Sequence record: PP359570
Direction: 5' to 3' (one strand)
Origin: Escherichia phage ALITA
Length of the DNA: 64,000 bases
Part shown: piece by piece, positions 1 to 64,000 of the stretch
Numbering within the stretch: the first letter of the stretch is position 1
Layout: each line of letters opens with the position of its first letter
The notes under the pieces: generated by a model
What the model was told of the DNA's origin: nothing
Databases searched by the model: none
What the model saw: only the letters and a program-made list of their open reading frames with translations
Made by a program: the position numbers and the translations under genes

Positions 1-152
1 GAGCAGCAGAACACTGGTTAGAAATTCTTGAAAAAATGGAGTCCTCTTTTAAAGATTCAACTCCACCGGAAGAAGTTAATGAAAAACAACGGCAAGAGCG
101 TTTAGAAGGTCGTATTTTGTTTGCTAAGTATTTCCATAATTTGTGGAGCTAA
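1..152 (+). CDS. 3' end of an upstream gene (partial, hypothetical)
   Basis: Frame open from window edge to TAA at 150-152; no start codon in window. Confidence 0.3.
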   Translation, partial: AAEHWLEILEKMESSFKDSTPPEEVNEKQRQERLEGRILFAKYFHNLWS

Positions 153-228
153 ACATATCTGGTAAAATCACTTATATGTTCTTAGTATACTTGTGTAAAG
201 AAGTTATCGGTCTAATTAAGGGGAAGAT

Positions 229-480
229 ATGATTCAGTTTCAAAAAGGTCAAAAGATGACAGTTCACAATGCAGAGGAAATGGAATTTGCACTTAAACTT
301 CTCGAAAATGCTGGGTTTGTGTGGATCAACGGTGGAGAGAAGCCTACAGCTTGGCTTCCACATGAGAAAATAGCCAACCACACCTTTCCTGATAGTATCA
401 ATTGGCATTCTGATGGTAAGATTTGCCGTGGAAGTTACCCAACAGGTGTTGAGTGGACTATTAAATTAGGAGGGCTTTAA
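229..480 (+). CDS. hypothetical early protein (83 aa)
   Basis: ORF-track ORF; purine-rich SD-like run (aaggggaag) upstream of ATG; no recognisable motif. Confidence 0.5.
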   Translation: MIQFQKGQKMTVHNAEEMEFALKLLENAGFVWINGGEKPTAWLPHEKIANHTFPDSINWHSDGKICRGSYPTGVEWTIKLGGL

Positions 481-481
481 T

Positions 482-820
482 ATGTTTAGTAAAGAAATGA
501 GAGAAGTAATTGCCACTTTGGTAGTTGATCATGGTGTTGAAGTTGAGCGTCACGTTTGGAACGATGAACCTCCTTTCTTCGATTTGGCATCACGAGCTAA
601 AAGTCATATGCACCTGCTGGAAGACGGTAATGAGTTTGTTCTCCGTATGCGTTATGATCGAGAGTTTCGAATTCCGCTTGACACTGAACCAGATGGTGTA
701 GTAATGTGGTTGGCAGAACATTTCGCATACGATGCACTACATGGAAGAAGTTTTGGTAATGAGCGTTGGGATGCCATTTGTCGTAAGCATAATATTGAAC
801 CAGAGTACGGGAGTATGTAA
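482..820 (+). CDS. hypothetical protein (112 aa)
   Basis: ATG 2 nt after previous stop (coupled); no recognisable motif. Confidence 0.5.
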   Translation: MFSKEMREVIATLVVDHGVEVERHVWNDEPPFFDLASRAKSHMHLLEDGNEFVLRMRYDREFRIPLDTEPDGVVMWLAEHFAYDALHGRSFGNERWDAICRKHNIEPEYGSM

Positions 821-1071
821 TGTTAAGTATCAAACCTAAAATGATAACGGAAGATGAAGCAGACTTTATTTTCAAATGTGGACGTGTATGGAGAGAATTC
901 ACAAAAGGAAATGAAGTGGTTGTTGTTGTCGAACACAAGATATCTATCCAGGATCTGTTTGGACAATATGTTGATGTTATTAAATTAGGTATTGACAAGG
1001 GTTTAGTTGAGGTGTTAACATTAGATCAAGTTGAAGCAGAGCACCTCGATAAAGTAGTGGTTGAATTTTAA
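820..1071 (+). CDS. hypothetical protein (83 aa)
   Basis: Start overlaps previous stop (ATGTAATG); no recognisable motif. Confidence 0.5.
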   Translation: MLSIKPKMITEDEADFIFKCGRVWREFTKGNEVVVVVEHKISIQDLFGQYVDVIKLGIDKGLVEVLTLDQVEAEHLDKVVVEF

Positions 1072-1091
1072 AATACAGACGGGAGAAAGGT

Positions 1092-1265
1092 ATGAGTTTC
1101 TTTGTTACAGTATTTATGGCTATCTGGATTGTAGTCTCACTCGTTCTTTTCCTGGTGGGTTGTCTGGAAGAGATTAAGAAAGCGGTTATTTGCGGTTTCT
1201 TTGGCTTTATTATCTCTCCTGCCTGGATGTGGTTCTTCATTATGATTGGTTTCCTTAAAAGGTAA
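1092..1265 (+). CDS. small hydrophobic membrane protein (57 aa)
   Basis: Below ORF-track cutoff; GGGAGAAAGG SD then ATG; translation MSFFVTVFMAIWIVVSLVLFLVG... is strongly hydrophobic; coordinates by codon counting. Confidence 0.4.
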   Translation: MSFFVTVFMAIWIVVSLVLFLVGCLEEIKKAVICGFFGFIISPAWMWFFIMIGFLKR

Positions 1266-1279
1266 GTGAGGAATAAAGA

Positions 1280-1717
1280 ATGAGTAAAACAAACGCAATT
1301 GCAGATAAAGCAACGGATGTACTTCTGAACATGGTTAACGTCACTATTCAAACAATGAGTGATGTTGTAGAGTTTGGAAAACAACAAATTCCAGAAGTAA
1401 TCCATCAATTATTAGTGTGGAAAGCAGTATCCGCAGGTTTATGGCAACTTTTTAGTATTTGCTTTATGTTTATTACTTTTATTGCTGTGCGGAACCTCGT
1501 AAAAGCAATTAAAGATAAAGAATGCCTGTGGTCACGAGATCGCTATGGTGAAGTATCTGCTTTACCTATTGTTGGTCTTGTTGTCTGTGCTTTCTTTTTC
1601 TTTTTAGGATTTGTTATTTTCTTTTCGAATTTTGATTGGCTAAAAATCATTATTGCACCAAAAGTGTATCTGATTGAATTTGCTGCTGATTTAATTCGTT
1701 CATCTCAACAAAAATAA
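1280..1717 (+). CDS. membrane protein (145 aa)
   Basis: ORF-track ORF with several hydrophobic segments (e.g. LWQLFSICFMFITFIAV, LVVCAFFFFLGFVIFF). Confidence 0.5.
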   Translation: MSKTNAIADKATDVLLNMVNVTIQTMSDVVEFGKQQIPEVIHQLLVWKAVSAGLWQLFSICFMFITFIAVRNLVKAIKDKECLWSRDRYGEVSALPIVGLVVCAFFFFLGFVIFFSNFDWLKIIIAPKVYLIEFAADLIRSSQQK

Positions 1718-1728
1718 AAGGGGTTAAA

Positions 1729-2856
1729 ATGAAATACACGATTTATGGTGATATTGTAAGTGTAAATAAAGATATGGGCGTGGAATCTAACTATCTTCCA
1801 CCTGGATTCTATACTGTTAGTCGTGATCCCCTTGGCAATTATTTTTTAAGCCGTGGTAATCTAACAGGTGTACCGGATGTTTTGTATGGTGAAACAGAAA
1901 AACGAGCAAATCACGTTATCCGTACATTCCATCGCCGGAGTGCACAAGGTAAAAACACAGGCTTGCTTCTGACAGGAACTAAGGGCAGTGGTAAAACTAT
2001 GTTAGCCAAACTCATTAGTCGTGACCTTGTAGAAGAAGGTATTCCAACTATTATGGTTACTCAAGCCTACAGCGATGCTAATTTCATTGAACTTATTAGC
2101 AAGATCACCGACAAAGCAGTGATTATTTTTGACGAGTTTGATAAAGTATATGAGAAGAAACAAGATCAAGAAGCACTTCTCACTTTGTTAGATGGTACTG
2201 GGAGTGGTAATAAACTGTTTATTCTAACTAAAAACAGTGGTTTTATCTCTGAATTCTTTTTAAATCGTCCTAGTCGTGTGTTTTATAATTTTAATTATGA
2301 TAAAATCTCACTAGAAACTATGATTGACTATTTAGATAAAAACTTGGATAACAAAGCACACTTTGATAATTTCCAAAGGCTTTGGGATGTAAGTTTAGAG
2401 TTGTCCTTTGATGTGATCCAAGGTATAGTAGAAGAACTTAATTTCTACCCTGATTTATCCTTTAAAGAATGCATCTCTATGATGGGCGTTTCTTTGGGTG
2501 GTGGTAATAAATGGGATATCAGCAGCGTTGTTATTAATGGAAAACTTCAGAAAGTTAGCTGGGTATCTAGTTGGCATAACTTCACACCTGCAATCTTCTT
2601 AGGTGGCTCGTGCACACTAGACGTGTACTTGTCATCTCCAAGTGATGCAGACTCTAAAGAAGCCCTTGCTAATAGCTCTTACGTGGTTTTTGATGATGAA
2701 GGCGATGCTCGAATTCCATTGAATGCGACAAAAATGAAAGCAGATCTTATTACAGGCGGTAAAATCGTTGTGTTTAGTGATGATCCAGAAGATTCTTTCC
2801 GTATTGTTCTGGAACCAACTATCACCAATGGTGCAACTTTGGCAAGCGTGTTTTAA
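1729..2856 (+). CDS. AAA+/P-loop ATPase
   Basis: Walker A GTKGSGKT and Walker B IIFDEFD in translation; gene followed by hairpin terminator. Confidence 0.6.
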   Translation: MKYTIYGDIVSVNKDMGVESNYLPPGFYTVSRDPLGNYFLSRGNLTGVPDVLYGETEKRANHVIRTFHRRSAQGKNTGLLLTGTKGSGKTMLAKLISRDLVEEGIPTIMVTQAYSDANFIELISKITDKAVIIFDEFDKVYEKKQDQEALLTLLDGTGSGNKLFILTKNSGFISEFFLNRPSRVFYNFNYDKISLETMIDYLDKNLDNKAHFDNFQRLWDVSLELSFDVIQGIVEELNFYPDLSFKECISMMGVSLGGGNKWDISSVVINGKLQKVSWVSSWHNFTPAIFLGGSCTLDVYLSSPSDADSKEALANSSYVVFDDEGDARIPLNATKMKADLITGGKIVVFSDDPEDSFRIVLEPTITNGATLASVF

Positions 2857-2871
2857 GTAAGCCAGCAAATA

Positions 2872-2897
2872 AAAACCCGCTTCGGCGGGTTTTCTTG
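2872..2897 (+). terminator. rho-independent terminator, UUCG-tetraloop family
   Basis: aacccgcTTCGgcgggtt followed by T-run; same element recurs near 27.8 kb and (reverse) 32.2 kb; approx coordinates. Confidence 0.6.
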
Positions 2898-2930
2898 TAT
2901 TGATACCAGATTTAATAAGAGGAGTAATAG

Positions 2931-4337
2931 ATGCCAGCACCAAAATCATGGGAACAATATAAAGAAGAATTAACACCCCTTGCTAAAAATCACAACATTC
3001 AGATTCTGGGTTATATTGGTGAATGGAAAGGGAGCAAGACTAAACTTAAGCTATCTTGCTCTGATCATGGGGAGTGGGAAAGTACCATAATCAATAGCTT
3101 TAAAACTAAAGGCGGTAAATGTTGCCCCGATTGCAATGGTCGTAGAAAAGTAACAGAAGAAAAGGAATGTATTTCCCTTGTTGATGTTGCTAAAGAAAGA
3201 GGGTTTACTTTTATAGGTCTTGCCGAAGAGTGGCGAGGTGTGCTAACAAAAATCCGCATAGTTTGCCCTAAACATGGAGAGTGGAACACCACGACCATTA
3301 GTGGTTTTAGGAAGGGACGTGGTTGTCCGGCATGTGCAAGTAATAAGCCGTTAACATGGGAAACAGAATTACCGATCTTGGAAGAGATAGCACAGAAGAA
3401 GGGGTATCAGGTGTTAGGGTACGTGGGAGAATGGAAAGGGATTGATACAAAACTTGATTTGTTGTGTCACTGTGGTAACAGATGGGATACTACAAGTATT
3501 AACAGTTTTAAACATGATCATGGTTGTCCTTTATGTGGGTATGAGAATACAAGGAAGGCACAAACAATACCCGACGATCAACATATTGCAGATTTCTTTT
3601 CTACAGGGAAATTTAAGGAAGGCACTATCTTTACCAATACAGGGAAACGTAGTTGTAGTAAAAACAAGGACATTATCTGGATGATCGAATGTCCTGTTTG
3701 CTCTCATGATGAGTATGTGCAAGCAGGTGTATGTGATGGTAAGTTTTATATGACACGTAGCGATCTTAAGGCTGGACACTTGCCCTGCCGCTGTGCAACT
3801 AACTCTCATTATACAGAAAATCAGATTACCTACAGGGTAAAAAAGGAAGTAGAAGGGAGAGGGTATGTCTGGGTAGGTTGGATCGGTAAACCGTCTATAA
3901 GACTGGGTAATTTTAAATATCTTTGTCTTGTTCATGGGGAACAAATTGGTAGTGCTTATCGCTTACTATATCAGGATAATGGTTGTCCACAATGTGCAGG
4001 TCATAGTCAGCAGCAATTGTATGTTAATGTTGTTAAAGATAATGGTATTATAGTTGCTCTTAAGTTTGGTATATCTAAAGATAGTGCTAGGAGATTAAAC
4101 ATTCAAAATAGGCGTAATATGTTTTTTATGGAGCGTATTTGTTTATATGATTTTAGTACAGTGAAGCAGTGTAAGGCTGCTGAAAGAGCTATAAAGAAAA
4201 AATTAAAAACTGGTATCTTAACAGCAAGAGAGTTGAAAGATGGTTATACAGAAACAGTAAGTGTTTCTGATTTGGAAAATCTTCAAAAAATTATTACACA
4301 ATATGGTGGCAAATTAGTATACAGTAAGGAGGTGTAA
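2931..4337 (+). CDS. putative GIY-YIG/T5orf172-family nuclease with N-terminal Zn-ribbon repeat modules (homing-endonuclease-like)
   Basis: 4-5 repeats of ~45 aa module GEW.G..TKL.L.C..HGEW.TT.I.SF....GCP.C; C-terminal LYVNVV...KFGIS...RR...DGYTET resembles GIY / KIG.T / GYTE pattern. Confidence 0.5.
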   Translation: MPAPKSWEQYKEELTPLAKNHNIQILGYIGEWKGSKTKLKLSCSDHGEWESTIINSFKTKGGKCCPDCNGRRKVTEEKECISLVDVAKERGFTFIGLAEEWRGVLTKIRIVCPKHGEWNTTTISGFRKGRGCPACASNKPLTWETELPILEEIAQKKGYQVLGYVGEWKGIDTKLDLLCHCGNRWDTTSINSFKHDHGCPLCGYENTRKAQTIPDDQHIADFFSTGKFKEGTIFTNTGKRSCSKNKDIIWMIECPVCSHDEYVQAGVCDGKFYMTRSDLKAGHLPCRCATNSHYTENQITYRVKKEVEGRGYVWVGWIGKPSIRLGNFKYLCLVHGEQIGSAYRLLYQDNGCPQCAGHSQQQLYVNVVKDNGIIVALKFGISKDSARRLNIQNRRNMFFMERICLYDFSTVKQCKAAERAIKKKLKTGILTARELKDGYTETVSVSDLENLQKIITQYGGKLVYSKEV

Positions 4338-4889
4338 ATGCGGATTACTGATAAGTATGTGTTCTTCTTCTCGGCAAAAGATGAATTTAGCAACTGGTAT
4401 CTATCATCTTTTATTGAACCTTTAGCTCCCAAGTATAATAATTCTATTACAAGTTCTGTTGAATTTACTTGTGTGGAACAATATATGATGTGGAGAAAAG
4501 CATGTTTGTTTTATGATTACAGTATTGCATCTTCTATTTTAACCGGAGATCTAAGATATACAGGAGAAAAAGAACAAGCATATTATAAACGACTAGGCAG
4601 ATTAGTTAAAGATTATGATGAAGATACCTGGGCTTCTTTACGGGAGAAGATTGTCAAGCGTGGTTTGTATCTTAAATACACACAAAATGAAGATCTCAAA
4701 AATAAACTTATCGCTTACGCAGATAAGGAGTTCGTAGAGGCAAGCCCCTATGATTCTATTTATGGTATCAAAATGGGGATGTGGGATCGGGACGTGGAAA
4801 ATAAGGATTGTTGGAAAGGGCAAAATCTTTTAGGAAAATGGCATACAGACCTTGCTGTTTATCTAAAATCACAATCTGATATTTCCTGA
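4338..4889 (+). CDS. NADAR-domain protein (YbiA-like)
   Basis: FFFSAKDEFSNWY, CVEQYMMWRKACLF.D and EASPYDSIYGIKMG match NADAR/YbiA conserved blocks. Confidence 0.6.
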   Translation: MRITDKYVFFFSAKDEFSNWYLSSFIEPLAPKYNNSITSSVEFTCVEQYMMWRKACLFYDYSIASSILTGDLRYTGEKEQAYYKRLGRLVKDYDEDTWASLREKIVKRGLYLKYTQNEDLKNKLIAYADKEFVEASPYDSIYGIKMGMWDRDVENKDCWKGQNLLGKWHTDLAVYLKSQSDIS

Positions 4890-4916
4890 TATTTTGAAAA
4901 TTTTTATTTTTATAAA

Positions 4917-4962
4917 AAGGGGTGTGGGTTTCATGTACGGAAATCCACCCTCTGAATAATAT
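4917..4962 (+). terminator. imperfect hairpin after NADAR gene (possible terminator/processing site)
   Basis: gggtgtgggtttc...gaaatccaccc inverted repeat; no clear T-run; approx. Confidence 0.25.
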
Positions 4963-5103
4963 ATCCAGAGTAAGTAGTATTCTGTACTCTGTTAATAAAG
5001 TATTTAATTTGTTTGTTGGATTATGGTGGCTGATCTTTAAAAGGCATACTATCTCTTAACTACTACTTATAACAAAACAGTAAAATCCTTTTTATAAAAG
5101 TAC

Positions 5104-5311
5104 AAAATTATTTAAAGTTTTTACAGATTTTCGGGTACAAATTTTGAAAATGAAAAGTTCAAGTTTGGTCAAAATTATTTAAAGTTTTTGTACGTATTTC
5201 TGTCCAGATTTTGAAAATGAAAACTTCAATTTTTTAAAAATTCCCCAGTTTATTTAAAGTTTTTTTGCCTTTTTCCGTAGAAAAATCAAAAATGAAAAGT
5301 TCAATTTCGTG
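5104..5311. repeat. three imperfect ~65-70 bp tandem direct repeats
   Basis: Each unit carries ATTATTTAAAGTTTTT and (A)TTTTGAAAATGAAAA(G/C)TTCAA(G/T)TT; approx boundaries. Confidence 0.6.
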
Positions 5312-5326
5312 TTTTTATAGGTGTGT

Positions 5327-5438
5327 TAATGAGAATCATTTTCGTTTGTAAATGAGAATCATTATCATTTAACTATGTAAGTGATAATCATTCTCAGTAA
5401 GAGAATGAGAATCATTAGCAAATGAGAATTTTTCTCAT
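5327..5438. promoter_or_regulatory. cluster of five Fur-box-like AT-rich palindromic motifs
   Basis: AATGAGAATCATT(ATCATT), GTGATAATCATTCTC, AATGAGAATTTTTCTCATT; one copy differs from the Fur core ATGATAATCATTATC at one position. Confidence 0.45.
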
Positions 5439-5439
5439 T

Positions 5440-6200
5440 TACAGAATAACGCGCAGGGGCGGTGTTTGTCTCGCGCTCCCGTGTCCCCTCGCCATACAAT
5501 AAGAATAGCATAACCAATAACAAAAGCAAGCGATTATTTTTATCTTTACATTTCTTTACAAATTTATTTTAGACGAGCTACCGGCGATCAACCTTCCAAC
5601 CAGTGCCCCCTGGTATGTTAGCCCCGCCTTTACGCCGTGGGGTGGCGTTTCCTCTTCTGTATGTAAAACAGTATAAGCCCGATCCCTGGGCTTGTCAAGA
5701 TTATTTTTTGTTTTCTTGCCAGGATAGGACACCTAACCAAAAATACATGTCGCCCCGCGCCCCTGGTGGGATCTTGCTTTCCCCGCCGCCACTGCAAGCC
5801 CATAAATAACCATCAGCGAACGGATCAAAGTGATCTATCTCTTCCACCTTATGATCGCCCAGGTTGAGAACGGTTTCAACCTTTAAGCCCGTTGCGCTTG
5901 CTACCTGGTGCACCGTGCCGCCTTGCCAGCCCAGTGAGTGCATGAGATGTAAAGAAGTATTTGTCATGGTATCGCCCTTTCTTTGTTGTGCGCCCTGGTT
6001 GGCGCGGTAGAAAGATGATAGCCGTTTCCTTCATATATAGCAAGCAAAAAAGAAATGAAAAAAAGATTAAAAAATGGTTGACGTTCCTCACCTGGTAGCG
6101 TAGTATTCATCTTGTCGAGGGGGGCAAGACACAACGACAATAAACAATAGGCGGGTGCAATGCAAGACGGGCAAAGGTGAGGATCTCCACAATCCACCGT
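5440..6200. other. G+C-rich island inside otherwise AT-rich phage DNA
   Basis: Visibly GC-rich (gcgcaggggcggtg..., ccccgcgcccctggtggg...); composition unlike flanking DNA. Confidence 0.5.
5701..5967 (-). CDS. hypothetical protein (88 aa) in GC-rich island
   Basis: ORF-track ORF, only sizeable ORF in island; no recognisable motif. Confidence 0.25.
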   Translation of the reverse strand: MTNTSLHLMHSLGWQGGTVHQVASATGLKVETVLNLGDHKVEEIDHFDPFADGYLWACSGGGESKIPPGARGDMYFWLGVLSWQENKK

Positions 6201-6339
6201 CACAATAACATTACTTATAAAAGGTTGATAACGATGATCAAGAAAGAAAATAGCTTGACGGTTGGAACGATTAACGCTATCATTCTTGCCGTTCCATTTT
6301 GGATTGTAGTTGCGGTTATTATTTTCTAAAAAAATATTC

Positions 6340-6397
6340 TTGACAACGTTTTTTAATCTGATAAGATGTATCACATAGGGCGGCAATAGTGCCGCTC
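6340..6397 (+). promoter_or_regulatory. PeSL-like cassette: sigma70-type promoter + 5' stem-loop
   Basis: TTGACA-16 bp-TAAGAT then cacataGGGCGGCAatagTGCCGCtc hairpin, SD, ATG at 6420; approx. Confidence 0.6.
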
Positions 6398-6419
6398 ATA
6401 ACAGAAGAGAGAAATAATC

Positions 6420-6692
6420 ATGGCATCATATAGCGCATCAATGATTGTAAAGGGTATCACTGGTAAACCTATGCGCGGTGGCGGATCTTTCGCTAACATC
6501 AATATTGATGGACGTTTATCCCTGGACGCAGCGATCACAGTGGCACGGGAAACATTTAAAAAAGAATGTAATTTCAATAAACAAGATTATCTCGGTTTTG
6601 CTATTGAAAAAACCGCGCGCTTTGTGGATTATAAAAGCCCGAAAATGATCGACACTACACTAAAAGCGCAAGATGTAGCGTTTTTGCTTTAA
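6420..6692 (+). CDS. hypothetical early protein (90 aa)
   Basis: Immediately downstream of PeSL cassette; SD agaagagag. Confidence 0.6.
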   Translation: MASYSASMIVKGITGKPMRGGGSFANINIDGRLSLDAAITVARETFKKECNFNKQDYLGFAIEKTARFVDYKSPKMIDTTLKAQDVAFLL

Positions 6693-6695
6693 GAC

Positions 6696-6756
6696 TTGAC
6701 ACTGAAAAATAATTTGATAATATATACCACATAAGGCGGGGAAATGGTTTCCCGCC
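6696..6756 (+). promoter_or_regulatory. PeSL-like cassette
   Basis: TTGACA, AT-rich -10, GGCGGGGAAATGGTTTCCCGCC hairpin; approx. Confidence 0.6.
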
Positions 6757-6778
6757 AAATCAAAGAAAGGGTAATGCA

Positions 6779-7141
6779 ATGAGCAAGCAAATCAATACTA
6801 TCATGTTTAATCTGGTATCTTTCCGCGATGACGTGAAAAACCTTTCGCGTGATGCAGTGGATGCACGGATCGAAAGCTATCGCACACAGATCGCAACGTT
6901 ACCGCTGAAACGTGATCAACATGCCGCTAATATGATGCTTGATGCTATGATTAAAAAGATGATTCAATGTGATCTTACCCTGGCTTATGAATATGCTGGC
7001 GATCTCTTTGTAACATATAGCAAGCCCGTTCCAGGTATGAGCACCACGGAAGAATTGCATGCCTTAAATCTGCGACAAGATGCATGGGATAACATGCGCC
7101 GTGTTATGGTATGGGTAGAAAGCGGTAAAATTTACGAATAA
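6779..7141 (+). CDS. hypothetical early protein (120 aa)
   Basis: Downstream of PeSL cassette; SD aaagaaaggg. Confidence 0.6.
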   Translation: MSKQINTIMFNLVSFRDDVKNLSRDAVDARIESYRTQIATLPLKRDQHAANMMLDAMIKKMIQCDLTLAYEYAGDLFVTYSKPVPGMSTTEELHALNLRQDAWDNMRRVMVWVESGKIYE

Positions 7142-7147
7142 AAACGG

Positions 7148-7201
7148 TTGACATTGCACTAAAACCTGATAAGCTATCTTAAAGCGGGAATAGTTCCCGC
7201 T
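7148..7201 (+). promoter_or_regulatory. PeSL-like cassette
   Basis: TTGACA...gataag -10-like, aGCGGGAAtagTTCCCGCt hairpin; approx. Confidence 0.55.
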
Positions 7202-7219
7202 TACATAGGATAAAACTTT

Positions 7220-7366
7220 ATGAAACAATATGTAATGAGTATTCACACCAAAAACGGCGCTACTGTTACGACTCCGGCACGGTTTGCACTTGTAAACCGT
7301 TGCAAGAGACTAAAACGAGAGCTAAAAAACAACCGTGCAACGGGCTTTAAACGCTGGGGAGGATAA
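7220..7366 (+). CDS. small basic protein (48 aa)
   Basis: Below track cutoff; ATG 19 nt after cassette hairpin; MKQYVMSIHTKNGATV...; codon-counted. Confidence 0.4.
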   Translation: MKQYVMSIHTKNGATVTTPARFALVNRCKRLKRELKNNRATGFKRWGG

Positions 7367-7368
7367 TC

Positions 7369-7629
7369 TTGTTTTTTCTAAAAGTTTTTGATAATGTGAT
7401 CGCTTTTGAACATGCTACAACGTTCGACCTGGCGAGATACGCTATCAGGTTTAAAGATAATGTTTATCCCCGTGCTGGCGGCGGTTACACTATTTTTAAT
7501 CATCGCAACGCGCAACTAACTGATATAACTAATCCAGATCCTGGAGTGTATCGGATAGGCTGGCTACCGTCAAAAGATGCGGCAAGCATGTTTAAGGTAT
7601 GTAAACTACTAACAGAAGAGGCGAACTAA
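7369..7629 (+). CDS. hypothetical protein (86 aa), TTG start
   Basis: ORF-track ORF beginning at TTG 7 nt after GGAGGA. Confidence 0.4.
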   Translation: MFFLKVFDNVIAFEHATTFDLARYAIRFKDNVYPRAGGGYTIFNHRNAQLTDITNPDPGVYRIGWLPSKDAASMFKVCKLLTEEAN

Positions 7630-7630
7630 C

Positions 7631-8185
7631 ATGGGGCGTGAATATGTGATCCAGTCCTGGGTAAAGCATGATGCTAATGATCCGCGCATAATACCAGATG
7701 ACATGATCGATCACATGGTAGGGTATAGCGGGGAGCAGATAGGAAATCGAGCGGCAAAGAGCAACGGCAACACCAGGACGCGATCCGTTCGCCCTGGATG
7801 GCTGGCAAATGGTAACGCTGACATTGCAAGCGCCGCAGATCCAAGCGATGACGCTAAAAATAATCCCTTATACAGTATTGATCCGGCTTTTAAGGTGTTG
7901 GAAGAGTATCCCGCTAAATTAGCCGCACTAGATAAAGCATACGAAGAAAAACGGGTGGCATGGACTGTATACAACACCGCTAAAATGGTGCTAGATGCAA
8001 AATTGATTAAAGCCCAGGAGAAGATCAATAAACTTGTTACCATAGCGCAAGAGGAAGACCAGGACGACCAGGAGGAAGAGGAAGAAATCATGCCTAACCT
8101 GGAAGAGGAAGAGATCCAGCCATACACGCCGACAGAAGAGGAAAAAATACAAGCCTTAAAAAATTATAAAAATTGTATTGTGTAA
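7631..8185 (+). CDS. hypothetical protein with highly acidic C-terminus (184 aa)
   Basis: ORF-track ORF; C-terminal EEDQDDQEEEEEIMPNLEEEEIQP run. Confidence 0.5.
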   Translation: MGREYVIQSWVKHDANDPRIIPDDMIDHMVGYSGEQIGNRAAKSNGNTRTRSVRPGWLANGNADIASAADPSDDAKNNPLYSIDPAFKVLEEYPAKLAALDKAYEEKRVAWTVYNTAKMVLDAKLIKAQEKINKLVTIAQEEDQDDQEEEEEIMPNLEEEEIQPYTPTEEEKIQALKNYKNCIV

Positions 8186-8188
8186 GGC

Positions 8189-8245
8189 TTGACATATGCA
8201 AACAAGCCCCGTAATATGTACCACATAGAGCGGGGCAACCCCCTC
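8189..8245 (+). promoter_or_regulatory. PeSL-like cassette (upstream of tandem pair)
   Basis: TTGACA-17-TAATAT, cacatagaGCGGGGcaaCCCCctc hairpin; approx. Confidence 0.5.
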
Positions 8246-8265
8246 AAAGGTGAAATAAAAATCAC

Positions 8266-8293
8266 TTGACAACTGAAATCAGTAAGCTATAAT
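8266..8293 (+). promoter_or_regulatory. sigma70-type promoter without hairpin
   Basis: TTGACA-16-TATAAT consensus; approx. Confidence 0.6.
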
Positions 8294-8330
8294 GCTTATA
8301 TAAATTAAAGCGTTACTAAGGAATAAAATC

Positions 8331-8696
8331 ATGGCTAAAAATATCAATGTTTCTGCTTATGCTACCCTGGCTAACACTGCTAAAATTGAACTATCCAGCA
8401 TTGAAGCGGTACATATTAGCGCCCGTCGCTGGTTTCAAAAGTCTTATGGTAATACTTATTTCTCTTTGATGGTTGACGTTGAGATCGGCGGTAAACTGAT
8501 TGAAGTCGTTAACGTTCCGTTTCAATATGGTTATGGTGATCATTTTGATACCGTTGCCCTAGAAGAGTTTAGCAAGGTTATCAACCTGGAAGGTAAAGAC
8601 TTTTCAAATTATGCTTACCTTTCCCGTTTTTGCCGTGATAATGGGATCGCTGTATACAGTCATGCAAGCGATGTTAAACGTAAAAAAGATTTATAA
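8331..8696 (+). CDS. hypothetical early protein (121 aa)
   Basis: Downstream of tandem promoters; SD aaggaa. Confidence 0.6.
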   Translation: MAKNINVSAYATLANTAKIELSSIEAVHISARRWFQKSYGNTYFSLMVDVEIGGKLIEVVNVPFQYGYGDHFDTVALEEFSKVINLEGKDFSNYAYLSRFCRDNGIAVYSHASDVKRKKDL

Positions 8697-8702
8697 AAAG
8701 TA

Positions 8703-8762
8703 TTGACAGCACGAATAAAAAGCGTAAAATGTTTTATATCAGGACGGGGGAACGGTTTCCCC
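8703..8762 (+). promoter_or_regulatory. PeSL-like cassette
   Basis: TTGACA-16-TAAAAT, GGGGGAAcggTTTCCCC hairpin; approx. Confidence 0.6.
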
Positions 8763-8785
8763 TCCTAACAAAGAGAGAAATAAAA

Positions 8786-16648: not shown

Positions 16649-16814
16649 CCTATGCCGGACACATAGGCGGCTAATAATAACGCAACTACACACCCCACAT
16701 AATAACCATCAACGATGGTTATTATTTGTGTTTATGTAGCTTGCAACAATTGCAAGCGCAACAATATACATGGTATATTGTATTCCCTTACATTGTTGCG
16801 GTGCGTTATTATTA
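16649..16814. other. nested inverted-repeat structure (outer 12-bp stem enclosing hairpins); candidate structured ncRNA or origin element
   Basis: gcctatg-ccggaca-cataggc; aataaccatc-aac-gatggttatt; gcttgcaa-caa-ttgcaagc; outer gctaataataac ... gttattattagc; approx. Confidence 0.4.
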
Positions 16815-17117
16815 GCTAATGTTTAGAACATTGGCTATAATATAAGCTGCATATAATAAACTATGCAATAATAAACATGGTGAATAATGACACCGATGAT
16901 CATAATGCGCCACCCTCCAGGGGGCGCTATGTAAACACAAAGAAATCTTTCTTGTCAAGAAAATATTGCCACTATTGCGCAAAATTATTTTTATCTGAAT
17001 AGATGATTTTTCATACTATTGCCCCTATAACATACCTCATTTGTTGAGCCTACTTTCTTAAAAGCGCAATAAATCAGAATTATCTTGATTTTTAGGGCGT
17101 TTTATAGTACAGAAAGT

Positions 17118-17142
17118 ATGCAAATGATAATCATTATCAGCT
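17118..17142. promoter_or_regulatory. Fur-box-like motif (closest to consensus)
   Basis: cAAATGATAATCATTATCag: 16 contiguous bases identical to the Fur consensus core; approx. Confidence 0.45.
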
Positions 17143-17299
17143 ATCTTCCACGGGTAGCACTATTTCACGCCAGATCATTTCATTTGGCAAGGTGTATATA
17201 GATGTTTAGACTTGCCAAGCCATTGATTTACTTAGAATTTATCTGTTTTGTTGTGAGTAATACCTTTCTTACTCAGAAAATAATCAAAAGTCTTATAAG

Positions 17300-17341
17300 T
17301 CATTGAATGATAATACAAATGATAATTATTCTCATTGATAT
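17300..17341. promoter_or_regulatory. Fur-box-like motif pair
   Basis: gAATGATAATacAAATGATAATTATTCTCATTgata; approx. Confidence 0.35.
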
Positions 17342-17695
17342 TTGAGGGGGACGGTCGGCAGAAATCGGGGGGCGCTGAAAATCGCGTTAAGCACCTCTCG
17401 CAAGCGAGCAGTATTTTGCGGCAAGTTATTGATATTATTGACTTTACGCTTATGAAAAGGGGGTGTGTCGAAATAAATCGGGTATACCGGAAAATTTTTG
17501 TGGCATAGATATTTATTTGTCTATATTATGTACAAAGGGGTGTATTAAAAATAATAGGTATATATAGAATAATTGATAGGGAAATCCTATACTAATCCCT
17601 CCATTAATGATGTTTCTATGTTGCTGTTATTGTAATAGATGAAAAGACGCTGTATGATGTGTGGCATGAAACGTAAACTTATAAAGGAGTCTGAT

Positions 17696-18065
17696 ATGTG
17701 TGTCCCTCTTAGCAGTCCACTGCTGTTAGAATTTTACAAAGCATGGATGGAAGATCATTCCTCAATGCATCGTGAGAATGTTGGTTTGTGTATTTGCCTT
17801 ATGGATTATCTGGCAACCACTATGTCAAAGAAAAAAAAAACCTACGCAAGAAGATATAGAACATTTCAAGATGGTTCGTAGTAAAACGCTGGAAGAGATG
17901 AAATTGCAATTCACGTGTGCTGGGCTATCCTCCTTCCTGCCCTTTAATGATGACCTTCTGTGTTATGAAGATGAAGGTAAGAAACATTCTTGCCATACTA
18001 ACCCAGAGAGATTGCAGTGGGTGAAAGATCGTATCGAAGATGCAAATAATGTTTGCATTGGATAG
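17696..18065 (+). pseudogene. paralogous-family gene split by a frameshift at an A10 tract (track ORFs 17639..17881 and 17772..18065)
   Basis: N-part LLEFYKAWMEDH...GLCICLMDYL and C-part EEMKLQF...PFN...ERLQWVKDRIED align with intact paralogs at 19847 and 20839; frames differ by one nt across A10 at 17831-17840. Confidence 0.5.
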
Positions 18066-18135
18066 AAATGCCTGTACACTGTGTTCCATAAGATATGCAA
18101 TATCGCGCATAACAAACTACTAATGAGAGGTGTAA

Positions 18136-18453
18136 ATGAGAACTTTATCTTTGTATATTGATCGTAACTCCATTCGAGAAATGCGAGATGTACAACAGGA
18201 TTATGAATTCTACCCGGAAATTTGTGAACGCTATGAAACTATTCTTAATTCTGTAGAAGACCCAGATACCAGTGAAACAGGTGCTTCCCACTTACTGTGG
18301 ATGTTGAATGAAATTCAGGATGGGTGTAATGATATGTCTGAAACCAAACGCCATCGTTGGCTAGGCTATATTCAGGGTGTTATGGTTATGAAAAACCTTA
18401 TTACAGTTGATGATGAACGTAACGCTACACGCCCCATCTTTAATGGAGCATAA
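18136..18453 (+). CDS. hypothetical protein (105 aa)
   Basis: ORF-track ORF; agaggtgtaa SD. Confidence 0.5.
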   Translation: MRTLSLYIDRNSIREMRDVQQDYEFYPEICERYETILNSVEDPDTSETGASHLLWMLNEIQDGCNDMSETKRHRWLGYIQGVMVMKNLITVDDERNATRPIFNGA

Positions 18454-18454
18454 C

Positions 18455-18670
18455 ATGAAAAGCATTCAGGTGTGTATTGAAAATAATTGTGGTTATCTGG
18501 GGTTGACACATGTTGCTTTCCCTCTTATGTTAGATGCCGATATCGCTTACAGCGGAGTTGCTTATGTGTCATTCAAGACAATGAGCCAAGTACCTGGCTG
18601 GAAGTGGGAAGTAGTTGATGTTGTTGAAGGAGAAGATTATGTTTTCCTTCCACACGAATATATTGTTTAA
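18455..18670 (+). CDS. hypothetical protein (71 aa)
   Basis: Track ORF 18407..18670 trimmed to ATG after ggagca SD (MKSIQVCIENNCGY...). Confidence 0.45.
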   Translation: MKSIQVCIENNCGYLGLTHVAFPLMLDADIAYSGVAYVSFKTMSQVPGWKWEVVDVVEGEDYVFLPHEYIV

Positions 18671-18684
18671 AAGAGGAAAAGAAG

Positions 18685-18861
18685 ATGGATAAAGAGACTA
18701 CTGTGTACTTAGTAACAAAGAATACCCCAGGCTGGAGCCAATGCAGCACTGTACCTTACAAAATCTGTGCAACATTAGAACTAGCACAACGTGCAGAAGC
18801 AGAAGTGAATGCCATGCAATACAGCTATGGTGAAATCATTCCTTTTACTCTTGAACAATAA
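18685..18861 (+). CDS. hypothetical small protein (58 aa)
   Basis: Below track cutoff; aagaggaaaagaag-ATG; codon-counted. Confidence 0.4.
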   Translation: MDKETTVYLVTKNTPGWSQCSTVPYKICATLELAQRAEAEVNAMQYSYGEIIPFTLEQ

Positions 18862-18872
18862 GGAGTTGTGTA

Positions 18873-19325
18873 ATGTTTGAAATTGGTAAAGTGTATCGTT
18901 TTAAAAACCCATCTTATATCCGTAAGTTTGCTAACGTGTCTGAGTGCAATAGCAGGATTGCTTCTTTTTTAGGTGATTCCTATTTTCGTGTATTAGATGT
19001 GGATGATTGGTATGGTGTCACTGCTTTGCAATCCTTAGCAGGAGAACAAGAAATTATCGCTCAAAATGAAGGAGACTTTCTTCAGTGTTACACGTTGCTT
19101 GCAAAAAGTGAGTTTGAATATTTTGTAGAAGTCTTAGAGGAAGCACCAAAAAGTAAACACGAAGAGAAATACCTGCTTGTAGTGGATGGAGTTCCGATCA
19201 TGGAAACCATCTCCCGTGAGGAAGTTGAAAAAGAGGCGAAACGTTACAAGCTGGATCGTACACAGAGTGTAGTTGAAATCTATTCTCTTGTTGGTGTTGC
19301 AGATATTAGTGTGAACATCGTATAA
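18873..19325 (+). CDS. hypothetical protein (150 aa)
   Basis: ORF-track ORF; aaggag SD. Confidence 0.55.
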   Translation: MFEIGKVYRFKNPSYIRKFANVSECNSRIASFLGDSYFRVLDVDDWYGVTALQSLAGEQEIIAQNEGDFLQCYTLLAKSEFEYFVEVLEEAPKSKHEEKYLLVVDGVPIMETISREEVEKEAKRYKLDRTQSVVEIYSLVGVADISVNIV

Positions 19326-19328
19326 TAT

Positions 19329-19541
19329 ATGTGTAATGGCAGATACATTCTTCGTGTATCTGATAAGTCTCCTATGTTTGACTGGCGGGGCTGGTGGCTA
19401 CTAGCTCCGATGCAAGGTCTGACAGACGTGGAAAAGGAGGCTTATGTGTATACAAAAGAAGAGATAGAAGATAGTCTTTATTTGACAGATAACATTAAGA
19501 ATGGTATCTTTGAGTGTAAATTGAAAGGAGAGGAAGAATGA
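19329..19541 (+). CDS. hypothetical protein (70 aa)
   Basis: ORF-track ORF. Confidence 0.4.
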   Translation: MCNGRYILRVSDKSPMFDWRGWWLLAPMQGLTDVEKEAYVYTKEEIEDSLYLTDNIKNGIFECKLKGEEE

Positions 19542-19837
19542 CTATTACAGAAAAACTGCGCTGTATTGCGAAGCAAAGTGGAGAAGGTTTATGGTTTCCT
19601 ATTGAGGAAATTATTCAGGACTGTTATGATCAGGCTAAGACTGGCAAATACTCCAAAGCATTTAAACCATCTGTTTTCGGTTTGGATGACTATCCAAAAA
19701 ATGAGCAAGCAAAGAAACGACAAGTTGATTTGATTGATCTTGCTATGGAAGCACTACGAGAGCATGGGCTTAGTAAGGTGTATGCTTTAAACACCAAAGA
19801 GGGTTTTGTAGATTCAGTGATCGTAGACTGGTATTAA
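19538..19837 (+). CDS. hypothetical protein (99 aa)
   Basis: ORF-track ORF; start overlaps previous stop; ggagaggaag SD. Confidence 0.5.
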   Translation: MTITEKLRCIAKQSGEGLWFPIEEIIQDCYDQAKTGKYSKAFKPSVFGLDDYPKNEQAKKRQVDLIDLAMEALREHGLSKVYALNTKEGFVDSVIVDWY

Positions 19838-19846
19838 GGAGAAGCC

Positions 19847-20215
19847 ATGCAAGAGAATAGTAAAGTGTGTAACATGAAAAGCAGCCCCTATTTGCTACAA
19901 TTTTATGAGTGGTGGTTAGAACAAGAAGATACAAACTTTAGCAAAAAGCATTATGGTCTTTGCACGTGTCTTGTAGACTTCTTATACAATATTGCTTTGA
20001 TAAAAGATGTTGAGAATGTAGCAAAGCTCCAATCCTCTGTACGAGAGGAAATGAAGGAACAATTTAAGAAAGCGGGTTTGAACCATTTACATCCGTTTAA
20101 TACGGATTTCTCGCACTACTTTACGGAAACAGAACTAGGCATTGCACACCTTAATAAAGAACGTGTACAATGGGTGATTGATCGTATTCGTGATATGGAG
20201 GAATACAATGGTTAA
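19847..20215 (+). CDS. paralogous-family protein, intact copy (122 aa)
   Basis: LLQFYEWW...GLCTCLVDFL...PFN...ERVQWVIDRIRD; aggagaag SD. Confidence 0.55.
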   Translation: MQENSKVCNMKSSPYLLQFYEWWLEQEDTNFSKKHYGLCTCLVDFLYNIALIKDVENVAKLQSSVREEMKEQFKKAGLNHLHPFNTDFSHYFTETELGIAHLNKERVQWVIDRIRDMEEYNG

Positions 20216-20426
20216 GTTTAAAACTTTCTGTGCAATCACTGTTTGTCTTATTCTTGCATACGTGTTATTCTCTAGTATCATTCGTTTAGGTGAGTATATG
20301 GCAAGAGAAGCTCGTGAAAGTGAAGCTAAAAAAGAACAGTGCATCGTGTTAAAGCACCAAAGGGATGCTGAAAAGTTTCTCGCACTTGATTGCAATCGTT
20401 ATGTATCTTATCAAATGTATGAGTAA
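20208..20426 (+). CDS. small single-TM protein, paralog of 23680..23904 (72 aa)
   Basis: Track ORF trimmed to ATG after ggagga; hydrophobic N-term then KEQCIVLKHQRDAEKFL. Confidence 0.5.
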   Translation: MVKFKTFCAITVCLILAYVLFSSIIRLGEYMAREARESEAKKEQCIVLKHQRDAEKFLALDCNRYVSYQMYE

Positions 20427-20435
20427 GGAGGGTTT

Positions 20436-20660
20436 ATGGTAAAACGTCTGGAATGGGATGCGTGTACTGCTCACGCTTGTCACTGTGATATTGTTGAAGA
20501 TCCTAATGGAGAGATGGTGTATTATGAGGATTACGAAGCATTGCACAATGCTGTGATTGCTTTACTGGATGATATTGGCTCACGCTATCCAGGACAACAA
20601 TTCACGTGTCCACATATCCAACTATTAGCCGAACTTACGGAGTATCCAAGTGTTCCATAA
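20436..20660 (+). CDS. hypothetical protein, paralog of 24565..24828 (74 aa)
   Basis: Shared CDIVEDPNGEMVYYEDYEAL / CDIVPDPEGDYVLLADYNKL block. Confidence 0.5.
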   Translation: MVKRLEWDACTAHACHCDIVEDPNGEMVYYEDYEALHNAVIALLDDIGSRYPGQQFTCPHIQLLAELTEYPSVP

Positions 20661-20661
20661 T

Positions 20662-20829
20662 ATGGGTGTCCCTGAACAACTGCTCTTTATTGTAGGATTA
20701 GTAGGCTTATTGGCGGCTGGCGCTAAAGCCGCTTCTCACACGCATCACATAATGTTAAGATTTCTATTCCTGCTCCCTTCTATCCTCGTACTACTAGTCA
20801 TACTGATCGATAACATTTTTCACAATTAA
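20662..20829 (+). CDS. small hydrophobic membrane protein (55 aa)
   Basis: Below track cutoff; MGVPEQLLFIVGLVGLLAAGAKAA...; codon-counted. Confidence 0.35.
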   Translation: MGVPEQLLFIVGLVGLLAAGAKAASHTHHIMLRFLFLLPSILVLLVILIDNIFHN

Positions 20830-20838
20830 GGAGAGGTC

Positions 20839-21423
20839 ATGAGTAAAATTATACCAAGCAGTTATGAATTATTGCAGTTTTATGTATATTATATAGACTG
20901 GGTTAATAGATCGAATGTTAAAGACAATGCGATGTTTAGTAAAAACATCTGTTTAACAGAAAGTATCTTCCGTTACTGGCACACAGGTAGAAAGTGTACA
21001 CACAGTGAAGCTATGCGCATTGTAGGTGAATACCTGGAGCAATTGCAAAAAGCAGAGCTACCTGTCCTTCACCCATTCAATGAATCTAAAGAAGAATTAG
21101 AACAAGAGTGTAGAGAAGGTAAGTGCCATTTGAATGAAAAACGTATCGAATGGGTGAGGCAACGTTTAGCCGATGCAGGAAAGACTCCTAGTGACTCTGA
21201 CTATACGTGGTATGATGTAGAGGGTTTAGTTCAAGGTTTTGAGGCTTGTGCTATAGATAATACAAACTTTGCCAAAGTTTTATGCGAGGCTTATGACCTG
21301 GCAGATAAAATCCGAAATCACGGATGGAAACAAGAGCATAAAGAATCATATGAACGCCTTGACAAGATTTTCAAACAGATCTATTCTAACCACAAGAAGA
21401 TGTTCCAAATGGAGGATGTGTAA
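20839..21423 (+). CDS. paralogous-family protein with C-terminal extension (194 aa)
   Basis: ELLQFYVYY...PFN...EKRIEWVRQRLAD; ggagaggtc SD. Confidence 0.55.
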   Translation: MSKIIPSSYELLQFYVYYIDWVNRSNVKDNAMFSKNICLTESIFRYWHTGRKCTHSEAMRIVGEYLEQLQKAELPVLHPFNESKEELEQECREGKCHLNEKRIEWVRQRLADAGKTPSDSDYTWYDVEGLVQGFEACAIDNTNFAKVLCEAYDLADKIRNHGWKQEHKESYERLDKIFKQIYSNHKKMFQMEDV

Positions 21424-21495
21424 TGAAAGAGATTATTTTGAAGGGCATCGTTACGAAGTTCCAGAATACTGTCTTTGGATAAAACGGGAGGAATA

Positions 21496-21663
21496 ATGCA
21501 AACATTTTTTATCGACAAGTTCAATAAAAGTATGAACACGTGGATGGCAACATTCACTATGCAATTTGCGTCATTTAAAGAAGCTCAAGAATGGTGCGAT
21601 CAACACAAGGATTTTGATTTTTACTATCAAGTTAATGCAAACCTTTCTCCAGAGGAGAAATAA
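21496..21663 (+). CDS. hypothetical small protein (55 aa)
   Basis: Track ORF 21475..21663 trimmed to ATG after gggaggaataa. Confidence 0.4.
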   Translation: MQTFFIDKFNKSMNTWMATFTMQFASFKEAQEWCDQHKDFDFYYQVNANLSPEEK

Positions 21664-21664
21664 T

Positions 21665-22009
21665 ATGTTGGCTGATATTGAAATCCTTATGTACCGACAA
21701 GGTATGATCAAAATGTGGCTAGATTCTTTTAGCAACATATACTGTACAGTACGATCAGCAGACGAGCGTAAAACGCTTATTTTATCTGCTATTGTTGATA
21801 AACAACGTTTCTTCAAAGAAATTTTGCAAACAGGCTTCTCCGATGCAGGAGTAGAGATTGCAACGCTTAGTCTTGGAGTGCTGTCTTACTTGGAATCCGT
21901 TGTTTTATATGTCTTCTCTTTAGAGGAAGACTTGCAATTTGAAGCATTAAAACTTATCCTAGATGCTGCAATTGACATAGAACAAAATCGAATTGATTCT
22001 TTTGAATAA
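21665..22009 (+). CDS. hypothetical protein (114 aa)
   Basis: Track ORF 21566..22009 trimmed to ATG after ggagaaataat (MLADIEIL...). Confidence 0.45.
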   Translation: MLADIEILMYRQGMIKMWLDSFSNIYCTVRSADERKTLILSAIVDKQRFFKEILQTGFSDAGVEIATLSLGVLSYLESVVLYVFSLEEDLQFEALKLILDAAIDIEQNRIDSFE

Positions 22010-22024
22010 AATAAGGAGAAAACT

Positions 22025-22483
22025 ATGAAAGAGGTTAAACATTATCCACATGGTCGTAGTTTTGTAGCTGTATGGCATGTTCCTGCTCGTAATGAACTAT
22101 TTTGTGCATCTTTTCATTACAAAGATGGACAATATTTCACCTATGACGAAACGATGGATGATTTTATCCCAGAGTGCGATCATGGGTATACACCAATGTT
22201 CTTTAAACGTATGAAAGCTCGTTTCTTCGTTACAGATGTTGATGGTGAACCTACTTGGCACATCGAAGAAGATTGGCAAGATTCTGTGGATATTAAAGAA
22301 GCCCCAGAATGGGCTACACTACTGGTACACGTCAAAACCCCTACTCTTGACGTTATGGCGTGGGTTAATCATGATGATACCCATTACCAATACATAAATG
22401 GTAGCACAGAGATTTCTGGTGAGATTATTGGTCGTTGGAAGCCTACGAATCAGGTTGCTATTGTCGGGTATAAGACAGTATAA
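22025..22483 (+). CDS. hypothetical protein (152 aa)
   Basis: ORF-track ORF; aaggagaaaact SD. Confidence 0.55.
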   Translation: MKEVKHYPHGRSFVAVWHVPARNELFCASFHYKDGQYFTYDETMDDFIPECDHGYTPMFFKRMKARFFVTDVDGEPTWHIEEDWQDSVDIKEAPEWATLLVHVKTPTLDVMAWVNHDDTHYQYINGSTEISGEIIGRWKPTNQVAIVGYKTV

Positions 22484-22484
22484 T

Positions 22485-22679
22485 ATGAAAAATAATGTAG
22501 ATTGGGATGATTTATCCGATTTTGAAAAATGGTTCTTAGGTAGTGGTTGTTATGCAGATGGGGATCTCGAAAGAGATCCTTCTGGAAACTACACTATGCC
22601 ATTAACCCAAGGTTTTTATGAGTGCTGGTGCGCAGCACAAAACAACGTACTGATTAAGGAGACAACACAATGCAATTAA
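22485..22679 (+). CDS. hypothetical protein (64 aa)
   Basis: Track ORF 22398..22679 trimmed to ATG overlapping previous stop. Confidence 0.4.
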   Translation: MKNNVDWDDLSDFEKWFLGSGCYADGDLERDPSGNYTMPLTQGFYECWCAAQNNVLIKETTQCN

Positions 22680-22909
22680 ACATCGGACAACCAATTTTTG
22701 ATGCAGATACTGGTCAATATGCAGTGATTGTTGCTCGTATGAGCGGTGATGACCTTATTGTTTCAGAACTACTCGGATCAGATCCGCAACTGCGCGTAGT
22801 ATGTGACCTATATCTTCGAGACGAAAGTGATCGCATTGCACTGAAAGAAGATGGTATGCTCTACTATACCTGGACTAGAGATCCTGGGGTAACGGAGGTA
22901 GAGGTATAA
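22670..22909 (+). CDS. hypothetical protein (79 aa)
   Basis: ORF-track ORF; aaggagacaaca SD. Confidence 0.45.
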   Translation: MQLNIGQPIFDADTGQYAVIVARMSGDDLIVSELLGSDPQLRVVCDLYLRDESDRIALKEDGMLYYTWTRDPGVTEVEV

Positions 22910-23208
22910 TGGTAAGGAATAGGGGTTTACATAAAAGAAGACACCTTACTTACTGGCATCGTAAAGTACATGAACCTGTATCAAAGAAAGAATGGCAATA
23001 TCTGCCTTATGGGAAGGAGCGAAGAAAGTATCTGTTAGCTCACTTAAGGGTACATGGTTCTCTTCCTGTTAACAGTAAGTGGCAATTGCAAACAGCTTAT
23101 GACGAAGATATGAAATATCTGTTAAAGAGAGGCATTATTTGCCTTGTTAAGATAGGACGATGGAAATCTCGTCAATCTTATATCGTACTTAAACAGGAGA
23201 AACGATGA
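22909..23208 (+). CDS. hypothetical basic protein (99 aa)
   Basis: ORF-track ORF; K/R-rich, possible nucleic-acid binding (inference). Confidence 0.45.
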   Translation: MVRNRGLHKRRHLTYWHRKVHEPVSKKEWQYLPYGKERRKYLLAHLRVHGSLPVNSKWQLQTAYDEDMKYLLKRGIICLVKIGRWKSRQSYIVLKQEKR

Positions 23209-23456
23209 ATATCAAAGATGTTGTAGCATACGTAGAAGATGAAGTTAAAAACCATACAAGTTTACTGAAAGTAATGGTTGTGGTTAAAGATGGTATTGGA
23301 CAAGTAAACGTACAACATGTCTTATCTGACACTGTATATAATGTGTTTGAATGTAAAGAAACACCTCATGGAGTACGTGTGGTTTATATTGATAACAATT
23401 TCAAAGAATGTGTGAGACATACCTTAGAAAATGAACTAAGGATCACAATCTTATGA
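23205..23456 (+). CDS. hypothetical protein (83 aa)
   Basis: ORF-track ORF; acaggagaaacg SD. Confidence 0.5.
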   Translation: MNIKDVVAYVEDEVKNHTSLLKVMVVVKDGIGQVNVQHVLSDTVYNVFECKETPHGVRVVYIDNNFKECVRHTLENELRITIL

Positions 23457-23626
23457 GTTATTATGTTGTACCTTATGCCAATAAGTGGAGAGTAAGAGAA
23501 ACTTGTTTTCTATTCTCCTGGTGGGCTACGTTCGGAGATGGTTGTGGAAATGATACAGGAAAGCCTGTAGAGTACGACACAAAAGAAGAATGTGAACAGT
23601 GGATAAAATTAACACAAAGATGTTGA
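23453..23626 (+). CDS. small Cys-containing protein (57 aa)
   Basis: Below track cutoff; ATGA overlap with previous stop; codon-counted. Confidence 0.35.
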   Translation: MSYYVVPYANKWRVRETCFLFSWWATFGDGCGNDTGKPVEYDTKEECEQWIKLTQRC

Positions 23627-23679
23627 CACGATCTTAACTTCTTGTTAGTATCAATGTGTACTAACGATAAGGAGGGTTT

Positions 23680-23904
23680 ATGAAGTCTGTAAACAAGTTG
23701 CAACAATTTTTGTTATCAACAGCAATCTTTTTGCTTTTGTTAATTGGTATTCTGTATGGTGCATCTAACTTATACAATCTACATAATGATGTAGAACAGA
23801 ATAAAGAGAAGTGCATCATTCTAAAACACAAGAAACAAGCAGAAGATTTCTTAAAGAATAAGTGTTACAACTACATTGATTATGAGGAGACAAACAATGA
23901 TTAA
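23680..23904 (+). CDS. small single-TM protein, paralog of 20208..20426 (74 aa)
   Basis: Hydrophobic N-term then KEKCIILKHKKQAEDFL; aaggaggg SD. Confidence 0.5.
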   Translation: MKSVNKLQQFLLSTAIFLLLLIGILYGASNLYNLHNDVEQNKEKCIILKHKKQAEDFLKNKCYNYIDYEETNND

Positions 23905-24139
23905 AGAATTAGGTATGCGAGTATACAGTGAGTGGACTCCAAGCAATGGCCCAGGAGTTGTTGCAGCTAAATGTATCAATGGTCGTATTGAGTACCTGGA
24001 AGGGTATGAAGATAATGAAGAGTTAGTAGATTATGCTAAATCTTTTATTGAAGATGATACAGACTTTATTGTATTATATGATACAGGAGAGTTAGAGTAT
24101 GGATATGATGGAGATGGGGATATCTTTGAACTTCAATAA
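23897..24139 (+). CDS. hypothetical acidic protein (80 aa)
   Basis: Track ORF 23876..24139 trimmed to ATG after gaggag. Confidence 0.45.
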   Translation: MIKELGMRVYSEWTPSNGPGVVAAKCINGRIEYLEGYEDNEELVDYAKSFIEDDTDFIVLYDTGELEYGYDGDGDIFELQ

Positions 24140-24159
24140 GAGTAGTAAGTAAGGTATAA

Positions 24160-24240
24160 AGAGTATATAGTTAGTTATAGAGTTAGTAACATTACATATA
24201 CTCTTTCCATGTATAACATGGAATATTCTCTACCTCGCTA
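24160..24240. promoter_or_regulatory. intergenic inverted repeats (candidate operator/promoter region)
   Basis: aaagagtatat ... atatactcttt 11-bp inverted repeat and TCCATGT-ata-ACATGGA palindrome; approx. Confidence 0.3.
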
Positions 24241-24346
24241 TCGCTCGGTATATAAGATTAGGGTAGCATGTTTTTTACGAAAAGTAAAACTGTTTATACC
24301 GATTGATAGCAGGTTTTTAATAGATTCTATCTATGAGGAGTAAAAA

Positions 24347-24565
24347 GTGTACAAATTATATAAAGGAAAAGATAAGTTTACGGGTAATACATCTGGTTTC
24401 TATGTAACACCACGTGGCGTTGCCGTATTTGATTGGATTCCTGGTACTCCAGATCGTGAAATGATCTCTCTTGTAAAACTGTCGGAACAAGAGTACACTT
24501 ACGGTGACATTACAACATTCTATTCTCGTGCAGAAAATCCAAAACTGATCGCGGAGTGGGAATAA
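24347..24565 (+). CDS. hypothetical protein (72 aa), GTG start
   Basis: ORF-track ORF; gaggag SD then GTG. Confidence 0.4.
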   Translation: MYKLYKGKDKFTGNTSGFYVTPRGVAVFDWIPGTPDREMISLVKLSEQEYTYGDITTFYSRAENPKLIAEWE

Positions 24566-24828
24566 TGGTTACACGATATGGCTTAGAGGTGTACAGCCAA
24601 GGTGCTGCTGGTCAATGTGATATTGTACCAGATCCAGAAGGAGACTATGTTCTTCTTGCTGATTACAACAAGCTAGAAGAAAGACTTCTGGCTGTGTATG
24701 CTAAAGAGAACAAAACAATCTGTCCTTATTGCAATGGAATGGGTTGGGTGGTTGCAGATGTTGGACAAATGTATGAATGTGTACCTTGTAAAACCACAGG
24801 CTTTATTGAAAAGGATACTGACAAATGA
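24565..24828 (+). CDS. hypothetical protein, paralog of 20436..20660 (87 aa)
   Basis: Track ORF trimmed to ATG; shared CDIV.DP.G block plus CPYCNG...CVPC Cys pairs. Confidence 0.45.
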   Translation: MVTRYGLEVYSQGAAGQCDIVPDPEGDYVLLADYNKLEERLLAVYAKENKTICPYCNGMGWVVADVGQMYECVPCKTTGFIEKDTDK

Positions 24829-25073
24829 CTGTAGCAGATAAAATGAGAGAACTGGCAGAAAACGCAGAACTTAACAAAGCAAAAGAGAGTTTACAAAACG
24901 TCTACGCGTATATTGAAAGAGCAGCTAAAGATGGAGACAGAGAAGCTGCTATATATACGCTTTATCCAACTTTCGTAAAAGTTAGTTTGGATGCTGAAGG
25001 TTTTTCAACTTTTATTGATACAGAAACATCTCATTACGATGAAAACTTTACTCGAATAGTTATTCGATGGTAA
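24825..25073 (+). CDS. hypothetical protein (82 aa)
   Basis: ORF-track ORF; overlapping start. Confidence 0.45.
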   Translation: MTVADKMRELAENAELNKAKESLQNVYAYIERAAKDGDREAAIYTLYPTFVKVSLDAEGFSTFIDTETSHYDENFTRIVIRW

Positions 25074-25088
25074 ATTTCTGATATTTAT

Positions 25089-25148
25089 GCGCCCTGGCTA
25101 CCTGGGCGTAATAAATTCAGCTTATATTTGATCCGCGCCTTCGGCGCT
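25089..25148 (+). terminator. pair of GC hairpins incl. UUCG tetraloop (terminator/processing element)
   Basis: cgccc-tggctacc-tgggcg and gcgccTTCGgcgc; no strong T-run; approx. Confidence 0.3.
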
Positions 25149-25178
25149 TAGGCAAAGCCACGCCACACAGGAGAGTTT

Positions 25179-25589
25179 ATGTTCAAATGGTTAAAAGAGT
25201 TTCTAACATCTTTGGCAGAACCTAAGCAAGATGTTATTAAAAGCTCTATCACAGGAAAACCGCTTGTTATAGTTACAGGCGGTTTTGGTCATGGGTTTTC
25301 TCTTAAACAAACAGATATAGGTTTACAGGGATCTTTGATTAGTTTTAGAATCACCCAACTAGGAGATAATAGACAAACAATCTTAGACCTTTTCAATGGG
25401 GAATTTGATGACTATTTATCCAAGAGTGGTAAAGAACGTCTGATCGAGCATATAAAACACCGCTATGAGCATGGTGGTTACTACTTAGATACAAAACGTA
25501 ATGCACAAGGTGATCTTGACATAGTTCGTATAGCGTGGGATAATGAATTTAAAACTAAACTTGGTAAACTTCTGGAGGAGTTATGGTAA
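25179..25589 (+). CDS. hypothetical protein (136 aa)
   Basis: ORF-track ORF; caggagag SD. Confidence 0.5.
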   Translation: MFKWLKEFLTSLAEPKQDVIKSSITGKPLVIVTGGFGHGFSLKQTDIGLQGSLISFRITQLGDNRQTILDLFNGEFDDYLSKSGKERLIEHIKHRYEHGGYYLDTKRNAQGDLDIVRIAWDNEFKTKLGKLLEELW

Positions 25590-25765
25590 ATATTAAAACA
25601 GGTGATATTGTACGTCTTGCCAGTGAAGAAATGTTAATGACTGTAATGGTATCTACTTATGATACTTGCGAAGTGGTATGGTTTGATGTTAATGAACAAC
25701 TACAGAAAGCTACATTTGATAAACGTATGCTTCGTAAAGTTGAAGAAGTGAAGGAGGAAGAATAA
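25583..25765 (+). CDS. hypothetical protein (60 aa)
   Basis: ORF-track ORF; overlapping start. Confidence 0.4.
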   Translation: MVNIKTGDIVRLASEEMLMTVMVSTYDTCEVVWFDVNEQLQKATFDKRMLRKVEEVKEEE

Positions 25766-25766
25766 T

Positions 25767-25979
25767 ATGACAATGTTGCTTCGTATGTTTGTGTTTCTTA
25801 TGTTCTGGATTATCGTTGGTAACGGTATTGTATTTTTGATTTTTCCTGAAGTAATGACAGGTAATGAAAATAAGGCAGTGCCTTACATTATGCTTATCGG
25901 TTACGGTATTGGTACACTTGGATTACTGTTTGCTGACTGGTTAGTCAATACCTTGTTCTCTAAGTACAGGAACAACTAA
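25767..25979 (+). CDS. membrane protein (70 aa)
   Basis: Two hydrophobic segments (FVFLMFWIIVGNGIVFLIF, IMLIGYGIGTLGLLFADWLV). Confidence 0.5.
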   Translation: MTMLLRMFVFLMFWIIVGNGIVFLIFPEVMTGNENKAVPYIMLIGYGIGTLGLLFADWLVNTLFSKYRNN

Positions 25980-25980
25980 T

Positions 25981-26253
25981 ATGTCAGAAAAATTACCTAA
26001 TGTTTTCTTTTGTTTTGTAGATTGTGTTACACAAGAAATTATAGTTGACGAAGAAGGTATGTTTACTTATTTTGCATCTGAAGAAGAGGCAAAACTATCA
26101 GCTATGAAATGTATAAGCCAACTATCAGTACCTGCTGTCAACAGGTTCGGTATTGCACAGGTGTATAAAACAGTAACAGAGTTTACACCAGATCGAAAAC
26201 TAACTTTTCTTAACGTTCACTTTGTTTGTAAGTTTAGTGAACTACGACATTAA
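25981..26253 (+). CDS. hypothetical protein (90 aa)
   Basis: ORF-track ORF. Confidence 0.45.
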   Translation: MSEKLPNVFFCFVDCVTQEIIVDEEGMFTYFASEEEAKLSAMKCISQLSVPAVNRFGIAQVYKTVTEFTPDRKLTFLNVHFVCKFSELRH

Positions 26254-26266
26254 ATCAGGAGTAAAA

Positions 26267-26866
26267 ATGAAAGAATATTGGAGTGGTGAGAAGGGCTTAC
26301 TGAAGCCAGGAATGCTTTTGCGAGTGAAGAACATGTTGATCACACAAGATTACATAATGCCTAACCCTGGAGCATTAGTAGAATTCCTTACTGCGCGAGA
26401 TCAACCTGGGGTTGGTGAAATGTGGATTGTAACGTGGATATCTCTCGATGGTAAATTGCGCGTTGCTCCTATTGACCCAAAACACCTAGAATCTCCTTAC
26501 GCCAGTATTGATCCTCGGATCATAGATTTGGCTAGAGTTTATAAAGCTCGGACTGGTGTAGAATTAAATGTGGAAATTTTAAATCAATGTATTGACTTCT
26601 TACCGGAAAAAGTGCATAATGCACAACAAGAAGGCAACGGTTTAGAAGTTGTTCTTCTTAATGATGGGATGTTCTCTGGTTTGGCATCCGTAGATTTTCC
26701 AATAACATTAAGATTGTTACCTGGAGAATATGTACTGGATGAAGATACTATTGCTATATCCTCTAAGATTTTAGAACTCATTCCAGGTGCAAGGTGTGTT
26801 GGTGATACATCTTCCTTGCTGTTTACCCTGAATGAAGAAGCCATTATAGTTAAAAAGGAGAAGTAA
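26267..26866 (+). CDS. hypothetical protein (199 aa)
   Basis: Track ORF 26222..26866 trimmed to ATG after caggagtaaaa. Confidence 0.5.
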   Translation: MKEYWSGEKGLLKPGMLLRVKNMLITQDYIMPNPGALVEFLTARDQPGVGEMWIVTWISLDGKLRVAPIDPKHLESPYASIDPRIIDLARVYKARTGVELNVEILNQCIDFLPEKVHNAQQEGNGLEVVLLNDGMFSGLASVDFPITLRLLPGEYVLDEDTIAISSKILELIPGARCVGDTSSLLFTLNEEAIIVKKEK

Positions 26867-27022
26867 ATGATGACGTTTATTGTTGGTGTTGTTGTTGGTT
26901 ATTTTGGTCACAAGTACCAAGATGTTATCATCGCTAAAGTTGACGAAGTAATCGAAAAATTTAAACACTAATTTTTTAAAAGGCTGTACTGCTGTGCAGC
27001 CTATCTTTCAAAGGAGAGTAAA

Positions 27023-27196
27023 ATGTTCAAAGATACCAATTATAAATGTGTACATTGTGGTAAATCTTTTGGTGATCACAAAGCTAAAACATTCAATTGT
27101 CCACGAAAAGGGCGGGGTAGCTTTAAAGGTTTTAATCCATCCCACGTTTATTCTCCCAACTACGAGAAACCAGAAGAAGAAAAATTTGTAATCTGA
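27023..27196 (+). CDS. small zinc-ribbon-like protein (57 aa)
   Basis: Below track cutoff; aaggagagtaaa-ATG; CVHCGK ... NCPRKGRG Cys pairs; codon-counted. Confidence 0.4.
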   Translation: MFKDTNYKCVHCGKSFGDHKAKTFNCPRKGRGSFKGFNPSHVYSPNYEKPEEEKFVI

Positions 27197-27205
27197 GGAG
27201 GCAAT

Positions 27206-27493
27206 ATGGAACTAGTGCAAGAAGTTTATGAAAAACTGAAAGAAGAGAATCTTGATTGGCCTGAACATGCTCTTATTGTCGTCAAAGATACTAATGGTGA
27301 AATAAAATTCTCAAGTGTAAGTGAAGATGATGTTGTTTTAAGTCCTACAGGATATTATATGAGAGGTGTTACGTGTCTATTCAACACCAAAGTGTATCCT
27401 GAAATTAAACTTAGTTACGGTGAACCTGATCATCCAGAAATCGTTACACGTAATGAATATGAAAATTATTATTTTGCTCGTGAAAGCAAATAA
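27206..27493 (+). CDS. hypothetical protein (95 aa)
   Basis: ORF-track ORF; gaggaggcaat SD. Confidence 0.5.
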   Translation: MELVQEVYEKLKEENLDWPEHALIVVKDTNGEIKFSSVSEDDVVLSPTGYYMRGVTCLFNTKVYPEIKLSYGEPDHPEIVTRNEYENYYFARESK

Positions 27494-27501
27494 GGAAAAC
27501 T

Positions 27502-27825
27502 ATGCAAAAAATAAACACTGGTTCTCGTCCTAAACAGAAGCAAACAAAAGCAAGGGTATCTTATGTTGACAACTCTTGTTATAATTTCAAAAATGTTAAA
27601 GAAGTTATCATTGATGAAAAAGAAGGTTTGATTCACATTTCATCTGAACGTTTGAAAGGTAGTGTTACTCTTCGTGAGAATGTATCTATACCTATGAAAG
27701 TTGTGGCTACACTCTGTGTTGATAAACCAGATGTTGTTAACTACTATGTGTTCCGTGATAGTTGTATTTCATTACATAACAAGATTTTTAAATCTTCGCA
27801 CGTTAAAACAAAACACATTGTATAA
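27502..27825 (+). CDS. hypothetical protein (107 aa)
   Basis: ORF-track ORF; followed by UUCG terminator. Confidence 0.5.
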   Translation: MQKINTGSRPKQKQTKARVSYVDNSCYNFKNVKEVIIDEKEGLIHISSERLKGSVTLRENVSIPMKVVATLCVDKPDVVNYYVFRDSCISLHNKIFKSSHVKTKHIV

Positions 27826-27830
27826 CACAT

Positions 27831-27857
27831 AAACCCGCTTCGGCGGGTTTTCTTGTA
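27831..27857 (+). terminator. rho-independent terminator, UUCG-tetraloop family
   Basis: aaacccgcTTCGgcgggttttcttgtat, same element as at 2872; approx. Confidence 0.65.
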
Positions 27858-27899
27858 TGTGTGTTTTTATTTGTCTTAGCATAAACAATAGGAGGTATT

Positions 27900-28121
27900 A
27901 TGTCTGTAGTTGTAGAAGGTAGTATTGGTTTCTTAGTAGATAACCCTCACCCTTTCGTGGTTAAGGTTCATATTCAAGAAAAGGTAAGCAACAATACGTG
28001 GTTGTGCTTGTTAGATAGTAAGATACACTCTTATACAGAGGTTTATCTTCACACTTGGCAAATTGGTACGATAACAGCAGAGGATGAATTGATAATTGAA
28101 CTATATGAACGAGATCTATAG
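27900..28121 (+). CDS. hypothetical protein (73 aa)
   Basis: ORF-track ORF; taggaggtatt SD; last + strand gene before convergence point. Confidence 0.45.
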   Translation: MSVVVEGSIGFLVDNPHPFVVKVHIQEKVSNNTWLCLLDSKIHSYTEVYLHTWQIGTITAEDELIIELYERDL

Positions 28122-28197
28122 ATGACTTTATTAGAGAGTATCGTAGTGTTAATCATCTTTATCATTGTTGTCATAGGATATTTTACAGAAGACTAAA

Positions 28198-28236
28198 ATA
28201 AAGCCCCTAGAATCGCTTCTAGGGGGCTTTTGTTTG
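28198..28236. terminator. bidirectional terminator at convergence of + and - gene blocks
   Basis: aaataaAGCCCCTAGaatcgcttCTAGGGGGCTtttgttt: long palindrome flanked by A-run and T-run; approx. Confidence 0.55.
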
Positions 28237-28297
28237 CATTAGATAGGGAAACGTATTACTAAAATAAAAAGTGCGTTAGAATGCGTTACAGGAGGTT

Positions 28298-28555
28298 TTA
28301 AGAATGCATAAAATCTTCTTCAGGGCAGGTTGAGAGATAAGAGATGCACGTTGGGACAACAACAACATTATCTTTAAGGTTTGCAACCAAGCCTTTTGTA
28401 ATTCCAGCCACTGCCCCGTTAATATCTGCTTGACGGATACCGAAACCTTGTTGTGCGGATAGATAACAAAATCCCTCACCTTTCTGTTGATTATTATTGA
28501 AGTAATAAACGTAGTGCATCATAAAATGGTCTTTAACGATTTGTTCTGTGGTCAT
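28298..28555 (-). CDS. hypothetical protein (85 aa)
   Basis: ORF-track ORF, last gene of - strand block. Confidence 0.45.
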   Translation of the reverse strand: MTTEQIVKDHFMMHYVYYFNNNQQKGEGFCYLSAQQGFGIRQADINGAVAGITKGLVANLKDNVVVVPTCISYLSTCPEEDFMHS

Positions 28556-28567
28556 AATATTCTCCTA

Positions 28568-28592
28568 TAAGAAAAGGGGCTTTCGCCCCCTT
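28568..28592 (-). terminator. GC hairpin with GAAA tetraloop (terminator family of - block)
   Basis: aaggggcTTTCgcccctt on + strand reads GGGGCGAAAGCCCC + T-run on - strand; approx. Confidence 0.5.
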
Positions 28593-28599
28593 GGTCAAG

Positions 28600-29412
28600 T
28601 TACTTAGTCAAATGATCTTCTATCATTTTTATGAAAGCAGGATTGCTAAAAGCCTCTGCTGCCTTTTCTCTATAAACAAAGACTCCTCTATCTTCGTAAA
28701 GAAGAGTTTCTTCGTAATTAATTCCTGGGTTAACAACAATCATTTTTGTACCCATATTAAGTGCAGGGAATAATTCCCAATTAAAATTGATAACTTGGTT
28801 TGAACATCCTACTACAACAACCAAATCTTGCATGGTCAAAGTATCAAACAAGTGAGCCATATCTGCATACAAAGGTGCAGCCTCACCAAAAAATACAACA
28901 TTAGGCTTCACCCAGTTATAATCATCTATGTTTATACTATTGTAACCAATGTCTACCAGTGTTTTGTAATCTCCAGGATGCATACGGTAAACTACTTCAG
29001 GAAGATACCCGTGCACGTGAATAACAGAATCCCTGTCCACACCTGCTCGCTCTAATAGATCATCAACGTTTGTTGTCAAGTTTACTACTTGGTTAGGATA
29101 TTCCTTAAACCACTTTGCTATTTGAATATGTGCAGCATTAGGTTGTACATCTTTAAGCTCAACACGTCTTTTGTTATAAAATTCGTGTGTTTTGGCATAC
29201 AAATCCATACCGTTCTCGTCTACACCACCGACCACTGGAAGATCTGGAGATGTTCTCACACGATAACCTGCTTGGAAAGCTCCAATATCGCAGACCTCTT
29301 CTAAATCATATTCTTCCCACAAGGCACGACCACTATCTGTGTCTGTTCGGAACGTTCGAATCCCACTGTCTGCACTTAAACCTGCGCCACTAACAAAAAT
29401 TACTCTTCGCAT
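28600..29412 (-). CDS. Sir2-family (sirtuin-like) NAD-binding protein
   Basis: N-terminal FVSGAGLSADSGIRTFR matches GAG(I/L)S...GI..FR; IHVHG catalytic-His context; no obvious CxxC...CxxC Zn module. Confidence 0.65.
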   Translation of the reverse strand: MRRVIFVSGAGLSADSGIRTFRTDTDSGRALWEEYDLEEVCDIGAFQAGYRVRTSPDLPVVGGVDENGMDLYAKTHEFYNKRRVELKDVQPNAAHIQIAKWFKEYPNQVVNLTTNVDDLLERAGVDRDSVIHVHGYLPEVVYRMHPGDYKTLVDIGYNSINIDDYNWVKPNVVFFGEAAPLYADMAHLFDTLTMQDLVVVVGCSNQVINFNWELFPALNMGTKMIVVNPGINYEETLLYEDRGVFVYREKAAEAFSNPAFIKMIEDHLTK

Positions 29413-29969
29413 TCAATATCCTCTTCGTAATCATCATCCCAAGAAGATGCGTCGTAACGCTCTTCCTCTTCGAAATCCCAATTAATTTCTACTCCAAAAT
29501 CTAAAAACAATTTAACAATGTTTTCTGTAGAGTAGTATTTATCATAAGCGTTAGCTAGTTCCCAATACTTGTCACTCAATTTTTTATATTTAGGATCATT
29601 ATAATCATAATCTACTTTATAACCATAATCATACATCTCTTGTTCAGCTTTAAGCATAGCTTCTGGTGTAAGAAGATTAGGGAACGGACGATTTCTTTCT
29701 TTTAACTTAGAAACAATCCAGTTTGCAACATTTGCCACTTCACCATCTTGATTATCACCTAAACAACTTGCATAATCTCCATCTTCGTAAGTGCCTAAAT
29801 CCCCACAGACCACATGTACAATAGATGAATACGATCCACACGTTTCACAATCTGAAAAAGTGTCTACTGTTGTAATATCAATAGATAAAACTGGTAAAGC
29901 CATAGCTTCTTTCACACAAGCCTCCTCATATAATAACATATCATCAAAACCCATATATCCTCCACACAA
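29400..29969 (-). CDS. hypothetical acidic protein (189 aa)
   Basis: ORF-track ORF; D/E/Y-rich C-terminus; overlaps Sir2 start by 13 nt (operon). Confidence 0.5.
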   Translation of the reverse strand: MCGGYMGFDDMLLYEEACVKEAMALPVLSIDITTVDTFSDCETCGSYSSIVHVVCGDLGTYEDGDYASCLGDNQDGEVANVANWIVSKLKERNRPFPNLLTPEAMLKAEQEMYDYGYKVDYDYNDPKYKKLSDKYWELANAYDKYYSTENIVKLFLDFGVEINWDFEEEERYDASSWDDDYEEDIECEE

Positions 29970-29995
29970 ATAAAGCCCCTGATTGGGGCTTTGGT
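29970..29995 (-). terminator. GC hairpin downstream of 30009..30617
   Basis: aaagcccctgattggggcttt; approx. Confidence 0.4.
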
Positions 29996-30008
29996 TAAGT
30001 TTTACGGA

Positions 30009-30617
30009 TTATACCAGACTTTTAAGGTACTTGTCAAGGGCTTCTTGATCACCTTGACAAACATAGCAACGGAAGTCTTGAGCAGAAGGTTCTTTGTCCT
30101 CGTCCCAATCCCAATAAACAGTACCTTTATAACGTGAGCCTGGGAACTCGAAATATGCTGTATGAGTAATATGATGTGGGCCACCCCAAAACTGTATAAA
30201 AGTAAATTGAGGATACGCTGCTTTAACTGTATTTTCAAACCAAGTTTTACGATCTAATGCTTCGTTTATAAAATAAGCATGGCGTTCCATTTCATCCCAG
30301 TTTTTCCAAACGCATTTTTCATCCAGAGAAAAAACAAAATCCTCGCTGTTGAATTCATCTGTATCTTCCAAAATATCATAATCATGTGCACTAGGTATCC
30401 ACCATCCAGCTTCTAATAGTGCTTTCACGGGTACAAAACCTTTTTCAGCATATTGATCAAATTCTTTTACTCTACGTACAGTGCAGTATTCATCTTCACC
30501 ACCAATGTCCAGCAGACAAGCACCTTTGCGTCTTGCTGCAAGACCATGTGTATCAAAAACTACAACACTACCTTCACCATCTTCACGATCTACTTGATAT
30601 GCAACTTTTTGAGTCAT
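30009..30617 (-). CDS. hypothetical protein (202 aa)
   Basis: ORF-track ORF; no recognisable motif. Confidence 0.5.
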   Translation of the reverse strand: MTQKVAYQVDREDGEGSVVVFDTHGLAARRKGACLLDIGGEDEYCTVRRVKEFDQYAEKGFVPVKALLEAGWWIPSAHDYDILEDTDEFNSEDFVFSLDEKCVWKNWDEMERHAYFINEALDRKTWFENTVKAAYPQFTFIQFWGGPHHITHTAYFEFPGSRYKGTVYWDWDEDKEPSAQDFRCYVCQGDQEALDKYLKSLV

Positions 30618-30740
30618 ATTACCCCCAATGTATATGGGAAATTAACCAAAAGATAAATTCCCAAAAACACCAACCAAGAAAAGTTAATGGAATTATAAAA
30701 GCTATCAGAGCAGTCTTCCAGCCTTTCCACAATGTTTCCA

Positions 30741-31730
30741 CTATTCCTCCATACATTTAAGAATATGTGCAATGACAGGTATAGTCCAACCGTTACCTAA
30801 CATCTTATATGCTTGTGTGTTACTACTCACTTTAAAGTAGTCATCTGGCACACCTTGCAAACGGCAACACTCTTTAACGGTTAACTTTCTATAATGTACG
30901 CCTTCACTCAATTTTTCAAAAGCATCTAAATATCTTCCAGGTGGAATGTAAGCTAATAGTACGTCTTTCGGCACAGTCGTGAGGCAACGAGTTTTTTCAC
31001 TGTCCTGAACTTCCAAACAATGTACCAAACGATCAGTTTTAGATGTACTACGTTTGCCATTTTCATTAATTCTACGCCCATATATTGCTGCTGGATAAAA
31101 AACCAGTTGTCTGCGACTCTTTTCAAAATACTGTTCTATATTACCACCTTTGGCATAATTTGCATCTATGCAATAAGCCTTATCTCTGTCTACAATACTA
31201 TCATCTTCAATGATATCTTGCAACACTTCATTGGTAATATCCCAGGGTTTTATTTCCCAGTTGCACCAGTATAAACGTTGTCTATTCTGTGCCGTGAAAT
31301 CTGCGGAGTTAATGAATACGGGATCAACACCTAAGTAACTTGTGATCACGTTTTCCCACTCCACTTTCATCTTAACGTTTTCAAGCATGAACTTAACATT
31401 AGGGTTAAACTTTTTAATATGTTCAAGAATCTCAACATATTCGAAGAATAGCTTAGATCGCGGATCTTGAAAGTTCAAACCCTTACCAGAAGAAGAGAAG
31501 CCTTGACACGGACTACCACCTAACAAAAGATCAATTTCTCCCCACGGGATATCCCATTCTCTCCATTTTGTAACATCACCTAACTGAATAATATCTGGAA
31601 AATTTGCTTGGCTTTCAGCTATGGCGAATTTGTCTAATTCTGAAGCATAATATGTATCTACGTCAATACCTGCACTTTTTAGCGCAAGCATTCCTCCTGA
31701 CATGCCATCAAAAAGACTTAAAACTTTCAT
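30741..31730 (-). CDS. DNA (cytosine-5)-methyltransferase
   Basis: Motif I LSLFDGMSGG, motif IV GGSPCQGFS (PCQ), motif VI MLENV. Confidence 0.85.
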   Translation of the reverse strand: MKVLSLFDGMSGGMLALKSAGIDVDTYYASELDKFAIAESQANFPDIIQLGDVTKWREWDIPWGEIDLLLGGSPCQGFSSSGKGLNFQDPRSKLFFEYVEILEHIKKFNPNVKFMLENVKMKVEWENVITSYLGVDPVFINSADFTAQNRQRLYWCNWEIKPWDITNEVLQDIIEDDSIVDRDKAYCIDANYAKGGNIEQYFEKSRRQLVFYPAAIYGRRINENGKRSTSKTDRLVHCLEVQDSEKTRCLTTVPKDVLLAYIPPGRYLDAFEKLSEGVHYRKLTVKECCRLQGVPDDYFKVSSNTQAYKMLGNGWTIPVIAHILKCMEE

Positions 31731-31732
31731 TA

Positions 31733-32143
31733 TTACTTCTTCTCCTTAACACTAGCTGGTAATTCTGCCTTGAGGCAGAAGTTTAAACGGTAAGCCTCAT
31801 TCTCATTTAAAAGTACAGATTCACACGATAACCAGAACAAGAGATCCTCAATACCAGGGCTGTTAAGCCAACAGTGCAGAAGAGAATGTTGTTCTATATC
31901 AATGTAATTTAGTAACAAGGCTTGTAAGGCGTAACTAGTTCCTGTCGTTTTTGCTTTTTCAAGGATGATATTGTGTTTACTAACAACTTTCTTCCTAAGA
32001 CCAAACCATTTATTAACAACAACAGTCTCTTCTTGTAGTTGTTTTCTTATTTTCTCACATTCTTTAACTACAATCTGCATCTTATCCACTGCTGATTGAA
32101 GTTGTTCTTTTGTTGGGTTTACAAAATAATCACTATAATACAT
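31733..32143 (-). CDS. hypothetical protein (136 aa)
   Basis: ORF-track ORF; stop 3 nt upstream of methyltransferase start. Confidence 0.5.
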   Translation of the reverse strand: MYYSDYFVNPTKEQLQSAVDKMQIVVKECEKIRKQLQEETVVVNKWFGLRKKVVSKHNIILEKAKTTGTSYALQALLLNYIDIEQHSLLHCWLNSPGIEDLLFWLSCESVLLNENEAYRLNFCLKAELPASVKEKK

Positions 32144-32197
32144 GCTAAACTCCTCTTCTGTTTTTCTGTAGTTTATTCGAAAAAACTGGTGTTGTCA

Positions 32198-32223
32198 ACA
32201 AAAAACCCGCCGAAGCGGGTTTA
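32198..32223 (-). terminator. rho-independent terminator, UUCG-tetraloop family (reverse orientation)
   Basis: + strand aaaaaacccgccgaagcgggttt = reverse complement of the 2872/27831 element; downstream of 32226..32483; approx. Confidence 0.6.
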
Positions 32224-32225
32224 TA

Positions 32226-32483
32226 TTATTCTACAGGAACTTCTTCACCAAGAGAAACTTCTAAACGGAATGCTTTACTTTCAATACATTCACTACCTTT
32301 TAAGAAATCGAATTGCACTATAGACTGACTTAATAGAATAGATAGAATCACATCGCAATCTTCACTAGGGGCTAGATGTTTGTATTCTTCCTTCAAGGTA
32401 ACATCATAAAAACATAAGTCCCCTACTCCTAGTTCATCCCATCCTTCCCACGCATCTACAAAGTTAAACTCTAAACCTTTCAT
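32226..32483 (-). CDS. hypothetical protein (85 aa)
   Basis: ORF-track ORF. Confidence 0.45.
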   Translation of the reverse strand: MKGLEFNFVDAWEGWDELGVGDLCFYDVTLKEEYKHLAPSEDCDVILSILLSQSIVQFDFLKGSECIESKAFRLEVSLGEEVPVE

Positions 32484-33004
32484 ACAATCTCCTCGTAATT
32501 GTTATTGTGTTTTACTGTCTCAACATACAATAAAGATTCCATCTGTAATACATTACCAGAAATAATAAACCCATAAGCCATTTCAGATGTGTCTATATCA
32601 TATGCCCCGTCTTCCGGTTTAGCAAAGTGTAAAACTATTTCATCTGGGTTTTCTTCATCCCATAGTTTAGAAATTTTCCGAACCAGAATGTTAGCTAAAA
32701 TAGTTGACATTCGGGATAAAGCTGTATCCTCATATCTTTTAAAACCTAGCCAATAGAGGTTAAGAATTTCTACTTCTTCTTGTGTTAAGTTTTTGTCTAA
32801 AGTAATCAGATCTGTAGAGCACGGCGTTTTTGTTGAACCTACTGTTACAAAACCTGGAGTGTTATGAAAAACAATCTTAACTTTATCACGTATAAAGTTT
32901 AAACCTTGTGCCTCAACTATATATTGTATTGTAGGTACAATATCGTTTGTTACATCAATAAAACTATCTTTAATGACGCTTATATTATTTCTGGACAATA
33001 CCAT
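32480..33004 (-). CDS. hypothetical protein (174 aa)
   Basis: ORF-track ORF; 4-nt overlap with downstream gene. Confidence 0.5.
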   Translation of the reverse strand: MVLSRNNISVIKDSFIDVTNDIVPTIQYIVEAQGLNFIRDKVKIVFHNTPGFVTVGSTKTPCSTDLITLDKNLTQEEVEILNLYWLGFKRYEDTALSRMSTILANILVRKISKLWDEENPDEIVLHFAKPEDGAYDIDTSEMAYGFIISGNVLQMESLLYVETVKHNNNYEEIV

Positions 33005-33563
33005 TCTCCTCTAAGATAGGCTTAATAAATTCGAAAATTTGTTTTTTACTTTTACCTCGAATATTAAAACAAGGAACATTAAACTTTTTAGCCAACATCC
33101 AAGCTGTTCTTGTACCACCTAAAGGATCTCCATTTTTATCTGTATTTGCACAAGCCAAAAGAAAACAAGATGGTTTTGGATTCTCAAGATCTCTTCCAAG
33201 AACTTGGTGGATATTTCTTTGATGTAATTTTTTAGCACCTTGAGATAATCTGTCCCAAGCTGGATGCAATTCTTTTGCATATTGCAAGGTTAAAGCATAG
33301 TTTACACTATCTGGTCTGTCAAGAACAATAACCTCTCCCTCTATTTCATTACCTTTAAACGAGAGCCAAGGGATGTATATTTCTTTCTTTGTATTGTTCC
33401 CACTATCATATACCCCGCATTCAAATGCGGAATCTGCACCTTCTGCTTTACCAGATCGCAAAATGAACCATGTAGATAGCCATTTTGCAACAGATACCAT
33501 AGTATCCCATTCTTCGTCTGTAATATCTCTGCTACCAACACCTGTGTAGAATAAATCGCTCAT
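32985..33563 (-). CDS. DprA/SLOG-family Rossmann-fold protein (192 aa)
   Basis: Track ORF trimmed to MSDLFYTGVGSRD (ggagaa SD); GVGSR, GKAEGADSAFE, HQRN..Q, GGTRTAW..A....PCF resemble DprA/Smf blocks. Confidence 0.4.
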   Translation of the reverse strand: MSDLFYTGVGSRDITDEEWDTMVSVAKWLSTWFILRSGKAEGADSAFECGVYDSGNNTKKEIYIPWLSFKGNEIEGEVIVLDRPDSVNYALTLQYAKELHPAWDRLSQGAKKLHQRNIHQVLGRDLENPKPSCFLLACANTDKNGDPLGGTRTAWMLAKKFNVPCFNIRGKSKKQIFEFIKPILEENGIVQK

Positions 33564-33573
33564 GGTTTTCTCC

Positions 33574-33894
33574 TTAACAAGTAATATTGGGAGTAACAAT
33601 TGGATTAACAATTGGAGTGATAGGGTACGTAAACCAAGGGCTTCCAATTTCCCAAGGATTATAAGGTCTACGAGGATCAAATGGAGGAGTTACTTCAGGC
33701 TTTTTCCAAATCTCCGCTAGTTGTTTCTTCCATTTATCCCTTGCTGTCTCATTATCTTCATCCAACTGTTCATCATTATCTTTTATTTCTGGTTTTGGAA
33801 ATAAAAGCTCTTTGACTAACTCAACATCTTCCGTCTCAATAGTAGTTTCTTTCGTAAGTTCTCCTACTGTTTCTTTAATTGTGATTTTATACAT
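33574..33894 (-). CDS. hypothetical protein (106 aa)
   Basis: ORF-track ORF; Pro/Trp-rich C-terminal half. Confidence 0.45.
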   Translation of the reverse strand: MYKITIKETVGELTKETTIETEDVELVKELLFPKPEIKDNDEQLDEDNETARDKWKKQLAEIWKKPEVTPPFDPRRPYNPWEIGSPWFTYPITPIVNPIVTPNITC

Positions 33895-34640
33895 TAGTCC
33901 TCCTCTAAAGTAGAATAAAATTGTAACGTATTTGAATCATCAAAATATGCAAAGGTTAAATTACCATTGAAGCAAGATCCTGTGTCCATATATACCCTAT
34001 TACTGCTAATCATAGGTTTAGGAACATAAGAATGCCCGTGAAATACATAATCTACTCCTGAAACCCTAGGAAGAAGAATCCCTTCAAGTGCGCAATCTAT
34101 CATATCACGATCCCACATTAAAGATTCTGTGAATCGAGAAACTTGCTCTTTATTCATATTCAAACAAAATGGCAAAACTTCTGTCACTGGTAAATGTTCC
34201 AAAACTGAAGGATACCCACCGTGAATAAAGCCTAGTTTCATATTACGATAATTGACAACAAGTACAACAGGTAAATCTTCTAGCATCAAAGCAAGAGCAG
34301 TTGCACCCTCTTCTCCACACTCGTCTAGAACTGTATGGCCTCCGTTCTGAAACCAACATTCGTAATATCGTCTATCACCTTCTAGCAACCCTTTAATCAT
34401 CATATCTTCATGGTTCCCACGAATACCATAACGATTTAGCTTTCTGGTGAATTCAACAACACAACGAAAATTCTGCTTGCCGCGATCTGTAAGATCTCCT
34501 AAAGATACAACAACATCTTGATCTCGGATACCTAAAGTATTAACACCTTTCTGGTACAAATCAAAGCAACCATGTAAATCACCAATAATAAACAGGTCTT
34601 GATCATCTTTTACACTAATTTCTTGATATACTAGCATCAA
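33894..34640 (-). CDS. PPP-family Ser/Thr protein phosphatase (lambda-phosphatase-like)
   Basis: GDLHG, GDLTDRG and GNHE signature motifs in order. Confidence 0.8.
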   Translation of the reverse strand: MMLVYQEISVKDDQDLFIIGDLHGCFDLYQKGVNTLGIRDQDVVVSLGDLTDRGKQNFRCVVEFTRKLNRYGIRGNHEDMMIKGLLEGDRRYYECWFQNGGHTVLDECGEEGATALALMLEDLPVVLVVNYRNMKLGFIHGGYPSVLEHLPVTEVLPFCLNMNKEQVSRFTESLMWDRDMIDCALEGILLPRVSGVDYVFHGHSYVPKPMISSNRVYMDTGSCFNGNLTFAYFDDSNTLQFYSTLEED

Positions 34641-34963
34641 CTCTCCTCAAAATCCATAAGTATAAAGATATTAACTTTACCTTCTATATTATGTTCTACA
34701 ACAAGATCTGCAAATTCTTTGTAGGCTTTTTCTTCTATTTGTTCAATGTGAGACGCTACATCTTTGTATATAGCGTCACCATCTACTTTAACAAGGAGGA
34801 ATAGAGATCTTACTTCAATCTCTTTATTTTTACGGGGTAGAAAATCGACGGCTTCTTGTATACGCCAGCCGAGATACCCTGGAGTCCTTTGAATATCCTC
34901 CAAATGACTTTCTAAGATTTCCCTTCCTTTGTCTATTAAAGCCTGTTCTGTCGTTATTTTCAT
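34637..34963 (-). CDS. hypothetical protein (108 aa)
   Basis: ORF-track ORF; 4-nt overlap with phosphatase start. Confidence 0.5.
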   Translation of the reverse strand: MKITTEQALIDKGREILESHLEDIQRTPGYLGWRIQEAVDFLPRKNKEIEVRSLFLLVKVDGDAIYKDVASHIEQIEEKAYKEFADLVVEHNIEGKVNIFILMDFEES

Positions 34964-34973
34964 CCCCTTCTCC

Positions 34974-35546
34974 TTAATGTGTTAATGAAACTGCGTAACT
35001 AAACACAGGTTCAGATATTACATCGGCTACAGTAATAAAAACGTCTTCGTCTTGAGTTGTTTCTACACGACATACAGTTACACCATTCACCACGAATTCA
35101 ACGCAATGTGGAATATCTTCACAAACGAAGGTAGTGTAAGTAACACCCAAAGCATCATACAAAGATTTAACAGTGTTTGCAAGTGCCGCAGTTTCTTCTT
35201 TTTCTGAGACAATGAATGCTGTAACAACAAGATTGTTTGCATAGTTTAGACTGTCCTCTATAGCCAATGATTTACAAGGTAGTAATGCAAAATATTTACC
35301 TGGTTTAATCAGACCTGCTTCCCATTGATTCAAAATTGCTTGGGATGGTTTAGTAATATAAAACAGATTTTCACTTGGGTTATCAATATTACTTCTGGCG
35401 ATACAACGTGAAGGATTATTAATATCAAACACATGATCAAAATCTACACAAACTGGTAAACTGAAAGGTGTGAATTTTTTACCTAATAATCCTACTGCTG
35501 ACAATATGTTTGCTGTGCTTATCTTCCCGTTAAAAGCTAAACGCAT
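34974..35546 (-). CDS. hypothetical protein (190 aa)
   Basis: ORF-track ORF. Confidence 0.5.
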   Translation of the reverse strand: MRLAFNGKISTANILSAVGLLGKKFTPFSLPVCVDFDHVFDINNPSRCIARSNIDNPSENLFYITKPSQAILNQWEAGLIKPGKYFALLPCKSLAIEDSLNYANNLVVTAFIVSEKEETAALANTVKSLYDALGVTYTTFVCEDIPHCVEFVVNGVTVCRVETTQDEDVFITVADVISEPVFSYAVSLTH

Positions 35547-35557
35547 ATTTAACTCCT

Positions 35558-35761
35558 TTAACTAGCAACCGTAACTTCCGAACTTTCTTCTTTCGTACTG
35601 TCTACGATATGCCTGGTGGCAATATACGAGACTTGCCAGTTACCATCTGGTGTAGTCTCAATAAGTACCCTATCTACTTCGAGAAAATGCAAAAATTCAA
35701 CCATCGCTCGCTTCGATAGGAATTGTTTTTTAACAGTCTCCTCAAAAGATTGAACTGCCAT
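35558..35761 (-). CDS. hypothetical protein (67 aa)
   Basis: ORF-track ORF. Confidence 0.4.
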   Translation of the reverse strand: MAVQSFEETVKKQFLSKRAMVEFLHFLEVDRVLIETTPDGNWQVSYIATRHIVDSTKEESSEVTVAS

Positions 35762-35770
35762 GTTTCCTCC

Positions 35771-36433
35771 TTATTTAATATTCAATTTTGCACAAAGACG
35801 TTGTACCGCTTTGGCATCGAACAAACTCCCACGAATAGTTCTCTTTCCTGATTCATTCAGATGTTTTGCAATCGTCATATATGGCGTTTTACAAGCTCTG
35901 TATGCAACTAAAGAATCTTTTAAAGAAAGCGCAAACTCTTTTGAGCGTTTTGCTTCTTCCGTTTTCGTATAATCTGTTCTTTTGTATTTAGGGTTTGCTG
36001 CACCAAGAAGCGTTCCCTTCGCTTTTGCTACTTTAAGGCTCTTCTTAACACGATCAGATATTGCACGAGCCTCTTCTTCTGCCAGAACTGCTAAAATATT
36101 TATTATCATATTTTCAGCGGAGGGCATAGTTGCTATTCGTACATTAATCATCTCTAACAAGGTTGCAACAGAAGCTGTGTTACGTCCAAGACGGTCAACC
36201 TTAGCAACAACAAGTGTAGCACCTGTTTCTTTGCAAAGATTAACAGCTTTTACAAGCTCTCTACGTTGCTTCCAATCGCCTTTACCCGAATAAAACTCTG
36301 CAAAGCTACCTACAATAGTATAATTTTCTTGTGAATCCAGGAAGCGTTGGATATCTGCTTCCTGTGATTCTATACCATACTGGTTGCCTTGTTGTTTCTT
36401 CTTAGAAAGTCGATGATACAGTACAAACTTCAT
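35771..36433 (-). CDS. serine recombinase (resolvase/invertase family)
   Basis: N-terminal YHRLSKKKQ (Y.R.S...Q catalytic-Ser context), VVAKVDRLGRN, C-terminal HTH-like tail. Confidence 0.75.
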   Translation of the reverse strand: MKFVLYHRLSKKKQQGNQYGIESQEADIQRFLDSQENYTIVGSFAEFYSGKGDWKQRRELVKAVNLCKETGATLVVAKVDRLGRNTASVATLLEMINVRIATMPSAENMIINILAVLAEEEARAISDRVKKSLKVAKAKGTLLGAANPKYKRTDYTKTEEAKRSKEFALSLKDSLVAYRACKTPYMTIAKHLNESGKRTIRGSLFDAKAVQRLCAKLNIK

Positions 36434-36490
36434 AATACCCTCCTGTTCTGTTACAGGAAGTATGCACTACCTTAACGTTAAAGTCAACAG

Positions 36491-36706
36491 TTAAGTAGTG
36501 GTAATATCATCTTCTTGAATATCAGGATCAACTTCTGCAAAGATAGCTTCTACAGGAATTTCTTCACCTGCTATTCTAGAAAGAAGCACTGAACCAATAG
36601 CTTTTGCGTGTTCTTCGGATTCCGCATAAACATTAGTCCCTGTGTCTTTTTTCTTAGTTTCGTTAAAATATACCAGATAGTAATTGTATGCCATTATTCT
36701 TCCCAA
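36491..36706 (-). CDS. hypothetical protein (71 aa)
   Basis: ORF-track ORF. Confidence 0.4.
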   Translation of the reverse strand: MGRIMAYNYYLVYFNETKKKDTGTNVYAESEEHAKAIGSVLLSRIAGEEIPVEAIFAEVDPDIQEDDITTT

Positions 36707-36945
36707 TCGTTGTTACGAGCATTTTCAAGAACCTTGACAACTTCTGCATACTCTACAGCTAAACCAGCACACACTTCAGCTTGTTTTGCAATTGCTTGTT
36801 TAAAGAACATAGCGATTGCAACACTCTGTGTTGTGTGAATGTTATCTGCTTTAGTTGATACGTGAAGATCAAAATCTTCTTCATCAAAGGGGAGTTCCAT
36901 AGTAACAATAAATTTCTCGGTCATAAAAATGCTCCTCTTAAACAA
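36694..36945 (-). CDS. hypothetical protein (83 aa)
   Basis: ORF-track ORF. Confidence 0.4.
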   Translation of the reverse strand: MFKRSIFMTEKFIVTMELPFDEEDFDLHVSTKADNIHTTQSVAIAMFFKQAIAKQAEVCAGLAVEYAEVVKVLENARNNDWEE

Positions 36946-37447
36946 AATAGAAAGGTTGAGTTAAACCCAGCCTGTTTTTTGGGTCGTAGACGTACCAAGC
37001 ATATGCTGTCTTATCAGTACCACCTGCAACAAAAGATGGTCGTTCAGAAAGAACAATCAAATTTGTTGGTGGATTCTGTTTATGGAACTCCCTTCGTTTA
37101 ATAGACTCTAGGAACCCAAGACGCAACAAGTATATGCAAACGTCTGCTTCTTTTAAGCTCTTTTGCAAGAACTCAAGTGCAAGTTTGAATGGGGGATTTG
37201 TGATTATAATATCCGGCTTAGTATGCCATTCGTGGTTAAAATAATCTTTCCCTTCTTCTAACTCACAATATTCTGATCCTTCTGGAAAATGTTGATAAAT
37301 TGCAGCAGCAGCACCTTTACACGGTTCTGCAAAAATAAAACCTTCTTCTTTAAGGTTATTAAAATCTATTACACTAAATAATGCATTTATACATTTTTGT
37401 GGAGTAGGATAGTAATCAGTTGGTGGACGATCATACTTATTTGCCAC
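36938..37447 (-). CDS. small phage-type DNA N6-adenine methyltransferase
   Basis: YYPTP, FAEPCKGAAAA (AdoMet-binding-like) and DIIITNPPF (NPPF motif IV). Confidence 0.65.
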   Translation of the reverse strand: MANKYDRPPTDYYPTPQKCINALFSVIDFNNLKEEGFIFAEPCKGAAAAIYQHFPEGSEYCELEEGKDYFNHEWHTKPDIIITNPPFKLALEFLQKSLKEADVCIYLLRLGFLESIKRREFHKQNPPTNLIVLSERPSFVAGGTDKTAYAWYVYDPKNRLGLTQPFYFV

Positions 37448-37865
37448 TACTTAAAATCTCCTCTTTTGTGATTTCAGGGTCTTCTTCAAAAACCATAATA
37501 TCTCTTAAGAACGTTAATTCTTCCATAGATACTGGTATTGTATCTTCTTCTGTTTTTCGTTTACATAAATCGTCAAGAAAGTTTTTAAAGTTTTCTGACA
37601 AATCGTAAAATTTCAACAGTTGATAATCACAGGAGGAGATCCTATCTAGTTCTAACATTCTTTCTAAGATATTTTCTGTGTTGCCATACAGCACACGAAC
37701 TTCTCCGAAAGGGTTGACTGAATATTGTGAAGTTCTGAACCATCCCTTTTTAGATACAGTGTAACGCTGTTCTGCTAAACTTTCAATAAAATTTTTAGCT
37801 CTTTTACAGTTTTGTTCTAAAGAGTAGTAGGCTTTTTCTACAAAGGTTACAGGTACTGGTAACAT
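37437..37865 (-). CDS. hypothetical protein (142 aa)
   Basis: ORF-track ORF; aggagg SD. Confidence 0.5.
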   Translation of the reverse strand: MLPVPVTFVEKAYYSLEQNCKRAKNFIESLAEQRYTVSKKGWFRTSQYSVNPFGEVRVLYGNTENILERMLELDRISSCDYQLLKFYDLSENFKNFLDDLCKRKTEEDTIPVSMEELTFLRDIMVFEEDPEITKEEILSSGK

Positions 37866-37876
37866 ATCTCCTCCTA

Positions 37877-37900
37877 ATAAACCCCCTCAAGGGGGTTTGT
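37877..37900 (-). terminator. GC hairpin downstream of HslV-like gene
   Basis: aaaccccctcaagggggttt; approx. Confidence 0.45.
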
Positions 37901-37906
37901 GTTAGA

Positions 37907-38560
37907 TTAATTATCAGAGGATACTTTATCAAGTTTTTCAGAGACTGTCAATACTTTTTCTTGTGATTCTTTCATTTCTGCTAAAATACTTTCAGCTTCA
38001 TCACTATCAGGATCACCAGTCAACAGCATACTAATTAGTTGCTCCTTGCTGAAGTTCAGAATATCTTCCGCTGTTAGCTCCAGTTGTTCTTCGATCTCTT
38101 CAACAAAAGTTTCACCCCCTGAAAAAGCATCTCGTAGTTTTGCAACTTCCATTGCTTCTTCTGGGGTTGCCCCAGCGTCTAAAGCTGCTAAAGCAAAATC
38201 TGCCCCACTACCAACAGCATAGTAATCTTCAGTTAAAGGATATGCTCGCGTTGGATTATTACCCTCGTGCATATAAATTTTACCGTCTGGGTGAACAACC
38301 AATGCCACAAACTCTTCATCTTCTTTATCAGGATCGGACTGGATCACCAAACCTGGGATTGTCTCTTGTGCTGCTTGGCATTGTAAGTTTTGTTCGAACC
38401 AAGAAAAGAAAGTCAGGATAGAAGACAGACGTCCTGCACCACCAACAAGGTAGTCCCCAATTTTACGCACTTTCTTGAAATTTAAAGTGTCTACACGACT
38501 ACCTACTGTTACTTTACCGTCAGACAGAATTTTGTTACGTGTTGCAATAATTGTTGTCAT
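37907..38560 (-). CDS. HslV-like Ntn-hydrolase (proteasome beta-type) peptidase with acidic C-terminal extension
   Basis: MTTIIATRN (Thr right after Met), KKVRKIGDYLVGGAG, YYAVGSGADFALAALDAG parallel E. coli HslV MTTIVSVRR / KKVRRL..AGFAG / AIGSGG.YAQAAA; extra ~50 aa D/E-rich tail. Confidence 0.6.
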   Translation of the reverse strand: MTTIIATRNKILSDGKVTVGSRVDTLNFKKVRKIGDYLVGGAGRLSSILTFFSWFEQNLQCQAAQETIPGLVIQSDPDKEDEEFVALVVHPDGKIYMHEGNNPTRAYPLTEDYYAVGSGADFALAALDAGATPEEAMEVAKLRDAFSGGETFVEEIEEQLELTAEDILNFSKEQLISMLLTGDPDSDEAESILAEMKESQEKVLTVSEKLDKVSSDN

Positions 38561-39051
38561 TGTACTTCCTCCTGTAGTGTTTTAAGGACTGCTTTACCAC
38601 CGCTTACATATTTACGGAGGTAATCAATAGCTCTTAGTGTTTCTTTATCCACAAGAATTTTATTAGTTCTTGTTAGTGGATGATTTAGTAAATCACTGCA
38701 ATTTCTTACTAACATAGATTTCTTGTGAAAAATACTGCTAAGAAAAAGAAGTTTAGAATCTTCTTCATCAATCAGGAGTAATTCTGAATTAGACCCAGCT
38801 ACATTTATTATACACTCAAACAAGCCTTCTTGACTATCAGATAATTCCTGGTAATATTTAGTTAGCCAATCCTCGCCTTTTAACCAACTAAAAAACATCT
38901 GAACTTTTTGTAAAGTTGTCATGTTCTCTAAACGAAGAGATATTTCTTTTTCAATCTTGTCAATATAAATCTGTCTAAACTCATTCGGCTTAACTAAGCC
39001 AGCTTGATAGCATTCATCAATACCATTGCGATCAATCTCAATTAGCGTCAT
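38557..39051 (-). CDS. hypothetical protein (164 aa)
   Basis: ORF-track ORF; 4-nt overlap with HslV-like start. Confidence 0.5.
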   Translation of the reverse strand: MTLIEIDRNGIDECYQAGLVKPNEFRQIYIDKIEKEISLRLENMTTLQKVQMFFSWLKGEDWLTKYYQELSDSQEGLFECIINVAGSNSELLLIDEEDSKLLFLSSIFHKKSMLVRNCSDLLNHPLTRTNKILVDKETLRAIDYLRKYVSGGKAVLKTLQEEVQ

Positions 39052-39087
39052 TTAACCTCCATAACAGGCATCCTTGCCTTGTAATTA

Positions 39088-39840
39088 TTAGTATACTTCC
39101 GTGATGAACTGAGACAAACGGGAACGTTGGTTATCAGCAGTTGTCATTTCAACATAACCAATAAAATCCACAATAGCTTCCCTTTCTCCTTCTTCATTAA
39201 TAGGAACAACACGATCTAACAAATCACCTAACCCGTTAGCTCTTCGTTTAATTGCATATGTTTGATTAACATCGCCCATAATGACAATACGTGTATTAAG
39301 ACCTGCTCGCTCAAGGAGAAGTTTTACTGTATTTGGTGACATAAGTTGAACTTCATCAATAAGAATAATGCTGTTATCCCACGTAGCACCTAGTGCATAG
39401 TTTGGAATATTAAGTTCAATTTTGCCACTTGCAATATCGTTTTCCAATTTATTTGCAGTCATAAACTGTTGGAAAATTCTTTTAGTTGATTCGTAGTGTG
39501 CTGCTAGTTTATCAGTCTTATCTCCAGATAAGAAACCAATTTGATCATCACCTACTTCTGTCGGGTTTTTAAGGAAAATCAACTTTCTGAAGTCACCAGC
39601 TTTAAGCATTTGCAATGCTTTCCATAGTGCTGTTGTCGTTTTTCCTGTTCCTGCTGGGGCATTAACAATGGTTAAATCATTCCAAACCATGCTTCTTACA
39701 ATAGCTTCTTGATTCCCAACAGGGGTAAATTCATCAAGACGGTAATCATCATTTCCTACTGCTTTAGCCGCATAACGACTGGCACGTTTGTCATCATTGG
39801 CTGCTGATTGACGACGAGCCTTTGCGGTTTTATTTCCCAT
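39088..39840 (-). CDS. phoH: PhoH-like ATPase
   Basis: Walker A PAGTGKTT, LIFLKNPTE...GFLSGDK, Walker B ILIDEVQ. Confidence 0.85.
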   Translation of the reverse strand: MGNKTAKARRQSAANDDKRASRYAAKAVGNDDYRLDEFTPVGNQEAIVRSMVWNDLTIVNAPAGTGKTTTALWKALQMLKAGDFRKLIFLKNPTEVGDDQIGFLSGDKTDKLAAHYESTKRIFQQFMTANKLENDIASGKIELNIPNYALGATWDNSIILIDEVQLMSPNTVKLLLERAGLNTRIVIMGDVNQTYAIKRRANGLGDLLDRVVPINEEGEREAIVDFIGYVEMTTADNQRSRLSQFITEVY

Positions 39841-39854
39841 GTTTGCACTCCTTA

Positions 39855-39878
39855 TAAAAGGGGCTTTCGCCCCTTTGT
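39855..39878 (-). terminator. GC hairpin with GAAA tetraloop downstream of lysozyme gene
   Basis: aaaaggggcTTTCgcccctttg; approx. Confidence 0.5.
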
Positions 39879-40379
39879 TTAGTTATAAGCGTCTAATGTT
39901 CCAGTTTTAAGTACCTGAATTACACGCTCTGCGCGATTAGGCGTTTGGCGATACCATTTACTTTTACGTAAATTTATAGAGGCTTGAGTATAATATGAAT
40001 TACTCACTAAAGTCAAGCTATTTTTGAAAGATTCTGCACCTTTCAATCCCATTTGAAATACCATATTGATAATAGCCATTTTACGATTAGGACTTACTTT
40101 ATCGTAAATAGGAGATAATATGGTGCTTGAATGGATCTGTTGTATCGCTTTCTTTACGTCACTCTCAAAGATTTTTCTAGCTTCCGCTTCAGTAATAACC
40201 CCATTGGTTTTTCTACCTACTAAGTTATCAAGAATGCGTATAGCTTCTGCTTTATCTTTGCGTTTTGTCAGAAGGTGTCCAATACCAACTGTCCAATACC
40301 CTTCGGTATCAGGATACACAGTTAGCTTTAGTCCTTCATCAAAACGTAACATATCAAACACATCAACTACTTTAGCCAT
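39879..40379 (-). CDS. e: T4-type lysozyme (endolysin)
   Basis: DMLRFDEGLKLTVYPDTEGYWTVGIGHLLTK and INMVFQMG...WYRQTPNRAERVI closely parallel T4 e. Confidence 0.95.
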   Translation of the reverse strand: MAKVVDVFDMLRFDEGLKLTVYPDTEGYWTVGIGHLLTKRKDKAEAIRILDNLVGRKTNGVITEAEARKIFESDVKKAIQQIHSSTILSPIYDKVSPNRKMAIINMVFQMGLKGAESFKNSLTLVSNSYYTQASINLRKSKWYRQTPNRAERVIQVLKTGTLDAYN

Positions 40380-40391
40380 GTTTTCCTTATA

Positions 40392-40535
40392 TCAGTCGCC
40401 CTCCCCATGATCTAACTCTTGAAACAGTAGGTGTTCAGGAGACATTTCACGTTTAGGCTTCGTCTTTTTAGTTTGGGACTTAAGCTCTGTTGCCAAAGCA
40501 CGAGAAAAGATCTTACGTTTCTGTTTACCTTTCAT
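40392..40535 (-). CDS. small basic protein (47 aa)
   Basis: Below track cutoff; MKGKQKRKIFSRALATELKSQTKKTKPKRE...; codon-counted from verified neighbours. Confidence 0.35.
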   Translation of the reverse strand: MKGKQKRKIFSRALATELKSQTKKTKPKREMSPEHLLFQELDHGEGD

Positions 40536-40539
40536 ATTG

Positions 40540-40806
40540 TTACTCCGCAATCTGAGCCATGAATTCACGTAGTTCAGAAAAACCTCCTACGTGGGTTAGC
40601 TGTTCACCATCTTCCACAAAAATCTGAGGAAATGTACGTGGTAGAACACCTGTTTTCTCTAAGACCAGATTCTGAATCTGATCTAAAGAATAGTCTTCAT
40701 CTAAGGTAAGGTATTTAAAATCCTGTTCACGCTGTTCTAGTAGAATCTTAGCGTTAGTGCAGAAAGGACAATTTGGTTTACCGTAGATAATAAAATTCAT
40801 TTTCAC
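40540..40806 (-). CDS. nrdC: glutaredoxin (NrdC-like)
   Basis: IIYGKPNCPFCTNAK (CPFC active site) and C-terminal HVGGFSELREF parallel T4 NrdC. Confidence 0.8.
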   Translation of the reverse strand: MKMNFIIYGKPNCPFCTNAKILLEQREQDFKYLTLDEDYSLDQIQNLVLEKTGVLPRTFPQIFVEDGEQLTHVGGFSELREFMAQIAE

Positions 40807-41633
40807 TCCTTGTTTAAAAGTATAGTTAAAGTTCTTACAATACCGCTATCAACACTTCGCGGATTTAAAGTAGGATCTGTTTTTAAATAAGATGTTGCTG
40901 GTCTGACTGCTTTGGAGTTATAGGTTGAAGCAGACACAGGATTAACTGTAACCGATAAATCTATAACAAGAAATATCTTACGTGCAAAGTCATACCAAGA
41001 AATATAATCTGCACCTGCATAGTGTACAATTTTACTATTTACACCATCTTTTACAAGTTTAAAAATTGTTTCTGCAAGATCAGGTGCATAAGTAGGACAC
41101 GACAAATGATCACATACTACATTAAATTCTTTTTGACCACCGTTGTAGCGTTCCAACATAGTTTTCAAAAAGTTATGTCCAAATTCACTATAAACAGAAG
41201 CTGTTCTGATAATAAGTGCTGTAGGACAAACTGTTTGTACTAAAGTTTCACCTAATTGTTTACTATAACCGTAGGTGTTCAAGGGGTTTGTTTTACTATC
41301 TTCTGTACCAGCAACATGCCCATCAAAAACATAGTCTGTTGAAATATGTACAAACTGTATCAGTAAATCATTACATGCTTTGGCAATGTTTGTTGCACCG
41401 TATGCATTAACATTTATACAGGTGTTAACATCTTCTTCAGCTTTATCTACTGCCGTGTAAGCCGCACAATTCACAACAACATCAGGCACATGCTGTACAA
41501 GATTATTCATAACATCTTTAAAGTTGGTAATGTCTACATCACTTGCTTCAATCAAAATAACATCTTCGGGCGCAACTTTTGCCAAAGACTGTCCTAATTG
41601 ACCTTTTGAACCAAAGATTAAAAATTTTGTCAA
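40803..41633 (-). CDS. rmlD: dTDP-4-dehydrorhamnose reductase
   Basis: MTKFLIFGSKGQLGQSL nucleotide-binding start, SDR-like STDYVFDG; last gene of rml operon. Confidence 0.8.
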   Translation of the reverse strand: MTKFLIFGSKGQLGQSLAKVAPEDVILIEASDVDITNFKDVMNNLVQHVPDVVVNCAAYTAVDKAEEDVNTCINVNAYGATNIAKACNDLLIQFVHISTDYVFDGHVAGTEDSKTNPLNTYGYSKQLGETLVQTVCPTALIIRTASVYSEFGHNFLKTMLERYNGGQKEFNVVCDHLSCPTYAPDLAETIFKLVKDGVNSKIVHYAGADYISWYDFARKIFLVIDLSVTVNPVSASTYNSKAVRPATSYLKTDPTLNPRSVDSGIVRTLTILLNKE

Positions 41634-42184
41634 AGTATGATCTCCTTTAGTGTTTTTGCTTCCTGATCTTTTTGTGACAAGATAGGTTTAAAATTAATAT
41701 CATTAAAGATTAAATCAAAACCCCAATCTATATTGATATCTGGATCATTCCACGCAAGACTACACTCTGAAGTCGGATCGTAATATTCTGTACACTTATA
41801 TTCAAAATCAGCAATATCGCTAATCACAACAAAGCCATGAGCGAAACCAGGAGGAATCCAAAATTGTGTTTTATTCTTTTCAGATAAGAGAACACCTACC
41901 CATTCTCCAAATGTTGGACTACCAACTCTAATATCTACAGCAACATCATAAACTTCACCACGAACACAACGTACTAACTTCCCTTGTGGGTTTTTCTTTT
42001 GAAAATGAAGCCCACGTAGAACTCCTCGGATAGAACGTGAATGGTTATCTTGGACAAAGTTTTGTTTACCTATGTATTGATCATATAAAGCCTGATTAAA
42101 ACTTTCTAAGAAAAAACCACGTTCATCTCCGTAAACGTCAGGTTGAATGATCAACAAATCTTCGATTTTTGTTGCTTGAATCAT
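41630..42184 (-). CDS. rmlC: dTDP-4-dehydrorhamnose 3,5-epimerase
   Basis: RGFFLESF...GVLRGLHFQ...VRCVRGEVYDVAVDIR cupin blocks. Confidence 0.85.
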   Translation of the reverse strand: MIQATKIEDLLIIQPDVYGDERGFFLESFNQALYDQYIGKQNFVQDNHSRSIRGVLRGLHFQKKNPQGKLVRCVRGEVYDVAVDIRVGSPTFGEWVGVLLSEKNKTQFWIPPGFAHGFVVISDIADFEYKCTEYYDPTSECSLAWNDPDINIDWGFDLIFNDINFKPILSQKDQEAKTLKEIIL

Positions 42185-42196
42185 TTAATCTCCCCT

Positions 42197-43066
42197 TTAT
42201 TTTAATTTAAGTAAATACTTGCCGTAGTCTGTTTTACTTAAAACCTCTCCAGAACTTTTTACGGAATCTAAAGTAATCCATTCATTTTTAAAAGCAATCT
42301 CTTCTAGACATGCAACCTTCATACCTTGTTGCTTTTCTATTGCATGAACAAATTGAGATGCTTCCATAAGACTTTCATGTGTTCCTGTATCCAGCCAAGT
42401 GAAACCTCTTCCTAGCTTACAGACACGTAAAGCCTTTTCTTTCCAGTACATCTCATTTATATCTGTGATCTCTAACTCCCCTCTAGCAGAAGGCTTAACG
42501 CTTTTAGCTTTCTGTATAACAGAATTATCGTAAAAGTACAAGCCTGTAATTGCATAGTTGCTTTTTGGTGCTTTTGGTTTTTCTTCAATACTTACCACTG
42601 TACCTTCAGAATCAAACTCAACAACACCAAATCTTTCAGGATCATTTACGTGATACCCAAAAATATTAGCTCCACCATTCTTTTCAATATGTTCTCTAGC
42701 AGAATCTAAAATGCTACCAAAACTCTGACCAAAGAATAAATTATCACCTAGAACAAGTGCTACAGAATCTTCACCAATAAAGCTCTCACCAATAATAAAC
42801 GCTTCTGCTAAACCTTTTGGGCTGTCCTGTATTGCATACTGTAGGGAAACACCAAAAGAAGAACCATCACCTAGAAGATTTACAAAATTAATTTGATCTT
42901 CTGGTGTTGTAATTATTAGTATTTCCCTAATTCCAGAAAGCATTAGGACAGAGAGTGGATAATAAATCATAGGTTTATCGTAAATTGGTAATAGTTGTTT
43001 ACTAACCCCTTTAGTAACTGGGTAAAGTCTTGTTCCACTACCACCCGCTAAGATAATACCTTTCAT
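42197..43066 (-). CDS. rmlA: glucose-1-phosphate thymidylyltransferase
   Basis: [18 protein letters not shown]...[17 protein letters not shown] signature. Confidence 0.9.
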
Positions 43067-43074
43067 ACTCCTCC

Positions 43075-44064
43075 TTAAACTTTATTTTCCCACCACTCTT
43101 TGTTATCTACATACCAATCAATGGTTGAATAAAGTTTTTCTTCAAATGTGCCTTTAGCTTTCCACCCTAATTCCTTTTCAATCTTATAAGGATTCACTTC
43201 ATATCTTAGATCATGTCCAGGTCTATCTGTAACCATCTCAATTAGGCTACAAGCATCTGTTTCAGATGGATACACCGCATCCATATAATCACAAATCATA
43301 TAGATTACATCAATATTAGTTCTAGGGTTTCTGCTCCCAATATTATATGTTTCTCCAGATTTGCCTTTAGTTACTACTAGGTGTAATGCTTCTGCGTGAT
43401 CGTCAACGTATAACCAGTCTCTTACCTGAAGACCATTGCCATAAACAGGGATTGGTTTATTCATCAAGATATTTGTTATCGTTTTAGGTATTAGTTTTTC
43501 TGGATGATGGTATGCTCCAAAATTATTTGAACAATTTGTTATAACTGTCGGAATACCATAAGTACGATGCCACGCTCTTACCAAATGATCGCTTGCTGCC
43601 TTAGATGCAGCATATGGACTACTTGGCTTATAAGGATTCTGTTCTGTAAACGGATAATCCCCTTCTTCCATATCACCATATACTTCATCTGTTGAAATAT
43701 GATGGAACATTTTAAGATTTGATTTATCTCCCATTAAACGAACAGCTTCTAGGAGATTAAATGTCCCAACAATATTTGAATTTATAAAAACACTCGGTGA
43801 TGCTATTGAATTATCTACGTGACTTTCTGCTGCAAGATGCATTATATAATCTGGATTAACATCTGCCACAATCTTAGCAGTTAACTGCGCATTTGTCAAG
43901 TCAACACGACAAAACTTTACATTGGGTGTTTCTGATAAATTTCTAGGGTCTGAAGCGTAACCCCATTTATCTATAACGTAAATATCATTTTTAGTATTTT
44001 TAGCCAGGAAACGAACTACTGCACTTCCAATAAAGCCTAAACCACCTGTTACTAAGTATTTCAT
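43075..44064 (-). CDS. rmlB: dTDP-glucose 4,6-dehydratase
   Basis: [36 protein letters not shown] catalytic YxxxK. Confidence 0.9.
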
Positions 44065-44258
44065 TTAGTCTCCTTCCAATTATTCCCTTCAGTAAAAATA
44101 ATACCTTCATAAAACAACCATCTGGAACCTTTTTCAACAGGAACAGGAATCTCTTCTTCAGTAAAGTTATAAACTTCTCTAGCATCTTCTAAAAGTGATG
44201 CAAATGTTTTTGGACTTACTGTTACGCGAGGAGCATTGATCAGTTGATCTAGCATCAT
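44061..44258 (-). CDS. hypothetical protein (65 aa)
   Basis: Track ORF 44061..44351 trimmed to ATG after taaggagga SD. Confidence 0.4.
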   Translation of the reverse strand: MMLDQLINAPRVTVSPKTFASLLEDAREVYNFTEEEIPVPVEKGSRWLFYEGIIFTEGNNWKETK

Positions 44259-44271
44259 TCTACTATCCTCC

Positions 44272-44598
44272 TTACCAAACGTGTTGAGAAATAATAGTTT
44301 CCGTTTCAATGTTATATTTTTCAAGAAGTTGTGCGTAGGCTTCTTTTGCATTCTTATTTAGTTGCTCAAGATCTACAGCTATACTTCCTTCGCCACCTTC
44401 TAAATAAATGCCATATATGCAATAAGATTCATCAGCATCATAGAAAGGAGAGATACGGCTTAAATCAAGACCTTCTTGTAAGAACCAATTAAAATCTCCA
44501 TCAAATTCTTCTTCAATTCTAGGATCTTCTCCTACAGCCCCTTCCCATTTATTAAAAGGTGCACCCTGTAACATACGCCATGCAATATCAACCCCCAC
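44272..44598 (-). CDS. hypothetical acidic protein (108 aa), GTG start
   Basis: ORF-track ORF; GAGGAGG SD then GTG. Confidence 0.45.
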   Translation of the reverse strand: MGVDIAWRMLQGAPFNKWEGAVGEDPRIEEEFDGDFNWFLQEGLDLSRISPFYDADESYCIYGIYLEGGEGSIAVDLEQLNKNAKEAYAQLLEKYNIETETIISQHVW

Positions 44599-44734
44599 TA
44601 TCTTCCTCCTCTTCTTTTTCTTCTGTATGAACGAAACCTAAGCCGTTACAATTCCAACAAGGAATAAATTGTTCCATACTAACAATAAAATTCCCAGTGC
44701 CGCCGCAGATAGGACAAATACTTACATCGTCCAT
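44588..44734 (-). CDS. small zinc-ribbon protein (48 aa)
   Basis: Below track cutoff; MDDVSICPICGGTGNF...PCWNCNGLGF... (two CxxC pairs); codon-counted. Confidence 0.4.
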   Translation of the reverse strand: MDDVSICPICGGTGNFIVSMEQFIPCWNCNGLGFVHTEEKEEEEDSGG

Positions 44735-44736
44735 TA

Positions 44737-44943
44737 TTAAAGCTCCTCAATCTTTTCTAACATCTGTTTTAACTCATTCTCTGTTAACAGAATTTCTGTG
44801 ATACCATCATAAGTTTCTACCATCAGAGTAAAACATTTCTCTCCATCTGAACACACAAAAGCACCACCTTCATCTTCTGTTAAGTCAGAATTAATATCTA
44901 CATCAACAAAATCAATCATCTTTTTCTCCTTTGATAATTTCAA
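44737..44943 (-). CDS. hypothetical acidic protein (68 aa)
   Basis: ORF-track ORF. Confidence 0.4.
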   Translation of the reverse strand: MKLSKEKKMIDFVDVDINSDLTEDEGGAFVCSDGEKCFTLMVETYDGITEILLTENELKQMLEKIEEL

Positions 44944-45130
44944 ACTTGGCTACACCATTAACTATAATATGACCGCAAGACAGAACTCCTAGCCAATGAT
45001 CACCATTCTTTTTTAAACGTTTACCGTAAACATCACAGAAACCATTCTGTAATTCGGAAGCCTCATAAGAGGCTCCCTTTTCGAAAACGTCTTTGAAGTC
45101 AGAAATTAATCCAACACAAAGTAGTTTCAT
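44912..45130 (-). CDS. hypothetical protein (72 aa)
   Basis: ORF-track ORF; start overlaps nrdB stop. Confidence 0.4.
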   Translation of the reverse strand: MKLLCVGLISDFKDVFEKGASYEASELQNGFCDVYGKRLKKNGDHWLGVLSCGHIIVNGVAKFEIIKGEKDD

Positions 45131-46215
45131 TAGAAGTCTAACTCCTCGTCATCACTTACATCTTTATTTGCTGAATTCAGTTTGTAAGCTGTAATTTGGA
45201 TCTCCTGTGCTGCTGCTTGAATTTGATCTGGGTTTAACCAAACATCCATCCAAGGCAGTGGACTTTTCTTCGGTGCACGGAATTTGTGTTTCATTTTCAG
45301 TCTGCGATAGATAGGTGCAGCATTGAAGTAAACCCAAAGTTTGAACAACTCTGCGTTACCACCAACGATAACCCTTCCTTCACTAAACAGATAGTCACAC
45401 CAATCTTCCTCTTGTCCAACTACCGTGTCAAGAATTTCTGTCAGAACGTCGATATTATCTTCGTATACTTTTCTCCAAACAGGATCTTTCAGCAGTGCAT
45501 CAATAATAGCATAATCCATTTTAACGTGCAATAGTTCATCCAACATAATTTTTTGAATGAGTTTAGCTGCACCTACAAACAATTGCTGCTCTGCTAAGGC
45601 AAATGTTGCAGCAAAAGAGGATATGAATTGAATGCCTTCCAGACCGATAAGTGCAATCATTCCTTTCAAGATCAGTAGACGAAGGTTATCATCCTTCTCA
45701 ATCAGACCTAGAGCATATTTATGTCCTGCCTCTGCCAGATCACCCATTATCTCTTCAACTATACCCATCCTCTGGAAGATTCTTTCATTCTCCATAATCT
45801 GATCGATAACTTCATTTGGATTAGGGATACACTGACGAATAATTTCAGAATATGTCAAAGCGTGTAAAACTTCCATTTCTGATTGCTTCATCATCATTGC
45901 ACATGCTTCGTTGTTGCTTAAAAATGGTGCAAACAAAGTGATGATTGATTTAGCAAGTGAATCATTTTCCCATTGGAAAGATAGGTTTTTGATCATAACA
46001 TCATAGTTGCTTTTAGAACAAGCTACGAAATCTTTTCGTGTCTGATCTAAGTTTACTTCGTTTTCATCCCAATCTTGCTGTTTTTGTAGTTTGTACAGAC
46101 GATGCATTTCTGGGTATGTTACATTAATAGAATCAAAAATACCTAACTGTTCTCCCAAAAATACAGGGTAGAAACCTTCTTTGTAAGTGTCGTTGTATAA
46201 GTTAATTGCTGCCAT
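45130..46215 (-). CDS. nrdB: ribonucleotide reductase class Ia small (beta) subunit
   Basis: 361 aa, uninterrupted; ferritin-like helices with acidic/His iron-ligand pattern and C-terminal acidic tail DDEELDF. Confidence 0.9.
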   Translation of the reverse strand: MAAINLYNDTYKEGFYPVFLGEQLGIFDSINVTYPEMHRLYKLQKQQDWDENEVNLDQTRKDFVACSKSNYDVMIKNLSFQWENDSLAKSIITLFAPFLSNNEACAMMMKQSEMEVLHALTYSEIIRQCIPNPNEVIDQIMENERIFQRMGIVEEIMGDLAEAGHKYALGLIEKDDNLRLLILKGMIALIGLEGIQFISSFAATFALAEQQLFVGAAKLIQKIMLDELLHVKMDYAIIDALLKDPVWRKVYEDNIDVLTEILDTVVGQEEDWCDYLFSEGRVIVGGNAELFKLWVYFNAAPIYRRLKMKHKFRAPKKSPLPWMDVWLNPDQIQAAAQEIQITAYKLNSANKDVSDDEELDF

Positions 46216-46537
46216 TTAAATCCTCCACAATATCACACATTGCTTTTATTGTATCAATGTGTTCTCTCTCCATACCATCATCTAGGTAAGCCTTCTCTAA
46301 TGCGTCCCATACACTCTTTGTGAGTAGTATAGTAACCTCTCCCTCATACCTTGCTCTGGTTAAAGCATACCAGGTAGCTATGGGATCATTGGAAGCCCAT
46401 ATTTCAACACTGGAAAATTGAAAACCTGCAATATAATGACAACACCAATCGAATGTAAAATCTTTACTATCTACCAGTGTATAATTTCCCCAGCGTCTTT
46501 GTGGTGTTGCTCCAGGTAATACAACTAATGTAGGCAT
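46202..46537 (-). CDS. hypothetical protein between nrdA and nrdB (111 aa)
   Basis: Track ORF 46202..46612 trimmed to ATG after aaggagg SD. Confidence 0.45.
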   Translation of the reverse strand: MPTLVVLPGATPQRRWGNYTLVDSKDFTFDWCCHYIAGFQFSSVEIWASNDPIATWYALTRARYEGEVTILLTKSVWDALEKAYLDDGMEREHIDTIKAMCDIVEDLNGSN

Positions 46538-46549
46538 ATTCCTCCTTAA

Positions 46550-46571
46550 GAAAGGGGGACAAAGCCCCCTA
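46550..46571 (-). terminator. GC hairpin just downstream of nrdA
   Basis: agggggacaaagccccct; possible attenuator/processing site; approx. Confidence 0.35.
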
Positions 46572-46577
46572 GTTTCA

Positions 46578-48839
46578 TTACATCTTACAAGCCTCACAAC
46601 CGGATTCTTCATCCTCTTGAGCGAGTGAGGTTGCCGATTTTGTTCTGCTATTTAGATAGTACAAAGATTTACCACCAAGTTTTGCAAACTGAAGAATATA
46701 TTGCATTTCTGATTTAATGGATAAACGACCACCTTCCATCTTAGAATAGTCAATCCACTTATCACATGATGCACCTTGATCTAAGAATTTAGTCAACAGC
46801 CCATATGCTTCAGCCATATCTTTATCTGGTGTATCCCAAGCCGATTGGTAAATATCTTTTAGTTTATCGTAGTCTGGCACAATAAACAGAACATTACCCT
46901 TTTGGCTTTGTTTATAAACTATAGTATCACGTACAGGATACACAGAGTTAGTCGTATTACTTACAAGACTACTGGACTCATTTGGAGCAATAGCTGCTAA
47001 TACACTATTTCGGATACCGCCCTGTGCAATGATATCTTGTCGTAAACCTTCCCAATCCATTTTAAGTTTAAAATTGCCAATATCGTCTACAGCTTTAGCG
47101 TAGGTGTCAATAGGCAACCATCCTTCAGGCCATTTGGTTTTATGCATCCATTCTGCATTACCTTTCTCTTTTGCCAAACGAAGAGAAGCTCTTGCTAACC
47201 AATAATAATGTCTTTCTGCTAATTCGTGAATTAGTTTTTTGCCGTAAGGATCTGAATAAGTAACAAAATTACTTGCCAGATAATGTGCAAGGTTTGTAAT
47301 ACCTACACCGATAGACCTACGTGCTTTAGCAGTGATTTCGTTATGTTTAAACGGATACTGCATTGTTTCAATAACATTATCAATAGTTAGAACGGTATAA
47401 TATGCAACATCTTCATATTCTTCTGGTGTAACACGACCAGCTACAATAGAAGACAGGAAGCATAATGCCAATTCTTGGTCTTCTGTATTCTCACCTGTGA
47501 AAAGATCAGTCATATTGTGAAATGCTTTCGTAGGTAAGAAAATTTCTTGGCACAAGTTTGACTGGTAAATAACATCCTTAAACGGAGTATGCTTATTAGC
47601 ATTATCCGCAAAGAACATATAAATACGTCCTGTTTCTGCTCTTTGTGTAATAATTTCTGCCAGAAGATCTCGTGCTTTTACAAACTTCTTCTTAATTCGT
47701 TTGCGACTAACTTTTTCATATACTTCTTCAAACTCTTCCTCGCTTTTATAAAGCGCCTCATAGAGTTCTGGTGCTTCGTCATAACTGACTAGCATCCAAT
47801 CTTTACCTTTTGCTGCACGTCGCAGGAAAGCATTGTTTACTACAATAGAGTAATCAAGTTTATCTACTCGTTTTTCACTAACAGTAGTTGGGTTTTTCAA
47901 ACGTACCAGATCTTCAAAATCAGGTTCTAATATTGTAAACGTTACTGTTGCACTTCCACCACGGCTTGCTTGTTTTGATGCTCCAACACTTGTCTCCATC
48001 CATTTCAGATATGGTAAAAGACCACCGTGAACGATACGGTTGTTCTTAACACCTTGTCCTGTAGCACGGGTTTGGAGGTTAACACCAATACCTGCATTAT
48101 TCAATGTATATTCATGAGCAAGATAGTTAGCAATTGCTAAAGACTCTGCTGTATCATCTGCTCTAAACAGACAACAAGAAGCACTACCTTTAATCTTAGT
48201 ACGCAAAGTTGTTAAATAAGGCGATGGTAAATTAATCTTAAGATCACTTACGTAGGTATATAGACGTTTAATGTCTTCTACTCTGCGATCTTTTGGTTGA
48301 ATTTCCATTACCTTCATTGCTACACCAATGAATAAAAACTGTGGTGATTCAAAAACAACATCATTGATCGCATCTTTCACAAGATACTTATCAACCATCT
48401 GGCGCAGTACGGAATAACCATAAGTTAGGTTTTTATCGTGATTGACAATCTTACCAATCTCAATAATTTCTTCTTCTGTATAATCCATTTTTCCCCAATA
48501 GCCTTTACTTACAGACATATTGTAGAAATCCAGGAGGGAGGGGATATTGTGATATCCCCCATGAGCCTGTTTATAAATCATACCAAGAAGTAACCGACCT
48601 GCCATATCACTATATGCCTGATCTTTCTTATCAATACATGCTGCTATCATAGCTTTATGTAAATCACGAGTAGGCACACCGTCGTAACAACGTTTAACAG
48701 CTTCGAGTTCGATTTCAGACCAATTTAATTTACCAGCAGCAAACTCTGACCATTTACGAAGTTTTTCTGGATTAAATTCTTCTTTCTTGCCGTTTGTTTT
48801 TGTTACATAACGGATAGATTTGCTTAGATACTGAGTCAC
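46578..48839 (-). CDS. nrdA: ribonucleotide reductase class Ia large (alpha) subunit
   Basis: 753 aa; N-terminal ATP-cone-like segment, catalytic core blocks, C-terminal CEACKM-type Cys pair. Confidence 0.95.
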   Translation of the reverse strand: MTQYLSKSIRYVTKTNGKKEEFNPEKLRKWSEFAAGKLNWSEIELEAVKRCYDGVPTRDLHKAMIAACIDKKDQAYSDMAGRLLLGMIYKQAHGGYHNIPSLLDFYNMSVSKGYWGKMDYTEEEIIEIGKIVNHDKNLTYGYSVLRQMVDKYLVKDAINDVVFESPQFLFIGVAMKVMEIQPKDRRVEDIKRLYTYVSDLKINLPSPYLTTLRTKIKGSASCCLFRADDTAESLAIANYLAHEYTLNNAGIGVNLQTRATGQGVKNNRIVHGGLLPYLKWMETSVGASKQASRGGSATVTFTILEPDFEDLVRLKNPTTVSEKRVDKLDYSIVVNNAFLRRAAKGKDWMLVSYDEAPELYEALYKSEEEFEEVYEKVSRKRIKKKFVKARDLLAEIITQRAETGRIYMFFADNANKHTPFKDVIYQSNLCQEIFLPTKAFHNMTDLFTGENTEDQELALCFLSSIVAGRVTPEEYEDVAYYTVLTIDNVIETMQYPFKHNEITAKARRSIGVGITNLAHYLASNFVTYSDPYGKKLIHELAERHYYWLARASLRLAKEKGNAEWMHKTKWPEGWLPIDTYAKAVDDIGNFKLKMDWEGLRQDIIAQGGIRNSVLAAIAPNESSSLVSNTTNSVYPVRDTIVYKQSQKGNVLFIVPDYDKLKDIYQSAWDTPDKDMAEAYGLLTKFLDQGASCDKWIDYSKMEGGRLSIKSEMQYILQFAKLGGKSLYYLNSRTKSATSLAQEDEESGCEACKM

Positions 48840-48850
48840 TTCCTCTCCTA

Positions 48851-49111
48851 TTAATTGTGCATGTTTAGAACATCTACATCATAACCGCCACGCATCTCAT
48901 TATATAAGCCATTTGCGTATAGAAAACCTTCAAAATGATCTATACCTTCAAAACCTTTTGCCTTTGCTTTGCGGTCTGCTTCTTGTCTTTTTGGAGATAA
49001 TCTTTTAGATGTATCAAGGATAACTGTTACATTGCAACCTAATGTTTCATCAAAATAGACTTCAATTTCACAGCCTTCATATTTATTACTTTCTGTCATT
49101 TGGCCTCTCAA
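48851..49111 (-). CDS. hypothetical protein (86 aa)
   Basis: ORF-track ORF. Confidence 0.45.
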   Translation of the reverse strand: MRGQMTESNKYEGCEIEVYFDETLGCNVTVILDTSKRLSPKRQEADRKAKAKGFEGIDHFEGFLYANGLYNEMRGGYDVDVLNMHN

Positions 49112-49522
49112 TTAGAATTCAGAATCATCATCTCGTGATGGATCATGTTCATTTCCGAAGTCTTCCATTTTGATATGAGAGCTACCCCAACCTGTAAAAT
49201 CTTCTTCTCCAAAGTGCAAAATATCTACACCTTGATAGATTCGCTTATATTTATAGTCCTGTCGAACTGGGAAAGTATACAATGTAGTATTTGCAAACAC
49301 CACACGTCGATTGTTGTTACTACGAATATTAACACCACGTTCTACTGTATAATGTCCATCGGTAGACATACCAAGCATTACTAATGCTGCTCGCAATGTA
49401 GTGTTATGATACTCGTGAGGAATTTTTCCTCCGTGCTTTTTAGCCATTTCTTTCCAGATCGGTGTAGCCTTAATGGTAGACATACTTACGGTCGCCCAAA
49501 TGGTTGTATTAATTAGTGACAT
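49112..49522 (-). CDS. hypothetical protein (136 aa)
   Basis: ORF-track ORF; preceded on - strand by promoter + hairpin. Confidence 0.5.
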   Translation of the reverse strand: MSLINTTIWATVSMSTIKATPIWKEMAKKHGGKIPHEYHNTTLRAALVMLGMSTDGHYTVERGVNIRSNNNRRVVFANTTLYTFPVRQDYKYKRIYQGVDILHFGEEDFTGWGSSHIKMEDFGNEHDPSRDDDSEF

Positions 49523-49539
49523 AAATTCTCCTTCTCTCT

Positions 49540-49601
49540 TTTAAGGAGAGCATAGCTCTCCTAACGTTAGCCTATACTACACGAATCTCAATTAAAAGTC
49601 A
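49540..49601 (-). promoter_or_regulatory. sigma70-type promoter + 5' hairpin on - strand
   Basis: - strand reads TTGACT-17-TAGTAT then AGGAGAGCtatGCTCTCCT hairpin, SD, ATG; approx. Confidence 0.4.
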
Positions 49602-49619
49602 ACTATAATTTTAAATTGA

Positions 49620-50591
49620 TCACCATTTTGTATGGTTAGTCAAAAGTTGACGATGTTGAATCCAACCACAGAAGTTTCCACTCCACAAACGATGTTTACG
49701 ATCCATATGTGTAATACCTTCTTCCCAAGAAGTAGGGAACGGAGGAATATTAATACCACCTTTCTGTTGTTTTAATCCTGACAAATCCATTTCTTTCATT
49801 GGCGTTGCCTGGTGTTCAAACGGAGATGCATGTACCTTTTGTCCAGACAGCAAACGAGAATAGATATCCAATGCTTTATCTTTAGTATCATTCAATTTAC
49901 GATAACTTACCTGAGCGCAACAAGAAGCTGAAATAGCTTTTGCTTCCTCTTCTGTCAACATTTTCTCGTTGGAGAAGGTTTCACCCAAGAAATAACGGAT
50001 CATACCAGTTTCTGGATCTCGATCACGATTAACGTAAGGTGTATGCCATTCCCCTGGGAAAAGAAGATATGGTTCAGAAGATTCATACAGTTTTTTAATT
50101 TCTTTAGCAAGAGCCTCAATAGTAGGATCTGCATCAGCATCTACGCGCAACCACAAGAAGTTTTCTAGCTCTGTAGTGGTTACTACAGTCTTCATACGTT
50201 GGAATGGTTCTAGTAGGCGGTTTGCAACCTGTTTATGATAACCAGCAAGGGCAAACTCTTCTGCAAAACGTGCAGCACTTAGCGCAGCTAAGTCCCACCA
50301 TTCTTTTGCAGTGTAACCTGCATCAATCAGGGCATCGTGATCTGTGCCTTTATCTTGCATACCTGGTTGGTTAGCACCAAAACGATAAGGACGTGCTGGA
50401 GATTGCCGTACCATTTCAATTAGAGTTTTAACAGGAATAGCTCGACTTGATGCGGCATTACGAGAAAACAAACGATGCGTCATCAATTCAGAGTGAATGA
50501 TTCGGGGATATTCAAGTTCAAAGGTAACAATATCCTTACCTTCAGATGTTTGAGAGTGTGCAATAATTTTTGCTGAAATAGAATTTGTCAT
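49620..50591 (-). CDS. thyX: flavin-dependent thymidylate synthase (ThyX-like)
   Basis: IVTFELEYPRIIHSELMTHRLFSRNAASSRA parallels ThyX FTFEI...SHQLVRHRIASYSQQSQRY, but first Arg of RHR is Thr here. Confidence 0.6.
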   Translation of the reverse strand: MTNSISAKIIAHSQTSEGKDIVTFELEYPRIIHSELMTHRLFSRNAASSRAIPVKTLIEMVRQSPARPYRFGANQPGMQDKGTDHDALIDAGYTAKEWWDLAALSAARFAEEFALAGYHKQVANRLLEPFQRMKTVVTTTELENFLWLRVDADADPTIEALAKEIKKLYESSEPYLLFPGEWHTPYVNRDRDPETGMIRYFLGETFSNEKMLTEEEAKAISASCCAQVSYRKLNDTKDKALDIYSRLLSGQKVHASPFEHQATPMKEMDLSGLKQQKGGINIPPFPTSWEEGITHMDRKHRLWSGNFCGWIQHRQLLTNHTKW

Positions 50592-50600
50592 TATTTCTCC

Positions 50601-51191
50601 TTAAGGTAGTAAAATACTTTCAATTTCTTCCCACTGATTATCTAAACCAGTGATAATTACATTAGGAAGTTTCTTTAACTCTTCCAAGTATGGATCTTCG
50701 TAAATAGTGTTGAAATATATTTTCAACGTTTCATCTGGAAATAGGACAAGATTTTCAGCCCTATCGTCAATAGTTACGTCGCAAGGTAATAAGTATTTTT
50801 CTTTTGTTGCGAAAAAGCCATTACCAGATGTTCTACTAAAGTCCACTTTATCTAAAGATCGTGTTACGTGTCTATATTTAGAACTAAGGTGTCCACCCTT
50901 AGTGTGGCTTGCTATAGATATATTAGCTCCATTTGCAATTATACGATGAACAACATCTGTACTATTAGGTACTACTCCCATAGTATCATATAGATGTTGG
51001 TTATCCCAAAAAGAGTAAGGATCTACACCAAATTGCTTTTTAAAATCAGGAAAATATTTCGTAATATCATAATGCACAGTCTTATGTGCCTTATCAAATT
51101 TGATATTAGATCTACTTACCGCATTTAACCAACTCAACCATTCTACATCGGCAGGAGCTATTACTAAATCCCAATCACATACTAGACGCAT
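50601..51191 (-). CDS. HAD-family 5'(3')-deoxyribonucleotidase-like protein (196 aa)
   Basis: Track ORF 50601..51305 trimmed to MRLVCDWDLVIA (aggagaa SD); D.D nucleophile motif at N-terminus. Confidence 0.55.
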   Translation of the reverse strand: MRLVCDWDLVIAPADVEWLSWLNAVSRSNIKFDKAHKTVHYDITKYFPDFKKQFGVDPYSFWDNQHLYDTMGVVPNSTDVVHRIIANGANISIASHTKGGHLSSKYRHVTRSLDKVDFSRTSGNGFFATKEKYLLPCDVTIDDRAENLVLFPDETLKIYFNTIYEDPYLEELKKLPNVIITGLDNQWEEIESILLP

Positions 51192-51738
51192 TATTTCTCC
51201 TGTTATAACATTTTCTACACATTGTTTCGTAAATGTCTTCTCCTCCAATAACAATCTGTTCTTTAGAGTCGATAAGTCTAGCATTGAAAATAGCTTTTCT
51301 TCCACATTTACAAATGCTTTTCAATTCTGTAATTGAATCTGCTATGGCTAATAACCGTTCAGAACCTTCGAACAATTCTGTAGCAAAATCTGTTTTAAGC
51401 CCATAACAGAATACAGGAATATCGTAATTATCTACCACATCTCCAAGAATGTCAACCATATCTTTAGTTAGGAATTGTGATTCGTCCACAAACACTGCAT
51501 CTACTGGATTTTCTTTAAGTTGTGTATAAATTTCCAGCATATCTTCTTTTGTTTTAACTGGTTTTGCTTCCTCTTTAATACCTATCCTAGAAGCAATAGC
51601 ACAACCAGATCTAGTATCTAAAGCTGAAGTTAAAAGAAGAACTTTCATATTTCTTTCTTTATAGTTCCAAGCTGTTTGTAGCAGATGTGTGCTTTTACCA
51701 CTGTTCATCGGACTGTATCGGAAATAAAGTTTAGCCAT
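51175..51738 (-). CDS. tk: thymidine kinase
   Basis: YSPMNSGKSTHLL P-loop, VDESQFL, C-terminal CKCG...CRKCY Zn motif; near-collinear with T4 Tk. Confidence 0.9.
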   Translation of the reverse strand: MAKLYFRYSPMNSGKSTHLLQTAWNYKERNMKVLLLTSALDTRSGCAIASRIGIKEEAKPVKTKEDMLEIYTQLKENPVDAVFVDESQFLTKDMVDILGDVVDNYDIPVFCYGLKTDFATELFEGSERLLAIADSITELKSICKCGRKAIFNARLIDSKEQIVIGGEDIYETMCRKCYNRRNNASSM

Positions 51739-51783
51739 ATTTTCTCCTCTAACGCTCCCATTTGTGGGAGCGATAATACTTTA

Positions 51784-52359
51784 TTATTTCTCTTCGTCAA
51801 GAAGAATTTTTACTATTTGTTTTCTTCGCTTACTTACTGTACTTTCTGGTGAAATTCCGCGCTTCGTTAGCCAATTTTTATCCTTTTTAGACTGGCATAA
51901 AGCTATCGCTTCCTTCTCCGCTTTTGCTTCCCTGAATGTCATATCGTGCTTGTCAGCATAAGCCAGGATAGCGTTACACTGCTTACAAACTACACGCAGG
52001 TCGTCTTCTGTTACGTACAATAGGCGTAAAACAAAACTTGGGATATCTTCATAACAGGTTAATGTACCTGCTGCATTAATATGGTCTACTTGAAAGTCTT
52101 TCATACCTCCTGTATGTCCACACAATTCACACTTACAATTCCAAACCTGTTTCGGTTTGCCTGTTTTCTTATCTAAAACTATATTTCCATCTTTATCCAA
52201 CCTATCCGCTTTAAATCGTACAGATTGGATCTTTTTTATCTTATTCGGGTGTCTCACCCATGCTTTCCTTAAGCAACCCCTTAAATATGTATAAAAGGCT
52301 GCTTGAGTTTTCCAAGGTGTTCCATCTCCCCAAATAACTTTAGGTTCTTTATTTTCCAA
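51784..52359 (-). CDS. HNH homing-endonuclease-like protein
   Basis: CELCGHTGGMKDFQVDHINAAG ... CKQCNAILAYADKH fits HNH pattern. Confidence 0.6.
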   Translation of the reverse strand: MENKEPKVIWGDGTPWKTQAAFYTYLRGCLRKAWVRHPNKIKKIQSVRFKADRLDKDGNIVLDKKTGKPKQVWNCKCELCGHTGGMKDFQVDHINAAGTLTCYEDIPSFVLRLLYVTEDDLRVVCKQCNAILAYADKHDMTFREAKAEKEAIALCQSKKDKNWLTKRGISPESTVSKRRKQIVKILLDEEK

Positions 52360-52543
52360 TAGTGCTCACCTTTTTAGCTACATAATCTCCTGGTGGAATG
52401 TTATATTTAAAGAAAAGCATACGGTCTAAACCAGCTTTACACATGTTTTCTGTGATTGTGATTGTATATAGGAGTTTATCTCCACGCTTATTGTATATTT
52501 TATATACTTCACCCTCTCCGTATTGTTTACCGTGAGAAGCCAT
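52349..52543 (-). CDS. hypothetical protein (64 aa)
   Basis: ORF-track ORF. Confidence 0.4.
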   Translation of the reverse strand: MASHGKQYGEGEVYKIYNKRGDKLLYTITITENMCKAGLDRMLFFKYNIPPGDYVAKKVSTIGK

Positions 52544-52928
52544 CTACACTCTCCTTCAATGTTTCAATAGCATCTGCTGCTTCAATATACTTACCTTTGT
52601 ACATTGCTTTTAAAGCCTTACGAACAAGATCATCGTCTGTGTATAAATCAATTAGCTGATTAGCTAACTCAATTTTTACAGGATTTTTTAAGTTAGGGTA
52701 GGCTTCATACAACATATTGTAATACTTATCACTTAATTCTTTTTCAATATGAATAACGTGAATCGCTTTGTTTAGGTTGATCACACGATCACCTTTGTTT
52801 CGACAAGCATACTTAGCTAACTTAGTGAAACAAGGAGTTGCACCAATTAGATATGCAAGTTCCAAAGGTTGCATACGCATACGTTTGTAGTGATCACCAT
52901 CAATTTGAATATCCAGTGCTGTAGTCAT
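52527..52928 (-). CDS. hypothetical protein (133 aa)
   Basis: ORF-track ORF. Confidence 0.5.
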   Translation of the reverse strand: MTTALDIQIDGDHYKRMRMQPLELAYLIGATPCFTKLAKYACRNKGDRVINLNKAIHVIHIEKELSDKYYNMLYEAYPNLKNPVKIELANQLIDLYTDDDLVRKALKAMYKGKYIEAADAIETLKESVDGFSR

Positions 52929-52940
52929 AAATCCTCCAAA

Positions 52941-52966
52941 AATAAAGGGGCTTTCGCCCCTTTTTT
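52941..52966 (-). terminator. rho-independent terminator with GAAA tetraloop
   Basis: aaaggggcTTTCgccccttttttatt, T-runs both sides; approx. Confidence 0.6.
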
Positions 52967-52967
52967 A

Positions 52968-53930
52968 TTAAATTCCAATAACAGTATTTACACGCTTCTC
53001 TTTGCTACGCAAATTAACACGTCCACGAGACAGGCTATTACATGATGTGCATCTTAGCACTTGGAATGTACTAACCGCTGTTGTGTAAACCTTACCAGGA
53101 ACAACTTCAAGGTGCTCTTTACCGCAACGAGGACAACGAAGTTTTTCATCGTCATAGAATGCAGATACGTTAGGATGTTGTGGAATCCATGCACGAAGTT
53201 TGATGTAAAGATCTCTAAGAGAAACAACATCACCATCATTGTATGTTTGCATACGGAAGAAGGCATGTCTATCTCCTTCACAACATGCTTTCCACAAAGG
53301 AAAACCTTCATTATCAAGTTTAAAGTTTTCTGTATCAAAATACAAACACATTTCTTTAAGCGCATTAGAAGGTAGTGCAAACTGCTTCTTAGCTGCCTTG
53401 AGTGTATCAATTACAACATAATGTGATGGTGGCTCCATACCGTGAAAAGCAAAACGTTGGTTAATATAAGCCTTATCAAACTTAATACCGTTGTGCGCGA
53501 TCACAATATCTGCATCGTCAAGCAAGTGCCAGAGATCTTGACATAATTCCCAATCATCTGTATGATCTATGTCAAACAAAGGGTAATTGCTAAGGTTCTT
53601 ACCTTCTACTTCCCCTGTTTCTAAATCAGCAGATGAATAGGAAAGCAAGTAACCTCGACGAATAACTTGTTCAGGTGCAATAAAGGCTTTGAAACGTGAG
53701 AAGCTATACACAATCTCCGGTGCTGTCTCTACGTCAATAATTTTAATTACTGGCCCACCTTTATCTTGCGGAGCACCGCGATGTGGTGAATTTACACGAG
53801 CTAAGTAATCATTTACTGTGCTCTTCTTAGTAGAACTTCCCAACACCTCTTGTGCAATCTTACGCGAAGAATAACCTTGTGCTTTCATAGATACAATCAA
53901 GGCTTTCTGTTCGTCTGTTAATTTACTCAA
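52968..53930 (-). CDS. DEDD-type 3'-5' exonuclease with N-terminal HTH-like region
   Basis: Exo I IIDVETAP, Exo II AHNGIKFD, Exo III YNDGD. Confidence 0.55.
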   Translation of the reverse strand: MSKLTDEQKALIVSMKAQGYSSRKIAQEVLGSSTKKSTVNDYLARVNSPHRGAPQDKGGPVIKIIDVETAPEIVYSFSRFKAFIAPEQVIRRGYLLSYSSADLETGEVEGKNLSNYPLFDIDHTDDWELCQDLWHLLDDADIVIAHNGIKFDKAYINQRFAFHGMEPPSHYVVIDTLKAAKKQFALPSNALKEMCLYFDTENFKLDNEGFPLWKACCEGDRHAFFRMQTYNDGDVVSLRDLYIKLRAWIPQHPNVSAFYDDEKLRCPRCGKEHLEVVPGKVYTTAVSTFQVLRCTSCNSLSRGRVNLRSKEKRVNTVIGI

Positions 53931-54961
53931 TGTTCCTCCTGCTCTGAAATATATGCTTGTAGCATACTTTCAAAAGTTGTTTCATCATTAGCCCAACGTT
54001 TCATATATACCAACTGAAAAATTGTCTCTATCCATTCATCAGTTGTCATTTCTACTTCTTCACCATCCCAAGAAGTAAATTTAACGCCATCTGGGAACCA
54101 TTCATAATACTGATCTTTAACTGTCTGAAAAAGTTCAGCCTGTGTTTTACATTTGGAAATAAGATTAAAGCAAGTAATATCTCCAAACTTAACATCGAAA
54201 TCTTGGTAAGGTCGAATACTATCTGTCTTATCGCCCATTAGCATTTGATAAGCTAACCAGTAACTACCCCAACCCTTAACTTCTTTTTTCTTACCTTTTT
54301 CTACGATCCAGATATCACCGATAGATTCATCAATCAGAATAACACAAGGATTTTTATAAACACCATCCTCTTTATAAAAGTTAAAGAGTAAACTTGGTGT
54401 ATGTAAGCTATCTTTGTCGATAGATGCTACAATATGAGAAAACTTACCAGTTTCCTTGTAGGCTTTATACCCTGCATATCCATAGATTTCTAAAGCATCA
54501 TCTGCCTCAATACCAGTAACAACGTCACCGTTATGTTTTTCAACTAGATAATCTTTAGTATCTGATAATTGGATTGGTCTTAAATCTGATCGTTCTGATT
54601 TATATTCTTTTGGCATTTTGAAAGAATGCCGGAAGGTTTTTCCTACCCCGATGACACCGCAATACTTTTGAAGTTTTAGGTGATCCACCATCTGGGTTAT
54701 TTTTGTCTTTGCAGCTTGAAACGTAAAAGAAATATTCTCTGGGACTATTTGAACATCTTTTATTTCAAAATCTTCCTTGGAGAACAACTTCTTACCAGCA
54801 GCTTCGCGTTGCGCGTTAAGTGCTCCTAACCATCCTCCAATATTTTTTGAAGATTTACCCCAAAAATCTGTTCTTGTTTCAAACTCTTTTACATTACCGG
54901 AAGCCTTGTGTACAGCGTGGATTTTTCTTTGTTCTAAAGCTGAAGATGCTTGGAACGCCAC
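53927..54961 (-). CDS. 5'-3' exonuclease / flap endonuclease (RNase H-like)
   Basis: VTGIEADDALEIYGY (G.EADD) and ASIDKDSL (DKD) acidic clusters. Confidence 0.5.
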   Translation of the reverse strand: MAFQASSALEQRKIHAVHKASGNVKEFETRTDFWGKSSKNIGGWLGALNAQREAAGKKLFSKEDFEIKDVQIVPENISFTFQAAKTKITQMVDHLKLQKYCGVIGVGKTFRHSFKMPKEYKSERSDLRPIQLSDTKDYLVEKHNGDVVTGIEADDALEIYGYAGYKAYKETGKFSHIVASIDKDSLHTPSLLFNFYKEDGVYKNPCVILIDESIGDIWIVEKGKKKEVKGWGSYWLAYQMLMGDKTDSIRPYQDFDVKFGDITCFNLISKCKTQAELFQTVKDQYYEWFPDGVKFTSWDGEEVEMTTDEWIETIFQLVYMKRWANDETTFESMLQAYISEQEEH

Positions 54962-55053
54962 TTGATCGTAGTCTATTGCAAGAATTGTGTTCTCGTCAAC
55001 ATATTTGTGCAGGTCTTCCGGTTGGATTAAAATGTAACCGCTAATATTACCTC

Positions 55054-55266
55054 CTATTCATCATCTGAACTCTCTGTTGAGAATGTTCGTGTGTAGGGAC
55101 ACTGACGACTTGCAGAAACCTCTATAACCTTGTCGTACATACCGTTAGAGTAAAAACAGTATTTTGTACTTCCATAAACTTGTTCTCCAGAATTAATTAA
55201 AGTTATTTGACCAGCATAAGAATAAGAACTGATTACTAAAAGTAAACCGACAAGAAGTTTTTTCAT
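55054..55266 (-). CDS. small secreted protein with signal peptide (70 aa)
   Basis: MKKLLVGLLLVISSYSYAGQ signal-peptide-like N-terminus; two Cys. Confidence 0.45.
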   Translation of the reverse strand: MKKLLVGLLLVISSYSYAGQITLINSGEQVYGSTKYCFYSNGMYDKVIEVSASRQCPYTRTFSTESSDDE

Positions 55267-55341
55267 TGGTGTGTCTCCTTAAAAGCCCACCTAACTAAGT
55301 AGGTAGGCATATTAACACATATTAAATTAGTAAGTCAAGTA

Positions 55342-56226
55342 TTATTTTTGAATAGTTGACTTAATAAGGTCTTGCATAATACCACGGATTTCATTAAAGC
55401 ACAGAAGGACAGATGCTTCAAAAGATCCTTCTTCATCGTTAAAGTATTTAGGGAATTTAATACCACTCAACTTAAATTCTTTATCAACAATAAAGTTAAC
55501 GAAACCGTCATATTCCAGGCCAATAGCAACAACGTGCTTACCATCTTCCATAAGTTCTACTGCACGAGATTCGTAAAGGGATTCTTTACTCCATACAACC
55601 ACACCTTCAGAATCTTCAAGTTTAATATAATTACCAAGGGTCAGTCGTTCAGCCTCATGTTCTTCTAAGATGGTATCAAAACCTTTAATAATGGCTTCTT
55701 CGTGTACACTAAACGGCAGAACTGGGAAAGTACCCAACACCTCACGAAGAAATACAGCAATATCTTCACTAATTTTCTTAGTACCATTAAGAACGTAGGT
55801 AATACTGTTTTCAGTGTCTACAACAACATAGTTATAGAAATCATCTGCCTCTGTTTCTGGGAGCAGAGAAAACACAATATCAGCCTCAATTGCTTTTTTA
55901 CTTTCTTTGTCCAAGAAGAATTCTTTAGTAGGATTTGCAGCAATAAACTCTTGTTCCATCTCTTGGAGTTTTTCATTAAGAATGCGTTTAACTTTTTTCT
56001 TGTTAACTTTCTTAACAGATTGCCCTACTTTAATAACCTCTAAACCAGAGAACACTTTTACATAGGAACCATCATCTTCAAAACGAACAAGACCAATGGT
56101 ATGTGCTTGTTGACCCTGTGCCACAACAAAATCCAGCGGTTTGTCTGTTACTGTGTTCAGTGCGGAAATAGACAGACCATCACCAGAAATCAGGGTTACG
56201 CAAGATTTGAAATTTTTAGCAAACAT
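55342..56226 (-). CDS. hypothetical protein (294 aa)
   Basis: ORF-track ORF; no motif recognised. Confidence 0.5.
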   Translation of the reverse strand: MFAKNFKSCVTLISGDGLSISALNTVTDKPLDFVVAQGQQAHTIGLVRFEDDGSYVKVFSGLEVIKVGQSVKKVNKKKVKRILNEKLQEMEQEFIAANPTKEFFLDKESKKAIEADIVFSLLPETEADDFYNYVVVDTENSITYVLNGTKKISEDIAVFLREVLGTFPVLPFSVHEEAIIKGFDTILEEHEAERLTLGNYIKLEDSEGVVVWSKESLYESRAVELMEDGKHVVAIGLEYDGFVNFIVDKEFKLSGIKFPKYFNDEEGSFEASVLLCFNEIRGIMQDLIKSTIQK

Positions 56227-56236
56227 AGTTTTCTCC

Positions 56237-56515
56237 TCAAATAATAACTACAAAATATTTTACACCATCATATTCGACAATATGATCAGGATATTTAAAT
56301 CCTTTATAAGATTTACCAAACAGACTAACAGCCTCATTAGCTTTGTTTTGCGGATTACTCAGCCACTGTTCTTCTGTGTAAAACTTAAACTCTGTTCTCT
56401 TACCTTCTTTTTCTAAACCAACAATTTCCTGTGTGATATCTTCAATACCTGCATTCTTCAAGGATTTGATTACCTGACGCAAACCGTGTTTAAAGATATC
56501 TTCTGCTGTTAACAT
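56237..56515 (-). CDS. hypothetical protein (92 aa)
   Basis: ORF-track ORF. Confidence 0.45.
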   Translation of the reverse strand: MLTAEDIFKHGLRQVIKSLKNAGIEDITQEIVGLEKEGKRTEFKFYTEEQWLSNPQNKANEAVSLFGKSYKGFKYPDHIVEYDGVKYFVVII

Positions 56516-56524
56516 AATACCTCC

Positions 56525-56550
56525 AATAAGCCCCCGAAGGGGCTTTATTT
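56525..56550. terminator. GC hairpin (terminator-like)
   Basis: aagcccccgaaggggcttt + T-rich; approx. Confidence 0.4.
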
Positions 56551-56551
56551 C

Positions 56552-57274
56552 TTAAGCAATGATTGCTGCGATATTAGGTTTAACAAAGGTAGATGGTTTC
56601 ATAATTTTACCTTTGTCATCAAAGAATACGTACACCTTTTGAACTTCGTTATATACAGCATGTACCCCAGTATAAGAACCTTCTGCACGATCTTTGCTTC
56701 GCATCTCGATAGCATCGCACTCTTTTTCAAGAGCTTCAATAATATCTTTAGTTTCCCAAATAGCCAGGAGTTGCTTCTTGGTAGGATACTTGGACTCATT
56801 GCTATTCAACACTTCACGCATAACCTTCTTCTCGTTATAAACAGAACGCACCAAAGTATCTCGTGCCATACGTGTAAGTGTAAGAGACATTAAGGCAAAT
56901 TGCAAGTCATTTTCTACCATTTTATCAAATTCAATGATAACATCGTAAATGTTTTCTGCCAGAACATCGCCTGTCGGCATTTCCAGAGCTTTATCAACAC
57001 CTTCTTTACCAAAGAACATAAATGCCAGATAGGATGCTACCACAAAAATATCTGCTGCTGCATCAAGTAATTCAACGTGATCATTTTCCTGTGCTGCTGC
57101 TTGAAACTCTTTAAGTTCTTCTCGTACAAAAGAAAGTTGAGCTTCAAACATCTCTTGAGTAAATTCTGGAGTTACTCCACCGCGTGCCTTAGCATTCCAA
57201 GCAACAATTTGATCGGCAGCTTTGATAAAGAAGCTATTGTCCACTTTTACTTGTTTGAAAAAATTCTCGATCAT
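56552..57274 (-). CDS. hypothetical protein, possibly MazG-like all-alpha NTP pyrophosphohydrolase (240 aa)
   Basis: REELKEFQAA...ELLDAAADIFVV loosely resembles MazG E..E / D motifs; weak. Confidence 0.3.
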   Translation of the reverse strand: MIENFFKQVKVDNSFFIKAADQIVAWNAKARGGVTPEFTQEMFEAQLSFVREELKEFQAAAQENDHVELLDAAADIFVVASYLAFMFFGKEGVDKALEMPTGDVLAENIYDVIIEFDKMVENDLQFALMSLTLTRMARDTLVRSVYNEKKVMREVLNSNESKYPTKKQLLAIWETKDIIEALEKECDAIEMRSKDRAEGSYTGVHAVYNEVQKVYVFFDDKGKIMKPSTFVKPNIAAIIA

Positions 57275-57283
57275 TGTTTCTCC

Positions 57284-57463
57284 TTATTTAAAATATTGTT
57301 CTAACAAAACACTAATGCGAACTACCGATTCGCCCATATACGCCCCAGCACAGAGGAAAACAACAAATCTACAAAAATTGCAGTACCATTTGTCCACTGG
57401 AAACGAGGCTAACATTATAATTGCAATAGCAATTAACATCATAAGAACTGTTACTAATACCAT
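57284..57463 (-). CDS. small membrane protein (59 aa)
   Basis: Track ORF 57284..57490 trimmed to MVLVTVLMMLIAIAIIMLASF after aagagg SD. Confidence 0.35.
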   Translation of the reverse strand: MVLVTVLMMLIAIAIIMLASFPVDKWYCNFCRFVVFLCAGAYMGESVVRISVLLEQYFK

Positions 57464-57471
57464 ATTACCTC

Positions 57472-58587
57472 TTACTCTGCTGGTTCCCAAGTACCTGGAA
57501 TCATCTTACGTACACGTACCCCAACAGGCTTGGTAGGAATACCTTCGTCTGAAAATTCTTCGTACTCTATTTCAACAAATTGACCAATAAGTGTCAAAGC
57601 ATTTTCTTCTTTACGATAGTTAATGGTTTCATCTGAATCCTTACGCATCAGGAATTCGACTACTTTACCATTTTCCATCTCGCCTGTCAATACCCCGTCA
57701 CCATTTTTATCACGTTTTGCACTTACCACTTTAACTTCAAGCGTCTGACGTGGTTTACGTTTAATAACATCATAAGAACGTTTATCAAACTCGTAAACAC
57801 CTTGTGCGTTACGATACACCACACCTTCCGCTTTCTCACGCAGAGCTTTTGCATAGAATTCATCAAACTGCTCTTGGTTTTCAATGTACTCTGTATGTAC
57901 TACACAAATAAGTTCATCTAAACCTTTATCTTCAACAACGTCTTTTAGAGCAGCCAAAACTTCAACCCTCTTCTCAAATGGTACAGATGGCACAGGAACA
58001 TCATATACATAGTATTTAAGAAGCGGAGTGTTAGCATTATGCTTTTTCCACGCACTATTAATTTGTTGAAGGCTAAGGACACCCAAACCAGCAAAAACTT
58101 CACCGTCAAGAGGATGACCAACTACTTCTTTAATGAAGGTTGGAATTTCTTTCCAGTGAGGTGGAAGTTTATATACTTCCCCAGCTTTAGATAAACATTC
58201 ACCTTGCATGTTAATCATTGAACGTAGACCATTCAATTTATATTGTGCATAACCTGGGAACAAAACACGATCAGCATAATCTTTATAATCCTGACATTTC
58301 ATGGGTGTAGAAGGAACATGGTTTTCAGCTTCCTCTTTTGTTTTATAATACCCATTCTTAAGTTGCTTTGTCCATTTGGCAAGAGCTTCTATTTCAGCTT
58401 GTTCTTCTGCTGTTGTTTCATTTGAGCGACCAATATTTTTAGGTTCTGCCGTATAAGATTTGCTAGTGATCTTTCCACCTAATTGACCATGAGCAACAGT
58501 TACAACACTACCTTCGGTATAGACTGACCACTGTCTAATTTTACCTGTAGAAGTTTTACCATATAATGTAGGATTAGTTTGTTTCAT
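57472..58587 (-). CDS. ATP-dependent DNA ligase (small, T7-size)
   Basis: Track ORF 57472..58635 trimmed to MKQTNPTLYG after GGAGG; motif I YKLNGLR, III LDGEVF, IV EGVVYR, V VIKRK. Confidence 0.8.
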   Translation of the reverse strand: MKQTNPTLYGKTSTGKIRQWSVYTEGSVVTVAHGQLGGKITSKSYTAEPKNIGRSNETTAEEQAEIEALAKWTKQLKNGYYKTKEEAENHVPSTPMKCQDYKDYADRVLFPGYAQYKLNGLRSMINMQGECLSKAGEVYKLPPHWKEIPTFIKEVVGHPLDGEVFAGLGVLSLQQINSAWKKHNANTPLLKYYVYDVPVPSVPFEKRVEVLAALKDVVEDKGLDELICVVHTEYIENQEQFDEFYAKALREKAEGVVYRNAQGVYEFDKRSYDVIKRKPRQTLEVKVVSAKRDKNGDGVLTGEMENGKVVEFLMRKDSDETINYRKEENALTLIGQFVEIEYEEFSDEGIPTKPVGVRVRKMIPGTWEPAE

Positions 58588-58777
58588 CTTTAACCTCCAG
58601 TTGCGAAAGAACCCATTTAGCCATTTCAATTTCACCGTGTAGTCTGCCTAGTTCATAGGCATCATCAATATTACCACCAGTGTAATCATCCACCATAAAG
58701 TAAGGATCTTCACTACTGTTAGGCGCGTTTGCAATTCTCGTTAGTTCTTCAATAAATGTCATAGTTAACCTTACCAA
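58574..58777 (-). CDS. hypothetical acidic protein (start uncertain)
   Basis: ORF-track ORF; alternative ATG at 58762. Confidence 0.35.
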   Translation of the reverse strand: MVRLTMTFIEELTRIANAPNSSEDPYFMVDDYTGGNIDDAYELGRLHGEIEMAKWVLSQLEVKDETN

Positions 58778-58995
58778 TTATACACAAGAGTTTGAATTTC
58801 TTCCATCAAATCTTCAAGATCTGTATCAACATATTCAGAAGATGTTGCCATAAAGTATGTAATCATTGTGAACCCTTCCGAAGAAAGGGCATCAAGGATA
58901 TCATTAAACATATCTTCCATTTCAGTATTCTCACCAAATGAAAATAACATTTGTTGATCTTCGCTTACACCTTTAACATAGATAGCTGTGCTCAT
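58771..58995 (-). CDS. hypothetical acidic protein (74 aa)
   Basis: ORF-track ORF. Confidence 0.4.
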   Translation of the reverse strand: MSTAIYVKGVSEDQQMLFSFGENTEMEDMFNDILDALSSEGFTMITYFMATSSEYVDTDLEDLMEEIQTLVYNW

Positions 58996-58998
58996 ATA

Positions 58999-59319
58999 TT
59001 AATCCTTAAGACGTTCATTTAAATCTGCAATAACATCATTTAAATCTTCACATTCCAGTGTTAACTCTGAAACTTGTTCATTCAAACAAGAAACTTCTTC
59101 ATTTAGATCTGAAATAATGTTTTCTAATGAATCTACTTGATCATCATATGAACGTTTTGTTTCTTCAAGGTCTTCCATAAGACTATCAATCAAATGTAGC
59201 AAAGATAAGATATAGCCGTCTCCTGTTGCGTTCCTCCACTCACTTCCGTAGCGATAAATAATAATTTCACCATCATCGACTACTGTAAAATACTTACCTT
59301 TACCAGAATAAATTTCCAT
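58999..59319 (-). CDS. hypothetical protein with coiled-coil-like C-terminus (106 aa)
   Basis: Heptad-like LEETKRSYDDQVDSLENIISDLNEEVSCLNEQVSELT. Confidence 0.45.
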   Translation of the reverse strand: MEIYSGKGKYFTVVDDGEIIIYRYGSEWRNATGDGYILSLLHLIDSLMEDLEETKRSYDDQVDSLENIISDLNEEVSCLNEQVSELTLECEDLNDVIADLNERLKD

Positions 59320-59328
59320 AAACTCTCC

Positions 59329-59733
59329 TTATTGTAGCTTAAGTGAACTGCGAAGACGTTCCTCTTGCTGATCACGAATATGTTGTGGAACCTCATGAAT
59401 TGAATCGTTACCGTGCCTATTCTCCACAACTAAAGAAATAACTTGATAACCAAACTCTTCAGCAAGAGTTAAATAAGGTTTAAGTTCTTTTTCTGTAGTA
59501 GAGGTATTAGAAACAATAATCTTTTCAACACCATACTGCATATATTTTTGTACTTTGACACGACACCATTGGTGTGCTTTATGGATATTCTCTTGTTTCC
59601 ACTCATACACACCATCTTCAGTGTAGTGGTATTGATCTGCCTCACAAATAGGCCAATGATTTTCAGAGATAATTTCTGCTACTGTAGATTTACCTGCACC
59701 TGAAACACCACGTAAAATGATAAGTTGTTTCAT
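59329..59733 (-). CDS. P-loop polynucleotide-kinase-like protein
   Basis: MKQLIILRGVSGAGKSTVAE Walker A at N-terminus as in T4 Pnk kinase domain; no phosphatase domain attached. Confidence 0.5.
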   Translation of the reverse strand: MKQLIILRGVSGAGKSTVAEIISENHWPICEADQYHYTEDGVYEWKQENIHKAHQWCRVKVQKYMQYGVEKIIVSNTSTTEKELKPYLTLAEEFGYQVISLVVENRHGNDSIHEVPQHIRDQQEERLRSSLKLQ

Positions 59734-60666
59734 TTAGCCTCCAAAGAAGTTTTCTATTTCTTTACGTCGCTCTTGTGGATCGAGAGCAGCCCATTGAGCC
59801 TTCGTAAATTTATTTCGAAGCCATTCTAGCAAAGTATAATATTCTTCGTCAACAATTTGTTTAGCATTGTTTGGGTTGTCCCAAATCATATCCCACTTCT
59901 TATTGCCACCACGCATAAGGAATTTCTTAGCAAGATAGTATGGTGACTTAATCTTTAAGAGTAAGTTAAACGGATAGTTTGTTTCACGAACAACAAAGCC
60001 TTCGTGTCTACAATGTTTAGACATTTCAACAACATCTGAAAATTTAATCATTGGATAAACTTCAGGACGTTTAAATTTTGTAATAGATGCAATCCCATCA
60101 AGAACACCTTCAGGTAACATGAAACTTGTCCCATCAAGATTTTGAATTCTTGCTCCAATTAAGTATGCGCCTGGTTCTTCTTCGACAATATGTGGATCAG
60201 AAGGATCACAGATTTCAAAAAGGAAAGTTGCTTTTGCACTTTCTGTCCACTTAATGAAATACTCTATGTCATCACACTCGGAAACAATACGGTTCTTGGC
60301 AATAGTTGCAAAGTCTGATTCTAGGCTTCCTGTTGTTGATACAACAAGTTTCCCTTTGTACACACCTACAGATGCCATAAAACCGTTTACTTTACGGACA
60401 GCATCTACAAATTCATCTCTTGGAAGATCTGTACCATTCTCAAAACGATTAAAGATTTTAGTAAAAGGCCAAATAACAATATTATCTTCTGAGTCAACAA
60501 CCAACCCACGACAATCTAAAAGTCGTTTGTCAACGTTCCACAAGTTATCCCAGAATACATTGTTTTTGTATTTAAGTACAGCAAGACCAGCATACTCTCC
60601 AGATTTAACTTCTTTTTTATGCACTAAACCTTTTGCAATCAGGTCATCACAATTGAACTTAGCCAC
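59734..60666 (-). CDS. RNA ligase, T4 Rnl1-like
   Basis: LLDCRGLVVD...PFTKIFNRFENG, candidate motif I VRKVNGFM, later LKIKSPYY parallel T4 Rnl1 LECRGIMFE...PMEKFFNLNEN, KEDG, FKIKSDWY (from memory). Confidence 0.55.
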   Translation of the reverse strand: MAKFNCDDLIAKGLVHKKEVKSGEYAGLAVLKYKNNVFWDNLWNVDKRLLDCRGLVVDSEDNIVIWPFTKIFNRFENGTDLPRDEFVDAVRKVNGFMASVGVYKGKLVVSTTGSLESDFATIAKNRIVSECDDIEYFIKWTESAKATFLFEICDPSDPHIVEEEPGAYLIGARIQNLDGTSFMLPEGVLDGIASITKFKRPEVYPMIKFSDVVEMSKHCRHEGFVVRETNYPFNLLLKIKSPYYLAKKFLMRGGNKKWDMIWDNPNNAKQIVDEEYYTLLEWLRNKFTKAQWAALDPQERRKEIENFFGG

Positions 60667-60667
60667 C

Positions 60668-61219
60668 TTAATCTCCTTTGATTATCTTATGATGATCTAC
60701 AACAATAATATCACGCTTATCCATAATAGAGATGATTTCGTCAAAATGCAAGATTTTCCCGTGTGCATCCCAACCAACATCCAACATTTTCCCATACAAA
60801 TGATCAGGGAATGATCCGTGAGAGTGTCCGTGTAGCATGATTGATCCATGCCCTTGTTTATTCCAGGCAGCCATAGGGTAATGACTTAAGACGAAGAACA
60901 GCTTCTGATATTTCACTTCGTCATAATACACAACTTCTCCATACTCTGCAAGCACTTTTCTGTGTTTACTGTAATCATGGTTCCCAACACAGTAAGTAAT
61001 ATCCCCTTGGAGACGGGAAGCAATCTTACGGGTATCTTCTTCAGTCCCGAAACAGAAGTCCCCAAGATGGTACATCTTTACTCCTGGTGTTGTGGCACAT
61101 TTATTCCATGCTTCGATCAGTGCTTCTGTCATATGCTCCATATCTTCCCACGGGCGATATTCAGGAGCAAACTCTCGGATACGTTTGTGCATAAAATGCA
61201 AATCACTTGTAATAAACAT
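60668..61219 (-). CDS. calcineurin-like metallophosphoesterase
   Basis: SDLHFMH (D.H), HLGDF (GD), VGNHDY (GNHD), LHGHSHG. Confidence 0.75.
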   Translation of the reverse strand: MFITSDLHFMHKRIREFAPEYRPWEDMEHMTEALIEAWNKCATTPGVKMYHLGDFCFGTEEDTRKIASRLQGDITYCVGNHDYSKHRKVLAEYGEVVYYDEVKYQKLFFVLSHYPMAAWNKQGHGSIMLHGHSHGSFPDHLYGKMLDVGWDAHGKILHFDEIISIMDKRDIIVVDHHKIIKGD

Positions 61220-61581
61220 TAGTATAATCCCTCGCTGAATAGTTCACTGTTGTGACCATTTCTTTCGTAGTTAATTTGTTTGGCGTTATCTGCAATGACA
61301 TAAGCATCTTTGCGACTCCACCAGTTATAATACTGATCAATAAACCCTTGATTATCAGGTAAGCAAAACAGTTTATCGATCAATCCTGCATCTTTTAAAA
61401 CATTAAGTTGTGCAGATAGTACAGGATTTGCATGCCTAACACAAGGAATAATTAACTCTTCACCATTGTTAAGAATATACTTGTTCGCAGCGCAGACTAT
61501 AACACGTTGAGCATAGTGATCCTCACCAATCCAAGTAAGAGGTTGGTAACAAATATCATGTTGATTAGTAGCGCACATCAA
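61219..61581 (-). CDS. hypothetical protein (120 aa)
   Basis: ORF-track ORF; stop overlaps phosphoesterase start. Confidence 0.5.
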   Translation of the reverse strand: MMCATNQHDICYQPLTWIGEDHYAQRVIVCAANKYILNNGEELIIPCVRHANPVLSAQLNVLKDAGLIDKLFCLPDNQGFIDQYYNWWSRKDAYVIADNAKQINYERNGHNSELFSEGLY

Positions 61582-61736
61582 TTTTCTCCATACTCTTTTA
61601 GTCTATCAGCGAAAAAACTGTAATCAGGAAGTAAAAGATCATTACTCGTATCGCTCCAATTTTCTTCCTCTCTATAGATAAAATGCCCTTCATCCTCTTC
61701 TTGCTCTGACCAGACTGAGTAATGCATAATACCTAC

Positions 61737-62273
61737 TTAATAGTTAACACGTTTAATTTCAACACCATAGGATGCAATAAAATTTTCCTTAGCTAACATA
61801 TATTTACCAGCAGCAGAAGGATTTGATGTATGAACATAGATAGTTTTAAGAGCATCCCATTCACCAGCGTACAACATACATTCTACATCTAAGAACGCAT
61901 GATAGCCTTCTTGATCTTCCCCAAGATCATTATCGAAGTGTATTTCTGAGATATTATTGAAATTATCTTCATCTGAAACAAAAGATGACCAATCCCCAAA
62001 AGATTTTAACCAAATGGCATCCTCATAACCATAATCTTTAGGATCTCTTAAATCGTCTAACCAAAGAATTTTAGCCACTATCAACCCCCCTTCCTGTTTC
62101 TCTTCTTTCCAAGTTTTACCTTTATCTACCAATTGCTTAGAAACAGCAAATCTTTCTCCATTGACATAAAACAGATAAAGAATAAAGGATTTTCCTATAG
62201 TTACAGTATCTACTACTTCTACACGCTTTACACCTTGCATGTATTTGGCTTTACCTGAATAAATAAGGAACAT
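61737..62273 (-). CDS. hypothetical protein (178 aa)
   Basis: ORF-track ORF; conserved-looking ILWLDDLRDP, HFDNDLG, VHTSNP blocks of unknown family. Confidence 0.5.
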   Translation of the reverse strand: MFLIYSGKAKYMQGVKRVEVVDTVTIGKSFILYLFYVNGERFAVSKQLVDKGKTWKEEKQEGGLIVAKILWLDDLRDPKDYGYEDAIWLKSFGDWSSFVSDEDNFNNISEIHFDNDLGEDQEGYHAFLDVECMLYAGEWDALKTIYVHTSNPSAAGKYMLAKENFIASYGVEIKRVNY

Positions 62274-62551
62274 TATTTATTCCTTTTGTTGTTGATCACA
62301 TCTAAAGCTGTGTAAGGTTTGTTTGTACCGCTGTATTCAAGAATAATTGGTGCATGTTCATAGACAAACTCAAAAGTACCATACACAGAATCTGCAACTG
62401 AAATAAGCATTTCAGTGCCTTCATCGTTCTTAATTAATGAAAACCTTGCCCCTGGTTTATTGAGCACTTCATATTTCTTACCTGCTGTCAGCAAACCTGA
62501 ATACCATTCATTTTGCACAACAGACAAACACTTCAGGTAGGTTTTTCTCAT
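62273..62551 (-). CDS. hypothetical protein (92 aa)
   Basis: ORF-track ORF. Confidence 0.45.
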   Translation of the reverse strand: MRKTYLKCLSVVQNEWYSGLLTAGKKYEVLNKPGARFSLIKNDEGTEMLISVADSVYGTFEFVYEHAPIILEYSGTNKPYTALDVINNKRNK

Positions 62552-62889
62552 TTCTTTTTGCTCCTTCTTTTAGGCTTCTCGTATAAACCTAACACAGCAG
62601 ACTCTTTTGCACAGATAGGAACTGACTTCATTCCTCGTTTTTTAGCTTCTGGTAGATTCAAAACCCACCAGCCAAACCAATACAATTCATCTTCTGTGAA
62701 AGGATCTGCCATAGGATCTGCATCACGTTCTTCAAATCTAGCAAGAGCTTCTTCTATCTTCTCTATTGGAGTATCAAAGACAAAAGCCTCTGTATCAAAT
62801 TTTTGTTTCTTAGGAGCGGCTTTTGCCGCCCCATCTTTAGATGCGTGCTTTGTTACGGATCGCTTCTTCGGTGTTTTCGCCATCAACAA
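62548..62889 (-). CDS. hypothetical protein with basic N- and C-termini (113 aa)
   Basis: K/R-rich ends (MLMAKTPKKRSVTKHASKDGAAKAAPKKQK, KPKRRSKKK). Confidence 0.45.
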   Translation of the reverse strand: MLMAKTPKKRSVTKHASKDGAAKAAPKKQKFDTEAFVFDTPIEKIEEALARFEERDADPMADPFTEDELYWFGWWVLNLPEAKKRGMKSVPICAKESAVLGLYEKPKRRSKKK

Positions 62890-63076
62890 CCTCCATACGG
62901 TGTAAGAAATCTTGCTGGAATCGCCAATACTGTTGACCAGTCCTTACATCTTCGTAGATCACAACAGGATCAAATACTTTAGATACACCCGCTGGTTTAG
63001 GAAAGCCAACTACACGATATAAACCACCTTTACTAATACAAGAATATGTTACATCAGTTAAAATTTCTTTTTTCAT
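62837..63076 (-). CDS. hypothetical protein (79 aa)
   Basis: ORF-track ORF; overlaps neighbour, start uncertain. Confidence 0.35.
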   Translation of the reverse strand: MKKEILTDVTYSCISKGGLYRVVGFPKPAGVSKVFDPVVIYEDVRTGQQYWRFQQDFLHRMEVVDGENTEEAIRNKARI

Positions 63077-63270
63077 TTTTTAATAAACTCCAAAACAGGT
63101 ACGTGATCAGCAGTCAAAGTTACACAATTGTAACTTACCTTTTCAACTTCAGAGAATGCTTCAACCCAAAGCAAGAAATTCTCTTTAGCTTCTTCATAAT
63201 TCAATGTTGACTTAACAACATGGAACTCACCAAGAATTACTCTATAGATTGTTTGCATAGTTTGATTCAT
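63073..63270 (-). CDS. hypothetical protein (65 aa)
   Basis: ORF-track ORF. Confidence 0.4.
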   Translation of the reverse strand: MNQTMQTIYRVILGEFHVVKSTLNYEEAKENFLLWVEAFSEVEKVSYNCVTLTADHVPVLEFIKK

Positions 63271-63336
63271 TTATTTTTCCTTTGTTTAAAATGTGTTAAA
63301 CAATCGCAAATGCTCGTGACGCACTTTGTGATCCCA

Positions 63337-63705
63337 CTAATTAACGTCAGCACTATGATTGTTGAGAGTATAGGATACTCCATCGCCCAAGTCAACATGA
63401 ATCTCAACTCCTAACTGTCTTTCTAATGGTAAACGTTTTGAGAATTGATAATTACAAAGTTTGCAATCTAAGTCAAGCAACTCATGTTTGCTTAAACCTG
63501 GGATGATAACTTTGCTTCCCACTGTCCACTCAATACCTTCAAAGTTATCTCTTCTTTTCAAAATGTCAAGTAAGAAGATGATTTGTTGCCATTCCGTAGA
63601 CAAGTCTTCTTCATAGAACGCAGAACAAAAAGTTTTATCATCGTAGAAAGCATACATTATGCCTCCATCTACTGTTTCACTTCTAACGTAACGTGTGACC
63701 CTCAT
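63337..63705 (-). CDS. hypothetical protein (122 aa), first gene of - strand block
   Basis: ORF-track ORF; acaggaggg SD; upstream intergenic region carries GTAACGAG / CTCGTTAC inverted repeats. Confidence 0.5.
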   Translation of the reverse strand: MRVTRYVRSETVDGGIMYAFYDDKTFCSAFYEEDLSTEWQQIIFLLDILKRRDNFEGIEWTVGSKVIIPGLSKHELLDLDCKLCNYQFSKRLPLERQLGVEIHVDLGDGVSYTLNNHSADVN

Positions 63706-64000
63706 TATTCCCTCCTGTATAGCTCTGTAACGAGCTAATGGCCTTTAAGATATGCAATCACCTTACCTCACAGTAAAACTCGTTACAATCGTTTTTAGGA
63801 GGTTTAGGTTGTACTTAAAAATAATCTAAAAAGGTGTTGACAAACGCAAAAAAGTATGCTACCCTAACCCCCGAAAAACGCCGAGCGCAGCGAGGGGGTG
63901 TTATCTAATCTTGTGATACATGATCTAACAGACAACTGAGTAGTCTACATATAGCACTATGTTATGTCTATAATACTAACATACATACTCTATACTAACA

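Follow-up and report, generated by a model that had tools for sequence, protein, structure and literature searches.

Three adjacent plus-strand genes of Escherichia phage ALITA (sequence record PP359570), encoding an AAA+ ATPase, a nuclease with a zinc-module array, and a NADAR protein, raise the question of whether they act jointly against a host defense based on DNA ADP-ribosylation or represent neighbors with separate functions. The genes are located in a stretch of 64,000 nucleotides, referred to here as the window, which represents a phi92-like coliphage of the genus Justusliebigvirus and for which the BASEL phage Bas60 (PaulScherrer) was the closest record. The explanation that best accounts for the locus as a whole, with a probability of roughly 85%, is that the NADAR protein corresponds to AdfN, that the nuclease is a putative homing endonuclease, and that the ATPase is an independent core gene.

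All three consecutive genes proposed in an earlier, sequence-only reading were recovered as open reading frames at positions 1729-2856 (375 aa), 2931-4337 (468 aa), and 4338-4889 (183 aa), and the domain assignments made there hold. In profile searches, the first protein matched the AAA+ family PF00004 (38.9 bits vs. a cutoff of 21.2), the third matched the NADAR family PF08719 (125.4 bits vs. a cutoff of 35.1, profile positions 9-154 of 163 being covered), and the second, featuring a GIY-YIG fold, matched the T5orf172 family PF10544 with 17.5 bits for the whole protein and 20.2 bits for the C-terminal 117 aa alone (cutoff 20). The ATPase gene is followed, 15 nt past its stop codon, by an intrinsic-terminator-like hairpin on the plus strand (2872-2903), detected by a terminator scan and by reading of the sequence, and composed of AAAACCCGC-TTCG-GCGGGTTTT and a T-rich tail. 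All ten Stephanstirmvirinae loci examined carry a GC-rich stem-loop and a T tract at this position, and at least four different stem sequences occur among them. The nuclease gene is preceded by the Shine–Dalgarno sequence AAGAGGAG (2917-2924) and the NADAR gene by AAGGAGG (4326-4332), both read from the plus strand, the latter being situated within the 3' end of the nuclease reading frame. The stop codon TAA of this frame (4335-4337) directly abuts the NADAR start codon ATG (4338). In Justusliebigvirus, the two probably share a transcript and are probably coupled in translation. With a zero-nucleotide junction and a NADAR ribosome-binding site that falls within the preceding reading frame, some regulatory coupling may exist. 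The promoter scan did not rise above chance (24 sigma-70-like sites vs. 22.4 ± 4.5 expected from shuffled sequence) and, thus, lent no support to the 'early' timing assumed in the sequence-only reading or to a promoter specific to the nuclease and NADAR genes. The tRNA scan of the window returned none, and the Rfam scan of positions 1-10000 yielded one sub-threshold miRNA match only, which was taken as chance. None of the three genes was found to have a paralogue elsewhere in the window.

The nuclease gene begins with a predicted DNA-binding array of five CapR-type treble-clef zinc modules (2931-4010, plus strand), matched by the CapR profile PF21817 with 157.9 bits in four stretches. The modules are 65-82 aa long and comprise aa 1-75 (2931-3155), 76-142 (3156-3356), 143-213 (3357-3569), 214-295 (3570-3815), and 296-360 (3816-4010). 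Scanned singly against the same profile, modules 1-5 achieved 42.5, 37.4, 52.7, 50.9, and 18.3 bits, respectively, four of them being above the cutoff and one below. Four to five tandem Zn-ribbon modules of ~45 aa had been proposed for this region; their tandem arrangement was borne out, their number is five, and their length had been underestimated. Each module features four Cys/His residues in two knuckles, the putative ligands being C43/H46/C65/C68, C112/H115/C132/C135, C179/C181/C199/C202, C254/C257/C286/C288, and C332/H335/C352/C355 for modules 1 to 5, respectively. The remaining part of the gene (4011-4337, plus strand) encodes the T5orf172 domain (aa 361-468) and the stop codon, and it is this C-terminal domain in which the GIY-YIG alpha/beta fold is present. 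Among 73 aligned members of the nuclease family, 29 matched PF10544 (best E 1.1e-8) and eight matched MUG113. Across these 73 sequences, R388 and E441 of the putative active site are invariant, and Y364 is conserved in at least 90%. NCBIfam held no family for the nuclease, the PDB sequence search returned no meaningful match, and PADLOC reported nothing for it. The five modules, arranged like beads on a string, would read a long DNA target, which the C-terminal domain would cut.

The same architecture was published previously for putative homing endonucleases of phage ICP1, including repeat-mediated in-frame indels (Barth 2023, PMC10448857; PMC8096241). The ICP1 T5orf172 proteins (gp165, gp174, and others) likewise combine N-terminal repeated CapR/DUF723 zinc-finger modules with a C-terminal T5orf172 domain and show direct sequence homology to the ALITA nuclease (E about 1e-25). 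In both cases, alleles differ in repeat number without loss of the reading frame, and divergence is locally concentrated at the gene, forming a hot spot. Compared to the ICP1 proteins and PLE CapR (Netter 2021, PMC8096241), the ALITA nuclease is distinguished by its five modules and by its occurrence as a single copy per genome, fixed at one site. The CapR-type CxxC...CxC pattern is found in module 4 only, whereas the four other modules carry the ligand sets C-x2-H...C-x2-C or C-x-C...C-x2-C. In contrast to the GIY-YIG nucleases I-TevI, SLX1, and HIGLE, the ALITA domain belongs to the T5orf172 subfamily, its second motif being K-F-G-I instead of Y-I-G, and the domain order of I-TevI is reversed, with the nuclease domain located at the C-terminus.

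The nuclease gene also evolves much faster than both neighbors. Compared to Bas60, its nucleotide identity is 89.6%, whereas the ATPase and NADAR genes reach 98.5% and 97.6%, respectively; its dN/dS value is 0.36, compared to 0.00 and 0.04 for the neighbors, and dS rises up to 0.5-0.67 in modules 4-5. Orthologues encode five, four, three, or two CapR modules, and, across 405 phage records, members of the family occupy 710 places. An ICP1 genome carries three to four copies, and an extra paralogue occurs in phiWec179. In Klebsiella phage phi1_175008 and Citrobacter phage Tr1, the ATPase gene and the terminator are followed by a phrog_24465 gene with no nuclease between them, whereas the order in phAPEC8 is ATPase, terminator, nuclease, and then phrog_24465. 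Since the slot behind the ATPase gene is empty in the former phages and filled in the latter, the nuclease gene represents an insertion into this slot. Such an intergenic insertion with presence/absence polymorphism, which here exists between genera and not within Justusliebigvirus, is what characterizes a free-standing homing gene. Architecture, fold, module turnover, and insertion pattern, thus, support the option of a free-standing homing endonuclease raised in the sequence-only reading. Architecture, fold, and evolutionary pattern are those of free-standing ICP1/T5-type nucleases, from which we infer that the 468-aa protein cleaves DNA and is a putative homing endonuclease. Its gene occupies the intergenic slot beyond the ATPase terminator and diversifies by gain and loss of modules and by recombination.

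All Justusliebigvirus and Phapecoctavirus records inspected carry the nuclease gene, and its site never varies among them, a pattern equally compatible with active homing and with fixation or domestication. It is rather unlikely, however, that the protein is no longer mobile and instead serves as a DNA-binding regulator, in the manner of PLE CapR or I-TevI autorepression, or as an anti-competitor nuclease resembling ICP1 Odn. Fixation at one site in two genera, the translational juxtaposition to adfN, and precedents of domestication in this family (PMC8096241; limitation discussed in PMC10448857) would agree with such a role, and the invariance of the putative catalytic residues implies a retained function. 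In contrast, a high dN/dS value combined with module turnover is typical of selfish nucleases, the paralogue in phiWec179 and the multiple copies in other phages point in the same direction, and the gene is absent at the equivalent site in related phages. A putative homing endonuclease, accordingly, remains the preferred assignment.

That this nuclease, as a selfish element, and adfN travel as a unit appears doubtful. In favor of this reading, the two genes abut without a spacer, the adfN ribosome-binding site is part of the nuclease reading frame, and both are absent together from the related Klebsiella and Citrobacter phages. Among five other sampled loci from four lineages, a NADAR gene was found adjacent to a nuclease gene in two Seunavirus phages only, and a general association of NADAR and nuclease genes is not claimed here. 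In Seunavirus, it is an HNH endonuclease gene that directly follows the NADAR gene, a comparable arrangement. The arrangement seen in ALITA is genus-specific and does not represent an obligate partnership. If the two genes did travel together, gene conversion triggered by the nuclease could carry the anti-DarT gene into phages that lack it, and a homing-type nuclease would be a vehicle spreading a counter-defense gene.

The third gene (4338-4889, plus strand) encodes an orphan NADAR protein, predicted to be a DNA ADP-ribosylglycohydrolase. It is identical in 181 of 183 residues to bas60_0111 of Bas60, which we take to be AdfN^Bas60, is of equal length, and occupies the same genomic position behind the same nuclease gene, so that both are considered the same protein by orthology. 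The two substitutions (A99T and S178T) are conservative and located away from the catalytic positions, and no functional change is expected from them. Furthermore, the protein matched the PDB structure 8BAU (P. nicotianae NADAR, PnNADAR) with E 6.5e-13, and the phmmer alignment placed its residues E47, K54, K84, and R88 on the ADP-ribose-contacting E43, K50, K75, and R79 of PnNADAR; the catalytic and ADP-ribose-binding residues are thus conserved. PADLOC offered the candidate family PDC-M42C only, which was uninformative. No darT-like gene adjoins the NADAR gene, the upstream neighbor being the nuclease gene and the downstream 1.5 kb being devoid of a long open reading frame. A classification as DarG1-type antitoxin was rejected, as an adjoining darT1 toxin gene belongs to that type.

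Johannesman et al. (Nat Commun 2025, PMC11825919) named the Bas60 protein AdfN^Bas60, the anti-DarT factor NADAR of the BASEL phages Bas60-62. They reported that it neutralizes DarT1 without phage infection and restores plaquing of RB69, T5, and Bas25 on DarTG1 hosts, while DarTG2 is unaffected, its activity being specific to DarT1 (guanine) and not DarT2 (thymine) (PMC11825919). In the text of that article, the protein is assayed by ectopic expression only and no deletion in a phi92-like phage is described, so that its role during native infection is a presumed one (PMC11825919). The suggestion made from the sequence that the NADAR protein counters a DarT-type defense was right, as only two residues separate it from a protein experimentally shown to neutralize DarT1 (PMC11825919). 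By orthology to this 99% identical Bas60 protein, an anti-DarTG1 function is also expected for ALITA; the idea is already published and opens no new biological question. Host DarT1 toxin would ADP-ribosylate guanine in the phage DNA, and AdfN, as an orphan, antitoxin-like glycohydrolase, would strip the guanine-linked ADP-ribose, which may allow the phage to replicate in E. coli bearing DarTG1. Since ALITA carries an anti-DarTG1 factor of a validated type, this assignment helps to predict its host range on such strains.

The NADAR fold is shared with AdfN^T4 (gp30.3) and with the DarG1/DarT1-associated NADAR antitoxins (Schuller et al. 2023, PMC11543638). The conserved Glu/Lys pair is represented by E47/K54 in ALITA, E36/K43 in AdfN^T4, and E88/K95 in the E. 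coli C7 NADAR, and specificity for guanine-linked ADP-ribose would be common to the ALITA protein, AdfN^T4, and the DarG1-type antitoxins. However, the ALITA protein belongs to another clade than AdfN^T4 and the DarG1-type NADARs, the latter having a neighboring darT, and AdfN^Bas60 differs from AdfN^T4 in requiring no other phage factor (PMC11825919). Phe132 may take the place of the catalytic Asp171 of C7 NADAR, as deduced from the distance between D171 and E173 in the latter, provided that E134 corresponds to E173.

A YbiA-like N-glycosidase whose substrates are small molecules, either riboflavin-pathway intermediates or immune signals derived from ADP-ribose, rather than DNA adducts, would be a very unlikely identity for this protein. 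It exceeded the cutoff of the NCBIfam family TIGR02464 (riboflavin intermediates N-glycosidase; 110 bits vs. 73.7), its gene is labeled 'YbiA-like N-glycosidase' or 'GTP cyclohydrolase II' in public records, the main targets of phage NADARs were predicted by Iyer et al. 2022 to be low-molecular-weight ADP-ribose derivatives (PMC9503650), and members of the same NADAR clade are located among RNA-repair genes in Listeria phages. On the other hand, AdfN^Bas60 counters DarT1, a DNA guanine ADP-ribosyltransferase, in vivo (PMC11825919), whereas YbiA provides no protection against DarT1 in vivo (PMC11125620). E. coli YbiA (PDB 2b3w) is a distant match only (E 0.037), and AdfN^Bas60 was grouped by the authors with bacterial NADARs that are neither DarT-associated nor YbiA (PMC11825919). 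Beside its presumed activity on DNA adducts, the AdfN orthologue may have an additional small-molecule substrate.

The ATPase (1729-2856, plus strand) is a classic-clade AAA+ protein, as indicated by PF00004, by phrog_2376 (362 bits), and by its AF2 model (pLDDT 87.6), and represents a core gene of the Stephanstirmvirinae. Its AAA core is flanked by a beta domain on the N-terminal side and a beta-rich domain on the C-terminal side, and all 375 residues of the protein are identical in Bas60. Invariant positions in 58 homologues comprise Walker A (G83-T90), Walker B (D135/E136), N169, R180, and R183. The top Foldseek matches were Bcs1, proteasomal Rpt, FtsH, and NSF (E 2e-9, probability 1.0); with this clade (Bcs1, proteasomal Rpt/PAN, the FtsH AAA module, and NSF/p97), the core shares Walker A/B, sensor 1, and two arginines in NRPxR, whereas the two beta domains flanking it are unique to this ATPase. 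The protein probably acts as a protein-remodeling ring. PADLOC found weak P-loop matches only. The public label 'FtsH-like protease / Zn metalloprotease' was ruled out, because, unlike FtsH, the protein has no M41 peptidase domain or HExxH motif, and no peptidase family appeared among the best 25 of 32 Pfam matches listed.

One counter-defense module, in which the ATPase would remodel or load, the nuclease recognize modified DNA, and the NADAR protein remove the adduct, is extremely improbable: the three genes are strictly adjacent in the same orientation in all ~55 Justusliebigvirus records, and Phapecoctavirus shows the same order plus two extra small genes, but AdfN^Bas60 alone neutralizes DarT1 and rescues unrelated phages (PMC11825919), the conserved terminator hairpin separates the ATPase gene from the other two, the ATPase is kept at 71-74% identity in related phages without nuclease and NADAR, and the evolutionary rate of the nuclease is very different from that of both neighbors. 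Because AdfN^Bas60 works alone, the proposal that the nuclease is part of the same countermeasure found no support. Nor did the implied three-gene block withstand the terminator, the ATPase-only relatives, and the distant homologues. The ATPase gene closes a transcription unit of its own, no link between it and the nuclease or NADAR gene could be demonstrated, and the three adjacent genes are best explained as functionally independent. As judged in the GenBank phage collection, the IMG/VR NADAR scan having given five loci, too few for statistics, homologues of ATPase and NADAR outside the subfamily are separated by ~175 kb in phage CBB, ~19 kb in Enterococcus phage 156, and ~9 kb in Lactobacillus phage Semele. 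Beside the labels mentioned above for the NADAR and ATPase genes, 'DNA methyltransferase' is a further misleading database label to be corrected at this locus.

ORF calling on the window returned exactly the three successive plus-strand ORFs claimed by the sequence-only reading, namely those of the AAA+ ATPase (1729-2856, 375 aa), the nuclease (2931-4337, 468 aa), and the NADAR protein (4338-4889, 183 aa). The AAA and NADAR assignments were confirmed by Pfam (PF00004 with 38.9 bits, cutoff 21.2, and PF08719 with 125.4 bits, cutoff 35.1, respectively). For the nuclease, the zinc repeats were likewise recovered (CapR, PF21817, 157.9 bits), whereas the T5orf172 domain (PF10544) scored 17.5 bits in the whole-protein search, below the cutoff of 20. 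The PHROGs assignments were concordant: phrog_2376 'ATPase' (362 bits), phrog_681 'endonuclease' (311 bits), and phrog_1017 for NADAR (170 bits). The 3.2-kb block shares 91-95% DNA identity with about 55 phi92-like coliphages (Justusliebigvirus, Stephanstirmvirinae), its top match being the BASEL phage Bas60 (PaulScherrer), with identical residues at 375 of 375 (ATPase), 402 of 468 (nuclease), and 181 of 183 (NADAR) positions. The sequence-only annotation is accurate, but the biology of the block has already been published.

To resolve the architecture of the nuclease, its modules and C-terminal part were scanned one by one against profiles. Instead of the proposed zinc modules of about 45 aa, five CapR-type modules of 65-82 aa each were obtained: aa 1-75 (42.5 bits), 76-142 (37.4 bits), 143-213 (52.7 bits), 214-295 (50.9 bits), and 296-360 (18.3 bits). 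All five carry four Cys/His residues in two knuckles; the whole-protein Pfam scan placed CapR in four stretches. The C-terminal piece alone reached 20.2 bits for T5orf172 (cutoff 20). In an alignment of 73 homologues, G380, R388, and E441 were invariant, and Y364, K378, I381, E418, D437, G438, T440, and T442 were conserved in at least 90%; PF10544 was matched by 29 of these family members and the related MUG113 by eight. CapR, a zinc-finger domain that binds DNA, was first defined in the repressor of the PLE satellite and is common to this repressor and the T5orf172 putative homing endonucleases of ICP1 (PMC8096241). The latter are directly homologous to the ALITA nuclease (tblastn, E ~1e-25), and tblastn located the family at 710 places across 405 phage records. 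That CapR/DUF723 modules are repeated and deleted in frame, that domains are swapped, and that such nuclease genes lie at recombination boundaries has already been described (Barth et al. 2023, PMC10448857). The ALITA nuclease is a further member of this CapR-T5orf172 family.

The nuclease is also the variable part of the locus. Nucleotide identity to Bas60 is 98.5% for the ATPase, 97.6% for NADAR, and 89.6% for the nuclease, and it drops to 77-79% at 3751-4050 inside the latter; the tract divergent from Bas60 is limited to this ORF. The corresponding dN/dS values are 0.00, 0.04, and 0.36. Since dS is raised to as much as 0.5-0.67 in modules 4-5, the comparison points to recombination of these modules with a more distant allele. 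Orthologues contain five, four, three, or two modules (approximately 468, 395, 327, and 263 aa), which accounts for the coverage classes of 94%, 90%, and 86% within Justusliebigvirus. At the same site in Phapecoctavirus, nuclease alleles are just 35-53% identical, with the ATPase at 64-67%. Klebsiella phage phi1_175008 and Citrobacter phage Tr1 carry, in succession, the up145 gene, the ATPase (74% and 71% identity), the terminator, phrog_24465, and DUF6939, nuclease and NADAR both being missing from the ATPase locus, whereas phAPEC8 has the ATPase, the terminator, the nuclease, phrog_24465, phrog_22330, and NADAR. Because the former lack the nuclease and phAPEC8 carries it, the gene behaves as an intergenic-slot insertion. 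Active homing is inferred. Domestication of the nuclease in place of homing would agree with its fixation in both Justusliebigvirus and Phapecoctavirus, and is a less probable but plausible alternative.

The post-terminator slot of phi1_175008 (L010, 7167-8122) and Tr1 (L012, 7171-7982) is occupied by a small gene and by one for a DUF6939 protein of 205 aa (PF22075, 38.6 and 31.2 bits), replacing nuclease and NADAR; the small gene is phrog_24465 in phi1_175008 and is given by position only in Tr1. The slot resembles a position at which accessory genes are exchanged. Furthermore, Escherichia phage phiWec179 harbors a second CapR-T5orf172 paralogue in opposite orientation (L011 2657-3610, minus strand), inserted a few kb upstream of the ATPase, which is consistent with a mobile nuclease family within Stephanstirmvirinae.

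The proposal that the three genes form a single block is not supported, as four observations speak against it. Firstly, the terminator scan and the sequence itself revealed a terminator-like hairpin with a T-rich tail (2872-2893), 15 nt past the ATPase stop codon. A hairpin with T tract occupies the same position in all ten Stephanstirmvirinae loci compared, the stems representing at least four unrelated sequences, which argues for a conserved function. Secondly, two genes lie between nuclease and NADAR in Phapecoctavirus. Thirdly, homologues of ATPase and NADAR are unlinked outside the subfamily; approximately 175 kb lie between them in CBB, 19 kb in Enterococcus phage 156, and 9 kb in Lactobacillus phage Semele. 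Finally, AdfN^Bas60, the NADAR protein of Bas60, acts alone. Within the locus, no nucleotide separates the stop codon of the nuclease from the NADAR start codon, and the NADAR Shine-Dalgarno sequence lies inside the nuclease ORF. The promoter scan found sigma-70-like sites no more often than expected by chance. That the nuclease helps its neighbor adfN to spread through co-conversion is quite improbable; in the few other NADAR loci sampled, adjacency was not general, a nuclease neighbor occurring only in Seunavirus. There, an HNH endonuclease gene directly follows the NADAR homologue (~38-40% identity) in KE23 (L013 2465-3447) and 4MG (L015 2501-3446). In Listeria phage LP-048 (L017), NADAR is flanked by RtcB and RNA ligase genes, representing an RNA-repair context.

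Judged by its sequence, the ALITA NADAR protein is AdfN^Bas60, the name given to the NADAR encoded by Bas60, Bas61, and Bas62 (Johannesman et al. 2025, PMC11825919), the phi92-like members of the BASEL collection, PaulScherrer among them. Both residues differing from the Bas60 protein are non-catalytic. NADAR matched the P. nicotianae NADAR structure 8BAU (phmmer, E 6.5e-13), E47, K54, K84, and R88 aligning with its ADP-ribose-contacting E43, K50, K75, and R79. In E. coli, expression of AdfN^Bas60 alone suffices to neutralize the toxin DarT1, and RB69, T5, and Bas25 regain their full titre on hosts with DarTG1. AdfN^Bas60 does not counter the thymidine-modifying DarTG2 and, in contrast to AdfN^T4, requires no other phage factor; these tests employed ectopic expression, not deletion in the native phage (PMC11825919). 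As a protein identical at 181 of 183 positions neutralizes DarT1, the suggested activity against DarT-type defence is right, specifically for DarT1 and guanine, and had already been tested experimentally on AdfN^Bas60 (PMC11825919). No darT-like gene adjoins NADAR, which therefore represents an orphan antitoxin-like enzyme. Under the alternative annotation, founded on TIGR02464 (110 bits), the protein would be a riboflavin N-glycosidase akin to YbiA, or a 'GTP cyclohydrolase II'. This appears improbable: E. coli YbiA matches the ALITA protein only marginally (E 0.037) and does not confer DarT1 protection in vivo (PMC11125620). Small-molecule substrates have been predicted for phage NADARs (Iyer et al. 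2022, PMC9503650), and AdfN may have a second substrate of this kind.

The ATPase is a core gene unrelated to nuclease and NADAR. Its Walker A and B motifs, sensor 1, and two arginines do not vary among 58 homologues, and its AF2 model (pLDDT 87.6) matches the AAA modules of Bcs1, Rpt, FtsH, and NSF. The family occurs widely in large phages (379 records), among them jumbo phages and phages of the Gram-positive hosts Bacillus, Enterococcus, Lactobacillus, and Staphylococcus. Annotating the ATPase as 'FtsH-like protease / Zn metalloprotease' is an error, because neither a peptidase domain (Pfam; best 25 of 32 matches) nor an HExxH motif was found. In phmmer, aa 201-291, modeled as a helical lid and the start of a C-terminal beta domain, weakly matched several PDB entries of the influenza A NS1 effector domain (E 8e-4 to 5e-2), probably by chance. 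Directly upstream, a 145-aa predicted membrane protein (phrog_3054, 1280-1717) is co-conserved with the ATPase, even in phi1_175008 and Tr1 (44% identity), and is a better candidate partner than nuclease or NADAR.

Approximately 1.5 kb downstream of NADAR (4890-6419) contain no convincing long ORF, yet are 95.8% identical to Bas60. Neither tRNAs nor Rfam families were detected in this region; promoter-like and terminator-like sites occur on both strands, among them a sigma-70 match (11/12, 5698->5670, minus strand) and hairpins at 5624-5648, 5693-5675, and 5754-5770. A minus-strand ORF of 88 aa (5701-5967) has an annotated counterpart in Bas60, and Phapecoctavirus has a 267-nt minus-strand CDS at a comparable position. 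Small RNAs or small proteins may be encoded here. At the start of the window, positions 1-147 match Bas60 inverted (L001 6631-6485) and 148-572 have no counterpart in the Bas60 stretch compared, pointing to local rearrangement or to replacement of a gene beside the point of divergent transcription.

Follow-up and report, generated by a model that had tools for sequence, protein, structure and literature searches.

What purpose is served by three direct repeats that lie head to tail beside a cluster of Fur-like sites in the genome of Escherichia phage ALITA (PP359570)? The original prediction, made on a 64,000-nt stretch of this genome (hereafter the window, whose numbering is used throughout), placed tandem repeats of about 68 bp at 5104–5311, termed them iteron-like, and offered a replication origin, a packaging signal, or stacked binding sites for a regulator as explanations. 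ALITA belongs to the phi92-like phages (Stephanstirmvirinae, Justusliebigvirus). These phages and the rV5-like group have a broad host range, are candidates for therapy, and are represented in the BASEL reference collection; our literature search found no paper that describes or tests the array and no description of early control circuits in these phages. The rV5 paper gives only transcription-linked skew shifts and an unexplained "non-coding" box, with the origin not located (PMC3606486). In GenBank, the records of alia, inny, and muut carry an unexplained "repeat_region" annotation across the array. We find that the three units, whose location is conserved throughout two subfamilies, resemble sites at which a phage protein docks, and that their most likely role, tentatively assigned (probability roughly 0.35), would be that of the specificity part of a replication origin.

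Architecture of the Repeat Array

The array comprises three head-to-tail units of 67, 75, and 67 bp (window 5103–5311):

5103–5169, repeat unit 1 (67 bp): block A ATTATTTAAAGTTTTT at 5107–5122, a variable 19-nt spacer, and block B TTTTGAAAATGAAAAGTTCAA at 5142–5162
5170–5244, repeat unit 2 (75 bp): block A at 5174–5189, block B TTTTGAAAATGAAAACTTCAA at 5209–5229, and the A/T palindrome TTTTTTAAAAATT at 5230–5242
5245–5311, repeat unit 3 (67 bp): block A TTTATTTAAAGTTTTT at 5249–5264 and block B AATCAAAAATGAAAAGTTCAA at 5284–5304

Each unit opens with (A/T)TTATTTAAAGTTTTT, found at 5107, 5174, and 5249, and the full block A, ATTATTTAAAGTTTTT, stands at these same positions with a single mismatch in the third copy. 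Relative to TTTTGAAAATGAAAAGTTCAA of unit 1, the 21-bp block B differs at one position in unit 2 and at four positions in unit 3, the last copy having been read from the sequence directly. The two blocks are separated by a variable spacer of ~19 nt, and the extra 8 bp of unit 2 correspond to the A/T palindrome, which is conserved. The predicted triplet of tandem units sharing blocks with small differences (two blocks per unit, 0–4 mismatches among copies) was thereby recovered; the uniform unit length of ~68 bp was not.

Tandem Repeats Finder, one of the checks named with the original prediction, reported the first two units (5103–5233, period 67, 2.0 copies, 83% matches, score 183), and a repeat search retrieved three in-register copies starting at 5089, 5156, and 5231 (spacing 67 and 75) with 71% ungapped identity to the reference copy. 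Gapped alignments gave 56, 49, and 48 identical positions for unit pairs 1/2, 1/3, and 2/3, respectively. At offsets of 67 and 75, the array matches itself at a fraction of 0.54, as compared with a best-offset mean of 0.418 (sd 0.02, maximum 0.491; z ~6) among 1000 dinucleotide-preserving shuffles. Outside the array, block A has a single weak match in the 64 kb (55192, two mismatches; chance expectation 0.5), while TTTTGAAAATGAAAAGTTCAA was located at 5142 and 5209 against a chance expectation of 0.03 in the window; apart from the weak match at 55192, both blocks are confined to the array. The repeat is confirmed because its self-match exceeds all 1000 shuffles and its blocks are unique in the window. 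The possibility that the similarity reflects nothing but low-complexity AT-rich sequence fails against an autocorrelation ~6 sd above composition-matched shuffles, although the array region has a GC content of 23% and is the second most AT-rich stretch of the ALITA window.

Genome Context

As predicted, the array occupies a large non-coding location, a ~1.3-kb gene-poor stretch (4890–6230) with a NADAR gene to its left and small rightward ORFs to its right. The features that accompany the array, together referred to here as the hub, are as follows:

4876–4953, + strand: left border of the hub, with two TGATATTT copies right after the NADAR stop and then a hairpin at 4918–4953
5324–5443: Fur-box cluster directly right of the array, with four strong Fur-like sites and one weaker site
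5543–5662, − strand: GC-rich core, possibly a structured RNA or an element active as single-stranded DNA
5670–5698, − strand: promoter P(−), TTGACA, 17 bp, TATACT, preceded by A/T-rich sequence (11/12 consensus score)
5701–5967, − strand: gp224, a small conserved ORF (88 aa, phi92 gp224) and an optional part of the hub
6078–6106, + strand: early promoter, TTGACG, 17 bp, TAGTAT, preceding small rightward ORFs (6420 onward) of unassigned function

The closest match to array and Fur boxes together (5060–5460) is vB_vPM_PD114 at 99.5% identity. A host or plasmid origin of the sequence was ruled out, as 5,426 E. coli genomes and 72,556 plasmids contain no match to it. At the left border, the hairpin folds with −20.9 kcal/mol (z −3.7) on the + strand and −11.8 kcal/mol (z −1.6) on the − strand and has no U-tract. 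A leftward terminator at this position, which would delimit a single ~760-nt leftward hub transcript, was rejected since the hairpin is a + strand structure. Two to three copies of TGATATTTG occur at the equivalent place in most lineages read.

The neighboring Fur-like cluster was also borne out, with four sites (5325, 5348, 5377, and 5401) matching 15–16 of the 19 positions of GATAATGATAATCATTATC; a fifth, weaker box near 5421 was seen by eye. Relatives carry from one to four or five Fur boxes at the same relative place, and L013 alone shows none. The final Fur box of Vequintavirinae coincides in part with a rightward arrangement of TTGAAT, 18 bp, and CAGAAT; the −35 of this arrangement is degenerate in ALITA and phAPEC8. 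To the right of the Fur boxes lies a GC-rich segment (5440–5700). The early promoter at 6078–6106 is also readable in seven lineages (phAPEC8, Tr1, phi1_175008, CR3, P7_Pc, SNUABM_01, and Hena1).

No known function was found among the neighbors of the array. A leftward gene block at 28.6–64 kb, ~23 kb from the array, encodes nucleotide-metabolism and replication enzymes, including the class Ia NrdAB reductase; these phages carry an iron-dependent ribonucleotide reductase of their own. Fur boxes and TGATATTT appear again beside promoter-like sites in a second non-coding region (16.15–17.33 kb), a reuse that suggests a regulatory vocabulary.

Structured Core and Leftward Promoter

The GC-rich core contains CTTTACA-N3-CTTTACA direct repeats (5544–5560) and retains 77–89% nucleotide identity across genera; a 270-bp query containing it matches 236 phage records. 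In a 17-sequence alignment, one helix includes four pairs with compensatory changes, e.g., A-U in nine sequences and G-C in eight. Of all cells, 83.8% are paired, compared with 25–42% when the partners are slid, and the covariation score was reached by none of 500 shuffles. A pseudoknot is also possible, with CCCC:GGGG replaced by CCAA:UUGG. The thermodynamic stability of the core is ordinary, and Rfam holds no family for it, returning only sub-threshold, microRNA-type chance matches over the Fur boxes.

P(−) is oriented such that the core, the Fur boxes, and the array follow it in that order, and the core as transcribed from it is G-rich. The promoter is kept in 16 of 16 lineages, CR3, in which gp224 is missing, included, as TTGACA, TTGACG, or TTGCAA, a 17–18-bp spacer, and a −10 such as TATACT, CATAAT, or TATAAT, with A/T-rich sequence upstream. 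Host RNA polymerase therefore very probably reads leftward through the core, in the direction of the Fur cluster and the repeats. A GC hairpin at 5440–5490 may terminate the transcript.

The N-terminus of gp224 resembles a helix-turn-helix by eye. As a candidate binder of the array, gp224 was rejected: its N-terminus is near-identical in phages of all three box types described below, and the gene is missing from Certrevirus and was absent in CR3 and P7_Pc.

Conservation across Two Subfamilies

The homologous region was read in 25 genomes or contigs of Stephanstirmvirinae and Vequintavirinae. These loci share one order, namely three units, one to five Fur boxes, and the structured core under P(−), followed in seven lineages by the early promoter. 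Fifty-five phi92-like records cover at least 80% of a 401-nt query comprising array and Fur boxes, and the full-length matches listed span 400–402 nt; hence no unit has been gained or lost in close relatives. Copy number in related phages, another check attached to the original prediction, is three across close relatives and in most Vequintavirinae. Extra copies occur in A73 (four to five box copies at 32–64 bp) and in phiTE.

Among the Stephanstirmvirinae compared (phi92, alia, PD06, phAPEC8, ETEC-TG, Citrobacter Tr1, Klebsiella phi1_175008, KP13-26, and FKP3), overall array identity falls to ~65%. TTATTTAAA, the core of block A, is invariant in units 1 and 3 of 11 genomes of this subfamily, and the A-rich second block and the block at the A/T palindrome region are likewise conserved while the spacers diverge; in Phapecoctavirus, block A of unit 2 is degenerate. 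The Vequintavirinae compared (4MG, GAP31, GEC_vB_MG, KB57, CR3, P7_Pc, Av-05, Hena1, and SNUABM_01) present three units at the equivalent position, with start-to-start distances of 63–78 bp in Seunavirus, Certrevirus, Mydovirus, Henunavirus, and Av-05. Unit length in relatives ranges from 63 to 90 bp.

The 10–13-bp box that opens each unit differs by lineage, being TTATTTAAAG, TCTCGATCGA, or ACTTGAGRGG, the latter two taking the place of TTATTTAAAG in the Vequintavirinae loci. The box of Seunavirus, Certrevirus, Mydovirus, and Av-05 reads (G)GTTCTCGATCGA, and that of Henunavirus and A73 reads GGGACTTGAGRGG. In most units, the box is followed by a T-run (T5C) and then by an A-rich block homologous to block B of ALITA. 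Box type tracks phage lineage and not host, with E. coli phages including all three types. Av-05 is a mosaic in which the core and gp224 are Stephanstirmvirinae-like (88.7% nucleotide and 68% amino acid identity, respectively) and the array box is of the Vequintavirinae type, which indicates that the array goes with the phage backbone and that the core is exchangeable. A specificity that travels with the backbone is what one would predict for a binder whose gene lies at another place in the phage genome, and an interchangeable core is what one would predict if it is read by host machinery.

Array GC content varies between lineages from 18% to 49%. As the CR3 array lies at 49%, the array is not a universal unwinding element, and judged by these alignments the conserved property is the repeat architecture rather than AT-richness. 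No consistent 10–11-bp periodicity was detected, and A-tract phasing is inconsistent; together with the GC range of 0.18–0.49, this led us to reject intrinsic curvature or unwinding as the conserved property. A CRISPR array was rejected as well, given that each unit holds two different conserved blocks and the would-be spacers are homologous between related phages; no cas genes were present among the 40 window ORFs checked. A scan of IMG/VR for TTATTTAAA-N50–75-TTATTTAAA was uninformative, yielding only unrelated AT-rich contigs among the matches listed. The premise common to all three functions first proposed, a functional cis-acting binding-site array, is well supported by the conserved copy number, position, and blocks, by the drifting spacers, and by the box swap.

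A Putative Replication Origin

We infer that the array serves a phage-encoded, sequence-specific DNA-binding protein. Each unit would then be a composite docking site consisting of the lineage-specific 10–13-bp box, usually the T-run, and the second A-rich block. The array would constitute the specificity module of the ~1-kb non-coding hub that is common to phi92-like and rV5-like phages, and the hub as a whole may be an early replication origin of the T4 type, in which a promoter is paired with a downstream element. According to this model, host RNA polymerase would fire P(−), the transcript would run through the G-rich structured core and on in the direction of the Fur cluster and the repeats, and the array-bound phage protein would mark the site or open it so that the replisome could load. 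From boxes lying between P(−) and the array, Fur could make this process dependent on iron status.

Proteins that recognize just one site in the genome of a lytic phage tend to be origin binders, small terminases, or autoregulators. The uniqueness of the blocks in 64 kb is the pattern expected of a factor with one site, for example an origin binder; a general promoter motif would not produce it. Further points in favor of an origin are the presence of P(−) in all 16 lineages, aimed at the array, the G-rich character of the transcribed core, and the rank of the array as second most AT-rich stretch of the ALITA window. Against an origin stand the unit length of 67–90 bp, as compared with the ~20-bp, helically phased repeats of classical iterons, and the position of the array 350–560 bp from P(−), beyond the GC-rich hairpin that possibly terminates the transcript. 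DnaA and IHF sites are missing, and AT-richness is not conserved, as CR3 illustrates.

Several routes to an initiator were followed. No initiator gene (Rep, O, or DnaA-like) was found within ±5 kb of the array or among the 40 window ORFs. The AAA ATPase at 1729–2856 was rejected in this role, being a p97/Cdc48-like classical AAA+ protein and not DnaA, Orc, or DnaC. A ~275-aa upstream protein of Vequintavirinae was considered as a Rep-like partner and discarded, as it gives no Pfam or PDB signal and has no homologue in the window. Across 14 lineages, no DnaA (at least 8/9) or IHF consensus site is conserved in the hub, which rules out dependence on either protein. GC skew was set aside as an origin marker since it follows gene orientation only.

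Iteron origins (lambda ori, R6K gamma, pSC101, P4 ori/crr, and the PLE RepA repeats) resemble the array in possessing direct repeats in one orientation at a single locus, and their recognition blocks also differ from one related replicon to the next, which would fit blocks evolving together with the protein that binds them. In PLE, only one of the four repeat types of a non-coding region binds RepA (bioRxiv 10.1101/639039), and the ALITA array is similarly embedded among other repeat classes in non-coding DNA. The differences are that iterons measure ~17–22 bp, whereas the array units are composite, unphased, and 67–90 bp long, and that the array lacks both an adjacent Rep, O, or alpha-like gene and DnaA or IHF sites; binding and origin activity of the array are putative. 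The term "iteron-like" in the original prediction thus captured the logic of the array and not its geometry, which is that of 67–90-bp composite units instead of ~20-bp repeats and comes with neither an initiator gene nor a DnaA box.

The closer parallel may be T4, where oriF and oriG each combine a promoter with a downstream unwinding element and are primed by an R-loop, and where oriE requires an early sigma-70 promoter and contains direct-repeat iterons whose role is still undefined (PMC3016281). T4 origins and the hub share a lytic myovirus setting with a permuted genome, a host-type promoter directed into an easily melted, repeat-bearing non-coding stretch, and adjoining small ORFs without assigned function; the oriE repeats are 12-nt direct repeats. 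Unlike in T4, 220 nt of conserved structured GC-rich sequence and a Fur cluster separate the promoter of the hub from its repeats, and there is no sequence similarity.

Alternative Functions

Of the three functions first proposed, the origin ranks highest, a regulator array is its main rival, and packaging is disfavored. The rival reading, unlikely but to be taken seriously, is an operator or architectural array: a phage regulator bound to the three units would control adjoining promoters, for instance by turning early transcription off or up. Its targets would be P(−), the Fur-overlapped rightward promoter on the right flank of the array, and possibly the early promoter. In Vequintavirinae, the array lies directly upstream of the conserved TTGAAT, 18 bp, CAGAAT arrangement under the last Fur box, but the −35 of this promoter is degenerate in ALITA and phAPEC8. 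The hub adjoins the promoter of the early operon, and Fur boxes and TGATATTT recur near promoter-like sites at 16.15–17.33 kb; the array is nonetheless at least 110 bp from the Fur-overlapped promoter, ~350–560 bp from P(−), and ~770–970 bp from the early promoter. The box swap fits any specific DNA-binding protein and thus a regulator also. Usually, however, a regulator that has just one target, as would hold here for the 43% or more of the genome that was scanned, is an autoregulator, and the adjacent gp224 does not track box type.

Promoters within the units themselves were rejected. A consensus scan found no sigma-70 sites scoring at least 9/12 in 4900–5500 on either strand, with 7/12 for the best manual fit, and the motifs are missing elsewhere in the 64 kb, which excludes tandem sigma-70 promoters. 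For sigma-28, TAAAGTTT in block A is −35-like, but no −10 resembling GCCGATAA follows it in any unit or relative.

It is distinctly unlikely that the hub, which appears to be previously undescribed, is an iron-gated switch combining lineage-specific docking sites, Fur boxes, and a new structured RNA expressed from a consensus sigma-70 promoter. Transcription or unwinding would then extend to the array or stop short of it according to Fur occupancy, and the firing of the origin or the control of early genes would in this way depend on the iron status of the host. As genomes replicate, their numerous Fur boxes could in addition draw Fur away by titration.

An RNA-level element is quite improbable. 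Transcribed units could, for example, sequester a nuclease or an RNA-binding protein, or imitate a repeat-type antitoxin; in the rV5-like phage phiTE, tandem repeats do act as an RNA antitoxin mimic, pseudo-ToxI (PMC3475682). Read-through from P(−) or from the upstream operon, the hairpin of which has no U-tract, could transcribe the array, although no promoter-like site lies in or beside it. The units fold no better than shuffles on either strand (z 0.28 and −0.20), ruling out structured RNA units. Similarity to ToxI and pseudo-ToxI is limited to a tandem non-coding repeat in the same broad phage group: pseudo-ToxI maps to 106.7 kb in phiTE (PMC3475682) and the phiTE hub to ~39.7 kb, ToxI units are 36-nt pseudoknots as opposed to 67–90 nt, and ToxI-type arrays are slippage-prone and variable in copy number, in contrast to an array fixed at three and devoid of RNA structure.

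Packaging, in which small terminase would bind the three units and start a headful series, is very improbable. Lambda cosB and the pac sites of P1 and SPP1 comprise several direct repeats at a unique site, and the array shares with lambda cosB/pac the presence of at least three repeats, protein-binding in those systems, at a unique site. Some GenBank records also start within ~90 bp of the array (50 nt and 86 nt upstream of unit 1 in ETEC-TG and phi1_175008, respectively, and just after the array in RUS_R7), but the three starts differ, and low coverage of AT-rich DNA may explain them. Unlike the lambda case, no terminase gene was found near the array, the window ORFs checked include no terminase or head gene, and the array sits among ORFs without assigned function. 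Relatives package without a detectable preferred end. The Certrevirus phage CB7 shows even read depth and no BAL-31-sensitive ends and was described as "like T4" (PMC7344957), and phiTE is terminally redundant and circularly permuted, as PVP-SE1 is circularly permuted (PMC3475682).

That the array has no function, as a recent duplication or AT-rich filler, is barely credible: its 23% GC and the chance recurrence of AT-rich short motifs in other AT-rich viruses are outweighed by the autocorrelation at 6 sd, by three units with conserved blocks and drifting spacers over two subfamilies, by the lack of copy-number variation in ~50 close relatives, and by the CR3 version at 49% GC.

Novelty and Implications

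As a repeat array for what would be a specific DNA-binding protein, the locus appears new in its long composite units, its strictly kept number of three copies, and its box swap, and apparently also in being constantly accompanied by Fur boxes and by a structured core that is itself conserved. The array alone is of moderate interest, and the hub as a whole is more interesting. A swappable recognition box within a conserved array of ~200 bp that is open to experiment provides a direct handle on the binder, on the start of replication, and on the Fur/iron input. In genome engineering, the array should be regarded as a cis-element that probably has to be left intact, or whose exchange could alter specificity. 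Should it prove to be only a regulator site, it would still be a new conserved cis-element with a specificity switch documented in two subfamilies.

Parallels in T5

Repeat Region 3 of T5, a proposed injection-stop, contains 66-bp DRE repeats, DRD repeats, and DnaA boxes (Davison, bioRxiv 10.1101/866236). Like the hub, it is long, untranslated, repeat-rich, and better conserved than the flanking genes. This comparable repeat-plus-Fur-box region is not where T5 origins were mapped (Davison, bioRxiv 10.1101/866236), which counts against an origin in the hub. T5 differs in its fixed ends, its two-step injection, the location of the region at the border of a terminal repeat, and its paired DnaA boxes, whereas genomes of the phi92 and rV5 groups are circularly permuted and lack such boxes. 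A T5-style injection-stop role for the array was considered and is unlikely given the circular permutation of relatives. By BLAST, the two regions align in their Fur boxes only; in the T5-like genome L032, approximately eight Fur-box-like sites are followed by a GC hairpin.

A Conserved Element under the Leftward Promoter

The gene-poor hub that holds the repeat array also contains what may be a new structured element of RNA or single-stranded DNA; its sequence is conserved and shows compensatory base changes. This element and the features around it are listed below.

Features of the hub and of other parts of the window
2931-4337: endonuclease gene (468 aa), between the AAA ATPase and NADAR genes
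4876-4894 and 17337-17345: copies of TGATATTTG
5324-5443: Fur-box-like cluster adjoining the array, four strong sites (15-16/19) and one weaker
5543-5698, - strand: candidate structured element
5701-5967, - strand: gp224 (88 aa)
6000-16000: compositionally distinct segment, small rightward ORFs between two noncoding regions
16150-17330: second long noncoding region, 21% GC, the most AT-rich of the window
16187, 16245, 17120, 17305-17335, 29594 and 40786: Fur-box-like sites besides the hub cluster

The candidate element lies under a leftward sigma-70 promoter that is itself conserved and close to consensus. The element retains 77-89% identity across genera, and a 270-bp query containing the core stretch was matched by 236 records. 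A search of Rfam returned no match for it, and its sequence allows a possible pseudoknot. In Pectobacterium phage P7_Pc (L035, 1700-2060), the conserved core occurs as two tandem copies representing two sequence variants, one of the CCAA/TTGG type and the other of the CCCC/GGGG type, each with its own hairpin and its own TTGACA or TTGACG.

Motifs and Genes Bordering the Core

The N-terminus of gp224, LHLMHSLGWQGGTVHQVASATGLKVETVLNL, is conserved and, judged from its sequence, looks like a helix-turn-helix, while the C-terminus is variable; gp224 has no match to a Pfam family. The leftward ORF found at the same position in Seunavirus and Mydovirus (DUF7170) displays no homology to gp224. At the left border of the hub, TGATATTTG is present in two to three direct copies right behind the stop codon of the left-hand gene in most lineages read (including L028, L031 and L036-L039). 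The stretch from these copies to the array holds, in Vequintavirinae, about three copies of TATCTCAAA.

Fur-Box-like Sites within and beyond the Hub

Fur-box-like sites are numerous in the phage ALITA window, some of them outside the hub in intergenic DNA, with the site at 17120 matching at 17/19. The hubs of the relatives read carry from one to 4-5 Fur boxes at the same position, the sole exception being L013, a relative with none. The same phage encodes an iron-dependent class Ia NrdAB; its Fur-box-like sites might titrate Fur or afford iron-dependent control.

The region at 16150-17330 shares its motif vocabulary with the 5-kb hub: Fur-like boxes, GCAAGCG motifs and one TGATATTTG copy, together with about 10 copies of TATCTNA and a 16-nt tandem repeat, AATAATCATTTCATAC (x3.4).

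About eight Fur-box-like sites (AAATGAGAATCATT...) were also identified in the untranslated "Repeat Region 3" of the T5-like Salmonella phage 3sent1 (L032, 1300-1620), where they adjoin its DnaA boxes. For T5-like phages, this region has been proposed as the injection stop; Fur goes unmentioned in the preprint by Davison (bioRxiv 10.1101/866236).

Hub segments were further matched in GenBank records labeled as Campylobacter jejuni phages, namely C3 (MG065656), A110a (MG065689) and A150 (MG065639), at 84.6-97.8% identity to ALITA, an E. coli phage; the match to a fourth "Campylobacter phage," B15 (MG065650), is limited to the Fur boxes (85 nt, 78.8%). These records look questionable in their host label or in the samples themselves.

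Flanking Genes and Composition

The 6000-16000 block is regarded as compositionally distinct because its GC skew (0.04-0.13) is lower, and its AT skew (0.10-0.18) higher, than in the flanking rightward genes. The endonuclease at 2931-4337 carries four CapR-homology repeats and matches T5orf172 weakly. Its gene varies in length from 1173 to 1407 nt among close relatives, in keeping with a mobile gene of the homing type.

Follow-up and report, generated by a model that had tools for sequence, protein, structure and literature searches.

The G+C-rich island at positions 5440-6200 is probably an old module of the minus strand, in which a small protein gene is followed by a promoter-equipped gene for a structured non-coding RNA. 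It lies in a window of 64,000 nucleotides (the whole stretch of DNA that was analysed), which belongs to a phi92-like myovirus. From left to right it comprises a non-coding element with a core of about 80 nt (5441-5700), delimited by conservation and covariation, the gene of an 88-aa protein, phi92 gp224 (5701-5967, minus strand), recognised by its homologs and by purifying selection, and a stretch of promoter-like matches that we read as divergent early promoters (5968-6234). A non-coding RNA had been one of several explanations offered in an earlier note on this DNA for the unusual composition, and for 5441-5700 it is now supported by core conservation, covariation and promoter conservation.

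Myoviruses of the rV5-like and phi92-like groups belong to the broad-host-range coliphages that are isolated most often, and therapeutic cocktails make use of them; to our knowledge, almost nothing is known about their early regulation. The element is unannotated, more conserved than most proteins of these phages, equipped with its own predicted promoter and subject to covariation, and could thus provide a handle on early regulation. The annotations of more than 250 phages could moreover gain an RNA gene, and spurious small ORFs across the element could be removed from them.

Composition, distribution and age of the island

That G+C-rich DNA interrupts an AT-rich genome at this place, as the earlier note had described, is borne out by the sliding G+C profile. 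Positions 5440-6200 have a G+C content of 47.8%, compared to 37.1% for the window (761-bp windows: mean 0.371, sd 0.026; z = 4.13), and the maximum of the 64 kb for windows of this size (0.48) is found at 5441, with only 0.03% of the windows being as high. The true left edge lies at about 5446 and the right edge fades by about 6130-6230. The island stands out all the more because the stretch directly on its left (4950-5439) is very A+T-rich, with a G+C content of 0.25 over 490 bp. Within the island, G+C amounts to 0.62 at 5446-5500, 0.23 at 5501-5574 and 0.56 at 5575-5700, followed by 0.50 in the ORF (5701-5967), 0.40 at 5968-6077 and 0.46 at 6078-6234. In our reading, these high values stem from RNA helices, from terminator and promoter hairpins and from the unusually G+C-rich codons of gp224, which adds to the island as its third codon positions have a G+C content of 0.53, compared to a mean of 0.33 for the long ORFs of the window.

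Such a composition could mark recently acquired foreign DNA, i.e. a host fragment, a moron or a mobile-element remnant. The atypical third codon positions of gp224 would fit this origin, as would the arrangement as a unit with its own promoter and terminator that points against its neighbours, and the fact that about one in two deep lineages lacks gp224 beside the element. The distribution of the segment argues against it. Positions 4800-6900 match 156 phage records, 50 of them at a coverage of at least 80% and with about 95-97% identity, and these relatives are all phi92-like or phAPEC8-like myoviruses (Justusliebigvirus, Phapecoctavirus; subfamily Stephanstirmvirinae). The flanks of the island are the same in at least 50 relatives that carry the segment at 95-97% identity, and an alignment of five genomes shows hardly any change over 5440-6120, the variation lying further right. 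A sensitive search with 5300-5700 retrieves 256 phage records from Stephanstirmvirinae and Vequintavirinae, the core thus being present in two phage subfamilies. The distant genera, among them the Vequintavirinae Mydovirus of Klebsiella, Certrevirus of Cronobacter and Pectobacterium, Seunavirus of Salmonella and Henunavirus of Erwinia, match only about 5543-5667, at 82-87% identity and almost always in an unannotated stretch. The homolog set referred to below consists of 60 loci with 50 distinct sequences, which were collected by pattern scans of viral and metagenome contigs and confirmed by nhmmer.

No bacterial or plasmid donor was found. BLAST against 5,426 E. coli genomes and against the plasmids of PLSDB yielded no similarity to the segment, and a pattern scan of 185,579 bacterial and archaeal species, one genome per species, returned eight loci, of which seven are chance matches and the sole true homolog (nhmmer) sits on a 4-kb contig in a metagenome-assembled genome. 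Neither transposase, integrase and repeat borders nor an empty site were seen at the island. Since the segment is conserved in relatives, being present in all close ones examined, which the earlier note itself had named as the finding that would speak against its proposal, recent acquisition fails as an explanation and we consider it extremely improbable. "Accessory gene" is a fair description of gp224, which at deep evolutionary distances is carried by only about one lineage in two; "recent" is not. An intron-like element, the remaining suggestion, has to be given up as well, with neither an Rfam intron match nor a homing-endonuclease ORF at the locus; a group I or group II intron or a homing element was likewise discarded, as gp224 has no endonuclease domain and no host gene is interrupted.

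The non-coding element and its core fold

All homologs share one layout. In plus-strand order, an A+T-rich regulatory region with Fur-box-like palindromes or other repeats is followed by a G+C-rich hairpin-like segment, a variable spacer with near-invariant TCTTTACAAA, the core of about 80 nt, a pyrimidine-rich stretch and a promoter on the opposite strand. The core itself (5573..5650, minus strand), as delimited by alignments and covariation, is nearly invariant across the 256 phage records.

A long-range helix CGGCG/CGCCG (5582-5586 with 5633-5637), which does not vary, encloses a covarying hairpin, 5597-5603 paired with 5610-5617, which has a stem variable in both sequence and length and a loop of 4 to 14 nt. 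Crossing the long-range helix is a covarying pseudoknot helix CCCC/GGGG (5622-5625 with 5639-5642), which takes the form CCAA/TTGG, CCAG/CTGG or CCAG/TTGG in other lineages. In an alignment of 29 sequences 89% of the cells are paired, compared to 82% in shuffles, and the covariation score of 0.170, compared to 0.057 for shuffles, is reached by none of 500 shuffles, with controls in which the partner was slid staying at or below 0.074. Six pairs, distributed over hairpin and pseudoknot helix, show compensatory changes on both sides; as the long-range helix is invariant, covariation neither supports nor contradicts it. With at least two helices, one of them crossing, and with compensatory changes, the element qualifies, as judged from the alignment, as a pseudoknotted structured RNA. 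The folding energy is no better than that of shuffled sequences on either strand (z = +0.4 and +0.5; core z about 0), so that it is covariation, and nothing else, that carries the structure claim.

ORFs cross the core on both strands. A protein-coding core was nevertheless rejected, because indels of 1-2 nt in the hairpin loop, found among close and even near-identical relatives, break the frame. Conservation resides largely in the primary sequence of the joining segments and goes beyond what the helices need, a pattern which suggests a binding scaffold, of which it is more typical than of a simple antisense RNA.

Left of the core lies an A/U-rich, near-invariant motif (5543..5562, minus strand), which reads TCTTTACA..TCTTTACAAA on the plus strand and UUUGUAAAGAAAUGUAAAGA on the minus strand and is a candidate single-stranded region. 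Invariant in most homologs, TCTTTACAAA has a single occurrence in the window and is not enriched. More generally, a search of the 64-kb window for targets or partners of the conserved motifs found none, each motif occurring once and without enrichment, and two short complementarities in the window (I6 and I13) are not kept in relatives. Further left, a G+C-rich imperfect hairpin (5451..5492, minus strand; -14.4 kcal/mol on that strand) is followed by GUUAUUCUG. It may be a terminator-like 3' hairpin of a minus-strand RNA or a 5' hairpin of a plus-strand RNA; its role is uncertain because no consensus structure was recovered for it across lineages. An argument for the plus strand that had been drawn from this hairpin was an impression gained by eye and failed in the same alignment-level test.

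Known families do not account for the element. The Rfam scan of 4500-7000 gave chance-level matches only, none of them over 5446-5700, and Rfam 15 likewise has no match over the element in ten diverse homologous loci. ARAGORN detects no tRNA or tmRNA in the whole window, none of the 256 matched records carries an RNA annotation at the element, and a literature search, core sequence included, found no published description of it. Lying outside every described RNA family, it is best filed as a new family of phage-encoded, promoter-equipped structured RNA. Two further candidates were tried and dropped. Most lineages contain GGAAGGUGGAUC, which would pair with the 3' end of 16S rRNA, as we take that sequence to be, but the window's GGAAGGUUGAUC breaks the pairing, and a Shine-Dalgarno mimic or ribosome sponge is thus not conserved. 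Likeness to 5S rRNA (CAGAAG.G.AAACGCC) and to SRP RNA is confined to this lineage or superficial, has no Rfam support and was put down to chance.

Promoters, gp224 and the strand of the RNA

The best evidence for the minus strand as the functional one is a conserved promoter. The predicted sigma-70 early promoter of the non-coding RNA, TTGACA-17-TATACT (5670..5708, minus strand), matches 11 of the 12 consensus positions; its -35 element TTGACA occupies 5698-5693 and its -10 element TATACT 5675-5670. Upstream of them, 5708-5699 form an A-rich tract, AAAAATAATC. The RNA is predicted to start at about 5662-5664. Of the 50 distinct homologs, 49 have a minus-strand promoter with at least 9 of 12 matches (range 9-12), and its distance to the first core helix is 19-23 nt throughout. 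In these homologs the -35 element is TTGACA, TTGACG or TTGCAA and the -10 element TATACT, TATATT, CATAAT or TACAAT; the -10 element keeps its A at position 2 and its T at position 6, the spacing stays at 17-18, and the spacer sequence is unrelated between lineages. On this basis an independent sigma-70 transcription unit is predicted in all 49. The upstream/-35 signature AAAAATAATCTTGACA recurs at the plus-strand early promoters at 6330, 8961 and 9697.

The 17-nt spacer forms a G+C-rich hairpin (5675-5693, minus strand) that was also flagged as terminator-like and likely doubles as terminator of gp224. In many lineages the spacer hairpins have GAAA, GCAA or GUAA loops on the minus strand. Concerning the fold, an A-rich 7-nt loop of the minus strand between the crossing helices would suit minor-groove contacts to the all-G-C helix, such contacts of an A-rich loop to a G-C helix being general pseudoknot structure. 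Wobble pairs in the pseudoknot helix were considered as a guide to the strand and set aside, being evenly split: plus-only G-U pairs occur in three lineages and minus-only G-U pairs in three others.

No intrinsic terminator of the minus-strand RNA is conserved across lineages, and the RNA length can thus be predicted only as a range, about 130-225 nt. The hairpin at 5492-5451 with the adjoining GUUAUUCUG is the only minus-strand terminator candidate in this phage. A U-tailed Rho-independent terminator was found on neither strand, where the hairpins are weak and their tails interrupted.

Upstream of this unit, the 88-aa ORF on the minus strand is present as the earlier note had described it, and Pfam has no family for it. 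Its product is phi92 gp224 (phrog_19316). Homologs of 86-93 aa, with identities down to about 40%, occur in large phage contigs, dN/dS against ten of them is 0.06-0.5, and AlphaFold, supplied with a 19-sequence alignment, returns a confident, entirely helical model of five helices with a pLDDT of 94 and a pTM of 0.87. gp224 is a genuine conserved gene under purifying selection, not a chance ORF. It matches no protein of known function or structure: a profile search of the PDB produced nothing better than similarity to a prophage protein of the XRE type at E = 1, and an exhaustive profile search collected about 200 representative clusters of small gp224-like proteins, next to a few matches to giant proteins that are leucine-rich-repeat artefacts. 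Roles as an XRE/Cro-type helix-turn-helix regulator, for which there is no significant sequence or fold match, and as a ribosome-modulation-factor-like protein were rejected, all matches being sub-threshold.

A gp224-like ORF is found in 27 of the 60 loci, in some at only 40% identity, and in these 27 it lies directly beyond the promoter, 30-70 nt away and on the same strand as the predicted RNA. In the other loci, e.g. CR9, SSE121 and Hena1, the gene is absent and both promoter and core are kept. The RNA unit is thus the constant part and gp224 an accessory partner. The gene has a promoter-like site of its own, TTGCTA-17-TATCAT (6043-6015, minus strand; 9 of 12 matches), and a leader hairpin GCGCCAACCAGGGCGC (minus strand, 6005-5990) that can be read from the sequence. 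By these sequence features, 5990-6043 is an inverted "promoter plus stem-loop" cassette; it hardly varies among five relatives.

The reading that we favour, and hold to be moderately probable, is that of a minus-strand early unit consisting of gp224 and a stand-alone non-coding RNA of about 130-225 nt. As we infer its operation, promoter firing, RNA ends and partner included, this ancient unit would point backwards within the plus-strand early region. An early promoter with its leader hairpin (6043-5990) would drive gp224 (5967-5701), and the hairpin right past the gp224 stop would serve both as the likely terminator and as the 17-nt spacer of a second promoter (5698-5670), from which the leftward non-coding RNA would start at about 5663. 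Its first 90 nt or so would fold into the compact pseudoknotted core with its near-invariant joining segments, followed by the A/U-rich conserved stretch, and in this phage the RNA may have its end, after about 225 nt, at the hairpin 5492-5451. Host RNA polymerase would make the RNA abundantly right after infection, and as a stand-alone molecule it would bind a partner, protein or RNA, that is conserved across Enterobacterales or among these phages. We favour a binding scaffold over a simple antisense seed because near-invariant loop sequence is presented on a covarying scaffold.

The left end of the element bears on a competing reading. Five Fur-box-like palindromes of the type AATGAGAATCATT (5325..5440) abut the non-coding element. 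Three sites in 5325-5419 have at most three mismatches to the 19-bp E. coli Fur consensus GATAATGATAATCATTATC, compared to 0.04 expected by chance, and the phage palindrome is matched by five sites. Every enterobacterial-type homolog has one or two Fur boxes conserved here; the most distant homologs have other repeats instead. These boxes could belong to an iron-regulated plus-strand promoter, could act on the minus-strand RNA by blocking or modulating its end, or could have a separate purpose. This phage has the same palindromes again at 16.2-17.3 kb, and T5-like phages have them in their injection-stop region.

If the first of these possibilities applied, the RNA would be transcribed from the plus strand, starting at about 5446 from a Fur-repressed promoter that fires at low iron and ending near 5632-5660 at a weak hairpin-plus-pyrimidine-tract site, and would be a phage counterpart of iron-responsive sRNAs such as RyhB or PrrF. 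Near-consensus Fur boxes do lie within 10 nt of the left end of the element in all enterobacterial-type homologs, GAAT directly before the element is invariant, and their replacement by operator-like repeats in the most distant homologs is what would be expected of a host-specific regulated promoter. Terminator-like sites are present on the plus strand at 5624-5648, the plus-only G-U pairs of three lineages would agree with this strand, and another Fur box is followed by a G+C-rich stretch at 17320-17420. The candidate promoter TTGAAT-18-CAGAAT, which holds a Fur box in its spacer, occurs in about ten lineages, and in homolog L028 an insertion resembling a plus-strand terminator lies just past it. 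However, this promoter never exceeds 8-9 of 12 matches, is absent from the window's own lineage, and in many lineages (CTGAAT, CGGAAT) its -10 element is without the critical A at position 2. The sole hint from Rfam is PrrF with E = 8, over the Fur boxes alone, and a U-tailed terminator is missing on this strand, too. Moreover, in the most distant homologs the Fur boxes and the left hairpin are gone although core and minus-strand promoter persist, and a plus-strand RNA would leave the strongly conserved minus-strand promoter unexplained. We therefore regard it as unlikely.

The favoured minus-strand RNA might also be combined with iron control in a sense/antisense RNA switch of virulent phages, an idea which we regard as quite unlikely. 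The minus-strand RNA would be made constitutively from its strong early promoter, and upon iron scarcity Fur would leave the boxes, giving rise to a convergent plus-strand transcript or to minus-strand read-through; with the amount or form of the RNA altered in this way, early phage development would be coupled to the iron status of the host. Such a switch, if true, would suggest, given that the palindromes recur elsewhere, that large virulent coliphages make use of host Fur in general and that this has gone unrecognised, and iron sensing via Fur would mean that a virulent phage reads a metal regulator of its host. Should the RNA capture a host factor or sense iron via Fur, a new family of phage-encoded regulatory RNAs would be at hand.

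The A+T-rich left region and likeness to known systems

The region into which the minus-strand promoter points allows for a role at the level of DNA or of a DNA-RNA hybrid, where a G-rich transcript entering 4950-5440 would prime or activate replication, as known from R-loop or transcription-activated origins such as ColE1 RNA II, T4 oriF/oriG and lambda ori, or where the core would be a protein-binding site. The promoter leads from G+C-rich DNA into 490 bp of 25% G+C, the transcript is G-rich (plus-strand GC skew of -0.2 at 5551-5850), and 4950-5440 contains three direct repeats of about 70 bp, to which three repeats of another sequence correspond in position in Cronobacter phage CR9. The conservation of primary sequence beyond helix requirements would suit such a role, as would the GAAA or GCAA loops frequent in the promoter-spacer hairpins, since these loops are very stable in single-stranded DNA as well. 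On the other hand, there are no DnaA boxes nearby, the cumulative GC skew does not change at the locus and switches at about 28 kb, and a covarying pseudoknot helix together with a hairpin free in sequence and length is typical of folded single strands and not of duplex binding sites. The argument is one of analogy, we know of no work on replication origins in this phage group, and we judge a role of this kind to be improbable.

Taken as a minus-strand RNA gene, the unit may be compared with sRNA genes that have their own promoter behind a coding gene, and it could resemble factor-sequestering RNAs. DapZ and MicL are enterobacterial sRNAs of the 3'-UTR type with their own promoter behind a stop codon. 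As in these cases, a protein gene is followed at once, on its own strand, by a short non-coding unit, the promoter overlaps the end of the upstream unit, and the RNA would be about 100-250 nt long. In contrast to them, the phage element shows no U-tailed terminator, seed or target, has a pseudoknot core with near-invariant loops instead of a short conserved seed, and is encoded by a virulent phage. With RyhB (RF00057) and PrrF (RF00444) it shares a near-consensus Fur-box cluster adjoining a small non-coding element. It differs from both in that there is no match in sequence or structure and no U-tailed terminator (the Hfq-binding module), and in that the conserved promoter is directed towards the Fur boxes and not overlapped by them. 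Structured RNAs that sequester factors, i.e. 6S RNA and CsrB/CsrC, and small stable phage RNAs of unknown or structural role, i.e. T4 RNA C and D and phi29 pRNA, are similar with respect to the predicted strong early promoter, the predicted stand-alone RNA and the conserved loop sequence on a structural scaffold. Unlike these, the phage element has no similarity in Rfam 15 and no repeated GGA motifs that are kept across lineages.

PeSL, the promoter-plus-stem-loop early cassettes of T4-type phages, provide a parallel for the right half of the island. A sigma-70-like promoter, a short G+C-rich stem-loop, a ribosome-binding site and a small ORF are found together at gp224 and at each of the neighbours to its right, and the cassettes are gained and lost between relatives; the differences are that this phage is not T4-type, that the gp224 cassette is inverted with respect to its neighbours and that an extra, predicted RNA gene follows behind it. 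At the right border, a promoter-like match on the plus strand, TTGACG-17-TAGTAT (6078-6106), would be an early promoter and, with a G+C-rich leader and a hydrophobic ORF of 31 aa (6234-6329), makes up 6078..6329 on that strand. The cassette at about 6124-6400 varies between phages: it is absent in PHB05 and is replaced or extended in phi92, which has an extra ORF there.

Fur-box-like palindromes beside the island and at 16-17 kb

Fur-box-like palindromes are clustered in the window. Five of them adjoin the G+C-rich island (5440-6200) at 5325-5440, and four more (16192-16206, 16250-16264, 17120-17139 and 17320-17334) are located within a long non-coding region. Overall, 21 matches to the palindrome pattern are observed compared to 3.5 expected, and the E. 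coli Fur consensus is matched 6 times compared to an expectation of 0.04. The site at 17320 is followed by a G+C-rich stretch (17345-17420), which reproduces the arrangement found at 5440.

The long non-coding region itself extends over about 1.7 kb (15950-17640), in which only two short ORFs of at least 50 aa occur on the plus strand. It contains the lowest G+C content of the window (0.21 near 16190) and is densely filled with CTATCTAA-like short repeats and Fur boxes. Possible roles are those of an origin, terminus or control region.

The cluster next to the island (5328-5420) shares about 75% identity with T5-like phages, with matches, for example, at positions 9839-9924 of EC105 and 9865-9933 of 3sent1. 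The matched site lies within the left terminal repeat of T5, in the so-called injection stop signal region, which is non-coding and rich in repeats and palindromes. A bioRxiv preprint devoted to this region (10.1101/866236) has no match to "iron", and Fur is named in none of the 12 passages listed out of 27 matching places.

Plus-strand signals and database annotations

In the homologous locus of an Av-05-like phage (L028), a 40-nt insertion separates the left hairpin from the spacer (alignment columns about 160-210 in plus orientation). It contains AGCCGTTCTCGGCT followed by TATCTCTTTGTT, which together look like an intrinsic terminator on the plus strand. The same locus provides the best candidate for a plus-strand Fur-box promoter (TTGAAT-18-TAGAAT). 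Taken together, the terminator-like insertion and the promoter candidate hint at a short plus-strand transcript, at least in L028.

Some of the matched GenBank records place small ORFs or other features over the conserved core of the non-coding element (5573-5650), among them an "HNH endonuclease" (OY757067.1), an "attL" (PQ002170.1) and several entries named "hypothetical protein". In view of the indels in the core, which break the reading frame, these feature calls are probably spurious.

Flanking repeats, genes and the right-border cassette

Three direct repeats, each about 67-75 bp long, are found at 5089-5307, adjacent to the Fur boxes on their left side. Cronobacter phage CR9 carries three repeats of about 60 bp at the equivalent position (about 940-1150 of its locus), which differ in sequence. 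Both sets look iteron-like, with the layout being kept and the sequence not. Two genes (2931-4337 and 4338-4889) lie to the left of the locus; the first encodes a protein with five CapR-homology repeats and a weak match to T5orf172 that does not reach the Pfam threshold (E = 0.006), the second a NADAR-domain protein.

At the right border of the island, an early cassette (about 6124-6400) encodes a 31-aa hydrophobic peptide (6234-6329). Phage PHB05 lacks this cassette, with the junction falling inside the stem-loop sequence, and in phi92 it is enlarged by one more ORF. Early promoter-plus-stem-loop cassettes are being shuffled around this position.

Follow-up and report, generated by a model that had tools for sequence, protein, structure and literature searches.

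Two overlapping ORFs on the + strand of Escherichia phage ALITA, 17639..17881 (80 aa) and 17772..18065 (97 aa), meet across a run of ten adenines (A10), and they raise the question of whether a single gene has been broken in this phage, has been misread in its genome sequence, or is deliberately expressed in two frames. The earlier note on this locus had offered all three explanations—pseudogene, sequencing or assembly error, and programmed slippage or frameshifting—and we weighed them in a window of 64,000 nucleotides of the sequence record PP359570, to which all positions refer. ALITA is a phi92-like Justusliebigvirus with a GenBank record of 147,398 bp, and the window is ~97% identical to phi92-like E. 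coli myophages. Our searches found no second ALITA assembly, and our literature search found no paper on this phage. The answer at which we arrive is that the lesion is most likely an ordinary, isolate-specific homopolymer frameshift (less likely a run overcounted by one base) and not an evolved recoding signal, and that it is probably the result of a recent expansion by replication slippage, in ALITA only, which inactivated a redundant accessory gene or made it leaky.

The A10 run has CAAAG directly 5' and CCTACG directly 3', and the + strand around it reads ...ACT ATG TCA AAG AAA AAA AAA ACC TAC.... The frame of the downstream ORF is +1 relative to that of the upstream ORF, and translation upheld the earlier claim that the frames differ by one nucleotide at 17831-17840 and that nine A's would fuse the halves: once one A is taken out of A10, the reading frame from ATG 17696 stays open for 122 aa (...MSKKKKPTQEDIEHF...). 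This ATG is the biologically relevant start, the same start (MCVPL...) being annotated in relatives. Read as it stands, the gene encodes an N-terminal fragment with 48 native residues (helices 1-2 of the structural model described below, plus KKKK) followed by 13 out-of-frame residues, TYARRYRTFQDGS, and ending at TAG 17879-17881. The C-terminal part ends at TAG 18063-18065 and encodes helices 3-5 together with 14 of the 22 family-invariant residues. GenBank lists the two pieces as separate hypothetical proteins, the second one from ATG 17871, which lies 8 nt 5' of the stop of the N-terminal fragment and has no Shine-Dalgarno sequence before it. Both fragments are exact matches to ALITA proteins, and ALITA alone carries the two, while no exact match was found in a collection of 15 billion proteins for the 80-, 75-, 97- and 95-aa ORFs or for the repaired 122- and 121-aa proteins.

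Table. Coordinates of the split gene, its A10 tract and its two paralogs in the window.
Feature	Position	Strand	Evidence or remark
Shine-Dalgarno sequence AAGGAG	17684..17689	+	6 nt 5' of ATG 17696; read from sequence
N-terminal fragment CDS, 61 aa	17696..17881	+	GenBank WWP17808.1; family HMM E=3.8e-20
A10 homopolymer, frame-break site	17831..17840	+	Orthologs: A6 in 22/27, A5G in 4/27, A7 in 1/27
C-terminal part in the +1 frame, PTQEDIEHF...NNVCIG	17841..18065	+	Family HMM E=1.7e-36; structure model
C-terminal ORF from an internal Met start, 64 aa	17871..18065	+	GenBank WWP17809.1, exact match
Intact paralog, 122 aa, Phi92_gp006 type	19847..20215	+	43% identity to the repaired protein over its whole length
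Intact longer paralog, 194 aa, Phi92_gp010 type	20839..21423	+	Profile match (phrog_27059/phrog_2510); alignment

That the two ORFs are the N- and C-terminal parts of one protein, as had been proposed, is confirmed by homology. The halves match the family HMM separately, and the protein obtained by joining them matches phrog_2510 across the whole domain (residues 7-119, E=1.1e-22), shares 97% identity with P0003, an intact ortholog, and contains 24/24 of the columns that are invariant among the three paralogs of the window, the family-invariant motif set comprising SS..L..FY..W, CL, E..Q..A.L, PFN, and H.N..R..WV..R..D. A search of the six-frame translation of the window with the family HMM matched exactly three loci, namely the split gene and two intact paralogs 2-3 kb downstream, and all three match phrog_2510. 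The claim that the repaired protein aligns end to end with both paralogs stands for the shorter one but not for the longer one, in which only the N-terminal ~125 aa align (29% identity). In a nine-member alignment made without ALITA, there are 22 invariant columns, 14 of which lie downstream of the frame break. In a profile search of 1.84 billion representatives, we found 806 clusters at E <= 1e-3, mostly proteins of 100-125 aa, some of them fused to other domains, with one fusion carrying DUF551, the sole domain found in the multi-domain relatives. The family protein had no match in Pfam, NCBIfam or PADLOC, and no sequence relative in the PDB. Modeled confidently with AlphaFold (pLDDT 86, pTM 0.79), P0003 has five helices, and SKKKP, the motif encoded at the tract, lies in the loop between helix 2 (41-53) and helix 3 (60-83), where the family alignment is richest in indels and varies most in length. 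On this model, the frameshift is predicted to remove helices 3-5 and, with them, 14/22 invariant residues. Around the gene, a promoter and terminator scan of 16000-18500 performed no better than on shuffled sequences, and a tRNA search found none in the window.

The comparison with relatives defines the nature of the lesion. We compared the orthologous locus in 27 relatives, 26 of them phage records and the last a contig from a metagenome. Here the tract is A6 (AAAGAAAAAACC, encoding SKKKP) in 22 loci and A5G in four, in all of which it is free of any break, and A7 in a single one, with no A8, A9 or A10 among the 27. One ORF is thus kept across the tract in 26/27 relatives, a few of which are altered only at the 3' end, and SKKKP is found in 13/13 of the members read of the 90%-identity protein cluster. 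Across isolates, tract lengths are therefore 5, 6, 7, and 10, and ALITA differs from the A6 of its relatives by +4 A, not by +1. Since the relatives carry A6, the ALITA lesion is an insertion of four A's, which contradicts the ancestral A9 that the earlier note had implied. The one relative with A7 is Enterobacteria phage ECGD1 (KU522583.1; L048, 210-392), which shows the same +1 frame break and in which only a 60-aa N-terminal piece, ECGD1_018, is annotated; slippage may have struck there independently, or else the record contains a sequencing error. A metagenome scan returned 32 loci, one of them homologous—a 147.7-kb Justusliebigvirus contig (L023), with A6—and exact-pattern scans of IMG/VR for the tract, with A10 or with any length, gave no matches.

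Could the tenth A be a miscall? The sequence does not decide between A10 and A9, and a true A9 would be an in-frame change (+3) that adds one lysine to a surface loop and leaves the gene intact, an explanation that we consider unlikely, though it is the main rival to a real frameshift. It would account for the perfect 122-aa protein obtained with A9, for the position of the added residue in a loop that is already length-variable across the family, and for a C-terminal part without decay, and the A7 of ECGD1 could also be a +1 miscall. Moreover, the tract is the only A/T run of at least eight in the window (the census gave 38 A6, two A7, 44 T6 and two T7, with none of 8-9), and being the longest homopolymer by three bases it is the spot least reliable on any platform. 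Such a run is not improbable from composition alone, since dinucleotide shuffles of the window gave 3.0 A10 expected vs the one observed. For A8 windows, there were three observed, which overlap and all lie inside the A10 tract, vs 24 +/- 7 expected in dinucleotide shuffles, and this strong depletion of A/T homopolymers of at least eight would fit selection in ALITA against runs on which slippage is likely.

What argues against a miscall is the soundness of the remaining assembly at homopolymers. We carried out an indel census of the window vs Eryne, Paula and AV123 at 1-40000, and vs AV123 alone at 39646-64000. Most indels within the ORFs of these relatives whose length is not a multiple of three occurred in divergent stretches, as pairs that cancel each other. 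Just two in gene bodies lacked such a partner, +AAAA at 17831 and -G at 21437, the latter in a 14-codon stub of a gene lost by a ~1.2-kb deletion. Hence, over the ~64 kb compared, +AAAA at 17831 is alone in shifting the frame, without compensation, in the middle of a gene that is intact in all other respects; the remaining homopolymer length differences are located at gene ends or outside ORFs of at least 60 aa. As this census found no other homopolymer-linked mid-gene frameshift in an intact gene, homopolymers are not a general weakness of the assembly, and the distribution of these differences looks like that of real polymorphism filtered by selection rather than of random basecalling error. 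In addition, a miscall of one base cannot explain the +4 A difference, no fewer than three of the added A's are real in any case, and the depositors retained the split by annotating two CDSs.

The census brought out a few other differences. The deletion at 21437 was considered as a second homopolymer error and rejected, as it sits within the stub of the gene removed by the 1.2-kb deletion. This deletion deprives ALITA of ~1.2 kb present in Eryne, Paula and AV123, spanning most of the homologs of Phi92_gp011, gp012 and gp013; in the alignment, position ~26338 of the relative (L005) is followed directly by ~27569, with the junction at ~21458-21465 (in 21423-21500), where an 8-nt overlap suggests microhomology. 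Two single-base differences vs AV123, at 62087 (+C in a C6 run) and 46554 (-T), lie at the ends of small minus-strand genes and would change a few terminal codons or the choice of start site.

The third explanation that had been offered, that the break serves a purpose, fares much worse. In its two forms—functional recoding that yields 61-aa and 122-aa isoforms at a set ratio, or a hypermutable run that turns the gene on and off through A9, A10 and A11—it seems to us very unlikely. Phase-variable homopolymers do occur in Campylobacter phages, which counts for the second form, and the tract has been struck twice independently, in ALITA (A10) and in ECGD1 (A7), both times by +1 modulo 3, which provides weak support for reading it as a contingency locus. 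However, two events at one tract are also expected of a mutational hotspot in a neutral gene. It counts further in favor of a functional site that slippage on A runs of at least nine is well established in E. coli, and that IS elements and Thermus dnaX put such runs to productive use (PMC1088944, PMC5009743). Against this, conservation of a slippery motif and of a two-frame arrangement is lacking, 26/27 relatives having a short tract of A5-A6 that is unbroken; the gene is dispensable (see below); and the 13-residue out-of-frame tail bears no sign of selection. Nor are there stimulatory elements: no GGAGG or other Shine-Dalgarno-like sequence was read upstream of the tract, and RNA folding revealed no stimulatory structure in the 51 nt upstream (z=-0.08), the 60 nt downstream (+0.90) or the 101 nt spanning it (-1.30). 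In the 0 frame, the run is followed by ACC, which is common in E. coli and does not cause pausing. Restoring the frame takes a +1 shift (at the RNA level, -1 nt or +2 nt), which a classical -1 shift on A-AAA-AAG would not supply. Conservation of the two-frame arrangement, as expected of a recoding site, is lacking here, so that the programmed option finds no support, and with neither conservation nor stimulators found, the site does not belong with programmed slippage or frameshift sites. Among the three explanations of the earlier note, the absence of conservation and of RNA structure, the ACC codon and the requirement for +1 thus speak against this one, and leave error and pseudogene.

With the sites of programmed slippage—the A9 of Thermus thermophilus dnaX, the A/T runs of IS elements, and Shigella mxiE—the ALITA tract shares the type of motif and its length, but in those systems both the sites and the two-frame arrangement are conserved among homologs and the products have distinct functions, whereas the ALITA break is unique. 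With the -1 site of E. coli dnaX (A-AAA-AAG), it shares an AAA/AAG lysine run read by a shift-prone tRNA-Lys, but it requires +1 and not -1, and unlike dnaX and prfB-type +1 sites it has no downstream hairpin and no upstream Shine-Dalgarno sequence, and its A-site codon is neither slow nor a stop. As in the contingency loci of bacteria and the poly-G tracts in receptor-binding genes of Campylobacter phages, a mutable run within a coding sequence switches the frame and isolates differ. However, contingency tracts are long in most members of a population or species, while the normal state here is a short, stable A6, and the ALITA gene has no known role in host interaction. It is a long shot that Justusliebigvirus populations use the A tract of the lysine loop as a hotspot on/off or dosage switch. 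If they did, slippage of polymerases on A9-A10, in DNA and in RNA, would make expression of the full-length protein stochastic, and a lytic phage would hedge between presence and absence of a host-interaction factor.

By analogy, the locus would rather work like the poly-A/T frameshift pseudogenes known from bacteria and endosymbionts, including E. coli reporters and those of Buchnera and Blochmannia (PMC1088944, PMC5009743). Like these, it has a sense-strand A run of at least nine, located at the exact point where the frame changes in an otherwise intact ORF, in a host with a slippage-prone E. coli polymerase, so that the frame could be restored by gain or loss of A in the RNA only. Runs of nine A/T are prone to slippage and under negative selection in coding sequences (PMC1088944), and they give rise to mRNAs with up to six extra nucleotides (PMC5009743). 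There are two main differences. First, the ALITA case concerns one lytic phage isolate and a dispensable gene. Second, -1 or +2 nt is required, outcomes that are less favored in E. coli, in which slippage grows exponentially with the length of an A/T run and mostly inserts one nucleotide (PMC5574713).

A last alternative is that the split gene is viable as it is, the C-terminal part being made from ATG 17871 by termination-reinitiation at the overlapping TAG 17879-17881, and the halves reassembling or acting independently. The closeness of this ATG to the stop of the N-terminal fragment and the annotation of both pieces in GenBank are in line with it, but ATG 17871 is without a Shine-Dalgarno sequence, the 64-aa piece begins inside helix 3 so that PTQEDIEHFK is lost, and the arrangement occurs in no relative other than the mutated ECGD1, where the N-terminal piece alone is annotated. 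We regard this possibility as extremely improbable.

Several observations bear on the age of the lesion and on how easily the gene can be lost. Besides the tract, the ALITA gene has a single private substitution (18052) vs all 27 homologs and no further stops or indels, which indicates that the tract change is very recent. In phage alia, the gene is absent between the same conserved flanks, five other records match the flanks only, at 50% coverage, and several relatives have an additional tandem copy. Together with the two paralogs that are intact in ALITA, this makes the split gene appear expendable and redundant. Among public proteins, P0099 and P0163, which are kin of 20839..21423 and of the tandem second copy, are truncated or frameshifted paralogs, P0099 diverging after ...EYLEQLQK, which suggests that this paralogous family is often inactivated across genomes.

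The locus is also variable in its layout. Many relatives (among them L001, L003, L006, L041, L050) have two tandem paralogs of 378 and 369 nt, the second ~49% identical, others (L002, L004, L043) have one copy, and in a third group (Eryne, Nernie, ESCO8 and others) a 360-nt gene is accompanied by an ORF of 156 nt at the junction. ALITA, AV123, UAB_1 and EC.P2 have a single 366-nt gene, the last ~10 codons of which (RIEDANNxCIx) match the end of the second tandem copy, and which looks, from this sequence match, as if it were the product of recombination between two tandem copies. Immediately 5' of the split gene, ~1.6 kb (~16000-17690) are without a convincing ORF, and the left direct terminal repeat of Salmonella phage UAB_1 (1..343) maps to ~17046-17389, the gene there being gp001; the split gene may therefore be the first gene beside the physical genome end.

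The recent expansion by replication slippage that we favor would have unfolded as follows. The gene product is presumably a small, all-helical early accessory protein. In the ALITA lineage, the lysine run AAG-AAA-AAA in the SKKKP loop between helices 2 and 3 would have expanded from A6 to A10, most likely through strand slippage during DNA replication, with every added A raising the mutability of the run. The net change of +1 nt puts helices 3-5, the C-terminal two-thirds of the protein, out of frame, leaving the 61-aa fragment as the predicted main product, and the early stop would amount to a functional knockout or strong knockdown. The phage would tolerate the lesion because the gene is dispensable and redundant, with two paralogs downstream, tandem copies in some relatives and absence from others. 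Early genes of these phages are transcribed by the host RNA polymerase. Going by the slippage literature, the latter could produce a minority of A9 or A12 transcripts in which the frame is restored incidentally, and a rare +1 ribosomal slip on AAA-AAA-A might offer an alternative route; either way, the rescued full-length protein would have one or two additional lysines in its loop. This leak is expected to be small, because slippage in E. coli is mostly +1 and a transcriptome-wide study found no frame rescue at pseudogenes (PMC5574713).

Some observations sit less comfortably with a slippage-driven loss of this gene. A change from A6 to A10 on a branch that is otherwise nearly unchanged is a large jump for stepwise slippage, and an undecayed C-terminal part fits an intact or still-selected gene equally well. 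Since rescue needs -1 or +2 nt vs the +1 that dominates in E. coli, leaky expression may be very low.

This case reveals no new mechanism, and its value lies mostly in annotation: WWP17808.1 and WWP17809.1 are fragments of one gene, and should be flagged as frameshifted or as a pseudogene, or else corrected if the tract is A9. Beyond this, the locus provides a modest natural illustration of the speed at which a short A run of lysine codons can expand in a dispensable phage gene, and by marking the family as non-essential it can guide the choice of loci for phage engineering.
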